Assembly (NCBI GenBank): GCA_951406725.2
Contig: OX597834.1
Location: forward strand, 4,898,001-4,962,000
Reading direction: 5' to 3'
From: Octopus vulgaris
Taxonomy: Eukaryota
DNA: 64,000 nucleotides
This document shows positions 1-64,000 of this stretch, piece after piece. How positions within the stretch are numbered: the stretch's first letter is position 1; each line of letters opens with the position of its first letter. The notes below the pieces were generated by a model that had not been told where the DNA came from, ran no database searches, and saw only the letters and a list, made by a program, of their open reading frames with translations. The position numbers and the translations under genes were made by a program.

Positions 1-376
1 TTTAAATCCGATAGCTCATAGTGCTCTGCTACGTAATAAAGTTTGTGTTCTTTACTATATCTGTCAAAGTGGTCAACAATGAGTCAATAATGAATATTTT
101 CGTAACTATCACGTGATCACTTACTTGGTAGCGTTTTGATGGTAGTTGCATTAATAGTGTTATTAGTGTTTTAGCTTTGATTTTTCTCCTGTTAATGGCA
201 TCTCGAGATCATTAAGATTGTAGACGCTGTTTTGGACAGAAATGTAGGCTTATTCATTTACCGTATAACACATCTATTTTTATTATTTCGGTATGTTGCA
301 GAGTATGTTTCACTGAGGTCATCCCCCAGATCAGTGTCTAAAACTGTCTCTCTTACAGACAAACTTATGAAAATAT

Positions 377-518
377 TGGCTCTGTGATAAAAAGCCTGCT
401 TCCGGGTTCAGTTCCATAATGTGGCACTTTGAGCAAGCGTCTTCTACTATGGGGTCGGGCTGACCAAAGCCTTGTGAGTGAATTTGGTAGACAAAAACTG
501 AAAAGAAACCCGGCGTGT
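377..518 (+). mobile_element. tRNA-derived SINE family A, degenerate 5' half
   Basis: Matches the 5' half of intact copies at 60067 and 61221 (GGGTTCAGTTCC B-box-like, TTGAGCAAGCGTCTTCTACTAT, GTGAGTGAATTTGGTAGAC). Confidence 0.8.
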
Positions 519-557
<39 letters not shown>

Positions 558-762
558 CATAATTGATCGTTAGCTACTACACTCATTTTTTTCTCCCCTT
601 TTTTCTCTCCTTGTTTCTCTCCTTGTTTTTTCTGTGTATCTTTCTGTCGAAGAGCGTAGGCTCGAAACGTAATAAACTTTTTCTATTCCTGAGCGCTATA
701 CTAATATATTTGTTTGTTTGTACTCCACCTGCCTTCGTCTTTTGTTTATTTTCGTAAACTTT

Positions 763-765
<3 letters not shown>
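558..765 (+). mobile_element. Solo Penelope-like pseudo-LTR, family P1, with hammerhead motif
   Basis: Near-identical to 3854-4036, with a 3' fragment at 61131-61196; flanked by (TA)n; contains CTGTCGA-A-GAGC-GTAG-GCTC-GAAA-CG-TA. Confidence 0.7.
639..676 (+). ncRNA. Minimal type-I hammerhead-like motif, CUGUCGA core, stem I partly decayed
   Basis: Core 644-650, stem II GAGC/GCTC, GAAA 664-667, ACGT palindrome, GUA triplet. Confidence 0.55.

Positions 766-842
<77 letters not shown>
766..842. repeat. (TA)n microsatellite
   Basis: Direct reading. Confidence 0.98.
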
Positions 843-846
<4 letters not shown>

Positions 847-852
847 TGTGTG

Positions 853-1005
853 TGTGTATCTTTGTGTCTGTGTGTGTCCTCCTCCACCGCTTGATAACCG
901 GCGTTGATTTGTTTGCGTTCTCGTAACTTAACGGCTCAGCAAAAAATATTGATAGCATAAGCCCCAGGCTTAAAAAAAGTAAGTATTGATGTTGTTTTGA
1001 AAGGC
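853..1005 (+). mobile_element. SINE family A, degenerate 3' half
   Basis: CGCTTGATAACCGGCGTTGATTTGTTTGCGTTCTCGTAACTTAACGGCTCAGCAAAA resembles the 3' half of intact family A copies. Confidence 0.7.
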
Positions 1006-1801
1006 ATCAAGCAAATCCTCTCCGTTCTGGATGAATTTCATGGCGGAAAACATTGACATTTTTAATCATCACCCTATACATTACAGTGATTATTAATATT
1101 ATATAACGGGAGGAAAAGCTTCAAGTATACAACAAAAATTTCTAAACTGAAATTAAATTTTCAAAATGTCAGTTCTGGCCTTACATTGAAAACTAAATAA
1201 TTTCTTCTTTACACTTGCACTCAAAAATGGTAAAAGGTCAATTACTTTACTCGTAAGATGACATCTGAAGGAACAAAAGTAGAATATTATGTAATATCAG
1301 TTGTTACAATGTAGAAAAATAAAGAAATACTACTGCAAAATATTCAAATCATTTTGATTTCCTATTCCTCTGTTACCTTCGTATTGCTTCATTATCACAC
1401 ATGACTATTTCCTGACAAAATTAGTTTTCAATATACTTTCTTATTTTATGTTACTTTCATCGCCTCAGCAACAGCTTTTCTAATGTATTGAAGTCACTTT
1501 ATTGTTGATCTAAATTCATGAATATTTTTCTCAGTATTTTATTACAGGTACAGTTTACTGATGACGTTAGTTGTTAGGAAATATCAAATTATATCACATT
1601 TATAGTATATTATTTTTCAGCATACATTAACATTTTACCAAACTTTCCCATAGGCATAAGAAATATTCATACACAAATACATGCATTATTTCTATATGCA
1701 CGCATACATGAATATATATATATATTTACATACATACACGCACACACACACACATACACACACACACACACCACACACACACACATATGTGTGTGTATGT
1801 G

Positions 1802-2190
1802 TAACAAAGTAAAGTTGGGTGTTACCGCACGAGTAAAAGTATAAGGATAAAAATCTGAAAATGAAGGAGTCTTTTAAAAGTATTTATTAACTTAACCGGT
1901 TACCCTTATTTAAAAAGGTTTTCACAATTAAAGTGTGAGGTGTAAAAAATATATTCAAATCAAGTGATAGCGTTTTTGCCAATGATAAGAAGAGTTTTGA
2001 GGCTTTGTGTATCCTCTGTGATGAGTCAAGCATTAGTTTACATAAAAATATTCAGATTAGGTAATGAATTTTTATTACCTAATCTGAATGTTTTTGCCTT
2101 TTGAAGTTGAAGTATGTGGCAAACATATTTTAGGTAACCTAAAGCTCACTTATACCTAATCACTGCTTGGCGCTGATACTGTTGATATAT
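1802..2190 (-). mobile_element. Decayed PLE terminal relic
   Basis: Minus-strand tail CTCGTGCGGTAACACCCAAC resembles the tail CCACGTGCGGTCAACACAAC of the PLE at 2234-3668; 22-bp hairpin at 2044-2095; remnant stem CCTT/AAGG plus ACCGGT palindrome near 1890-1930. Confidence 0.45.
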
Positions 2191-2319
2191 ACGTATGTAT
2201 ACGCTTATATATATATATAGAGAGAGAGAGAGAAAGGAAAAATTGTAAAAATGCAGAATGCTCGATTGAAAGAAAATTTTAATGCAATGAGAAAATGAAA
2301 AAATATATAAATATATATT

Positions 2320-2361
2320 TATTCAAACCGGTTTTCGTCATTGTTTGACTTATCAACAATA
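2320..2361 (-). ncRNA. Antisense copy of the UUGAUAA hammerhead motif (one stem I mismatch)
   Basis: Reverse complement reads TATTG-TTGATAA-GTC-AAACAAT-GAC-GAAA-ACCGGT-T-T-GAATA. Confidence 0.6.
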
Positions 2362-3489
2362 GTTAGGTGAAAAGGTTTTTTAAAAATGAGAAAGGGGAAA
2401 AAAAGTTTGACAAATGCCAAACTTCACACACCACATCCACCCCCAGCAGTAAAAAAATGTGCACGCCCAAACTGTGGGACATGCCCCCTACTACTTGAAG
2501 GTTCTGAATTTACCTTCAAACAAGTTACGAAGTTTAAAATCAAGACTAACTTCTCCTGTTCCTCCGAGAACCTTATCTACGTTCTCACATGCGCTGGTTG
2601 CCAACATAATTATGTTGGACAAACGAGTCTCCGTTACGTAAACGAGTAGTGGGGCATAAAGAACAAATAAATCTCCCGGAATACCGACAAATTCCACTGA
2701 GTGACCACATAGACTCATGCGCTAAAGACTTAAACCCCAAATTCTATATATTCCCCTTCTACCAATGTAAAGACGGCATCACCACACAGGAGAGAATTAA
2801 CAAGGAGAATCTCTTTATTGAAAAAATTCCAAACACAACTTAATATACAAACTCCTCGTTGATCAAACTTCCCTTTTCTACCTCATTCTTCATGGATGGA
2901 CTCACACAAATATATAAGGATACCATAGATTCATCACTTCAAGCAAAAACTTATATTCTTTAAATATCATTTTTACTATTGTTGTTATTTCCATCATCTT
3001 TATTATTTATGATATAACAATCTGAAATGCAATTGTCTATGCAAATTTATATAATTAGAAAATAATATAAACAAAGTGTTAAAATCTGAAAGTTAAATTC
3101 ACAAACAAGTACATAAAAAAGATAATGCAAATGAAGCTAAAATGACAATTTTATGATTTGGGGTTTTATCAGCAGCCTTTATTGAAGAACTCAAAAGAAT
3201 TGTCTCCCCTTATTCACAACACAGGAACTGAAGAACCACAATTACTACCACTTCCTGTTTTGCCAACATCCTAAATTAAACCAAACAACACATGGTCTTA
3301 ATCCCATTGGATCCTAATACCTCAAGGTAATTTTTTCGTGAACATTCATTAAACTCATGATACACAACGAACTCACAATGTATCGGAGTACTTATTTTTA
3401 ATTTTTATACATATTTATTATTATTCTTTTGCAAAAAACAATGCAACTTTTTTCCCCTTTCTCATTTTTAAAAAACCTTTTCACCTAAC

Positions 3490-3531
3490 TATTCTTGATA
3501 AGTCAAACTATGACGAAAACCGGTTTGAATA
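3490..3531 (+). ncRNA. Minimal type-I hammerhead motif with U3-A8 core
   Basis: TATTC-TTGATAA-GTC-AAACTAT-GAC-GAAA-ACCGGT-T-T-GAATA: stem I TATTC/GAATA, stem II GTC/GAC, palindromic stem III. Confidence 0.72.
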
Positions 3532-3853
3532 AATATATATTTATATATTTTTTCATTTTCTCATTTCATTAAAATTTTCTTTCAATCGAGCATTCTGCAT
3601 TTTTACAATTTTTCCTTGCTTATCATTTCTCCACGTGCGGTCAACACAACCCCACCATTTATTGATCTATATATATATATATATATATATATGTAACATC
3701 AATAACAAAGTCACTTTGATCCGTGTAGGAGAAGTGCAGCCAGAGGGTAGATGTCCTTAGAGGTAAAAAAATTCAATAGAGAAGTTAGTGTCCGTCGAGG
3801 AAAGGTAAGAGTTGGTAGTGGTAGAATATAGGATAAAAGTGAGACCACGTGAG

Positions 3854-4032
3854 CGCCATGTTAGATCGTTAGCTCCTACACGCATTTTTTTCTTTCCTTG
3901 TTTTTTTTCTGTGTATCTTTCTGTCGAAGAGCGTAGGCTCGAAATGTAAAAGACTTGTTCTATTTATATTCCTGAGCGCCATACTAATACATTTGTTTGT
4001 TTGTACTCCACCTGCCTTCGTCTTTTGTTTAT

Positions 4033-4036
<4 letters not shown>
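3854..4036 (+). mobile_element. Solo PLE pseudo-LTR family P1 with hammerhead motif at 3916-3953
   Basis: TCTTT-CTGTCGA-A-GAGC-GTAG-GCTC-GAAA-TG-T-A-AAAGA; homologous to 558-765; followed by (TA)n(TG)n. Confidence 0.72.
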
Positions 4037-4111
<75 letters not shown>

Positions 4112-4462
4112 TGTGTGTATGTGTGTGCGTGTATGTGTGTGTATGTGTATGTATATAATTCAGTAAAAGATAATAATTATAATAATGATGTTTTATAAGC
4201 TTAAATCTTATAAGCGATCGCTGTGTATTAACTACAAAAAAATAATTTCATATTGGAGCATATAAGCCCTCGATGGGTAAAAGTGGGGTCTCTACGCTTT
4301 TTTCCGCCGTGTGCTTGTATGCCCCCAATAATAGATTATTTTCTTTGGTCACAACAAGGTGATCGCTTGTAAACGAATACAAAAATATGTATGTAGAATG
4401 TTTGAAGTGGTGTACAAATATTGTATATTGAGGAAAAGGAGGCAGTCAGAATTTTGATTAAT

Positions 4463-4500
4463 CCTTTAATAGCGCTTTCGTTCGTTTACGAACTTGTCAA
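4463..4500 (-). ncRNA. Hammerhead-like motif with UUGACAA core, stem I not pairable
   Basis: Reverse complement TTGACAA-GTTCG-TAAA-CGAAC-GAAA-GCGC-T-A; perfect 5-bp stem II and AGCGCT palindrome. Confidence 0.55.
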
Positions 4501-4648
4501 GACAAAATCAAAACCAAAATGGGAAAAATAGACCGTGTCCTTGTTCATTTATATGAATCGAATGTTTTCGCTTTGTTTAGAAGTGGGGAATATTGTTCTT
4601 TGTGGGGTGGGGAGAGAAAGAAAAGCAAAGCGGAGGAGGGGGATAAAT

Positions 4649-4875
<227 letters not shown>

Positions 4876-5382
4876 TATGTATGAGACGTCGCAAGCAACT
4901 GATATACGTGTTGTTTCAAGTACACTAATATCAGGTTACGCAAACAAGTGTCTTTTGAAAGCCAGAAAGATTTCGAAGAATGAAATCTGCTTGATTATGA
5001 AATGTTTGAAAATGATATGGGTTTCATCAGAGTTTCAATCTTTTGACCTCCGCTTATTTTAAGTTTTCTCATAAAAGGACAATGAAGTTAAAACGTCACA
5101 GTGTCTGTTTATAAAGAAACATTGAAGACAAATATTCAACGAACTGTTTTCTCCGTATTATGCATTCAAATGCAATAAAATTGACAAATTGTTACCTTCA
5201 TTTGAACATTCATTTAAACATCTTTCTTTAAAGATTAACGGAAATAGAACAATATTTCTCAAACACGCTTCAACAATGATTAGTAATTACTATAAGTCAT
5301 TATTGCAAGAATTTGGTAAGAAGGTAATATATTTGGGATTGAAACAATGTAATTTCCTTGATAATAGTTGACAGTCTCACAA

Positions 5383-5795
5383 GGCGGCGAGCTGGCAGAA
5401 ACGTTAGCATGCCGGGCGAAATGCGTAGCCGTATTTCGTCCGCCGTTACGTTCTGAGTTCAAATACCGCCCAGGTCGACTTTGCCTTTTATCCTTTCGGG
5501 GCCGATAAATTAAGTACCAGTTACACACTGGGGTCGATGTAATCGACTAAATCCCTTTGTCTGTCCTTGTTTGTCCCCTCTGTGTTTAGCCCCTTGTGTG
5601 TAGTAAAGAAATAGGTATTTCATCTGCCGGCACGTTCTGAGTTCAAATTCCGCCGAGGTCGACTTTGCCTTTCATTCTTTCGAGGTCGATAAAATAAGTA
5701 CCAGTTACGCACTGGGGTCGATGTGATCGACTAAATCCCTTTGTCTGTCCTTGTTTGTCCCCTCTATGTTTAGTCCCTTGTGGGTAGTAAAGAAA
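5383..5795 (+). mobile_element. tRNA-derived SINE family B plus tandem 5'-truncated second copy (5614-5795)
   Basis: Head GGCGGCGAGCTGGCAGAAACGTTAGCA, B-box GAGTTCAAAT, central GTCGACTTTGCCTTTCATCCTTTCGGGGTCGATAAA domain (recalled as Meta/Sauria-SINE-like, unverified). Confidence 0.88.
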
Positions 5796-7260
5796 CATAA
5801 TAGTTGAGAGTCCCACGTAAAATATAAGTCACATAATTGGAAAGATCTGGAATCTTTCACATGCAAACACGCTTCAACCACAAGTCAACCTACAAAGTGT
5901 ATCGTCCTAATATTTATTCTACTGAAAATATAATTATATTTGTTTATCTCCTCATTATGTACGCACTCACATGTATGTGCACATCTCTTCTTACACACAT
6001 AGACACTCACACACACATGCAAATACGCGCGCACTCACACACCTAAACTAGGGGCTTGCTTGCTGCCTTTGCTTCCATACAAACACGAAACTAGTTTTAA
6101 AAGCCCACTCATCGATATTATCATTTTGGCCATGATTTGTGACTCAGTTCGACATTTCATGTTCTTGACGCGATCTGCATTTTGTTTTTAAAGACAAATA
6201 AACCACGGACCTTGCTTATTGCGCCAGACACCATCAAGACACCTGAAAAAACAGAAGCAAAATTGTTCTGTTATTATTGATATTCGTTTTGAAACTGAAA
6301 CGCTATTGGAGAAATGTCAAGTGAGGTATAACTATTCATTATGATCAATCTTATTTCTCGGTTGTTTGAATAACTGACAGCCGACAGGAAATTAAACGAT
6401 ACTTTTCGATTATTTTACCTACTAAAGTAAGTTGTATAAGAAGAATAAAACATTGAAGAAAGCATTCCCATTTTGTTACTGCATCACCTGAAGACTCGAA
6501 AGGGAAAAAATTACAATTCAACAAGCATTGGAGAACTGATCGTTCACTTACCTTAATATGAATAATGTTATTCTGTCGTATCAGGATATGTCATTTTAGA
6601 CGAGATCAATGGAGACTCGTGTATTTATTTTGTTCATTTTGTAACGAACATCGATATCGAATAATTATTTTCAAAAAAACAAAAACAAAGAAGAAAACTC
6701 AATAAATGATCATTTTAGTTTCAAATTGATTGAGCAGTTTCAATTTACTGACCATTGAAAAGTAAGTGATGTGGTAAATAAACATTTCATGTATAACAAA
6801 TAACTTTACTTGAGTAATACATCGAAAAATCATTTTGACAGAAAAGCTCAGTTAAAAATGTATCTTGTAAAATGTCTATACACGATGTATAGGAAAACTA
6901 GTTTAGAGGGTGTCTTTCCCAGATAGTAATTGTAATGTAAATTAATTCCTATACCATAAACAAATACACTGGAGTCAGTCAGGAATACATAACAATGCAG
7001 AACATCTTCCTGCAGCAGAAACAGATCATAAGTAACTGAAAAAATAACAACTTGAAAGGTCAAAAGCGATAATCTGCTAATCTAAAATTTTCGAAGAATA
7101 CGTCACCTGATTCTTTCTGATAGAAAATATTGCGAGACACTCGTGCAATATACAATATGAGCAAGTATAAACAGTATTAACGCAATATATATAAAAATCA
7201 TATTGACGCACATACGCTTATACACGCGTGTGCATTGTTTTGTATATATTTTTGGATGTT

Positions 7261-7409
7261 TTACGTCGACCCTAGTGTTCCACATCTACTTATTTTATCG
7301 ACCCTTAAACGATGAAAAACAAAGTCGACCTGGGCGGAATTTGGATTGAGATCGTAAAGGTAGACGAAATGCCGTAAAGCGGATTAACGATTGTGCCAGT
7401 TCGCTGCCC
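7261..7409 (-). mobile_element. SINE family B, degenerate
   Basis: Diverged reverse complement of the family B head and central domain. Confidence 0.7.
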
Positions 7410-7433
7410 TCATGAAAATAATAATAATGACGG

Positions 7434-7567
7434 TTTAAAATTTAGTCACAAGGCCAGTAAGTTCGGAATAGGGAGTAAGTCGATTATATCAATCCCAGTG
7501 ATCAACTAGTGCTTATTTTAACGGCACCTAAAAAGTGAAAAGCACATTCGAATTCGGCAGAACTTGA
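7434..7567 (-). mobile_element. SINE family B variant, partial
   Basis: AAGTCGATTATATCAATCCCAGTGATCAACTAGTGCTTATTTT resembles the family B 3' region. Confidence 0.6.
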
Positions 7568-7748
7568 ATGTGGCGCATACCATATACAAACTGAACCTGG
7601 AACAACATCTGCGCAAATTATGACAAATAATGAATGAAAGTACTTTCCAGAAAATCCTTTGCTTAGCAAAATAAATATTTGTTACACAACCCCCTGATAC
7701 AGAATACTAAATCATTCATAAAAATCTTCTGCAGGAAACTGCTCCATA

Positions 7749-7980
7749 TTTATTTTTTTACTACCCACAAGGGTATAAACACAGAGGGGACAAACAAGGA
7801 CATACAAACGAATTAAGTCGATTACATCGATCCCAGCGCGTAACTGGTACTTAATTTATCGGCCCCGAAAGGATGAAAGGCAAAGTCGACTTGGCGGAAT
7901 TTGAACTCAGAACGTAACGGCAGACGAAATACGGCTACGCATTTCACCCGACTGGCTAACGGTTCCGCCAGCTCGCCGCC
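7749..7980 (-). mobile_element. SINE family B, full length
   Basis: Reverse complement of the 8113-8342 copy. Confidence 0.9.
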
Positions 7981-8112
7981 TTAAACTGCTCCAGATTTGA
8001 TCTGACAATGATATGATTCATGCAACAATAATCTCCCCCTGATTATATTTGAAATAGTTAAAAAAGCAACGTGCTGGCAGAATTGTTAGTACGTTGAACA
8101 TTTTTAGAGGAA

Positions 8113-8342
8113 GGCGGCGAGCTGGCAGAAACGTTAGCACGCCGGGCGAAATGCGTAGCAGTATTTCGTCTGCCGTTACGTTCTGAGTTCAAATTCCGCG
8201 GAGGTCGACTTTGCCTTTCATCCTTTCGGGGCCGATAAATTAAGTACCAGTTACGCACTGGGGTCGATGTAATCAACTTAGTCCGTTTGTCTGTCCTTGT
8301 TTGTCCCCTCTGTGTTTAGCCCCTTGTGGGTAGTAAAGAAAT
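8113..8342 (+). mobile_element. SINE family B, full length
   Basis: Intact head, B-box, central domain and GTAAAGAAAT end; 13-bp direct repeat TATTTGAAATAGT at 8046-8058 and 8346-8358. Confidence 0.92.
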
Positions 8343-9189
8343 ATTTATTTGAAATAGTGTATTTGTAATCCAAGTAGTTATGTTTTTTCGTCAATTAACT
8401 TCGTATGCATGGGCATTGACTATTCACTTAACAAGACGCTTCGTATCATACTGTACTAATATAAGCCAGGCGTATATTGCATGTATGTAACTTCGTTTGC
8501 AATATCATTAAAGAAGTAAGCGGTGAAACTATCTCTACTATGTATTCGGATAATTCCTTCAATTTCATGCTCCAACTTAAAGTCAGTTGCGGCTAGTAGT
8601 GCATTGGAGATAATATTCTCTCCTTCGTTTCCCAACCATCACTCCTATAATAATTAAAGATTTCTGCAACGGCAAAGTTTCAGTCTTTGACAGAAATCAA
8701 TTTCCAGTTTGATTTAAATTGAAGTAAATTTAATTAAATTCTTCATCGTGGTAGGATATAATTAATTTCAATTCATATTTTCATTTCACGGAGTTAATTT
8801 TATCGTAATTTAGAGATATGATTTAGTCACTAAATTTGAAATAAATTTCGATTTATTAAACGAAGAATTCAATGAAATTAGCAATCGTTGTATTAAACCG
8901 TAGCAAATGCATATTTCGAAAAAAAAACAAACAAAAAACAATTAAAATACTGAATATAAAATAACACAAATATCACATGTGCAAAAAATATTGAATTTAA
9001 AACGTGCTTTTAAAAGATAATTTAAAAAAACATTCTACTTTACATTCCTTTCTGTGTAATGTGGTATTTAATAGTATGGTACATAGTGTGTGAAGAGCAG
9101 TGTAACTGGGAGGTCAATTATAAGTTATAAATTCATGTAGTAAATTCTAAGTTCGTATTCCATTACGGTTTCTCAATAACATATATATT

Positions 9190-9360
9190 CTTTTCTACTC
9201 AAGGAAAAAGGCCCGAAATTTTAGTGGAGGGGGGCCAGTCAATTAGATTAACCTCAGTACGCAACTGGTACTTAATTTATCGAACCCCTAAAGGAGAAAA
9301 TCAAAGTCAACCTCGGTGGATTTTGAACTCAGAACATAAAGACAGACGAACTACCAATTT
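9190..9360 (-). mobile_element. SINE family B variant, partial
   Basis: CAGTACGCAACTGGTACTTAATTTATCG...GTCAACCTCGGTGGATTTTGAACTCAGAAC. Confidence 0.7.
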
Positions 9361-9467
9361 CTTTATTGCCCACCGGGGGCCAAACATAGAAATGGACAGT
9401 ACAACTGATGGGATCAGTGAAGCGATATGATTTTACATATAATGTGTGTGCGTATGTGTGTATGCAC

Positions 9468-9510
<43 letters not shown>

Positions 9511-9845
9511 AACAACTTATAAATAAGGGCTAAAGAAAATTATTTCTATGCCAATATGCTGATAACAGACTTTTAAATCGTCAATTTCCACATATTATTT
9601 ACTCGCTACAGAAAACACGTAGAGCTGAAAACGAGGAAAGCCAGCCAATAGAATTTTTTTAAAAAGCACGTTATTTAAAAAAAAATTCTACTGGCTGGCT
9701 TTCCTCGTTTTCAGCTCTACGTGTTTTCCGTAGCGAGTAAATAATATGTGGAAATTGACGATTTAAAAGTCTGTCATCAGCATATTGGCATTGAAATAAT
9801 TTTCTTTAGCCCTTACTTATAAGTTGTTTATAATTTTAACCTTAA

Positions 9846-9876
<31 letters not shown>

Positions 9877-9926
9877 GAAAGAGTGTGTGTGTGATCACAC
9901 ATAATATTAGTTTCAGATTAATATTG

Positions 9927-10104
9927 CAATTTGCAAGGGAGGGATAAGTCGATTACATCGACACCAGTGTTCAACTGGTACTTATTTCATCAATCCTCAG
10001 ACGATAACAGACAAAGGTGATCTCTGCGGAAACTGAACACAAAGCGTTCAGATGAACGAAATACATTTTGCCCGGCGAGCTAATGCTTTTGCCAGTTCCC
10101 CGCC
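9927..10104 (-). mobile_element. SINE family B, degenerate
   Basis: AAGTCGATTACATCGACACCAGTGTTCAACTGGTACTTA ... GCCAGTTCCCCGCC. Confidence 0.7.
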
Positions 10105-10962
10105 TCGTTGCACCAAATATTACCCACTGTATGGAGTATCACAGAAAGTGAGAAAAAAGTGGGATGCATGACGTTTCATTAAATAATAAGAGTAACAGAA
10201 CGACGACATAGGAACACGCGGAAAAATCACTACAGAGCGTAGAAATGCTAAGCCCTCATCAGGTATCTCGTCTCCTTCGATAATATTGTTCCTGTGCAAT
10301 ATCATTTAATTTTTCAAATGAAGTCCTACATTATTTTCCCTTTTGAAAATGATAAAACTGCATCCATTGTAGTATTTGAAAATAATACTCCACTATTTTA
10401 GGATCGGAAAAGAAAAATTTCTCCTCTGTGTCACACTTTACTATATACTTGTATAAGTCTATAAAATTATTTAATGGAAGTTGCAGCCTAATAAAGTTTG
10501 ACAATAACCACAGGAAATTTGATAAGTAGATGTATTTTTAGAAGGATTTGGTGGGATATTAACCTGTGAGAAAATGGCGAATTTATTTTAAGTCAAGAAT
10601 CAGCTTTTTCAAGATTTATATTTGCTCATAATTCCTGATATTTATTATTATTCCTTCTCCATCTTCTAATTCACTCTGTTAATGTGCATACACCTCCCAG
10701 ACTTACGCTGAATTTATGCGCCTATCTACTAGTCTCTCTCTCTCTCTCTCTCTGATCATATAAATATATATATATATATATCAGAGATGTCTGCATGTAA
10801 ACGTATACAAAACGATCAAACAATAATAATTAAACAAGCAGATAAAGGTGGTGCAATTGTTATTATGGATACCGAATACTATAAGGATTTGGTTGAAGAC
10901 CAACTGAAGGATACAACCTTCTATTGTGAAATACCCGCAAATATAGACCACCACATCATGAA

Positions 10963-12696
10963 AAGATCAACAACCTGATCTCAACACACCACAACTCACT
11001 TACGGATAATGAAAAAGACTACATCACCAATTTCGAACCAAAACCCAGAAACTTCTACGGTCTACCAAAAATACACAAATCAAAAAATATTCAACAGGCA
11101 GTAAAAGAACAAGAAAGTGAGTACATAAAATTATTACATCCAAAAGACCTAAAACTTAGACCTATTATAGCTGGTCCAGCATGCCCTACACACCGTCTAA
11201 GCAATTTTATTGACATTGTTTTGAAACCACTATGTACTTACATACCAAGTTTCATCAGGGATGACATCGACTTCCTGTCCCATCTTCCCAAAACAACAGA
11301 AACAAATTCAGTTTTACTAAGTTTTGATGTGGTAAGCCTCTACACCAATATTCCACACGATTTAGGAATAAAGGCGATTAAATACTGGTTAGTAAAACAT
11401 AGAGAAGTAATTCCCAGCAGATTCACAGTGCCATTTATATTAGACACAGTCAAACTTATTCTAGAAAATAACACCTTCTTCTTCAATGGAAAGAATTACA
11501 TCCAAATTAGAGGCACGGCGATGGGAACGAGGTTTGCTCCCGTTTACGCCAACTCTGTAATGGGATACTTAGAACAACAACTCTACCAAGAGGTGGAGGT
11601 AAACTATGGCACTGGATTTAGAAAATATATTGAAAAGGCATGGAAGAGATACCTAGACGACTGCTTCATAATCTGGACAGAATCTCTAAATACTCTGGAA
11701 GAGTTCAATATCCTCCTGAACAACCTACACCCATCTCTCCAATTTACAAAGGAGATGAGTAGTACCAAATTACCATTCCTGGATATAATGGTAATTAAAA
11801 AAGACACCACCATCACCACAGATATATACTATAAACACACAGACACACATCAATACCTAAATGTTAAGTCGTGCCATCCACCACATACAAAACGTAACAT
11901 CCCATACTGCCTAGCCAGAAGAATTTGTACCATTGTAGAAGATGTAAATATCAGGAACAAACGCCTAATAGAACTAAAAGAATTTTTGCTGAAACAAAAA
12001 TACCCATCTCTACTTATAGAAAATGGCATACAGCGGGCTATAAAAATACCCATACAACAACTTAGGACAACCCAAGGAAGAGGAAAACAAGAACAAGTCA
12101 TACCATTCATAGTGACACACAACCCATGTCACCAGAATATCTTCAACATTGCCAAAGCAAACCTACCAATCATTGCCCAAAGTAATGAATTAAAAGACAT
12201 AATCACGGATCGAGCTATGGTGCTTAGTAAAAGACAGCCTAAAAACTTGAAAACATTACTAACAAAGGCAAAATTTGACCTCAGCAACAAAGACCAAACA
12301 TTCACGGTATCTAAATGCAATGATAGCCGATGTGGCACATGCCAATTCATACATACCGGTCAATATATAAACACAAAAACCGGGAAAATATTCACAAACG
12401 CGAATATGAACTGCAAAAGCAGAAATTTAATTTACTGCATCAAATGCCCAAATTGTGATGAAATATATGTAGGTCAGACGGGAAACGCACTATTAGAACG
12501 CTCACGTGTACACCGGCAACAGATTAGAGACCCAGAGGTCCGTCAGATACCTTTGAGTAACCACCTAGCAACATGTGGCCGGAAAATGTGTATAATATTT
12601 CCGTTCTACAAATTACACAGCCCAAGTGAAATCGAGAGGAGAATCAGAGAAAAGAATTTTATTGATAAATTCGAACCCAAGCTAAATAAGCAATAA
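10963..12696 (+). CDS. PLE reverse transcriptase + GIY-YIG endonuclease (frame open from ~10963; 10787-10978 precedes it across one frameshift)
   Basis: Supplied 491-aa ORF extends upstream in frame without a stop; catalytic YLDD and GIY-YIG motifs intact. Confidence 0.9.
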   Translation, partial: KINNLISTHHNSLTDNEKDYITNFEPKPRNFYGLPKIHKSKNIQQAVKEQESEYIKLLHPKDLKLRPIIAGPACPTHRLSNFIDIVLKPLCTYIPSFIRDDIDFLSHLPKTTETNSVLLSFDVVSLYTNIPHDLGIKAIKYWLVKHREVIPSRFTVPFILDTVKLILENNTFFFNGKNYIQIRGTAMGTRFAPVYANSVMGYLEQQLYQEVEVNYGTGFRKYIEKAWKRYLDDCFIIWTESLNTLEEFNILLNNLHPSLQFTKEMSSTKLPFLDIMVIKKDTTITTDIYYKHTDTHQYLNVKSCHPPHTKRNIPYCLARRICTIVEDVNIRNKRLIELKEFLLKQKYPSLLIENGIQRAIKIPIQQLRTTQGRGKQEQVIPFIVTHNPCHQNIFNIAKANLPIIAQSNELKDIITDRAMVLSKRQPKNLKTLLTKAKFDLSNKDQTFTVSKCNDSRCGTCQFIHTGQYINTKTGKIFTNANMNCKSRNLIYCIKCPNCDEIYVGQTGNALLERSRVHRQQIRDPEVRQIPLSNHLATCGRKMCIIFPFYKLHSPSEIERRIREKNFIDKFEPKLNKQ

Positions 12697-13190
12697 TAAT
12701 AATACTTAGAGGTATTACTTCCACTGCTACGACCATGACCACTAACAACAACAACAATACTAAAGGTGATCAAGATGAAGATAGCAGGAAAATTATCTTA
12801 TTTAGGGTTAAAAGTTCTATTGCCACCACCATCACCACTAGCAACAATAATTAAGGTGCTGACAATGATGATGATGACAATTGAAATATAAAAATATAAA
12901 AATCTCTGACAAAGGATATTTACAACATTTCTAAAAATAACCCAACAATTGCTGCTTCGGCCAGGGTCAAGATACAGGACTCTTGACATGTCCAACAAAG
13001 CGTGATGCCTAAACCAATCAGCTCAACCAACCAATCAGCTTAAGTAATTGAGTGATACTACACACTGATTGGTCAGAATACAGTTTGCAAAACCTAGCAC
13101 TCTGGAGCCTACCCAGCTGTATTTATAGCACAGAATCAATCGTTTTGCTACAGTCAAAAATTGTGAAGCATGACTGTCAACACTACTACA

Positions 13191-13235
13191 TGAACCCGAA
13201 GATTGCAGAATTCAATGCATGAAAGTACTAGTTCA
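13191..13235 (+). ncRNA. Minimal type-I hammerhead motif (CCGAAGA core) in PLE 3' pseudo-LTR
   Basis: TGAAC-CCGAAGA-TTGCA-GAATTCAA-TGCAT-GAAA-GTAC-T-A-GTTCA; 5-bp stem I, AGTACT palindrome, CUA triplet. Confidence 0.75.
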
Positions 13236-13364
13236 ATCAGAATGAACATTTAACATTCTACTATTTCATTTTATTTTATTCAATTATAATATATTATCTT
13301 ATAATATATCATTATAAGATTGTAAATAAAACGTGAAAATCAGACAAGGTTGGAATTCTTTTTA

Positions 13365-13404
<40 letters not shown>

Positions 13405-13461
13405 AAAAAATGAAGTTCGAAAATGCTGCTGTATTATTCAATTTTTAATTTTTATATATAC

Positions 13462-13505
13462 ATTATAACATGTTTCAGTTCTTGAAATGAACCTTATCAA
13501 AAAAA
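13462..13505 (-). ncRNA. Hammerhead motif with U3-A8 core, weak stem I
   Basis: Reverse complement TTTTT-TTGATAA-GGTTC-ATTTCAA-GAACT-GAAA-CATG-T-T-ATAAT; ACATGT palindrome. Confidence 0.65.
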
Positions 13506-13848
13506 GTTATATATAAAAAAAGACAGCTCATGCCGTCAAACACAAGAAATTCATTTATAATACACAACGGAGTCAGACATCTTAGAGTTCATGTATAGTT
13601 GATATATAGTTCATGTATAGTTGATATATAGTTTGAAGTATATGTTCAAAGTGTTCGATGCAGTGGCCCACGGTGGCGATACGTATTCAATACAAAAAAC
13701 AGAAAACAGATCAAAGTGGTGGAAAGCGGTCAATACAGAAGATTGATGTTTCCGAAAGAGCGAGGAATTCATTTTTACCTTAAGCAATTGTGATGACCCA
13801 TGGTGGATGTTCGCTGGGTGGATCTAGTGGGTTTTGTGAAGTGCTCGG

Positions 13849-14215
13849 TTTTATAATGCCTGTTAGGTGGTCAGTCCAGCGTAGCGTGACGTCATCAACG
13901 TTTTGACCAATCGTTTCGTTAGGTGGCTTTATTCAAGCAGAACGGGACGTCATCATCATTTTGACCAATCGCTGCAGTATAACTGCCTCTTGTTTGTTTC
14001 CTGTTTTGACCAGTCGCTTCGTTAGTCAAGCAGAATTCTGCCCAATCACGACTTATATCTACATTAGATCTGCCCCCTGTCTGGACTTGTTAGGTGACTA
14101 GTCAAGCAGAAAAGGATGTCATCAATATTCTGACTAATGACTGTCCCCTGTTTGTATCCTGTCCATTCTAGCAGAGCTAGACGTCATCAACTTGTTGACC
14201 AATCAGAATCGGGTC
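13849..14215 (-). promoter_or_regulatory. Putative pseudo-LTR promoter: repeated GACGTCATCA/TTGACCAATC modules and TATAAAA
   Basis: About five degenerate modules between ~13886 and 14215; TATAAAA on the minus strand at 13849-13855, upstream of the hammerhead. Function is inferred. Confidence 0.45.
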
Positions 14216-15590
14216 TGACCCTTAGCTGTATCGTATGTATCAGGGTCAGATTTGCACGAAAGAATTTTTTCCTTTTTTACTAAGGCATATTTCCGTCAGA
14301 GCGAGTGTCTGTTTAAAGTAGCGGCCGTGGTGGAATTTTGCTTCTCCTTTTCGGAGGACTTATCTTTTGTTTTAGTATTCCTGGCCCAGGGTGTTTAAAC
14401 TTGGTCTAAATTTTTTTATGAAATATAGTTCTTTATTTTGGCGTTGTGTGAAGGTTGCGTTGTCACTGAATTTATAAAGCGGGTTAGTTGTAAATTTCGG
14501 ATTTACATTTCCAGCACATCTATCTATGTGTCCGCTGACTGGTATTTTGCGGTAATCAGGGTTTCTAATTTGTGATTTATGCACCGCCATCCTGTTACGT
14601 AAGCCAATTTTTGTATGGCCTATATACTGCCTATTGCAGCCTGCGCATGTTATGACGTAAATTAAGTTTTCTGATGCGCAGGTGAAGTTTGTTCTAATGG
14701 TGAACTGGTGGCCTTATTCCAGTATAAATTCTGATCCTTCTTTCAAGATGACACAGATTCCGCAGTTGGGCCTTCCGCATTTTCTAACTGCTGGTTTTGT
14801 GGTTGATGTTGAGTGCAGTGTAGCTTGGGTTAAAATCCTTTTCAAGGATTTTGGTTGCCGTTTACTTTTAATGATGGTGTGTGTTTCGAGGATCCGGTTC
14901 ATCTTTGGGTCTCCCTTTAGTAGGGCTGTGCTTTGTAGTATGGTGTTGAAGGCCTCATTGTTGAGTGGGTTGTGTGTAGAGATGTAGGGAAGGGTTTTTA
15001 ATTGTTCTTTCTTTTTTGGTTTTGTTTGTCTCAGGTCTTCTATACTTAATTTAAGTACCCGTTGGATTGCACTGTCTATTAGGGGCTGTGGATAGTTTCT
15101 ATTTGTGAGTGTGGTTCTAAGTAACTGGAGACGTGTGTGTCGGGTGTTTGTGTCTGATATTATGGTGCAAATCCTTCTAGCTAAACAAAAAGGGACATTC
15201 ATTCTAGTGTGTCGTGGGTGGCATGAATCAAAGGGTAGGTACTGTTTAGTCTGTCGGTTTATAGTAGATATCTGTCTCTATTTTGTTGCCGGTTTTCTTA
15301 ATGAGGATGTCTAAAAATGGTAATTCTTTTTCGTTGTGGTCCATCGTGAATTGTATATTGTCATTTATTCCATTTAATAGTATTTTAAATTCCTCAAGTT
15401 TCTCTATACATTTGTCCCAGATGATGAAACAGTCATCGAGGTATCTTTTCCAGTTGTTATGGATATAGGTGGCGAAGGTGTTTCCATATTTCTCGAGTGT
15501 CATCCGGTATAGTATTTTCTCGAGGTATCCCATCACTAGGTTGGCAAAAGATGGTGCAGTACGCGTGCCCATCGCTGTTCCCGATCTTTG

Positions 15591-15655
<65 letters not shown>

Positions 15656-15680
15656 GTATGTATATATATATATATATATA

Positions 15681-16040
15681 CTCTTTTACTCTTTTACTCT
15701 TTTACTTGTTTCAGTCATTTGACTGCGGCCATGCTGGAGCACCGCCTTTTTAGTACTTATTCTATCGGTCTCTTTTTGCCGAACCGCTAAGTGACGGGGA
15801 CGTAAACACACCAGCATCGGTTGTCAAGCAATGCTAGGGGGACAAACACAAACACACACACACACATATATATATATACATATATACGACAGGCTTCTTT
15901 CAGTTTCCGTCTACCAAATCCACTCACAAGGCATTGGTCGGCCCGGGGCTATAGCAGAAGACACTTGCCCAAGATGCCACGCAGTGGGACTGAACCCGGA
16001 ACCATGTGGTTGGTTAGCAAGCTACTTACCACACAGCCAC
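15681..16040 (-). mobile_element. SINE family A, near full length
   Basis: Reverse complement of 60067-60477 with the (AAAAGAGT)n tail. Confidence 0.92.
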
Positions 16041-16086
16041 ATACATATATATGTATATATATATGTGTGTGTGTGTGTGTGTGACA

Positions 16087-16158
16087 GCGTGTGTATTGCT
16101 GGCGATTTTCTTTCTACGTCTTCCCTTCCTTGGACCTTTCCTCTTTCTATTTTTCTAA
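16087..16158 (+). mobile_element. Fragment of PLE pseudo-LTR family P2
   Basis: GGCGATTTTCTTTCTACGTCTTCCCTTCCTTGGACCTTTCC matches ~63283-63330; stops before the hammerhead. Confidence 0.6.
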
Positions 16159-16182
16159 GTATATATATACTTCATTAAGAAA

Positions 16183-16318
16183 CTGCAAAGACATCACAAA
16201 GACAGTTATTAAGAGTTCCACGTTCCCGTTCGTCGGACAGTTTTGGTTGGGAAACCAAAAGTGTTCGACGAACGGGAGCGTGAAACTCTGAGTAACAGTT
16301 TTTGTGATGTCTTTGTAG
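16183..16318. repeat. 136-bp foldback (arms ~66 bp, ~3-nt loop)
   Basis: CTGCAAAGACATCACAAA...TTTTGGTT / AAACCAAAA...TTTGTGATGTCTTTGTAG with about 9 mismatches. Confidence 0.9.
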
Positions 16319-16439
16319 CTTTATTAATAAAGTACATTACTCTACCTCTGGTTTTCGAGTATCTATTTTTCCACCTTGTTTCATGTTTATGTGCTCACAT
16401 CTAAATATAGCTTAGAGTAATATCAGGATTCCAAAGCAG

Positions 16440-16850
16440 CTTTTCTTTAGCCAATTCCCAACAGGAAGATCAGTTATAAGGCCACTCTTGCTCATTAAGG
16501 ACAAACTAGTAGACAATGTGAAGCGATGCAACATTCCTTTTTCTTCCAGGGAAAACAAAGCATAAGAACGCAGGACCTGACGCCAGCCCTCAGTTCAAAT
16601 ATCGGGACCAACTTTGTGCGAGCATGAAGGCACGCTGGCAAAACGCTAGCCCTCTAAATGGAAACCTCACTTGTCATTATGGATTTTTAGTACGAAGGAA
16701 AGCAGGCCTTGCCGTCCACTCAAGAACACCCGTAGTGAATGATCCACAAGCACTGAAGCAAACTGAGTCCTCAACTTGTTCCATTTGCCAAAATGTTTGC
16801 AACGCAACAGCAGACTTCAGAAGACAAATTCCTGTCCATAGAACACGATT
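16440..16850 (+). mobile_element. Possible 3'-end relic of an RTE-type LINE
   Basis: Translation PQFKYRDQLCASMKA...TCHYGF...CSICQNVCNATADFRRQIPVH loosely resembles RTE C-termini (RYKD.LK...CxxC...H). Confidence 0.4.
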
Positions 16851-16902
16851 AAAGCTTTACTTTACTGAACCCTCATTTGTCGTTCACAACAAGAGAATCC
16901 AT

Positions 16903-16941
<39 letters not shown>

Positions 16942-17379
16942 ACACATGTATATACACACACATATACACACGCGTATATACACCCACACACATTACATGC
17001 GTATACTTGCAATTGTATTTCAAATAATATAACAGAAAATAGGTATTTAAGCCTATGAACATGGTGGTTACTGTATTGGTTCCATTAACTGAACCGACTG
17101 CTTAGTGAATTAGGCAGTGTGTACTTCCGTAAAAAATTATAATTAGACTGCAACGGTAATCATCTGCAAGTATCATCGTGTCAAAAGCAGGCTCTTTAAA
17201 TTGTAAGTACGGTTCCACAAAAATGGCACCGAGAAATGCTCATCTATGTCTCATATTTTACTTACGCAACAGAAATGCACATGAAGTTAAGCTAATATAT
17301 TTCCGTATTGCAGAATCTGCTATAGCGCAATAATGAATATGTATATAATTCCATAGTTTTATATACATTTACATGGAGA

Positions 17380-17717
17380 TTCTCAAATAAATAATTGTGT
17401 ATCATTTAGAAACACCTGTGTTCTTAAATATAAACTTATCATGCGCGTGCATACACACACGCAGAAACACACACAAAAATACACACGTACCGCGCACACA
17501 CACAAGCACACACATAAAAACACACACAAATATATATATGTGTATGTATGTATACATATATATATATACATATATATATATGTGTATGTATATATGTGCA
17601 TATGTATATTTATATACATATATATTTTTATATGTATATATATATTTATATATATGTATGCAAGTATATATGTACATATATATATATATATATATATGTG
17701 TGTATGTATAGATGTGC

Positions 17718-17751
<34 letters not shown>

Positions 17752-17893
17752 CATACATGTATACACACACATACATATATACATGTATATGCACGCATAC
17801 ATAGGTATATACACGTATAGACGTATATGTAAATATATCTATATGCATATGTTTATGTTCACATACAAACACATATATATATGCGTGTATTGT

Positions 17894-17940
<47 letters not shown>

Positions 17941-18000
17941 GCGTGTGTGTGTATGTGTATATAGAGGAACACACACACAAAGCCACACATATTTATACGG
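17380..18000. repeat. Complex TA/CA/TG low-complexity tract
   Basis: Direct reading. Confidence 0.9.
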
Positions 18001-18406
18001 CAGAGACAGGCATCATCACGGTAATCAGTTTATGTACATTGGGAATGCGATTGTTTGGTAACCTGCCAATTTGTGTGCGAGGAGATAAATTAACCAGTGG
18101 TGTGCACTCGGTTTTCTCTGACAGCTGGACTTGTCTTCTTGCATACTAAGTGGAATACCTATTAAGTCGAACAAATGTGTAGAAAAGTGTGAAGTTTGTA
18201 GGCACCGCTTCAACACATTTAAGAATTCATTTACCTCAGATGTCTGATGTATTATGAATATAAGTCTAATTCATATGTATGCTCACCCAACGTTTCCTAG
18301 AACCGCTATTCATATACATTCATATGTGTATATGTCCGAGTGTGTGTTTGTGTGTGTGTCTGTGTGTATACATATATATATACTTATATGAACGTATGTA
18401 CATCTG

Positions 18407-18460
<54 letters not shown>

Positions 18461-18530
18461 TATATATATATATGTATATATTTATGTATATATGTATATA
18501 TATATGTATATATTTATGTATATATGTATG

Positions 18531-18572
<42 letters not shown>

Positions 18573-18760
18573 AAGCAGCTGTACACACATTCATATAAGT
18601 GCATATATATATGCAGAGATATATGTTTGTACATATCTACCTACCTACATACATACATACACACGCACACATATATGTATGTATGTATGTATGTAGGTAG
18701 GTCGGTATATACAAATATATTTACATATATTGTTGTCGTTATTATTACTATATTGCTAAA

Positions 18761-18915
18761 GGTAGCGAACTGGCAAAATCGTTAGCTCGCCGGGCGATGA
18801 GTTTAAGGATATTTCGCTTGTCTTTACGTTCCGAGATCGAATTCCACCGATGTTGACTTTTCTTTTCATCCTTTCGGGGTGGACTAGATAAGTACCAGTT
18901 ACGGACTGGGGTCTA
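18761..18915 (+). mobile_element. SINE family B, degenerate
   Basis: GGTAGCGAACTGGCAAAATCGTTAGC...GTTGACTTTTCTTTTCATCCTTTCGGGG. Confidence 0.75.
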
Positions 18916-19107
18916 TGTACTTGTGGCAAAAATTTGAAATAATGATAATAATAATTATTATAGCTATTATTATTTTGCTTTCGCTCAGGTTCGGTCTTAT
19001 TCCTCGTAGGAATTATATAGAAAGCGGGTTATTACCCGTAACCTTAGGTATCCACAAACTTTCGCCAGTCTTCCAGAACCTCCTGATAATACTTGCTGTC
19101 CTAAGAG

Positions 19108-23180
<4,073 letters not shown>

Positions 23181-23761
23181 TATTACTATTATTATCGTTA
23201 TTATTATTATTATTATTATTATTATAATTATTATTATTAATTTATTTTATTTCTCAGATCTCTCGGACTTACCTGTTCCGGTTAATTCAGTGAGAACAGA
23301 CAGCAACCTTTTGTTTAAGCTCTAACAAGGTCACTTTCCGCGAATTATAAAACTTGGTTGCTAGATGTTAATTATCGTGGAAGATTTTCAACACCGAGTA
23401 CCAGTCCAAAACTTCTCGGTGTCCTCATTAGAGAAGCTTTGGGAGTATACTTTACTCTCATGTCAATTCCATTTTGGTTGTTAGTGCTCTGAATGTCCCT
23501 ACAATTCCTGAGATGACAGTTACTTTTTCGTTGCCCACATTTTTGCAGTTTCATCTTTTAGTAACATATTTCCCTACCTTATCCAGCCATTTGTCACCTA
23601 CGCCTCTGTCTACAATGTTACTTTCCTTTTTACTTTTATATACTACAATAATGTCTGTTATTAACTGATTTTAAATCAATTAATAGCAGAAGTCTTGAGA
23701 ACCACACCCTGGTATTGTAGGAGGGCATTACACATACACACACACATATATATGCATATAT

Positions 23762-23820
<59 letters not shown>

Positions 23821-23823
<3 letters not shown>

Positions 23824-24085
23824 ATAAATATTAGGGAATAAATCCAAATTTACAGGGAAAAATCAGATTTAGGATTGAATCCAATTTTATAGTAAAATAT
23901 AATATAATATTAATTAGAGACAAAACCACTATTATGCAAATCAAACAAAGAAAGACTTAATCCAATACATAAAAAATTTTATATAAATTAAATAAAATTA
24001 AGTTATCCACTACAATTGTTTCCTGTCACTTCTAAGGACATTCATCAGGTGGTTTCTAGACCTTCTATTCAATTTTAAATTAAAT
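23821..24085 (-). mobile_element. Solo PLE pseudo-LTR with hammerhead, between (TA)n tracts
   Basis: Carries the motif at 24007-24052; AT-rich tail; TA-repeat flanks. Confidence 0.65.
24007..24052 (-). ncRNA. Type-I hammerhead motif, canonical CUGAUGA core
   Basis: Reverse complement CCAC-CTGATGA-A-TGTC-CTTAGAAGT-GACA-G-GAAA-CAATTG-T-A-GTGG; ACAATTGT palindrome, GUA triplet. Confidence 0.85.
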
Positions 24086-24403
24086 ATATGTATATATATA
24101 TATATATATTTTTTATATATATATATATATTTTATATATATATATATATAATTAGAGGTTGTGTAAACCTCATGAAGGAATGGTTTCTTCCGAGTAAATA
24201 CTGGTTCAATAACTAGTATTTTGGTGGAACAAACCTCCTTAAAATAATAGGTATATATAAAAACATACAGTTTATATTCCTTTAAAAGAAGAAAAGAAAA
24301 TAGATTAGGAATATAACAATTGTTTATTACTAACAGCAAATTGGTCATCTTCCTTTACAGCCGTTTCAATTAATTTAGCAGACATAAATGAATCTCTCTC
24401 TCA

Positions 24404-24488
<85 letters not shown>

Positions 24489-24491
24489 TAG

Positions 24492-24529
<38 letters not shown>

Positions 24530-24595
24530 ATATATATATATGTATATAGATATATATACACATATATGTATATATATGTATATATGTATATATAC

Positions 24596-24649
<54 letters not shown>

Positions 24650-24907
24650 ACATATAAATAAATTAGAAGGTTTGGAGATGATGTACAGGTATTTTATATT
24701 AGTAGAAATGAGGTACTCAGAAAATCGGATGATTTTATATTTACAGATATTTATTTGTATATTACATGTTTTTATACATCATATATCATATATCATATAT
24801 GGTATATTAGCGCTTTTCTCCATTCTAGTGGAGTTTTCAAATTGAACTAAGTTTTTGTGGAAAACTTTGACCATTTTTATAGTGTTATTGAGTGTGTAGT
24901 TATGGGG

Positions 24908-24945
<38 letters not shown>

Positions 24946-25006
24946 TTATATATGTGTAAAAGTATATACATGAGAGTATACAAATATACATACACCTCCA
25001 CACACG

Positions 25007-25039
<33 letters not shown>

Positions 25040-25220
25040 CATGGTTTTATATATATATACACAGATACATATACACACACACAACCGCGTATATACATAA
25101 GGGAAACGAAAAGGTTGAGATACATATGCAAATGTATATATGGATTTGTATAATTTTTATAAATATATATATACTTCTATATATGTGTGTGTATGTGTGT
25201 GTTCGTGCGGGAGTGTGTGT

Positions 25221-25283
<63 letters not shown>

Positions 25284-26111
25284 CGATGCAGACACACAGA
25301 CAGGTACACACACATATACAAATTTTTATATATATGCACGTGTGCCAGATCTCTGCTGATAAGTATCACTAGATGTCAGTCATCACCTAAAACAAATACA
25401 TTTTCCCGAAGATCCGTTCTAAATTCTAGCATTTTCTTAAGTAAGCAATACCCTAACTACCCTTTAGAAATTTTGCAGTTAGCTATCATCATTTATTTTT
25501 GTGAATAAAAGTAAATCATCCAGCATTTTATTCATTCAGATAGACATTGTATGTATGTCTATATGGCTGAGCAAATAAGATGCGGCTAATTCTATCACTT
25601 CAAACTATAAAATATTAAAGCGATTTTCACTCTGCCGAAGTGTTGGTTCGAGAGCAATTAAATATCATAAAGTATTTCATTACTTTGTTTTAATACAGTC
25701 ATTCATGTACCGTGTGTTGTAAAATCACGATTAGCAACAAATACAAAATTGTCATCTTGTTCATAAATATGTAGATATTCTACCCATTCCGCACGTTGGC
25801 ACTGCCGGAAAGCTTCGCAAGGAGCCTTCTGCATGGCATATCTACATATAATTGTGAATTAAAATATTTTATATACTAAGATTAAGACTAAATGATATTT
25901 CGTCCACTGCAGTTGTAAGGAAAATCTATAAGATTTTTGAATAAGAAACTCATTTATGTTAATGCCCACATATGTAGACATGCAGCAGAACGCTTGCGTG
26001 CGAAATCTTCCCAGACGCTTTTCATGGATTGCTTACAGATTGGCATAGGCGTGAATCGCTAGACCCTCTAAGAAAATGCTTACCAACATTATTATATATA
26101 TACATACATAC

Positions 26112-26170
<59 letters not shown>

Positions 26171-26370
26171 CAAAATAAGCAACAAGAATAACTTCGGTAA
26201 TTTGGTACGATCGTTTCGCACTACATCATTTTATTAAATGTATTACAACAGTTTTAAAATACTGAGCACTCATCAGCCATTAATAGAGGTTTCCCATTAA
26301 TACATAATTTTTATATCAAATGGTAACATTTGCTGAACTTATACATATAAATACATACATACATATATAT

Positions 26371-26416
<46 letters not shown>

Positions 26417-26749
26417 ATGTGTATGTGTATGTGTGTGTGTGTGTGTGAGCATATATGTACATATTTCTTTACACATACACACACATGTACATATTATTTT
26501 TACTCTTTCGTTTTAACAAATGCATTTTAATATGGTTCTAAACTCCACTAAAAAGTCTTTGAATAAACCAAGTTTGAAATTCCTATTATCAAAGAGGTTA
26601 GTAATATTTTTTTCTGTTTGCACAAGTATGCTCGACTAGAAATTCACCCGATGATACCGTTCCTTCAATGCAAAAATCTAAGTAGTTATTCACTTGAAAC
26701 GTAAGCTTGATTTATAATGTAAGAATCTTCAGAGCAAATTTGTAATTGA

Positions 26750-26866
26750 ATTTCATCGGAAAGGATGAAAGGCTAAGTCGACCTCGACGGAATTTGCACT
26801 CAGAACGCAGCGACGGGCAACATACCGCTGAGCATTTCGTCCGGCGAGCTAACTATTCTGCCAGCT
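26750..26866 (-). mobile_element. SINE family B, 5' part
   Basis: GGATGAAAGGCTAAGTCGACCTCGACGGAATTTGCACTCAGAAC...CTGCCAGCT. Confidence 0.78.
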
Positions 26867-27098
26867 AACATGATGATAATAGTAGCAATAATAAGAAGAG
26901 TAGTAATGCTGACAAATTATATAGGAAAAGCAGTATGATAATTCCAAAAACAAGATCGTCTATGAACAATATTTTTAGAAATTTCAATATTGACTCCCGA
27001 CAGTTTTACAGTTAATTCTAGGTAGGACAAAAATAATTTGCGTAACTTCCAGGATACAAGATAGCAAAACCAAGAAGATGACCACTATGAAAAAGCTT

Positions 27099-27537
27099 AG
27101 ATCTTTTCGGTTTGACCTGCAGTTTTTTCTAGCTGTGTTATAAGAAATTACCACCCATAATTATGACCCTAGTATCGATCTATTGCATTTCAATCTGTTT
27201 TAGAGTTAGGGTTAGTTAGGGTTACTTAGGGTTAGGGTTAGGGTTAGGGGTGAGGGGAAGGGTGTCTTCACAAATGTAAATAAACCTAATCTGTTTCTTA
27301 AACGAGGGACATATTCATACGGCACATAATATTTTCACCTCAATAGACGTCATTGATTGGTTGAAATTGCAGAAATTGAAGAAAAAAAGAACAAATATCT
27401 TACAAACTATAGAATTTTCTCAATAAAGCCAAGAGAAAAAGATGTTTTATAAACACATTCTACCAGTATACGCAGTTTAAAATTTTTTAGTTATCTAGAA
27501 ATTATGTTAAAAACTGCCGTTCAAACCGAAAAGATCC
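27099..27537. mobile_element. MITE, ~28-bp TIRs, 8-bp TSD, internal TTAGGG repeats
   Basis: TIR (A/G)GATCTTTTCGGTTTGA...; AAAAGCTT at 27091-27098 and 27538-27545; TTAGGG run at ~27205-27250. Confidence 0.85.
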
Positions 27538-29025
27538 AAAAGCTTGCATGTGGTTGAGTTCTCTCTTCTAATTACAGGTTGAATTTAAAGTCCCCGACAG
27601 ACTTTTGAAGAAGTTACCAAAACACCTTACTCAACATGACATCGTATTTACAGAAGTTTATGTCACAGACATTCTTAGTCCGCAAAGCCTCACTTTAGCA
27701 TATAGCATTGAGAGAAATAGTTATACATTAAATTGTAGAGGTAATACCTTATTAAGAACACTATTTTGAAACTCTCTCATTGTCATTATAATAATCAAGA
27801 AAGGAATGAATCTAATTATATACTCACCGCAAAACCTTTCACCTATTGTACAGAATAATAATGCAAATAGGAAAGATAACAGCAACATAATAACTGTTGA
27901 TAGAGTTAATTACGTTGAAATGTCTACTCACGTCACAGATAATTATACTGTCATTTGAAATAGTGATAATTAGAGACATCCATATAACAATACACCTACT
28001 TACTCAGCATTAGAACACGGAAACATGATCAATATATCTATAGCTAATAACAAACACATTTCTTCTAATACTTTTAGCGCTAAATTATAAATCTCTGCTT
28101 GAAGAGTTACTAATGTATCGTTGGCTACCTTAGACAAAACATAGTATATAGAGATAAAGCACGCGAAGGTAATAAATACTATATAGGTGTTAAAGACTTC
28201 AAAAGCATCCTGGCGATTAGACATATTTGGAAGTGGACATTACGAGGTATTTGGTATAAACTCAACAGTGTATTATTATGGGTGCTGCACCGTCACACGG
28301 AGGCGAGTACTGGGCAGGTCGAAAGGGCATAAATGTACTAACATTTTATTAGCAGACGAAATCCTCTTAACAAAAAACGAAGTAATATTAGTGGCAAACT
28401 TACAAGCTGGAAATGTGCATACTATTTAGGTACCAAAACTTTATTCAGATTTATGAGACTAAATTTAATTTCCATCATAGAATTGTTTATTAATAATGTT
28501 AAATACATTTCGAATATATTTCTTTTTCCTAATACTCGGTCATGAATTTGTTTCCGATATAGTAATATACTTTAATTCTCATTAGGACCCTAAATATGTT
28601 TTAATAAACTAATTAATAATTAAACTTTAAATCGTATATAACAATATATTACTTACCATTCTATATCCATTCATTTTATTTTATATACATATGTCTATTG
28701 TCATGTACAACAGTATGAAAATTGCACATGCAATATTCGACTGGGTGTGTGAGCACGAGCGTCTTTGTATTCTACGTTCATTTATTATTTATTTCAACCA
28801 GATACTGTAGTGAGCTGATCTCTGAGGCTGTATGTATGTATAAAATAAAATGAATGGATATAGAATGGTAAGTAATATATTGTTATATACGATTTAAAGT
28901 TTAATTATTAATTAGTTTATTAAAACATATTTAGGGTCCTAATGAGAATTATATATATGCATGCATGCAAGCATGTATGTATGTATGTATGTATGTATGT
29001 ATGTATGTATGTATGTATGTATTAT

Positions 29026-29252
29026 ATTTCTTTATTGCCCACAGGGGCTACACAGAGAGGGGACAAACAAGGACAGACAAACGGATTAAGTCGATTATAT
29101 CGATCCCAGTGCGTAACTTGTACTTATTTAATCGACCCCGAAAGGATGAAAGGCAAAGTCAACCTCGGCGGAATTTGAACTCAGAACGTAACGGCAGACG
29201 AAATACTGCTAAGCGTTCCGCCCGGCGTGCTAACATTTCTGCCAGCTCGCCG
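29026..29252 (-). mobile_element. SINE family B, full length, within (TATG)n
   Basis: Reverse complement of family B; (TATG)n on both flanks. Confidence 0.9.
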
Positions 29253-29533
29253 TATGCATGGAAGCATGTATGTATGTATGTATGTATGTATGTATGTATG
29301 TATGTATGTATGTATGTATGTATGTATGTATGTATGTATGTTCTCTTCTGTTTTGATTATTTAAATTCTTCCTCGGTGGAAGGAGCTAGTTTCTAACAAA
29401 GATACACATCTCCTTTGGAATGTTGATAACAAATAGATAAAATTTTAAACCTGAGAAAAGTCTTGCTTATTTTTTATGTTCCACTTACAGCTTGTATTTG
29501 TAATATACGAGTTAGTTGGTTGATTTCTTTATT

Positions 29534-30035
29534 CTGAAAACCCAGCTTATCCAGATTGTCACTTAGGCATTTACTCATGGAAACAAGTGCACCAATTTTT
29601 ATTGGTATAAATGTGGATTTATAATCTGGATACAGAAACTAGAAGTTTCGAAGCAGCTGTTCATAGTTATCCTCTTTCGGTTTGATTTTCAAAAAGATTA
29701 TCACATCAGCAGGACATCTAACCTCTATGACAGTACATACATTTTCGTGTCTGTCCCAAACAACAATATTCGGCTTGTTACTTTCACATTTGACAAATTT
29801 TATTATACAGTGTCCTAGCTACATCATCATGTCTCATCGGCAGATAAACCATGATGACATTTTCGGACAACTGATTATGATGAGAGTGATATCTTCGGTG
29901 TAAACTCCACAAAGTCTGCATCAGTTATCACGTTTTGTTGCTTTTCCTGCGCCTCTGATCCCTTTTGTACATAAGGTACTTGGTAGATATTTCTTGTTCC
30001 TGGATTGCAAACGCATACCCTTCAAAGTAGGAGTT
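29534..30035 (-). mobile_element. Relic of a second R4/Dong-like LINE (zinc knuckle and endonuclease end)
   Basis: Manual translation across frameshifts: EGYAFAIQEQEISTKYL; CRLCG..EDIT.II.SCP; PMRHDDVA; KPNIVVWDR..VIEV.CPAD; KEDNY..LLRN..LYPDYK..FIPIKIGAL. Confidence 0.8.
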
Positions 30036-30415
30036 GTATGTATGCATATACTTGCATAAATTCATCTGTTTATATGTGTATAAATACACACATATATACA
30101 TAAACTCTTTATTTCATATTTTCATTATTATTTCTTGTTCCTCTCTTTTTCTCTTTTTGTCTCCACGGCTCATTTTCTCCTTTTCCCTTGATTTTCTTTT
30201 TCTTCATTTTGCTATTCTGTTGTACCTAAGGCTTGTTCTGGTTATGGAAATACTATTATTAAATTTCCTCCATAATGTGATTTTTACATTATATATGATT
30301 TTATTATAATTATATAAATATAACTGTTAATATTAATGAAACAGCTGTAGAAAAGGAATAATCGAAATATCACTGATGTTGCCTTTGTTATTCTTTTAAA
30401 TTAGCGTGTATACAT

Positions 30416-30419
<4 letters not shown>

Positions 30420-30488
<69 letters not shown>

Positions 30489-30627
30489 TGTATGTATGTA
30501 CGTATGTGTGTATGTATGTGTGTATGTATGTATGTATGTATGTATGTCTGTACGTATGTATGTATGTATGTATGTGTGTATGTATGTATGTATGTATGTA
30601 TGTATGTATGTATGTATGTATGTATGT
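30420..30627. repeat. (TA)n/(TATG)n microsatellite
   Basis: Direct reading. Confidence 0.95.
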
Positions 30628-30832
30628 GGGATGGTTTTGTTAAGCAGCGTCGATATTTACAATCCTGTAAATAATAATAATAGTATTTTATAAGCTTAAA
30701 GCTTATAAAATACTATTACTTTATATGTGAGTGTGTGTATGTGTGTAAGAATAGCAAGAGACAATATCAGTGACATTTCAATATGTATATAAATATATGG
30801 ATATATGTAAATGTGTATGTATAAACTCATAT

Positions 30833-30865
<33 letters not shown>

Positions 30866-31594
30866 CACGCACACACACACACAAACACATATACACACAC
30901 TCACAAACACACATATACATACATACGAATGCATAAATACACATATATATGTTTGTGTGTGTTTGTGTATAATTTCAAAATTGTGCAGCGAATATTTTTG
31001 TAACATTGGGAAAACTTCATTCTGTACATAATTAAATCAAAATTAGCACTTAATTATCTAATTATATTCTTAATATAATATCAATTACATATAATTTTGA
31101 TCAATATTTTCTTCAAAAGAACAAAAGTGAATTTACAATTACTATTGTATGAATGAAGTATATCAAAATTGCCTTTTACTAAAATGTACATAATCGTATT
31201 ATAAACTGATTATGTATGTTTTCTTTTATTAAATCAGTGTCGCACATTTGAGATTGTTGCTTGTGCGTATAGCAGGAGAATCAGATGTATAATTGTCATT
31301 TTTACAGTAATGGTATCTCGAATCAACAAAACGTATTTCGAATCAACGTATCCTGAAACGTAGTCTGAATTAAGGGAAACGTACTTGGAATCAGGAAAAC
31401 GTATCATGAATCGGAAAAATCCCTGTCAAACAATGTCAGTTTCAGCAATCATTTACGAAGGTTTCGAAATACATTCATTTTGTTTTTACATAAATTCTTG
31501 GGTAGAACATTTGTGATTCTCAAATTATTCATCACACGAATGAGTTAGACTGTTTAAATGAGTATTTAATCTGGATATTTGTACGATATCTTTT

Positions 31595-31710
31595 ATCCAC
31601 TCACAAAGCTTGGGTCGGCTCCAAGCTATTGCATAAGACACTTTCCTAAGGTGCCACGCAGTGGAACTAAACCTGGAACCATGTGGTTGTGAAGCAAGCT
31701 ACTTACCACG
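31595..31710 (-). mobile_element. SINE family A, 5' fragment
   Basis: ATCCACTCACAAAGCTTGGGTCGG...GCAAGCTACTTACCAC. Confidence 0.8.
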
Positions 31711-31750
31711 TTTTTTTGAGGATCAGCTTACAAAGAGATTAAAAAATATA

Positions 31751-32151
31751 CTCTTTACTCTTTTACTCTTTTACTTGTTTCAGTCTTTTGACTGCGGCCA
31801 TGCTGGAGCACCGCCTTTAATCGAGCAACTCGACCCCGGGACTTATTCTTTTGTAAGCCCAGTACTTATTCTATCGGTCTCTTTTGCCGAACCGCTAAGT
31901 AACGGGGACATAAACATACCAGCATCGGTTGTCAAGCAATGCTAGGGGGACAGACACAGACACACAAACACGCACACATATATATATATATACGACGGGC
32001 TTCTTTCAGTTTCCGTCTACCAAATCCACTCACAAGGCATTGGTCGGCCCGGGGCTATAGCAGAAGACACTTGCCCAAGATGTCACGCAGTGGGACTGAA
32101 CCCGGAACCATGTGGTTGGTTAGCAAGCTACTTACCACACAGCCACTCCTG
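31751..32151 (-). mobile_element. SINE family A, full length
   Basis: Reverse complement of 60067-60477. Confidence 0.93.
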
Positions 32152-32695
32152 TTAAGATTTCTGAAGTTTGTTTTGATATACTGAGTTCAGATATGAAACA
32201 CAATTCTAGAATTAAAGCATGGCTGTGAACAATAGCGTATGTGATCGATTGTGCTGATTTCGCTTCACAGCGATACTATTAAATGTTACGCTTTTCATGC
32301 AGAGTTATGATAAACATTTCCAAAAGAGTTTAAACAAATTCAAATGCACGCAACAGGAAGCCGTGTAACGGAACAGAAGTAACTACGCAAATTAATAAAA
32401 TCAAAAATATGTACAAGAATAAAGGAATAACAAAAAAAACATTAGTTCAAAATGTAAACGTAGTAAATAATGATTAGTAATCGTTCAAATGAGAAAATGG
32501 AAGACATGGATCTGAAATAAAATCTAAAACAGGCATTAAACTGAAGTGTGACAATGTTTATTACGTATTCGAAATATTTCTATATACCGGCTAAACTTTC
32601 ATATCTTCTTCTCTGTATGAGCAAACACACACACATACACACACACACATATATTTATATGTATATATATGTATATATATATGCAAATATATATG

Positions 32696-32798
<103 letters not shown>

Positions 32799-32801
32799 AT
32801 A

Positions 32802-32861
<60 letters not shown>

Positions 32862-33018
32862 ATTTAAAATGAGGGTGAAAAATTGAATATTAATATGATT
32901 AATATCAATTTAAAACCAGTGGTCTAGCATATTAAAATCGGAACGTTCAGAAAATTATATTACATACATATGTGGTCAAAATGTAGTAAATAATGATCAG
33001 TGAGAATATATACATAAA

Positions 33019-33068
<50 letters not shown>

Positions 33069-34042
33069 ATATAAATATATATGTGTGTTTGTGTGTAGCA
33101 ACGTCAACAGACCACCTTATTCTCTGTCACGATCTGATTTCGTCTCTTGACTGGTATATATTGCCAAACTGCCACATTTTCCTATAGTTTGGCGCTAAGA
33201 CAGAAATTCATTCTGGCATACTGGAAATAGCATTGTTTGTTGGTGTGCGATGAAATCTTTTATAAACATGGGAAGAATCGGGGATAAATATGAAGATATG
33301 TGCATTTATATTTAGCACATTCTTGCACACAACAACCTGGTAGAGAAATATGGGTCCATCGCCTTTTTCTGCAAAACACAGAGCCAAACTGTAAGTCATG
33401 TTTCGGCGTTGTTTTGACTCTTCACGGTACATGTTTGCATATTTATTTGTGATAGTATGTATGGGTGTATGTTCAGAAACTTCGCTTCTTAAAAGCCTAA
33501 TTAAAATACATTTGCATAACTAATAATTTTTTTAGAAAATTGAGTGAATGATGTGCTATGTGAACCGATCTGTCATTTGTAGTATTTTTAATGAAATATA
33601 TTCGGAGCATAAATGTTGCCTGTGTCCATTTACATGTATGCGAGGTTCTTTGCGTACGAAGCGTTTTAGCTTAATTATTCATAAGGACTGTACCAGAAAA
33701 AAATGAAAATAAAGTTGCAAGGAATTTAATTAACTAAACGCTATAATACTAAAGCTTGATTGCCGACAGGAAGCTGATTACATAGTAAATAATTAAGCAC
33801 AAAGCATTTAAAAGGAAATTCATTAACAAAGAAAAGAAATGAGAAAACAAGAATGGGCATTTTATCACTTTATTGAACACTCCAGACGGGTCCGACACGT
33901 CATCAAAATTTTGCATAAGGGATACACAGCTACTTGGACGATATTTATACTGCACACACGCACACACGCACATACACACAAATATATATATATATCTACA
34001 CATATATAGTTATATGTATATATATATATACATCTATATGTA

Positions 34043-34139
<97 letters not shown>

Positions 34140-34188
34140 ATATGTGTGTATGTATGAATATATGTATATAAATATGTGTAAGTATACA

Positions 34189-34251
<63 letters not shown>

Positions 34252-34266
34252 ATACATATACATATA

Positions 34267-34490
34267 CTCTTTTTATTCTTTTCTTTTGCCTGTTGCAGCC
34301 ATTTGACTGAGGTCATGCAGAAGCACTGCCTTTAGTCGAACAAATCGACTCCAGGGCTTATTTTTGTAAGCTTAGTACTTATTCTATTGGTCTCTTAGCC
34401 CGAACCGCTATGTTACGGGGTCGTAAACTCACTAACATCGGTTTTCAAGCGATGATGGGGTCAAACATAGACACTCAAACACACACGCGC
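34267..34490 (-). mobile_element. SINE family A, 3' half
   Basis: CATTTGACTGAGGTCATGCAGAAGCACTGCCTTTAGTCG...GAACCGCTATGTTACGGGG. Confidence 0.8.
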
Positions 34491-35333
34491 ACACGCATAC
34501 AAAAAAATAAGAAAGTAAAGTGCAAGGTACTATCCAGTGGTCGTGAGATCACATCTTATTTCAATTTGATAGGGGAGATAGTAAAGATAAACGTTATAGG
34601 ATGGGTTTAAGGGGATGATCCTTATAACAGGGGTTATTACATAGAAAGTAAAAACTATGCAATAGAATAGTAATAAAATTTAGTTGAAGTAAACATTACG
34701 GGATTATATCAATAAAGAAATAATTTCAGTATAAATTAAGTGTGGTGATATTATTTGTTACCAAAATAATGTCATCATAATATCCCTATGATAAGTGGGA
34801 TAAGACCAATGTCAATCCTACAACTTAATTGGTCAGCTAATTAAAAAAGAATAGTATTCTGTCGGGCCCGTTAAAACTAATCAATTAACACAAAAACAAA
34901 TTTAAGAAAATATTAAAGGAAAATTTAAGGAGAAATTGTCTAAGGGGACTTAAATACTAAGGGGGATAATAAAAATAAGCATTTACGGTGAGAAATCATC
35001 TGTTATTATGTTATGAATACTTCGAAGATAATTTTCTAATTGAAAAAATAATTATCTTACGGAAAAAATTTTTTCATTTTTGCGAAATATAGCTAATGGG
35101 AGGTAACTGTGTAAAACATTAAAGCGTTAAAATATACAAAAAAGCTATTGATTTTACCAACAACTCCTTATAAAATACAACATTTTAATGTTAAAATAAA
35201 TAAGCTTTTAAAATAAATGCCTGGTACTAAAATATAAAATATAATATAAATAGGTTGGGTTGGCAACTAAGTTCCCACCGTTTTTTTTTAAATTTTGGAA
35301 TCTACTTTTTTCGAGAATTCTATTTTTGAATCA

Positions 35334-35453
<120 letters not shown>

Positions 35454-35580
35454 TATATATATACAAACACATATATATACATACATAAAATAAAAATTAA
35501 CTTATTCATATATATACATATACACATACACACTCACACTCAGATACTCATAACAATCACATATATATACATATTCATAC

Positions 35581-35620
<40 letters not shown>

Positions 35621-35622
35621 AC

Positions 35623-35653
<31 letters not shown>

Positions 35654-36530
35654 AGCACACACATAAATATCTACACACACGTATATCTATACCTACAAGC
35701 ATACACACATATAAGTCTGCACATGTACACACCCATATGTATAAGTATAAATATCATTATGCATATGAATATATGAATAAATGCTTACAAATGGGGATTC
35801 AGTTATTTGGGGAGCAATCCGCTAGGGACGACTTGTAGAATAAATAAATTTAAGGTTAATTGCAATTATAGAGAAACGAAAAGTGTTCAGGCAAGGATAG
35901 AGATTGAGATTGAAGGAAAATAATAAGCATATGTATTATTATAAATGTATAAATTTATAAAGTTAATTGCAATTACAGAAAAATAGTATTCAGGTTAGGA
36001 TAGAGATGAAAGGAATGTAATTGTATATGGGGTAGTTTGCCAAAAGAGTTATAGGAATACACCTGCATGTATAAATATCAATAAGTATATGAGTATACAC
36101 TCACAAATAAATGCGTAGAAATATATGGAGTAATACCCTGGGGAGGACTGGTGTAATAAACCTATATGGTATTTAAAATAAAGTTACATTACACATATAG
36201 GGGGATTAGAAAAATGTACAATAGATAGTGCCAAGACTAGGAGAATGGATTAAGGAGAGGACGAATGTAATATTATCTGTGGTAATTTGAGATAGTAATT
36301 ATAGAGGTATAATGCAGACAATAATTCTTACGGGTTGATACGATTGCAATTCAGAAAATAAGATTATGGAATATGTGACTAGAGACAAATAAATGGGATA
36401 GATTTAGATGTTCTAGAGAATATTTAATCGGGCAAAGAGGAATACCCATTGTTAATGTACACATATCAGACAGGTATTCAATGCAGTAGATTGCGATTAT
36501 GATGATAAAAGCTAAAAAAAGAAATAACAT

Positions 36531-36912
36531 ATTGTGAAGTACATTTTTCAGTTAAATGTGGCTAATCTCCTAAGGGTGGATGCTACTGTAGCTTATAGCC
36601 CCAGGAGGACACCTCCTCCGGCTGGCTATTGACACACTTTCTGTGCCCTATCAGTATTTGCAAAGGGAAGCCATCCTTCCCGTCTTCAACCTATGATTGT
36701 CACACGCTGATGACGGGTCAATCCTCAGAAACTCGAGTCCGTGTGTATCATAGGTTGGAGACGGGAAGGATGGCTTCCCTTTGCAAATACTGATAGGGCA
36801 CAGAAAGTGTGTCAATAGCTAGCTGGAGGAGGTGTCCTCCTGTGGCTACAAGCTACAGTAGCATCCACCCTTAAGGGTTAGCCACATTTAAGTGGCAAAT
36901 ATACTTCACAAT
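36531..36912 (+). mobile_element. ~380-bp foldback element with a hammerhead at the apex (probably PLE-derived)
   Basis: 36531-36706 is an imperfect inverted repeat of 36740-36912; the spacer is the ribozyme core. Confidence 0.8.
36701..36745 (+). ncRNA. Type-I hammerhead motif, canonical core, GUC triplet
   Basis: CACACG-CTGATGA-CGGGTCAATCCTCA-GAAA-CTCGAG-T-C-CGTGTG; predicted cleavage between 36739 and 36740. Confidence 0.85.
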
Positions 36913-37126
36913 GTCGTGCAGCTACTGTTTATGCCTCGCTCAGACATTTATTATTGCTTAGAAATAACATATTTTTTTACAAAAACTCAAATAACAAATT
37001 CATGTTTCTATGTCACATTTCCTGATATTACCAAGGGAGAGAAAAGTATACTCCCATAAATACTCGTCACATGACGAATAACAAGTCAAGTGCGTTTGTA
37101 ATTCATTTATTAAATATTATTTCAAA

Positions 37127-37164
<38 letters not shown>

Positions 37165-37294
37165 GCGTGTGCAGAAGAGTGCTCTCACGTGGCTAAGAGT
37201 TGTTTTGACTCTTATTTCTAGCAATGCTGGTGGCGACTAGCAACCTCAGTCACTTTAATGACCACTATACTTGTTGCCTTTCGGTTGTAAATTA

Positions 37295-37355
<61 letters not shown>

Positions 37356-37439
37356 GGAGGAGAGAGAGAGAGAGAGAAAGCGATATAGGTGGATAGATAT
37401 TAAGACAGAGTGTGCTTCTCTTTCGGATTTATGATTTAC

Positions 37440-37519
<80 letters not shown>

Positions 37520-37883
37520 ACGTGTGTATGGGATTGTATTTGCATATGCTTATGTCTAAACTGCTACGACCAACAGATTCATTTGTCTGAAACTAATTCC
37601 AGAGAATCTCTTCTGGTTTCACTGAAGTTAAATGCAATGATTCAGTAATCCATAACTAGAATCAACATCAGTACCATTCCCATTATTTTCTCTTTTTATC
37701 CTAAAAATGACTAAGCACATTCTAATCTATGATTAACCTTTATTTCTATTTTAAAGAATATTAATTTTGTAGATAAAATCGAAAATGTCGCATGGCTGTT
37801 TGTGCATTTCGAAAGTAACCTTAAATATTTAAAATGTTTTGCGTTCTTGTCCCAGTTTGTATTTTTTATACATACATATATAC

Positions 37884-37914
<31 letters not shown>

Positions 37915-37939
37915 CATACATACATACACATATATATAT

Positions 37940-38019
<80 letters not shown>

Positions 38020-38532
38020 TTCTTTGTTAATGCTGTAGCGTAATTTTTGAATATATCGGAGAAGTCTGCGCGAATATTTAAAAGATATTAAGTCAAATTT
38101 GAAGAAATGTTTTAGAAACACGTCTTTCACAATGCTGAATCTCTGTAATAAGCTATGTGTGGTAAGGCAAAATACCACGGACAGCTGAGACGGATACAAT
38201 GTGAATCGGATAAATATAGTGATAATAACGAAAGGAAAAAAGTGCTATAAGGTAGGGGAAGCAAGGAGAGAGAGTGTATATTAGTCGAGTGAGCAACTGC
38301 TAAGGGCAAAGAGGAAATGCAAAGAAAAACAAACAATAAAAAATATCATTGATGGGGAAAAAGATGTAAGAGGTATAATAATAGGAAAATCCATTACACA
38401 TATAAGAATGCACAACACAATGACACACAGGCGCTACACCCGCTGAGTTTAATTCGTCCTTGTCGAAAGACGCCTGTTTGTGATGTCCTGTTACTGTTAT
38501 TATTATTGTTATTTTTATTATTATTATTATTA

Positions 38533-38612
<80 letters not shown>

Positions 38613-38869
38613 GTTGTTGTTGTTTTTACGTACTATTTTTGTATTCATATTCGTGTAACATCGTCCGTTTTTCTGTCTTTGTTTTGTATACATTCGAAGC
38701 TTTCTTCTAAGGAATCTAATGCGCTTAGCTTAGTTTCTCCTTGGTGCTGGCCAGATTGGAGCAATCTCAAGATTAATCAGCCGAAATTGCGAGGATGATC
38801 CGGTTCTTGACTGAAGATTTAAAATGTTTTGCGTTCTTGTCCCAGTTTGTATTTTTATACATACATACA

Positions 38870-38959
<90 letters not shown>

Positions 38960-38960
<1 letters not shown>

Positions 38961-39283
38961 TATACTTAAGGCTATCTAAGAGATGCCACCATGCAAGAGA
39001 TGACCAGGAAATTAATCATCTACTCTATATGGATGATCTAAAAATATTTGACAAAAACGGCAAAGAATTAGAAGAGCTCCTGAATATTCTCAAAGAATTC
39101 AGCTTTGATATAGGTATGGAATTCGGACTTGATAAATGTGCAAAGGTTACTTTCAAGGCAGAAAACATAGAACTTGATACGACCACAACTATTCGAAATG
39201 TAAACTAATCCGAAGTATACAAATATCTGGGAACTAATGAAGGTGATGGTATCCAGCACTCAAAACTGAAAAAGAAAATCCGC

Positions 39284-39284
<1 letters not shown>
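38960..39284 (+). mobile_element. R4/Dong-like RT fragment ending in (AAT)n
   Basis: INHLLYMDDLKIF...DIGMEFGLDKCAKVTFK...YKYLG...KLKKKIR, homologous to 20218-21027. Confidence 0.85.
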
Positions 39285-39339
<55 letters not shown>

Positions 39340-39526
39340 TAATAATAATAATAATGATAATAATAATAATAATAACAACAACAACAATAATAATAATAAT
39401 AACCGCGACCGCAACAAGGACAAGAGTAATAAGACTAACAATAATGAAACTAGCATTAATATGAACGACGATGCTGGAAATAATAATATTAATAAAAATA
39501 CTACTGCTGCAGCTACTACGATTACA

Positions 39527-39565
<39 letters not shown>

Positions 39566-39660
39566 GCTACTACTACTACTACTACTACTACTACTATAAA
39601 ATAATGACAACATCAATAGCAACAACAACATTAAAAACAATATCAAGAACAACAACAGTA
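39285..39660. repeat. (AAT)n/(AAC)n/(CTA)n microsatellites
   Basis: Direct reading. Confidence 0.93.
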
Positions 39661-41294
39661 AGAAGAACGATAATTTTAATAGGAATAAAAAGAGCAAAAA
39701 CGATTTGAATAATATTAGATGTACGAAATAAATGTGCAAATGTACGAAGTAGGGAATAAAACCATAATAAAACAATTAAGAATGAAATGAATATAGATGA
39801 AAAAAGTTAATGGCGTAGTGAATATAAGAGTGTTTAACATAAAACACTAATATTGGAATAGAACTGGAAAATAAATATAAACTGACAATTCATCGATTTA
39901 ATTAGATAGCCGCGTGCATGGATGTGTGTACGTGTGTTTATTTGTAGTGGCGAGGCAAGTAGGTATCCGTGTGTGCTCAATAAAATCTAGTGCTTTATTC
40001 AAAATGGAAATAAACACAGTAACATGAGAAGTGCTGAATGAGAATCGTCGATCTTTATTCCATGTAGAATTGATTTCCATTCAGAGAATTTCCTTTACGT
40101 CTTAAATAAATTTATTATCCTTTTGGTGTAAATTCCAGTCATATTTCTCTGTGATTTCAGTTTTCCGTTTTCGACACCTCACATCGTAATGATGTTTGAA
40201 GCACCAACAAACGAGGCGAAGTCATTTTTAACGGTAAAATTTTAAGCTGTGTACAAAGCATCGTCAAAGACTACGAAGAAATAGTTAAAGATTTTGCATT
40301 CGAATAACCAATAGTTACATTGAAAACACTTATATTTGTTGCTGAAAATGTCTGAAAGCAGTCGGCTTCTTGTTCATACTATTAATTTTAATCACCATGT
40401 AATTATATGCATCTAGACTGACGCAATGTGAACTTAATTTCAGTGCGTGAAGACTAATGAATTACAACTCTTGTGTTCTAAGTAGCATCAAAATAAGCAA
40501 TGGTCAAACTGGGCAAGTTTCATCAGAACCCATTCTGTATAGACTAGTTTATCAAGTGTGTTCTTCATGGTTGGATTTCAGGAAGATTTAGCTCTATTTC
40601 TTGTAGGTAGATTGCTACATATAGACATACTAGTTAACTACCGACCTTTTAGAGGCACCTGCCTTCGTTCGTCAAATACATCTCACAGGTAGGTATAAAT
40701 ATGTATCACGATATGCACTTTAATTCAATTCACCTGTATGAATTGCGTTAATATTATTTGAAGTTTTCGAAAGTAATTGAAATTCTCCTGGTATTTTTCA
40801 TTTTGTATTCAAACAGCAACCAAATGTCAAAGTGATACAAAGAACATCTCTCATGATTTCTTATGCTGAAGTGAAACATTGGAATTTAAAAGACGAATGA
40901 TATCTATACCTTTTGCTAACGGATACGAAATAAAATTCTAAGCCACCATGTCGATAGGGAATAAAACGAATAATTGACAGGCTGTGCAGAAGAAATTGCT
41001 TTACATTTCCTACTCTGCGACAAAAACCACAATGTCTTTACATTGTGTCTCTGCTGGTATTCGATCAGTTAGTAACGACAAACGATTCTCCTTCAAATGA
41101 CACTTCATGACCATTGAAACAGGAAAAAATTGAACAATGCAGTTTCTACGTGTAGAAAATAGCAGCTGATCAATGCTGCAATGACTTTGATCTTAATTAT
41201 GATCGATAAGAGCTGGTTTACAGCAATAGAAATTCAGAAATTCTATTAAGCAGGCAGTATAAGTACCACGATTGATACTGCCAATTTTCTGATC

Positions 41295-41314
41295 TTATAA
41301 TAATAATAATGATA

Positions 41315-41385
<71 letters not shown>

Positions 41386-41422
41386 CATAGCAACAACAAC
41401 AACAATAATAATAATAATAATG

Positions 41423-41464
<42 letters not shown>

Positions 41465-41481
41465 TTAATAATAATAATAAT

Positions 41482-41548
<67 letters not shown>

Positions 41549-41573
41549 TGATAATAATAATAATGATAATAAT

Positions 41574-41655
<82 letters not shown>
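41295..41655. repeat. (AAT)n/(GAT)n microsatellite
   Basis: Direct reading. Confidence 0.95.
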
Positions 41656-42066
41656 GAGTTTGCGGTGTGTCTCTCTTGAGATGGCCTACCTAATGCATAG
41701 TGATAAGCGTATATTACTTCTTTATACTCTTCTCGGGTCCATTTGTTCCGCTTACATTTTTCTTTCTGTGGTGGTTGTGGTGGTGAACTTGGAGGGCTCG
41801 AGTTGGGGAATTTCCCGTTCACGGAGAAGAGTTTGTGCCAGTTGATGACTTTTCGATCCCGGGCTGGCTCTTCCCTGGGGGACGCGCTTCCAGATTAACC
41901 ATAGGACAAGCGATTTGGTATACTGATTTAGTTTTCCTTTTAGTTTCCAAAAACATTTTGGTGCTACGATAATGTTATCATTTTTGAGCTTTGATTGGCT
42001 CGTGGGGAGACGGCCATCATTGCCGTTACAATTATAATCGTACCATTATAGCAGCCGTAGTCGGCT
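41656..42066 (-). mobile_element. 5' fragment of another R4/Dong-like LINE
   Basis: KRNKWTREEYKEVIYAYHYAL matches KRRKWTREEYISILHAYFTAV of the 19212-23180 element; bounded by AAT repeats. Confidence 0.72.
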
Positions 42067-42290
42067 TATTATTGTTATTATCATCACCATTATAATTTTA
42101 ATTTATATATTTATATATATATTTTAAATTAACTTAAAAAAAAATTTAATTTAACTTTAAAAAAAAATGAACGAACTAGTGAGTTTAGTTTAATGGCCTA
42201 CCAATGTATGAGTTTCTTTGCCCTAGGAGTCGGGAAGACACTCGGCAAGAAATGGAAACAAGTTTGAAAGAAGACGAATAAAAAGATTAC

Positions 42291-42344
<54 letters not shown>

Positions 42345-43074
42345 TATAATAATTCTTTTCTGTATTAGCCACAAGGGCCGACAAAAATAAGATTGGACAT
42401 TACAAAACATGAAGGACTGAATGGGGTTACATAAAGTGTCGTGTAAAAAGTCGATAACAATGAAAAATATAACAAAGAAAATGCCTAAAAGAGCAAGCAA
42501 CTCAGGGCTACGCATGGAGACCCCACAAAAATACCCACAAGTGCTCCGACCACTACGGTAAGAGCCCTCTCCCCATCTTTTTCTCTTTCACTCTCTCAGC
42601 TTAAATGAAACTTAAAATCCTAAACACACACCTCTTAAGATTAATTCACAAAATCGAGATCGCATACGGATGGAAGTAAAGCAGAAATTTACCCAGGATT
42701 TATAAGGCAAGTAAGAAGATAAAGAAGATAAGTAATCGACAAACCTCAACCTGTAAACAATCGATTATATCTATTTATTAATTGAATACAATCGTATGTA
42801 TAATCGATCCGAATAAACAAATGAAATAAGCAATTAAATACTAAATAAATAGATAAAAATAAACAAATTTGAAAAAATGAGTGTAAAAATACTAATCTCT
42901 TACTGCTGGTTCTACCATGGGGCTGCCTAGTCTTCCAAGTTTTCCACATCACGACAGTGATATACAGGGATTTTACAAAGGATATATATATATATATATA
43001 TTATATATTATATTATATTATACTATATTATGTTATAATATATTATATTATATATATGTATATATATTTATCAA

Positions 43075-43608
43075 TAATAAAGGGTGAAATTAATTAATTT
43101 AGAAATAATCATTAATTTCACCAAGTAGAGTTCGGCATGTAAAAGCCCCATTCAAGGAAGGTTTAAGTAATAGTAAGTAATTAAGGGTTTAGCAACGATT
43201 TGCCTCACCACACACCGAATTTAGAAATAGCAGTCAAAAAGTTTTGACTATTCTTTCTACTTAAAAGGGAGATCCCAGTAAAACTAAAGCACTTAAAAAG
43301 CAAACGACGCAGGCAAAAGAGAAAGAAATGACGAAAATCATTCTATATTAAGTCACCTACGGACGTACGTTTCGGAATTAAGTCATTGCAGAGCATAAAA
43401 ATTAAATAATTATGTCTTACCTGACTATTTTCCTCCTCAGCGTAGGACTCTTCAGTTATAAATAATTGCGTCTCAATTATTAATAATTGTGTATTAAATT
43501 TGAAGGCACAAGAAGACATCACTAGAAAGAATAGCCAAAACTTTTTGACTGCTATTTCTAAATTCGGTGTGTGGTGAGGCAAATCGTTGCTAAACCCTTA
43601 ATTACTTA
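43075..43608 (-). mobile_element. PLE-derived terminal unit with 85-bp inverted repeat and hammerhead
   Basis: 43174-43259 is inverted at 43523-43608; hammerhead lies between them; TA-repeat flanks. Confidence 0.72.
43357..43445 (-). ncRNA. Type-I hammerhead with enlarged stem II, GUC triplet
   Basis: Reverse complement CTACG-CTGAGGA-GGAA-(52 nt, AGTCA/TGACT and CATAA/TTATG pairable)-TTCC-GAAA-CGTACG-T-C-CGTAG. Confidence 0.83.
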
Positions 43609-43613
43609 GTATA

Positions 43614-43654
<41 letters not shown>

Positions 43655-43658
<4 letters not shown>

Positions 43659-43939
43659 CGTGATCACCGTGACCTTCCAGGCTATCAGATGTTGTTACAC
43701 ATCGCTGGTCACAATGCGCTCCGCATTGTTTTAGCCTTCAAATGACGCCACCCCGCTGGCTAAGAGAGCAGGCCAACAGAAGAAAGAGTGAGAGAAAGTT
43801 GTGGCGAAAGTTGTGCCGGAGCCTCGTGAAGTCCTAGGCGTTTTCGCTCAATAAACACTGACAACTCCCAGTCTTAGAATCGAAACCGCGATCCTACAAC
43901 CGCGAGTCCGCTGCCCTAACAACTGGGCCATTGCGCCTC
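43655..43939 (-). mobile_element. tRNA-derived SINE family C
   Basis: Head GAGGCGCAATGGCCCAGTTGTTAGGGCAGCGGACTC, GGTTTCGATTC B-box-like, CACGGTGA tail repeats; matches 57493-57785. Confidence 0.9.
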
Positions 43940-43969
43940 TATACACACACACACACATATACACACACA

Positions 43970-44811
43970 TCTTTATATGTATAAAACTGAGAATGTGTGT
44001 CTGTCTGTCTGTCCGTCTGTCTGTCTGTCCGTCTGTCTGTCTGTCCGTCTGTCTGTCTGTGTGTTTCCCTAAAACTTGAGAACTACACAATCAATTTCAT
44101 TCAAATTTTACACATGCCTTACTTAGGGTCCGGGGAGTGTCATCGGCAAAAAATTTTTTAACTTTTGCCTAGGGCGAGCCCACAGCAATATCATATCTTC
44201 TCCACTACGATTCCCTAAAACTTAAGAACTACACAACGAATTTCATTGAAATTTTACACATGCCTTACTTAGGGTCCATGTAGTTTCATGGGCAAAAAAA
44301 AGTTCAACTTCTTGCCTAGAGCGAGCCCATAGCAATATCATATCTTCTCCACTATTTCAGTATTACGTATTAAAAGTGAAACAAAAATATTTCTCTATTT
44401 TATGTCAGATGCTTTCACTTTAACAATAAAAATAATAATAACAATTGAATTATATGTAGCAAGTAATAATTAAAATCAAACTAAAGTATAATATAATCGT
44501 AACATAACAAAAGTAAAAATAGCAATTGGTATAAAATTCCATCAATGACGGAATAGTCCAGATGGATAATAAAAAAATTAAATTAAAGAAAAGTCTATTG
44601 TCTAAAAAGTATACAATGTAGAGAAAAAAGAAGAGCTAACAATTCCAGTCTGTTATATATTTTGAGTATTGTTATCACTAACGATATCAAGATATAACTT
44701 TGTATTTTGCATTTTATGTGTAGATGTATATATACAGATGAACATGTAATATGTACACATATATACATGCACTAGCACTATAACCCGGCAACGACGGGTC
44801 TTTAATGCTAG
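43970..44811 (+). mobile_element. Non-autonomous Helitron with (GTCY)n microsatellite
   Basis: A|TC start at 43970; hairpin ACCCG-GCAACGA-CGGGT at 44783-44799; CTAG|T end at 44811; internal ~146-bp tandem duplication at ~44065-44355. Confidence 0.85.
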
Positions 44812-45905
44812 TATATATATATATATATATATATCTCCAGTGTAGGAAATCAACACAGCATTGGCCGCCCTATTCAGGCTTAGAAGGTATTTTACCGCCC
44901 TTACCGCTGAAACCTTCATAAAGCTGATCGCTGTGGAATAATAGAAATATCTATAACATAAAAATATGAAATTATCGATAATATTAACCGTATCCTTTCC
45001 AACTTATAGACGTACTGTATTTTTCCCAGGCATCTTCTACTTTGGATAGGATGGCCTATAATTTTCGGAACTTGCTAATATAGTGTCCATACCTCTCGAA
45101 CACTTTAAATATCCTCGCACCTCTTTTATCTTCCATATTGTGTTTACATACAGGGTTAAGTAGTCATCAATAAGACTATTATTTGAAATTCACTCGTTGA
45201 TAATTATTTTCTTACGGTAGTCGAGCTATAACTCATCAGGCGGAATCTTTACCATACCAAACTAATCCACCGCGGAAGGCGAGTACAGGGCGTGTGAATC
45301 ACTCCGCCCCTTTATAAATAAGTAAAACAACAACAACAACAGCAAAAGTAGCTAGAGTACTTGCTTATCTGGAAATCAATATCATCTCGGGGAAGAAGAA
45401 AATGTTCAAAATGGACTTATGTCTATAAAAGTTATGAGTCAATTGGGAATTCACCGAAAACGTCAAAAGAGAACACAAACAAAATAAGTTCGCTCTCCAT
45501 TGATAAACGAGAACCTTTAAGAAGAGACCCGTGACATGAATATTGATTATGTTCCATGTAAATAAAAAACGCGAATATATAGTGCATCTATCATGCCATG
45601 TCAAAACGGAAAATTACAATATCGCTGAGTAGCAAGGAGTTAATGAACGTCGATATAATAGTAACCATCAAAGAAAGGGATGCATTGAAAGAGATACATT
45701 ATGGTGTCTAACTTTTTGCCAGACTCTGACAAGTTAAAGAAATTAGTGAATGAAACCACCAAGGGCTACAAATAAAACGCACAAAATACAAACAATTCTT
45801 TTGTACAGTAAAAAAGTTCCCTTTGCAATGGCATCGGTTTCAGTTCCATTGATCATCACCTTATCTTGGCAGGGCAGACGTGAGCTGTTTGGTAACACTC
45901 TGTCC

Positions 45906-45906
<1 letters not shown>

Positions 45907-45968
<62 letters not shown>

Positions 45969-45987
45969 CATCCATCCATCCATCCAT

Positions 45988-46020
<33 letters not shown>

Positions 46021-46053
46021 TTATCTGTCTCTCTATCTATCTTTCTATCTATC

Positions 46054-46134
<81 letters not shown>

Positions 46135-46160
46135 GTCTGTCTGTCTTTCTGTATGTCTGT
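45907..46160. repeat. (TCTA)n microsatellite
   Basis: Direct reading. Confidence 0.95.
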
Positions 46161-46239
46161 CTATCTATCTGTGTGTGTATATATGTCTGTAAGAATATAT
46201 TCAGGTATGTACATGTCTTTGCTTGTTTGTGATTATGCC

Positions 46240-46400
46240 GTTACCACTTGACAACATGTGGTTTCATCCCTGAAATGTAGCGGTTTAGCGAAATGGATCA
46301 ATAAAATAGGTAGCAGACGTAAAAATATTTGTTTGGCTAAACCTTTCAAAATGGTGTCCCAGCCTCATCACATTCCAGTGACTGAAAGAAGTAAATAAAT
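46240..46400 (+). mobile_element. SINE family A, very degenerate 3' half
   Basis: CACTTGACAAC...AGCGGTTTAGCGAAATGGATCAATAAAATAGG...GGTGTCCCAGC...CAGTGACTGAAAGAAGTAAA. Confidence 0.55.
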
Positions 46401-47067
46401 GGGGAATAATCGAATTCACGGATGTCTAGTTTGATGAGACGACAACGAAATGGAAAATCTGTTAAAAAACAGGACACAAAATCGCACAGGATATCAAAAT
46501 GCGTATCAAATTAGACAAATGTGACAGCATAAGCGTTTCTGATGCACAAAAAGGAAGAAAAAAGTAATCTTTTCATTTCTCTGATTTCAAGTTGTTTGTA
46601 TCGACCGGCAGAGCAGTGACAAGAAGTAAAACACTACAGCAATAATTGCAGAATTACATTATCGACCAACGCACACCATTGAACACTATACACCTGGAAA
46701 ATATGTGCACTGAGAGAACTTATGCAAAACTAATATAATTAAGAGACTTTACTTCTGACGAAAATGAATTAAATGGAGAAGTGAATAATTACTTTTTTCT
46801 CACCGTACAAAACCAATATTTGCAATAAGAAGTAGTGTACGTTATTGATACGACCACAGGATATTACTGGTACTTATTTTTCTTACATCGAAAAGGATGA
46901 AAGACCAAACGAAGTAGTGATATTTTATCGAACAGCAAATTAAATTCCGGTGAATGAAATAATCTGAATTAGGATTTGTCTGCCTGAACTCTAAACTCTC
47001 TTGAAATTCTTTGAACACAGAAATAAAGGTTGCTTTTGACTCATTTACTTAGAGCCGGGAATGAAGG

Positions 47068-47394
47068 TTTTGACCGGCGTGCTAACGGTTCTGCCAGCTC
47101 ACTGCCTCCCTATTTCTTAAATAGTAATAATAAAATCACAGATTTGTAAAAATATGTTGAATCGCTTACTGTGATCACGACTCAACAGTGGTGCTTATCT
47201 TACAGATGTCTTTGTGAAAGTTTTACGATCAACAATATTACGAAAGGAAACTTAAGTTTTGTCGGTATTGATTGAATGAAAGCAAATTTAGAGAAGGAAA
47301 CACACTTGAGGACTTAAATTCTTTTTCGTTTATCGCAAGTAACCATGGCCTTGGGTAGAATTTAATATTCACTTGAAGCACGGACTTTAATACC
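47068..47394 (+). repeat. Copy 1 of a local ~320-bp direct duplication (SINE B head plus flank)
   Basis: Near-identical to 48975-49288. Confidence 0.9.
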
Positions 47395-47983
47395 TATTGA
47401 GAACGGACAGATGTAGAGATTTACAGCATAAACATATGTCGTTGGCTGATGCAACGTTTTCATAGCTCAGTAACCTAAATTAATTCTAATATGTTAAAAT
47501 GTTGTTAAGGTTAAAAACTAAAACTATCTATAGTGTTAGGAATTTGAAAAATATTCTCCGGCAGTGGCAAATATGTTCCTTCTGTTCGTTTAGAACTGGG
47601 GTTCTCAACCATTTTTTAGGTATGGATCCCTTTTATTACTATGTTCTTCTAGCGGTCCTAATTCTGGAGTATTGCTCATCAAAATTCATATGTAGATAGG
47701 ATTGTGGAAAGAAATGTATCAGATTGTAGACATATTTGCATAGTAGTAGTAGTAGTAGTGGTGGTGGTGTGGTGGTGGTAGTTGTAGTGGTGGTGGTGCC
47801 AGTAGCACAAACAAACAAAAAGGAACGCAGTGTAAATAACGGACAGAGTCAAGACTATCGAAAAGGTTGCAACACGCAACGACAGTTTAAGAAAAAAAGA
47901 AATAAGAAATAAGTGGAAATTTTACCGGTGAGTGTGTTACATTCTAAGGCACAAAAAGAAAGTGACTCTCCCCAGACACAACA

Positions 47984-48021
<38 letters not shown>

Positions 48022-48795
48022 GTGTATGTGTGCGTGTGTATGTACATATATATATATATATATATGGGTGTACGTGTGCGTGTGTATGTATGCATGTGTG
48101 TGTGTATTTATCCTGGGTATAATTTTAAACTACATACGGGAGTGGGGTCCGTGTACAAGAGTTCCTGGACTTTTGAGGAGTGTTGAACCACCTAGTAGTC
48201 ACTATTGTTCCCAGATCTAATCCGAGCCCCTGGGAGGGAAGGAAATTTTTTTCTCCTTAGACCTTCCTTCTAGGAGAAAGTAAATTCGTTTTGGAAAAAT
48301 ATCAAAAAGAAAAAAAAAGTGAAATGCAGTTAGGTTCTGGACGTTTCAATCACTGCATTGTCGCTGATTTTATAGCTAATTGCACTGGAAAGTGGGCTGA
48401 GTGCCGTGCAGCACTTTATGCAATCAAAACATATTCACGCACCCTAAAAATCACACACCCTAAAATCTCGAAACATTTGTACGGACTTAAATGAGTTTAG
48501 GAAGTGCCCTTACTCGGTCATAGGTTTTCTTCCACCGTATTTATTTATGCATTTATGCCTACAGGCGTATTTTTTCAATGACAGCATGAAATAAAGATGG
48601 GTTCTAAACGTATTCATTAAGTCTTTGTTTCTATATCATATCTACTTCCTTTAAAACGGAGACGCAACTTTTAGAGCATATAATAAAGGTCTTCGGGTTC
48701 ACTTTCTGCATTTGATATCTATGTGAAGTATATTCAGATCGAACCACTGCAGATTATAGAATCCCATATACTCAGCTAGCTTTTTCTTATATTAT

Positions 48796-49013
48796 GGTTT
48801 CAAATTTTGGCACAAAGTTAGCAATGCTGGTGGGGTGCGGATGAGAAAGTCGGTTATATTGTCCCTCAGTGCTCAACTGGTGCTTCTTTATCGACCCTGA
48901 GAGGATGAAAGGCAAAGTCGACCTTGGTGGCATTTGAACTCAGGCCGTGCAACCGGTCGAAATGTCGCTAAGCGTTTTGACCGTCGTGCTAACGGTTCTG
49001 CCAGCTCACTGCC
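48796..49013 (-). mobile_element. SINE family B variant
   Basis: CAGTGCTCAACTGGTGCTTCTTTATCGACCCTGAGAGGATGAAAGGCAAAGTCGACC...CTGCCAGCTCACTGCC. Confidence 0.82.
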
Positions 49014-49288
49014 TCCCTATTCCTTAAGTAATAGTAATAAAATCACAGATTTGTAAAAATATGTTGAATCGCTTACTGTGATCACGACTCAACAGTGGTG
49101 CTTATCTTACAGATGTCTTTGTGAAAGTTTTAAGATCAACAATATTACCAAAGAAAACTTAACTTTTGCCGGTATTGATTGAATGAAAGCAAATTTAGAG
49201 AAGGAAACACACTTAAGGACTTAAATTCTTTTTCTACCATGGCCTTGGGTAGAATTTAATATTCACTTGAAGCACGGACTTTAATACC
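48975..49288 (+). repeat. Copy 2 of the local direct duplication
   Basis: Near-identical to 47068-47394, with a short deletion. Confidence 0.9.
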
Positions 49289-49772
49289 AATTCAAAGGAA
49301 CAATTTTCACCGCATATCACATCAGCACCGCCATTACTCCGTATTTCACTAATCTTCATGACAGACAAAAAATAATAACAATAACAATATAACAATAAGA
49401 ATATAAAGCGTATCGAATCAACATACATTACCGATTTAATGATTAGAGAAAGCACTTAACAATGATGTCATTAAGTATGTTGATATAATTGCCATAATAC
49501 CTAAAAGAGTTTCAGAGACAGACAGAAAATGTATTGTGAACTTTAACTCTAAGGTTCATATCCCCCCCCGCCAAATGTCCCTGCTTATTTCAAACTCAAA
49601 TCAATTAAACGACTCTCTAAATCCCCATCAATTAACTAAACCCTAAAACTACGGCTGGAGGCTAATTTCGAGCTGTGTTAATCTCCTTACTTTTGTTAAT
49701 TGAAATATCCTTGAGATTTTATGATATATAGAATTATATATAATGTGAAAGTGATGTGGTCATGTATATGTA

Positions 49773-49804
<32 letters not shown>

Positions 49805-49877
49805 CACACAAATGTATGAATGTATGTATATATGTATATATAAAAGGGTATCTGAGATACCACCATGCTGAAATAGC

Positions 49878-49908
<31 letters not shown>

Positions 49909-51062
49909 TGTTTGTGTGTGTGCATATGTGTGTGTAAGCGTGTATGAAAATAGAATATTGAATTTGAATAATATTATTTGAGGAAAAAGAGAAACAACAG
50001 AAAAATATTGTGGTGAGTCGGACAAGGGAATGCCCAGGAAAATATAAAGCGAAGAATGAAATTCCAAGTATTAGTCAATAAATAGTGCGAAGCAATTAGC
50101 TTAAGACTTATCGAAAACACTTTTGCTTTGTATGTGATTTGTTGGACCCACAATTTGAGAAATGAAAACTCGTTGATAAAGATGTTGTTTCTCCTGTTCT
50201 ATTGTCCGTATTTGAGATATAAAATCTTGGTTTCAAAATAATTTCTGATTATTCGTTAAAGGAAGGCAGCAGTTGCCCATCCCTAATATGTTTCCAGAGT
50301 TCCATTACTGAATTAAAATTCATTGGACGAACATAAAACTATAAGAGAGTTACTTGGTGTAGCCTGCTGAGCCCAATTATGGTAGCCCAATTATGTTGTG
50401 AATACACGGTGATCATTACAGACATCGGAAAATAGTTACTTTGCTTCAAAAGAACATAGATGGAACTAGAAACTCTTCTATTTGTTCGGCGTAGACATTC
50501 ATCGAGTCATGGCAAAGCCTCAAATTTCATCTTAGAATCAAAGTGGAAGTGGTTCAGGTGCGAGTCGGTTAGGTAAAGAAGAGAGTTATAGGATTGTTCG
50601 GCAATTAAGCTTCTCATCCCCAGCATCTGTTGGAAGGTGGTCGAGTGGTTTGAAAGTTTAACAGAATTGCCTTTGTTTTCTAGCTGTTATTTTATGATAC
50701 TGCAGGACTGTCATTTTACATACTGTGTGTGGAAGAAGAGGATTGCTCATGGCCTTGGCAGGCCGGCCTAGAATGGAGAAGCTGGTAAACAGTTTTGCAG
50801 GTAAATACCGGTAAGGAAGCTATAAACAAGGGCATTCCAGGTAGAAGAATTTCTGAGGAGAAACATGCATAGTATTTATGTGTGATCTGAGGTTTTGAAC
50901 ACCACAAGGAGGATGAAAGGAAGGGAGGGGGATAAGACGGCAGGTACTTACCTAGATGCAAGGGTGTACAGCAGTAGAAACAACAGCAGCAGCAGTAGCG
51001 GCAGCAGCAGCATTTCAGATGTGAGAGAAATACAGCAATGTCGGCTTCGTGTGTCGTAGAAT

Positions 51063-51465
51063 ACTCTTACTCTCTTACTCGTTTCAGTCATCTGACTGCG
51101 GCCATGCTGGAGCACCGCCTTTAATCGAGCAACTCGACCCCGGGACTTATTCTTTGTAAGTCCAGTACTTATTCTATCGGTCCCTTTTGCCGAACCGCTA
51201 AGTGATGTGGACAAAAACACATCACCATCGGTTGTCAAGCAATGCTAGGGGGACAAGCACAGGCACACAAACATACACACACACACACATACATATATAT
51301 ACGACGGGCTTCTTTCAGTTTCCATCTACCAAATCCACTCACAAGGCATTTATTCGGCCCGAGGCTATAGTAGAAGACACTTGCCCAAGGTGCCACGCAG
51401 TGGGACTGAATCCGGAACCGTGTGGTTGGTAAGCAAGCTACTTACCACACAGCCACTCCTGCGCC
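51063..51465 (-). mobile_element. SINE family A, full length
   Basis: Reverse complement of family A including the GGCGCAGGAGTGGC head. Confidence 0.93.
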
Positions 51466-52466
51466 TATGCCCATATTTGTAGATGTCCATATTTGCAGAA
51501 TGTTCATATTTGCAGATAAAATGCCTGTTAGTTTTGAAGGGTAGGCAAGGTGTTGGGATGACATGCTAGTTATGTGAAAAATGTAAATGTTCCAAACAGT
51601 CAAAGCCAATAGGTAAAGCGATTTTGAGGGCTCTAGATGAAAACTGCTTATGATTAAATAGGTAGTGGTGCGATGATATCTTTGTGATATTCGGAGAGTT
51701 TCAGTTTTCTTGATAAATTTCCATCGGTGCATACTTTCAAGATCATAGCGTATGTTTCTGTGTGCTTTGCGTATGGCATCTAAATTGTGACAGTAAATAA
51801 ATCATTGATGTATAGAAGAAAGGAACAGCGACACAAGAGCGAACCCTAAATTTATAAAATGGGAAATGGAGCTTTGTTAGCCTAAGCGACTCTACTTATC
51901 GATTGGGGCTGACACTGGGGATGTTGTCGTACTGGAGTGAATATTGTGAGTGAGGTTGATGTGCTAAAGCAAGAATGCTTCTAATGAATTTTTCTCCTCA
52001 TCTACCATAACTAAAGGAGTGTAATTTTGGACAGAAAGCTGCTGGCGTTTGGGTTATCGTTCGTTGTTGTTTCTTTGCTGGTTATTGTCGCAAGTACTGT
52101 TTTTGTTCCCCCCAAACACCGTCTTGTCTCCTGACTTATACGAGGTAAACAGATCAACATTTCCGTAGCAATGGCTGGCGTTCCTGTGGTGGCTGCCACC
52201 ACTAGAAGACAGAGAGTAGGTTTGGTTAAGTTGAATTTGTTGTGGTGAAGCGTGTGACAAAGTGTGTTTCCTAATTGTGTGTCTACTCCCTTGGAACGTA
52301 CAAAAGGAAGTTGTAAGGGACACTCTGTCCCATTAGGAATTGCAGTAGATTTGTTTGTTTTGTTATTCGAGCGAATGGGATGCAGAGAAATTTTGTATTT
52401 ATGAAAAAAATTGTGTTCATTGATTCGGGGAGTGAGGCATGGAAGTCGATGGATTGTGGCAGGAAA

Positions 52467-52696
52467 GGCGGCGAGCTGGCAGAAACGTTAGCACGCCGGG
52501 CGAAATGCTTAGCGGTATTTCGTCTGCCGCTACGTTCTGAGTTCAAATTCCGCCGAGGTCGACTTTGCCTTTCATCGTTTCGGGATCGATTAAATAAGTA
52601 CCAGTTACGCACTGGTGTCGATATAATCGACTTAATCCCTTTGTCTGTCGTTGTTTGTCCTCTCTGTGTTTAGTCCCTTGTCGGTAGTAAAGAAAT
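52467..52696 (+). mobile_element. SINE family B, full length
   Basis: Matches 8113-8342. Confidence 0.92.
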
Positions 52697-53342
52697 AGGA
52701 TTGTAGGTTGGGCTGGCGTCATGACAGTTGAATGTGTTTAGGATGCGATTTTAGTAGACGATTTATTGGATAAAGATAAAGAAAGAAGAAAAAAAAACTG
52801 ATTACTTACAGGTGATAGCAATCGTAGTAGCAGCAGAAGCAACAGTACATGCATGTAATGACGAAGATGATGAACATGATGATGACGATATAGCTTTGGT
52901 TGTCATGGTGATGGATATGCAGGTTTAGAATGGCAAGAATGTACTGAACTAGTAGTAAAGGGATGGACTGGAATGACCCGAGGTCACTAAGGTCAGTGCT
53001 ACATATTGGTTGATCTTTGTTTCTATTTTATCGCTGTTGTTCATCGAAAAGAAAATAGTGAAACATTTCTTCCCATGTTTTCTAGTGAGACGAGAGGTTT
53101 TCAAGAGACCTGTCAGTTTGTTTTCAATTTGAATTCTTCTTCCAGAGCTCATTACCAAAACCAGGCAAAATTTTATTTATATTTCTTTGACTCAACACAC
53201 TCAACTCCAGTAAGTAAATTTTTTTTAGTCTTTGTAGTTATTCTATCGGTTGTCACGTGGCGGTCTGGGATAAACACAAACACCAACATACACACGCACA
53301 CATACTTATGCACATCTCTATCTTCTGCTTTCTTTCTCTTGG

Positions 53343-53392
<50 letters not shown>

Positions 53393-53522
53393 AGGATACT
53401 ATTCCGCATATACAAAAACAGCCATACCGACAATCCAACTTGCCTCCATCATCAGCTGGCTCACGGATATCATTATGGTTTCGACACCTGGACAGTACCA
53501 TTCAATCCGGTGGTGTCAACAC

Positions 53523-53553
<31 letters not shown>

Positions 53554-53576
53554 GATATACATATATATATACATAC

Positions 53577-53638
<62 letters not shown>

Positions 53639-53639
53639 G

Positions 53640-54843
53640 GGATAAATTATCCGCGCGGATACCGTATTAGCTTTCATTTAGTTCCAGTCAACGGCTAACC
53701 ACAACGATCATTATTTAACATCTGTGGCTATAACTGGCTGTTAGTCACTCCGTGGATTCTTTCGATGGGTAATTGCGCGTACTCTTCGCTGGACGGTAAG
53801 TTTTCTCTGGAGTGTATATGATTATTATTGATAACAAAGTGTATGGAGACTTGTATATCAACACAATTTATTTTATAGTTATATACAGTACATTGTGATG
53901 ACCTGTATGTGTTTGCGCTGCAGCGTCTACTCACTGTTGCAAATTCAACCTTGTATTATTGTCGGTGCAGCTTCATCAGGGTCCATCAATTTGGTCATCT
54001 TTGAAGTGAACCGATTGAAGTAAATTTTTGTTAGTGTTCTGTGGGAGGTGGGAGGGTTGTTTTTTATAGGCATGTGCTGCTGGCCTCCGATTCACAGCAG
54101 TTACTCTCCGAAGTTTGGGCTCAGTTGAAAAATAGATCAACATCTAGATGTGAGGTTCTTTGTTCAGTTTAATGTCCTTGGGCCTACGTTTTTGATTTCG
54201 TGTGTAATGCTTGTATTGAAGAGGCGATGTTGGTTTACATTCATTTTTGTGGTTGCTCATGATTTGTGTTAAACATTAGGTAGGGTATTTGGTTTTATTT
54301 TTCTATTAATGATATTTAGTAAATATTTTTCATGTCTAGGTTATTATATCAAGCTCAATTGTTGCTGGAGCGTTGGTTATCTATAATTATCCCTATTTTT
54401 GCTACAGGTCCTACCCTGTTTCTGTAAACATCTTATGGCTTGTTCATGTCTTGCATTAATTCATGTGTATTTTGATGAAAATATTTGGTAAAGTTCTTCT
54501 ATGCATTGGTCAAATCTATTTCCCTTTGCTCGATAAGGCTTAGCAGTACTAATTAATTTCCAACCAATAGAAGAGATATTATGTTGTATACTGTCAATCT
54601 AACAAGAACGTGACAGTAGGGGGTACACCACCGCTGTATAGCCCTAGGAAGCATCGAACGCCTCCTGATGGCTTTGACACATTTTTCCCTGTGTCCTTAT
54701 ATACATATACGAAGGGGAGACAAACACCCCCGGCTGCCGAAACTGCATCTAGAAGAGATATTGTTTTCATCACTAATTCACCAAACTAGTTTACTTAAGT
54801 TTGTATCGTTTATTTTTTTTCTATCTAAAAAAAACAATAATAA

Positions 54844-54874
<31 letters not shown>

Positions 54875-56432
54875 AAGGGAGAGAGAGAGAGAAAGGGAGA
54901 GAGAGAGAGAGAGAGAGCCGGCTACTAGATAAGAGTATTCTCTTCCCTCCGAGGTAACTTTGCATCAATAGACCAGGTTTTTAGTTTGACATCATGATTC
55001 CAACGGCTATATTTTATCTCTAGCTCGGTTGTATGTCCTGCCCGCTTATTTCTATTATTTATCGTATTATTGGCTTCACTAGAAGACTCTCCTACCCTCT
55101 CCTCTCCCGTTCCGATATAATTTCTGAATTTTCTATGAATGTTAGTTTTGGCGTTGCCTCCATCTAGCGGTTCGTCCTATTTATACGCTTCGTTAGGCTT
55201 ATTTCCCTTTCACTGTTGCTTCTTCTCTTACCATTCCCCATTCTTCCAGTGCGTGCTTCTATGGTCTCAGCATCTATGTCCCTTCCGCTGTTGCTTATTT
55301 CTTCCTAATGATTCAGATTCGGATTACCAGGTTCTCTCCTTGCAAGTTGTATAGTTTACTTTCATTATGTGCTGCAATTATTTATGCTGGGGCTGCTGCT
55401 ATCGCAGAAGGCATGTCGTACCTTGTGTTTATTAAATATTTTATGGCACCTGCTAGTTTTAGCAAAGTCTATCACTGCATAGAACAATCTAGGGATGTTG
55501 GAAATTATGTTTCGCCAATTCAGCAATGTACCCCAATGTGATCCTAGAATTATTATTAGTCTTGTTAATTACAGGTATTGTCCGGGTTTTTATTGTCAGT
55601 GTGATTTATGTTTCCGCGGTGTCTGCTCTGGTGTGCGGGTACTTACCATTGTATCTCTTAGTTGCGTTCTGGGTCTTTGTGTGTGTGTGCGTGTGTGTGT
55701 GTGTGTGTATGTATGTGTGTGTGTATGTGTGTGCGTGTATGTATATGTCTACGGTGGTCTTCAGAATTTCTAATGTACAGCGTAATAATGCTTCCGCTGT
55801 TGTTTCGTTTTTTTACTTCCGTGTGGAGTTCATTTTCTTTCGAATCCTTGCCATCCTCTCCAGGGCTTGTCACCTATGTTCTCATTCTTCTTCGCTTTTA
55901 CATTTTTCTTTATCTTCATATGAGAGTTTTGTGGGTTTTTATGGTTATTTTGTGTATTTTAATTAGGGTCTGAACAGGTTACATTACTATATGCATCTTA
56001 CTTGTTTTAGTTCCCCTCATTGAATATTAAATTTTCTTTATACCCTGCCTTCTCTAGTGCTAAGTTCTGGTAATCCTCGTTTACCCTAAATATTTTCTCG
56101 TTGGCTGATAGATTCGATATGCGTGTTGAAATGTTAGCTGCTATGGATTTGGTCACACACTTGGGGTGATTACTATTTTTGTGAATGTATTTAAAGTTTT
56201 CATTGGTTTTATTGTTTGGTTTATATATTCCAGTACTTAGGTCTAGTGTAACGTCTAAAAACTTGACTGTGTTGTGCTCCTTCCCTACTGAGATGGCAAG
56301 CAAGTTTTTGAAGAACTTGAATAACGTTTTCCTATATTTTTCTATCTCTATTCTGGAAGGGATAAATAAGGTGAAATGTGCGTTATCCCTGTATAGATCT
56401 CTACCTATTTTTGGAAATTCTTTATGGTGCTG
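53640..56432 (-). mobile_element. Decayed PLE of a different lineage (Naiad-like), fragmented
   Basis: Open frame 56007-56432: DLYRDNA (decayed YRDD), KFLDVTLDLSTGIYKP, YIHKNSNHP; ~55300-55500: NIPRLF..VIDF..HKIFNKH..IIAAHN; ~54410-54600: WKLISTAKPY...QCIEE...INARHE..RC. Lineage name and the 3' boundary are inference. Confidence 0.7.
53900..53984 (-). ncRNA. Decayed hammerhead-like motif in the 3' region of the Naiad-like relic
   Basis: Reverse complement GGACC-CTGATGA-A-GCTGCA-(long insert)-TGCAGC-GCAAA-CACATAC-A-GGTC; stems I and II retained, GAAA and stem III decayed. Confidence 0.45.
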
Positions 56433-56530
56433 CTAGAACCTTCCTCTTTTCGGTCGTGGAAGTAGGCTCGCCATCTCATTCGGTGCATGAATGGAATATT
56501 TTTATCGATAAGATCGCTTATGTATTTCTA

Positions 56531-56688
56531 TACGATAGGCTTCTTTCAGTTTCCGTCAATCAGATCCACTCACAAGCTTCTGTTCGTCTCGGGGCTACAG
56601 TAGAAGACATTTTCCGAAGGTGCTACGCACTGGGACTGAACCCAGAAACGAACGTGTGTTTAGGAAGTAAACCTTTTACCACACAGTC
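56531..56688 (-). mobile_element. SINE family A, 5' half
   Basis: GGCTTCTTTCAGTTTCCGTC...GCACTGGGACTGAACCC...TTACCACACAG. Confidence 0.8.
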
Positions 56689-57150
56689 GTTATTAATGAA
56701 GGAAAAATCATTTTGTAATATATATTTTTATCACGTATTAAATTTGGTAACGTTCAGTTTCTAATTCATACGTTTATTAATTTATCGAATTTTAATATAT
56801 TTTCATATCTTTTGGAATATATTTAATTATCTATTATTTTGGATAATTAATTTTGCTGGAAAACATAATTACAGTGTTTTGGTACAGATCAGAAATTTCC
56901 TGCTTGTTTACAAATATGCGCACCTTTGTTACCCTCACTCCATGGATGAACACATATCTGTGCATGAAAATATGTCAGCCAAAGTACGTTTAATACAGCT
57001 GAACGTTTTTAAATATTGAAAGACAAGATGTATCTCCATCATACACGAACGTTTCTTTCCCTCTTATCATCTACCATTTTTAAACGTATAAGGTGTAAAT
57101 ATAGGCAGCTCTGTAAAGAATGAGTTTTTATGAGGGGGATGTAGAATATA

Positions 57151-57246
57151 GCTGTGTCGTAGAAGGCTTGCTTACCAACCACATGTTTCCGGGTTCTGTC
57201 CCACTGCGTGACACCTTGTGCAAGTGTTTTCTACAATAGCTTCCGA
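57151..57246 (+). mobile_element. SINE family A, 5' part (interrupted)
   Basis: GCTGTGTCGTAGAAGGCTTGCTTACCAACCACATGTTTCCGGGTTCTGTCCCACTGCG. Confidence 0.8.
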
Positions 57247-57259
57247 CTTGCTGGACGGA

Positions 57260-57465
57260 AAGTTAATCCAAACATGAAAACACAAAGAGAAAACACAATA
57301 ATGCGAGGACGTGGAACAAGCATAGTGTTATTGGACGCTCAGGAAGTAAAGTAAGAAGGAGGATTTAAAGTTTCGAGCGGAACTCTTCGTCAGAAACATA
57401 GGTAAAGGAAAGATCCAAGGAAGGGAAGACGGACGAAAAAATCGCCAACGATACACACGCGGTCA
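57260..57465 (-). mobile_element. Solo PLE pseudo-LTR family P2 with decayed hammerhead at 57363-57397
   Basis: Reverse complement of 63263-63470; GTTT-CTGACGA-A-GAGT-TCC-GCTC-GAAA-CT-T-T-AAAT. Confidence 0.75.
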
Positions 57466-57492
57466 TATATATATGTGTGTGTGTGTGTGTGT

Positions 57493-57785
57493 GGAGGCGC
57501 AATGGCCAAATGGTTAGGGCAGCGAACTCGCGGTTTCTATTTCCAGACCGGCCGTTGTGAGTGTTTATTGAGCGAAGACACCTAAAGCTCCACGAGGCTC
57601 CGGCAGGGGGTGGTGGTGATCCCTGCAGTACTCTTTTGTCACAACTTTCTCTCACTCTTTCTTCTGTTGGCCTGCCCGCTTAGCCAGTGGGGTGGCGTCA
57701 TTTGAAGGCTAAAACAATGCGAAGCGCATTGTGACCAGCGATGTGTAGCAACATCTGATAGCCTGGTCGGTCACGGTGACGGTGA
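57493..57785 (+). mobile_element. SINE family C
   Basis: GGAGGCGCAATGGCC head through GGTCACGGTGACGGTGA tail. Confidence 0.9.
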
Positions 57786-57834
57786 TATATATATAATATA
57801 CATACATATACGCATATGTGTGTGTATGTGAGAA

Positions 57835-58078
57835 CGTGTGTGTCTTTGTGTCTGTTCTTGTCCCACCATCACCACCACCACCACTCGATAACCAGTGTTG
57901 ATGTGTTTACATCCCAGTAACCGAGCGGTTCAGCAAAAAATAGGTTGATAGAATATACAATATATACCAGGCTTAAACGAAAAATAAGTGCTGGGGTCGA
58001 TTCATAAGACTAATAATTGTTCAAGACGATGCTCCAGCATGGCCGGTGTCTAATGTCTGAAATAAGCAAAAAATAAAG
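57835..58078 (+). mobile_element. SINE family A, degenerate 3' half
   Basis: CTCGATAACCAGTGTTGATGTGTTTACATCCC...TGCTCCAGCATGGCC. Confidence 0.75.
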
Positions 58079-58262
58079 ATGTTATACTTATAAATTTGCA
58101 TGAAACTAAATACAAAGAATTATTCAAATCCAATTCCAACGACAACTGCCACATGTTTCTTCTTCCATTTCCAGGTTCAAATGATTAAAACATTTCTGCA
58201 CCCGTATTTTTCCTGTTTGTCTCGCTATCTGCGACCAACGATTTCACAGTTGCAAATAACTA

Positions 58263-58403
58263 TAAGGTTGTCCCAAAAGTTCGTAGAAAGTCTTGGAAAA
58301 TAATGGTCTTTATTTTGAGGAATAATTTTTGTTGTTTTTGTTAGTACTTGGCAAGTAAAAATTCAATTTTCGCAAGTGTTTACGAACTTTTGGGACAACC
58401 TAA
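58263..58403. mobile_element. Mariner-type MITE, TA target duplication
   Basis: AGGTTGTCCCAAAAGTTCGTA ... TACGAACTTTTGGGACAACCT inverted ends, TA on both sides. Confidence 0.85.
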
Positions 58404-58639
58404 TAAAAGAAAAAGACAAACAAAAGAAACAAAAAACTAAAAAAAAATTTGAAATATAAAGAACAAATATTTCCATGAAATGATTAAACTCTAGTCAAAA
58501 GTAAATTTGTAATTTCTCAAAAAAGGAATTCTTTTAAAATACCAACAAGGAACCCGAAACGAATGAGGAAAAGGCCAGTAAGGAAGCACACATATGCGTA
58601 TATGTATATATGTATGTATGTATATTATATATATATATC

Positions 58640-58858
58640 CCCGTCACCGTGACCGACCAGGTTATCAGATGTTGCTACACATCGCTGGTCACAATGCGCT
58701 TCGCATTGTTTTAGCCTTCAAATGACGCCACCCCGCTGGCTAAGCGGGCAGGCCAACAGAAGAAAGAGTGAGAGAAAGTTGTGACAAAAGAGTACTGCAG
58801 GGATCGCCCCCCCCCTGCCAGAGCCTCATGGAGCTTTAGGTGTTTTCACTCAATAAAC
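58640..58858 (-). mobile_element. SINE family C, 5'-truncated
   Basis: Reverse complement of ~57565-57785. Confidence 0.88.
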
Positions 58859-59510
58859 AACCACACTTACCCAGTTTAAAGCAAAAGTGGTTTGATGACG
58901 TTTACAACCCCAAGAAACACCAGCTTCACGTGTGTTTCTCTGTAGATCAGGCAGCAATGCATCCCATGTGGACGTGATAAGCCATGTCATTTGACTGACA
59001 ATAATTCATATGTCATCACGTAGGAAATTGCATTGGTTTTTGACGTTTCTCTGAACAGTTCTTCTGCATAGTTTCCTATCTTTGCTACATCCAGATATGA
59101 TGATCAGGAAGAAAGTGACGGAAAAGGGAGCAGAGGAGTATGAGTAAACGGCTATGATATTTTTATTGTCACATTAGCAGATCCCCAAACATTTTAGAAA
59201 TTTCTTTTGAATAATAATTTTAAACCACATTTTATACTTTTGAGCAGGTTAAAATCATTTAACGAAGATATTTTATTTGCCAATGATAATTTTCTAATTC
59301 AAATTGCATTATCAAATTTTAATATATGCTCATATATTTTCGAATACTTTTGTTAATTAATTATGCCAGTTAAATGCAATTATTATATTTTGCTAAAAAT
59401 TAGAGATTTGCTTCGTTATTTACAACGTTCATCATGTGCTTTATAATTTTCTTTGTATGGCAACAATTTAAGCGTAGCTTAGATCGGTTATGAATGGCGA
59501 AAATCGAGAA

Positions 59511-59737
59511 GGCGGCGAGCTGGCAGAAACGTTAGCACGCCGGGTGAAATGCGTAACCGTATTTCGTCTGACGTTACGTTCTGAGTTCAAATTCCGCTGA
59601 GGTCGACTTTGCCTTTCATCTTTTCGGTGTCGATAAATTAAGTACCAGTTACGCACTGGGGTCAATTAATCGACTTAATCCCTGTCTGTCCTTGTTTGTC
59701 CTCTCTATGTTTAGTTCCATGAGGGCAATAAAGAAAT
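59511..59737 (+). mobile_element. SINE family B, full length
   Basis: Matches 8113-8342. Confidence 0.92.
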
Positions 59738-60066
59738 ATATATATATGCTCAAAATTTACATATTATTTAGTATGGTAGAGAAACGATTGCTTAAAGGCA
59801 AAATTTATACTTTACATCCATTCAAATTTGATTACATTTTTGCCTCTTTATATTTGTGTACTTACCGATCTTGACGAAATTTATATAGATCGAAACCTTT
59901 AAGTTGTGTTTTAGAAATAAGCTTAATTATGCTATTTTCTCTTAAAAACAAACAGCGTTACAACTTTTCCAGTTTGACCGGTTTTCGTCTACTGTACTAA
60001 TTTTCACAAAATGTTCCCAGAATAGATTTCTTTCTTTCATATATTTTAAATAAGCAAATAAGCATA

Positions 60067-60477
60067 GGCGCAGGAGTGGCTGTGTGGTAAGTAGCTTGCT
60101 AACCAACCACATGGTTCCGGGTTCAGTCCCACTGCGTGGCATCTTGGGCAAGTGTCTTCTACTATAGCCCCGGGCCGACCAATGCCCTGTGAGTGGATTT
60201 GGTAGACGGAAACTGAAAGAAGCCCGTCGTATATATGTATATATATATATGCGTGTGTGTGTTTGTGTGTCTGTGTTTGTCCCCCTAGCGTTGCTTGACA
60301 ACCGATGCTGGTGTGTTTACGTCCCCATTACTTTGCGGTTCGGCAAAATAGACCGATAGAATAAGTACTGGGCTTACGAAAAGAATAAGTCCCGGGGTCG
60401 ATTTGCTCGATTAAAGGCGGTGCTCCAGCATGGCCGCAGTCAAATGACTGAAACAAGTAAAAGAGTAAAAGAGTAAA
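60067..60477 (+). mobile_element. SINE family A, full length reference copy
   Basis: A-box-like TGGCTGTGTGG, B-box-like GGTTCAGTCCC, internal (TA)(TG) microsatellite, (AAAAGAGT)n tail. Confidence 0.94.
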
Positions 60478-60810
60478 GCGTAAGAGTAAGCATAGTTACA
60501 TTTAAATATATATTTTATAAACGATAGAGATATATTCAAAGGAAGAATTTGCGTTTTAGTTTCATTGAAATTTGACCACATTTTGAAAGGTAATATATTT
60601 TCAATTGCCGCACTTTTGTGGAAATATTCAAATTTAGAAATGCATACGGCTAAGACGTTGCAGCTACTCCTCACTGCCTTACTTTGAAACACAGATATTT
60701 CATCATAATGCAATATCCCTGCATATCTTACATCTATTTTCACTCCTCCACTTCACTCTCTGTTTCGTATCTTATCTAAATTAACTATTGAATAACCATT
60801 TTCTCACACC

Positions 60811-60858
60811 GTCTCCGATGAAGGGATATAATAAATATCCTGGAAACAGCCGTAAGAC
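60811..60858 (+). ncRNA. Type-I hammerhead motif (CCGAUGA core) in a solo pseudo-LTR
   Basis: GTCT-CCGATGA-A-GGGATAT-AATAA-ATATCCT-G-GAAA-CAGCCG-T-A-AGAC. Confidence 0.78.
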
Positions 60859-61067
60859 CTTTTATTTATAAATGTTCTAAAATCTTCACAGCTTTGGCTT
60901 TTTTTTATCCCATTCCGAATTTTTTTTTAATATGTATACATGCTGATATATGACGTACGTTGGACTCCTTATTCGCATAATCACCAAACCTGGGGCTTAA
61001 CTATGGTTTACTCATAGCACCTACTTAGCATTACCTGACACCTTTGGTTCTCATTGACACCATTACT

Positions 61068-61130
<63 letters not shown>

Positions 61131-61196
61131 TAATACATCTGTTTGTTTGTACACTACCTGCCTTCGTCTTTTGTTTATTTTCGTAAACTTTCCCTT
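61131..61196 (+). mobile_element. 3' fragment of pseudo-LTR family P1
   Basis: TAATACATCTGTTTGTTTGTACACTACCTGCCTTCGTCTTTTGTTTATTTTCGTAAACTTTCCC matches ~702-765. Confidence 0.8.
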
Positions 61197-61220
61197 TATA
61201 TATATATATCTATATATATA

Positions 61221-61391
61221 GGCGCAGGAGTGGCTGTGTGGTAAGTAGCTTGCTAACAAACCACATGGTTCTGGGTTCAGTCCCACTGCGTGACATCTTG
61301 GGCAAGTGTCTTCTGCTATAGCCCCGGGCCGACCAATGCCTTGTGAGTGGATTTGGTAGACGGAAACTGAAAGAAGCCTGTCGTATATATG

Positions 61392-61426
<35 letters not shown>

Positions 61427-61637
61427 CTGTGTGTCTGTGTTTGTCCCTCTAGCATTGCTTGACAACCGATGCTGGTGTGTTTACGTCCCCGTCACTTAGC
61501 GGTTTGGCAAAAGACCGATAGAATAAGTACTGGGCTTACAAAGAATAAGTCCCGGGGACGAGTTGCTCGACTAAAGGCAGTGCTCCAGCATGGCCGCAGT
61601 CAAATGACTGAAACAAGTAAAAGAGAATAAAAGAGAA
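61221..61637 (+). mobile_element. SINE family A, full length
   Basis: Matches 60067-60477. Confidence 0.94.
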
Positions 61638-61640
61638 TAT

Positions 61641-61691
<51 letters not shown>

Positions 61692-63262
61692 CTGAAGGGG
61701 AGAGAGAGTTCGAGACTGGGGGAATGGGACAGAGCGAGTGAGGAATTGTATGCGTGCAATGTAACATTTTAAGACAATCTTTGGCTGGTTTACTTTCTTA
61801 TTGCTTACTACTCATTTACTTGCATTTTTCTTTTGTTTATAGTTTTGAATTTTAAAATCTTTGCCTAATTTATGAAATCTTTAATTAATTATCGAGCAAT
61901 TAATTATGGATTAATAAAAATTTGCTTTCTCGAGCTCATTATTAGCTATTTACATAATTAAAATTGCTTTTTTTTTTCATTCTTTCTACTATATATATTT
62001 TTTTGTGAAATAGTAAATGATTCGTATAAGAATGGAAATAATTAAGATATAAAACATGAAAACGAACAAAAATAAACATTTACAATTACGAAATAAAAAA
62101 GCTCTCGTATTTACAGTTAACACAAGAACAAGTAGATTGTACATAAAGTTAACACGAAACAAAATAAAAGGAAAATATAGCTGTGTTGCAACAAAACAGA
62201 TTAAAGTAAAAAATTAAGTCCCGGATGTTTAGTTATTGTTTGAAATGAAAATATATCTGAAAAAGAGACCTAAGGTAAAAACAAAAGAACATTATGCATT
62301 TTTCTCTTCCTTTTTTTTCCATTTAGTGCTAAATAAAACAAAAGCAAATATTTATTTTGAATTATTAAGTTACATCCTGAGGTTATAGAAAGAATTGGTA
62401 TTTCCAGTATGTTCTTCTTATAACTGTCACAATTGTGTACGAAAATAAGTGGCACCACTAATACTGTCGCACCTACAAAAAAAAATCAAATATTTTCGTA
62501 AGTATTGACAAAAATTTGGCGTACAGTTGATTCCATAGAGTGCCGCTCAAAATAGCTTATAAAATAACTTAGGATATCAGTTCAATTCTGTAAGGCGTTG
62601 ATATTCATTTCACTTTCACTTTCCCCCTGTTCATCAAACAAAGCCTGGTTAGGGGTTGTTTGTTTCCGGATCGACTTTCATTAAATAGAAACGACCAAAT
62701 CCCTTCAGATTTCTTCAATGACCCTGTTTTGTGGAGGGTGAAGAGTGGTACAGCCTTTAGAACGCAATATCTAGTGCCAGCTCCTTTTATATTACAGTGG
62801 AGAGAGACTTCAGAAGAATTAGATTGCTTGTCGCAACAGGTCGTTAAATATGCAGTGATCTGGGTCCTTCCTTTGTAATCGAATCTTCATAGAATCCACA
62901 TTTTCAGAAATGAATCAAATCAAAGTTTGCACTTTTTGCCAAATGTAGGCATTATTGTTCTATGGCAATCAAGTAAATATTGTAGGATATTTTTTTACAT
63001 TCACCTATAAGATATTGTTAGTAAATATAAAAGTACTTTAAATTCTTCTTAATTTCAAGTTCTCTATTTTCCAGAAGCCTGGCTTCTGAATTTATTCCCA
63101 CCCATCCGTACGTTTTGTTGTGATGTCCATGTCTAGATAGTACCATTTCAGTGCAAGCTAGAGAGTTAAGAAGTAACATTTTCTTGCCACTCGCAATGCA
63201 GAAATGAAATTTTCTTCCCTTATAATGGTGAAACATATCCGTTGTAATCCTTATATAAAATG

Positions 63263-63470
63263 TGACCGCGTGTGTACCGTTGGCGATTTTTTTCCTCCGT
63301 CTTTCCTTCCCTAGATCTTTCCTTTTCCTATGTTTCTGATGAAGGGCTCCGCTCGAAACGTTAAACCCTCCTTCTTCCCTTCCTTCCTGAGCGTCCAATA
63401 ATACTATATTTGTTCCACATCCTCGCGCTGTTGTGTTTTCTCTTTGTGTTTTCATGTTTGGATTAACTTT
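63263..63470 (+). mobile_element. Solo PLE pseudo-LTR family P2
   Basis: Homologous to 57260-57465; ends in (TA)n. Confidence 0.75.
63332..63366 (+). ncRNA. Minimal type-I hammerhead motif (35 nt)
   Basis: GTTT-CTGATGA-A-GGGC-TCC-GCTC-GAAA-CG-T-T-AAAC. Confidence 0.8.
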
Positions 63471-64000
63471 ATATATATACACACAGATAGATAGATTGAT
63501 AGATAGATAGATAGATACAAATGTTCGATTTTTGTATTAGATATTTTGGAGGATATCGCATTAACCACACACGAAAATATACACGTATTCTTATCCAGTA
63601 TAATCATATGCTGAAAAGTGGCATGTTTTCTTCTATTGAATAAAGGTATTAGATAGTCGTAATCGCGTGTCGGATTCAGATTTATTGCACTTCGTTTGTT
63701 GTTGTGATACCGAGAAAGAAGAAGAATGAAAATATTTCTATTTTTCAACATGGGAAACTTATGTTCATCTAGATATTTGTTTGACAAGCGTTAAGAAACA
63801 TACGTCAATGTATCCAAGTAAATTTATGATTTGTAAAAATATTGCTATCGCCGGAGGATAGTATGGTGGAAAATGAAAACATTTGAAGTATTAAACACTT
63901 CACTGTTAGTAGTGTTTGATGGGAATGTATGGCTATACCCTACAAGTAACATCTTGTTTTCACAACACAGAAAATTTGTAGCTAAATTCTTCTATCTTTA

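What the first reader, a model, noticed from the sequence alone, without database searches (positions are those of the whole stretch)
36531..36912. Hammerhead ribozyme sitting exactly at the tip of a ~175-bp foldback
Seen: a canonical type-I hammerhead (CUGAUGA, GAAA, GUC triplet, ACTCGAGT palindrome) whose 6-bp stem I (CACACG/CGTGTG) continues, after a small bulge, into ~170 bp of imperfect inverted repeat. The whole unit folds as one rod capped by the ribozyme. There is no ORF and no obvious TSD. Known: PLEs carry hammerheads in pseudo-LTRs and often have inverted 5' segments. Inference: either the inversion junction was set by the ribozyme-cleaved RNA end (cDNA ending in CACACG switching template through stem I), or this is a distinct non-autonomous ribozyme-capped hairpin retroelement whose cleavage would release a long dsRNA. 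I do not know of this architecture being described.
Basis: partly seen in the sequence, partly recalled or inferred. Interest (0 to 1): 0.85.

Follow-up and report, generated by a model that had tools for sequence, protein, structure and literature searches.

The report
Penelope-type hammerhead insertion folded head-to-head
The hairpin capped by a ribozyme is real, but it is most likely one old, dead insertion of a Penelope-type retroelement fragment laid down as two inverted copies, an arrangement already described for these elements, rather than a new kind of element.

Summary
Window 36531-36912 is a 173-bp-per-arm inverted repeat (about 93% complementary). It brackets the foldback plus a 47-nt extension present on the right arm only.

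The hammerhead is not "canonical". Rfam does not detect it, helix III can form only in a dimer, and helix II is closed by a C·A mismatch. It does match the Penelope-like-element (PLE) type, which I found in about 40 natural copies in metagenome contigs and in mollusc PLEs related to the window's own PLE.

An inverted 5'-truncated copy lying head-to-head, a tail at one end only, a variable TSD and an AT-rich target are published hallmarks of PLE insertions. Independent metagenome loci show the same head-to-head structure with variable junctions.

The best explanation is a single PLE-mobilised insertion primed from both nicked target strands, now decayed (arms 6.6% diverged). Recurrence, and the idea that ribozyme cleavage set the junction, therefore remain untested. 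Interest is modest.

The parts
36520..36533 (.). Left copy of the 14-bp target-site duplication, AGAAATAACATATT. Its last 3 nt (ATT) also pair with AAT at 36910-36912.
   Evidence: D4, 100% identical; longest repeat in 2000 shuffles was 12 nt; reconstructed empty site is 25% GC
36534..36697 (-). Inverted (antisense) 5'-truncated copy. It is the reverse complement of 36747-36909 and has no tail.
36698..36700 (+). Junction irregularity: UGU on the left faces a single U (36746) on the right. This is the probable join between the inverted and direct copies. Alternatively it is 'loop 1' or a later indel.
   Evidence: alignment; sequence
36701..36706 (+). Helix I, 5' strand (CACACG)
36707..36713 (+). 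Hammerhead core box C3-A9 (CUGAUGA)
36714..36727 (+). Helix II: C | GGG-UCAAUC-CUC | A. It has 3 bp and a C.A closing mismatch. This is the N-stem-N layout typical of PLE hammerheads.
36728..36739 (+). G12 A13 A14; A15.1-CUCGAG-U16.1 (an 8-nt palindrome, helix III only as a dimer); C17. Predicted cleavage is after 36739.
   Evidence: the 8-bp intermolecular duplex is -10.7 kcal/mol; a monomeric helix III is impossible
36740..36745 (+). Helix I, 3' strand (CGUGUG)
36746..36912 (+). Direct (sense) copy downstream of the cleavage site. This is the right arm of the foldback.
36913..36959 (+). 47-nt 3' extension present on one arm only. It is the candidate PLE 'tail', the segment between two reverse-transcription start sites.
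   Evidence: no reverse complement of it lies upstream of the left arm; literature PMC8557442, PMC11167929
36960..36973 (.). Right copy of the 14-bp target-site duplication

Best explanation
This is a single, old, non-coding insertion of the 3'-terminal (pLTR-type) part of a hammerhead-bearing Penelope-like element, or of a short non-autonomous element that a PLE mobilised. It was laid down as two head-to-head copies during one integration event.

Shown by the sequence:
- A GC-rich unit (47%) sits in 27-29% GC, AT-rich DNA.
- It is bracketed by a perfect 14-bp TSD.
- It consists of an antisense copy, then a sense copy that carries the hammerhead, then a 47-nt tail on the sense copy only.

Inferred mechanism:
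- The PLE endonuclease made staggered nicks 14 bp apart.
- The bottom-strand 3'-OH primed reverse transcription at the distal start site (36959). It copied through the hammerhead to just upstream of helix I.
- The top-strand 3'-OH (...CATATT-3') annealed to AAU (36910-12) at the proximal start site. It copied a second, antisense-oriented cDNA up to about the cleavage site.
- Two same-sense cDNAs can pair only at self-complementary sequence. The DNA version of helix I (CACACG/CGTGTG) is therefore a natural place for the join. An end-to-end template jump is the alternative.

Since insertion the arms have diverged by 6.6%, so the copy is dead. The ribozyme here is a passenger of the direct copy, not a cap that evolved for a hairpin. 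As a lone PLE-type hammerhead it would need a partner to cleave at all.
For: - TSD and foreign composition.
- Arm alignment, junction and tail asymmetry.
- The TSD encloses both arms, so the inversion arose at insertion and not later.
- PLEs are present in the same window. An RT+GIY-YIG ORF lies at 11221-12696, with two further remnants. Three more PLE-type hammerheads are also present.
- The same N-stemII-N / palindromic helix III hammerhead occurs about 130 nt after the ORF stop of mollusc PLEs related to the window's PLE. It also occurs in about 40 metagenome copies.
- Independent metagenome loci show head-to-head copies with junctions at or near the hammerhead. L038 and L106/L036 are joined at C3. 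L114 has an inverted copy cut inside its hammerhead and a direct copy starting 9 nt upstream of the core. L104, L024 and L050 have junctions at -28, about -100 and -23/+112.
- L038 shows the same asymmetry as the window: tail on the direct copy only.
- Literature: an inverted 5'-truncated copy adjacent to the element and a 30-40 bp tail at one end (PMC8557442); inverted pLTR with TSD, tail and palindromes at the junction (PMC3846280); a PLE protein that cleaves and extends both strands, prefers 5'-ATT-3', and has two internal RT start sites that delimit the tail (PMC11167929).
Against: - No single-arm copy of this particular family, and no parent PLE, could be found. The window blastn, the protein searches, two metagenome scans, two genome scans and one viral scan were all negative. 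'One-off' therefore rests on analogy.
- The tail is 47 nt, against the 30-40 nt reported.
- No PLE coding sequence adjoins the unit.
Confidence: 0.68

Rival explanations
1. The unit is a genomic monomer of a propagating family whose RNA is natively a long rod capped by the hammerhead. This could be a non-LTR retrozyme or hairpin retroelement, perhaps copied once around a circular RNA starting at an RT site in the far loop.
For: - Metazoan non-LTR retrozymes are 170-400 nt, 'highly self-paired', carry type I hammerheads, have long TSDs when present, and derive from PLE pLTRs (PMC7229834; bioRxiv 10.64898/2026.07.22.740005). The unit is 426 nt.
- A 1-3 nt internal loop lies exactly 6 bp from the core, where loop 1 of type I hammerheads sits.
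- An exact one-unit copy of a circle would also place both ends at one RT start site.
Against: - There is no tandem copy and no second hammerhead.
- There is no other copy in the window or in any collection searched.
- The pairing is far too perfect for a retrozyme or viroid-like rod: -0.745 kcal/nt, 87% paired, 96-bp uninterrupted helix. A real tandem hammerhead repeat (L006, 662-nt unit) gives -0.36 kcal/nt, 63% paired and an 11-bp longest helix.
- The arm differences look like neutral decay. There is no excess of G.U over C.A.
- None of about 70 natural hammerheads with the same helix III has complementary sequence on its two sides beyond about 40 nt.
Confidence: 0.14
2. The unit is a foldback or MITE-type DNA transposon, or a post-insertion DNA-level inverted duplication or assembly artefact, and its loop resembles a hammerhead by chance.
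For: Long terminal inverted repeats with a TSD are typical of MITEs and foldback elements. Rfam does not recognise the hammerhead.
Against: - The full descriptor (core boxes, helix I, helix II, palindromic helix III) is expected 0.027 times per window and never with a 6-bp helix I. It sits precisely on the symmetry axis.
- A 14-bp TSD and a 47-nt one-sided extension are atypical for cut-and-paste elements.
- The TSD encloses both arms, which argues against a later duplication.
- 6.6% arm divergence with an intact TSD argues against an assembly palindrome.
Confidence: 0.05
3. Whatever its origin, the locus now functions as a hairpin-RNA gene, a source of endogenous siRNA or dsRNA. The hammerhead would open the loop.
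For: A 173-bp near-perfect hairpin would be a Dicer or ADAR substrate if transcribed. The weak Rfam hits are all to miRNA hairpins (E=0.08-2, far below gathering score).
Against: - There is no evidence of transcription or conservation.
- The Rfam hits are generic hairpin matches.
- The mismatches show no strand-specific preservation of pairing.
- A lone PLE-type hammerhead is expected to be nearly inactive (PMC4209133).
Confidence: 0.08

Closest known systems
Penelope-like element insertions with an inverted pLTR (Arkhipova et al. 2013, PMC3846280, e.g. Pen2a_Av; Craig et al. 2021, PMC8557442, Fig. 2)
   Same: Shared features are a head-to-head inverted 5'-truncated copy next to a direct copy, an extension ('tail') at one end only, a TSD of 8-10+ bp, an AT-rich or microsatellite target, a hammerhead in the pLTR, and a short palindrome or overlap at the inversion junction.
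   Different: Here nothing lies between the copies: there is no ORF and no second direct pLTR. Only one of the two copies retains the hammerhead, so the ribozyme forms the hairpin loop. The tail is 47 nt rather than 30-40 nt. The parent PLE was not identified.
PLE-type minimal or dimeric hammerheads (Cervera & de la Pena 2014, PMC4209133; Lunse et al. 2017, not readable here)
   Same: Shared features are the CUGAUGA...GAAA...UH core, a type I topology, a very short helix III with a palindromic loop that requires dimerisation, and an extra nucleotide between A9 and helix II. That paper reports 'dual HHRs 100-700 bp apart on opposite strands'.
   Different: The published consensus has G10.1-C11.1. 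Here, and in the natural copies I retrieved, one unpaired nucleotide flanks helix II on each side: U..U in 12 of 15 distinct motifs, C..A here. A single CpG-to-CpA change at 36727 could also explain the mismatch.
Metazoan non-LTR retrozymes (Cervera & de la Pena 2020, PMC7229834)
   Same: Both are short, non-coding, hammerhead-bearing units related to PLE pLTRs that fold into self-paired RNA. The size is similar (mussel units are 350-390 bp).
   Different: Retrozymes are tandem arrays with one hammerhead per unit and viroid-like imperfect pairing. This is a solitary unit with a DNA-level 93% inverted repeat.
L1 'twin priming' 5' inversions (Ostertag & Kazazian 2001; from my own knowledge, not checked here)
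   Same: The second nicked target strand primes reverse transcription, which gives an inverted segment inside one TSD-flanked insertion.
   Different: In L1 the inverted piece is a different, upstream part of the RNA, so there is no duplication. Here both cDNAs start at the same 3' region, which produces a foldback.

Membership tests
Hammerhead ribozyme (type I) | Conserved core: C3 U4 G5 A6 N7 G8 A9 ... G12 A13 A14 ... A15.1/U16.1 ... H17 | tested here: met
   CUGAUGA is at 36707-13, GAA at 36728-30, A15.1 at 36731, U16.1 at 36738 and C17 at 36739.
Hammerhead ribozyme (type I) | Helix I formed by the flanks, open end at helix I | tested here: met
   6 bp, CACACG/CGUGUG. Any inverted repeat abutting the core would create this helix, so it is weak independent evidence.
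Hammerhead ribozyme (type I) | Helix II closed by a Watson-Crick 10.1-11.1 pair (usually G-C) | tested here: not met
   The closing position is C.A around a 3-bp stem (G-C, G.U, G-C). The same N-stem-N layout recurs in 15 distinct natural motifs with covarying stems: CGC/GCG, CGUCU/AGACG, UGUU/AACA, UGUC/GACA.
Hammerhead ribozyme (type I) | Match to a curated covariance model (Rfam hammerhead families) | tested here: not met
   No hit at gathering score or at E<=10 on a 651-nt slice. PLE-type hammerheads are known to lack a modelled helix III.
Hammerhead ribozyme (type I) | Self-cleavage after H17 | not testable with these tools
   This needs in vitro transcription of monomer and dimer constructs.
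Penelope-like element insertion (5'-truncated, head-to-head) | Hammerhead with short palindromic helix III in the terminal repeat | tested here: met
   ACUCGAGU palindrome. The same type occurs about 130 nt after the ORF stop of related mollusc PLEs.
Penelope-like element insertion (5'-truncated, head-to-head) | Adjacent inverted 5'-truncated copy inside the same TSD | tested here: met
   The TSD encloses both arms.
Penelope-like element insertion (5'-truncated, head-to-head) | Short 3' extension (tail) at one end only | tested here: met
   47 nt at 36913-36959, with no counterpart on the left arm. This is longer than the published 30-40 bp.
Penelope-like element insertion (5'-truncated, head-to-head) | Sequence identity to the pLTR or 5' ORF region of an RT+GIY-YIG element | tested here: inconclusive
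   No similarity to the window's three PLE remnants or to any searchable collection. The source genome is not available.
Non-LTR retrozyme | Tandem repeats, each unit with one hammerhead | tested here: not met
   There is a single hammerhead and no tandem array.
Non-LTR retrozyme | Expressed as circular RNA | not testable with these tools
   No transcriptome data are available.
MITE / foldback DNA transposon | Symmetric terminal inverted repeats with a short TSD of fixed length | tested here: not met
   The TSD is 14 bp and the ends are asymmetric, with a 47-nt extension on one side.

The most novel reading that the evidence does not exclude
The inversion junction may not be random. Either the antisense cDNA ran off the 5' end that hammerhead cleavage created in vivo, or the two same-sense cDNAs annealed through the DNA image of helix I. 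Such foldbacks would then be genomic footprints showing that PLE hammerheads cleave, or at least fold, during retrotransposition. Direct RNA evidence for this is still lacking: PMC11167929 found no reads ending at the cleavage site. A survey of junction positions anchored on 3' tails would test it.
Probability: 0.2. Interest if true: 0.55.

Novelty: new member of a known kind. Interest (0 to 1): 0.3.

Why it matters
On its own this locus is a dead transposon fragment. Its value is as a very clean example of the PLE 'both strands primed' insertion product. The TSD, two different start sites 47 nt apart, a 3-nt ATT/AAU microhomology at the top-strand primer, and a junction hugging helix I can all be read from one 440-bp stretch. 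This agrees with the in vitro behaviour reported for the Anolis PLE. If many such junctions cluster at the cleavage site in the source genome, they would give the first in vivo footprint of PLE hammerhead activity. A practical point also follows. Foldbacks like this are a source of long hairpin RNA and of assembly breaks in PLE-rich invertebrate genomes.

Tried and rejected
1. Rfam at gathering score and at E<=10 gave no hammerhead. It gave only sub-threshold miRNA/TLS hairpin matches, which I rejected as generic hairpin hits.
2. I looked for other copies of the arms. Window blastn found nothing. A 24-mer in metagenome contigs, a 20-mer and a 21-mer in GTDB genome contigs and the hammerhead pattern in viral contigs all returned zero.
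3. I used the small ORFs across the tip as handles. The word-indexed protein search found no candidates. An exact look-up of 10 window ORFs found none in the collection. The full phmmer scan returned three hits, all to long internally repetitive sequences in which one 26-bit match is counted nine times. I rejected these as spurious.
4. I tried to identify the organism through the PLE ORF. The best hits are at most 65% identical and are molluscs: Mytilus, Pinctada, Saccostrea, and host contamination in bivalve symbiont bins. The species itself is not in the databases.
5. The other three hammerheads in the window are not in foldbacks.
6. An attempt at an ascertainment-free distribution of 5' ends in the metagenome family failed. 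Nearly all copies in those loci had been selected through their hammerhead, and the subfamilies diverge just upstream of the core.
7. A ViennaRNA dimer fold does not return the double-hammerhead as the MFE structure. This is uninformative, because the core's tertiary contacts are not modelled.
8. There are no tRNA-like parts, so a tRNA-derived SINE is not indicated.
9. A literal search for the motif sequence in papers found nothing. Lunse et al. 2017 is not held.

Full report
**What is in the sequence**

Window 36531-36912 is a long inverted repeat. The repeat finder gives arms 36571-36697 / 36747-36873 at 96% complementarity and outer arms 36531-36565 / 36878-36912 at 89%. A gapped alignment joins them into 36531-36706 versus 36740-36912, with 11 substitutions (8 transitions, 3 transversions) and two small indels. 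As RNA the region folds at -322.8 kcal/mol, z = -32.6.

The 33 nt between the arms read CUGAUGA-C-GGGUCAAUCCUC-A-GAAA-CUCGAG-UC. They are closed by CACACG/CGUGUG.

A perfect 14-nt direct repeat, AGAAATAACATATT, lies at 36520-36533 and 36960-36973. In 2000 shuffles of the flanks the longest repeat was 12 nt. It brackets the foldback plus 47 further nucleotides (36913-36959) that follow the right arm only. No reverse complement of that stretch lies left of the left arm.

The unit 36534-36959 is 46.9% GC, and the 2 kb on either side are 27-29% GC. Joining the flanks gives a 25% GC empty site. This is therefore one TSD-flanked insertion, and both arms were created within that event.

**Is the ribozyme real?**

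Rfam finds no hammerhead at gathering thresholds or at E<=10 on a 651-nt slice. The loose linear pattern alone is not rare, at 0.22 expected per window.

I wrote a descriptor requiring the core boxes, helix I >=4 bp, helix II >=3 bp and a palindromic helix III. It finds four motifs in the window against 0.027 expected in 300 dinucleotide shuffles, and none of the shuffle hits has a 6-bp helix I.

The motif departs from the textbook hammerhead in two ways. Helix III (A-U, C-G, U-A around a 2-nt loop) cannot form in a monomer. Helix II is 3 bp flanked by an unpaired C and A. Both traits are those of PLE hammerheads. Cervera & de la Pena (PMC4209133) describe short palindromic helices III that require dimers, and an extra nucleotide after A9.

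A metagenome scan for CTGATGA-N10-20-GAAACTCGAGTH returned 120 loci. About 40 distinct copies form a natural family, ACAGU|CUGAUGA|U|CGC-UUCGU-GCG|U|GAAA|CUCGAG|UA|ACUGU, with exactly this N-stem-N layout.

Mollusc PLEs related to the window's own PLE ORF carry AUUCAC|CUGAAGA|U|CGUCU-AUG-AGACG|U|GAAA|GUAC|UA|GUGAAU about 130 nt after the stop codon. Across the distinct motifs helix II covaries (CGC/GCG, CGCUG/CAGCG, CGUCU/AGACG, UGUU/AACA, UGUC/GACA, GGG/CUC). The flanking pair is U..U in 12 of 15 and C..A here.

I therefore accept it as a PLE-type hammerhead, not a 'canonical' one. A single CpG-to-CpA change at 36727 could equally have destroyed a former C-G closing pair. Activity cannot be judged here. 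PLE hammerheads cleave poorly even as dimers (PMC4209133) and may need the PLE protein (PMC11167929).

**Context**

The window looks metazoan. It is 34% GC and packed with microsatellites. It contains an RT + GIY-YIG ORF (11221-12696), two more PLE remnants (2398-2825; 14393-15590 on the minus strand), a LINE (19578-21696) and three other PLE-type hammerheads.

None of those three lies in a foldback. Two of them belong to a discrete 218-bp element family. The PLE ORF's best relatives are mollusc sequences at <=65% identity. The source is probably a mollusc that is not in the collections.

**What it most likely is**

The PLE literature describes exactly this insertion anatomy:
- Pen2a_Av has an inverted pLTR, a 31-bp tail on one of the inverted pLTRs, a 9-bp TSD, and palindromes at inverted junctions (PMC3846280).
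- The purified Anolis PLE protein cleaves and extends both DNA strands, prefers 5'-ATT-3', and starts reverse transcription at two internal sites whose spacing is the tail (PMC11167929).

The window element fits point by point. The right arm ends at a distal site (36959). The left arm ends 47 nt 'earlier'. The left TSD copy ends in ATT, and those three bases are complementary to AAU 36910-12. This is what is expected if the top-strand 3' end primed on the RNA there.

**Analogues elsewhere**

I looked for palindromes centred near each hammerhead in the metagenome loci.
- L038 and L106/L036 are from different subfamilies, so they are independent events. Each is a head-to-head pair joined exactly at C3 (tcatcag-a-CTGATGA).
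- L114 has an inverted copy truncated inside its own hammerhead, abutting a direct copy that starts 9 nt upstream of the core.
- L104 and L024 have junctions about 28 and about 100 nt upstream.
- L050 has only about 21 nt of inverted tail joined at -23.
- In L038 the direct copy has the long 3' end and the inverted copy the short one, as in the window.
- Single-orientation copies of the same family exist (e.g. L050, L013). In that family the foldbacks are therefore products of individual insertions with variable junctions.
- L004 is a ~66-nt insertion (core plus 31 nt) with a 13-nt TSD.

By contrast, none of these natural hammerheads has flanks on its two sides that are complementary beyond about 40 nt. 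The window case is the extreme of the series: it has the longest arms and only one hammerhead retained.

**The retrozyme rival**

Metazoan non-LTR retrozymes are 170-400-nt, 'highly self-paired' hammerhead units related to PLE pLTRs (PMC7229834; bioRxiv 10.64898/2026.07.22.740005). An exact one-unit copy of a circular RNA could in principle give this structure. I consider it unlikely for four reasons:
- There is no tandem repeat and no second hammerhead.
- The pairing is DNA-grade: 87% paired, -0.745 kcal/nt and a 96-bp uninterrupted helix. A real tandem hammerhead repeat from the scan (L006) gives 63%, -0.36 kcal/nt and 11 bp.
- The arm differences show no bias toward G.U (5 G.U versus 3 C.A on the + strand).
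- No other copy was found anywhere.

It cannot be excluded without the source genome.

**Did cleavage set the junction?**

Two decompositions fit the sequence.
- D1: the inverted copy runs to the cleavage site (CACACG = reverse complement of 36740-45) and the direct copy starts at C3, as in L038 and L106. Helix I is then a by-product, and the UGU/U irregularity is a later indel.
- D2: the inverted copy stops at 36747, and the direct copy starts at 36698-36701 with a native helix I.

Only two indels exist in 173 nt. One lying exactly at the end of a 6-bp helix I by chance has a probability of roughly 3%, which favours D2. In that case the antisense cDNA ended 7 nt short of the cleavage site.

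In either decomposition both ends lie within 10 nt of helix I. This is expected if two same-sense cDNAs can anneal only at self-complementary sequence. It is also partly ascertainment, because the locus was flagged for having kept its ribozyme. I rate the 'footprint of cleavage' reading at about 0.2.

**Verdict**

The locus is a new member of a known kind, and the interest is modest.

Noticed in passing
window 63253-63470 (+) and 57259-57474 (-): These are two copies (89% identical over 216 nt) of a discrete ~218-bp element. Each carries a minimal PLE-type hammerhead (GUUU|CUGAUGA|A|GGGC..|GAAA|CG|UU|AAAC). They share the same 5' and 3' ends, and both abut microsatellites. This looks like a short non-autonomous (solo-pLTR / SINE-like) hammerhead family.
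   Followed up: partly
window 24011-24048 (-), fragment ~23830-24090: This is a fourth hammerhead: CCAC|CUGAUGA|A|UGUC..GACA|G|GAAA|CAAUUG|UA|GUGG. It has a 6-nt palindromic helix III and an A..G pair flanking helix II. It is a solo 5'-truncated fragment lying between two (TA)n tracts and running about 200 nt past the cleavage site.
   Followed up: partly
window 11221-12696 (+), 14393-15590 (-), 2398-2825 (+): There are three Penelope-like element coding remnants. The first is an intact 491-aa RT + GIY-YIG ORF with a Cx4CxxC linker. The first two converge tail-to-tail. No hammerhead was detected in their 3' flanks with my descriptors. The best database relatives are mollusc PLEs at <=65% identity.
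   Followed up: partly
window 19578-21696 (-) and 38795-39280 (+): There is a LINE-type reverse transcriptase (RVT_1 + zf-RVT) split over three ORFs, and a second 47%-identical RT fragment 2 kb downstream of the foldback.
   Followed up: no
L038 4307-4452; L106 1050-1200 (same locus as L036): Metagenome contigs carry two hammerhead copies joined head-to-head exactly at the first core base (tcatcag-a-CTGATGA), in two different subfamilies. The recurrence of this exact junction is unexplained, because it is not the cleavage site.
   Followed up: partly
L006 (contig Ga0049110_10014201), hammerheads 662 nt apart on one strand: This is a tandem repeat with a fully canonical type I hammerhead (CUGAUGA-GGCC-CGAUA-GGCC-GAAA-CUCGAG-UC), probably a non-LTR retrozyme. 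I used it here only as a folding control.
   Followed up: partly
L004 344-409: This is a ~66-nt insertion consisting only of a hammerhead core plus 31 nt, flanked by a 13-nt TSD (AACAGCTACTATA). It is a very small PLE-type retrocopy.
   Followed up: no
whole window, e.g. 17400-18800, 24900-25500, 33900-34300, 37129-37519: The density of (TA)n, (CA)n, (AG)n and related microsatellites is very high. Many of the long 'ORFs' are simply translated microsatellites.
   Followed up: no
P0121 (3212 aa, protein representative library): This is a 'protein' with a ~304-aa internal period, evidently a translated tandem DNA repeat. It gave an inflated E-value (8e-13) against the 55-aa tip ORF because one weak match was counted nine times.
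   Followed up: yes
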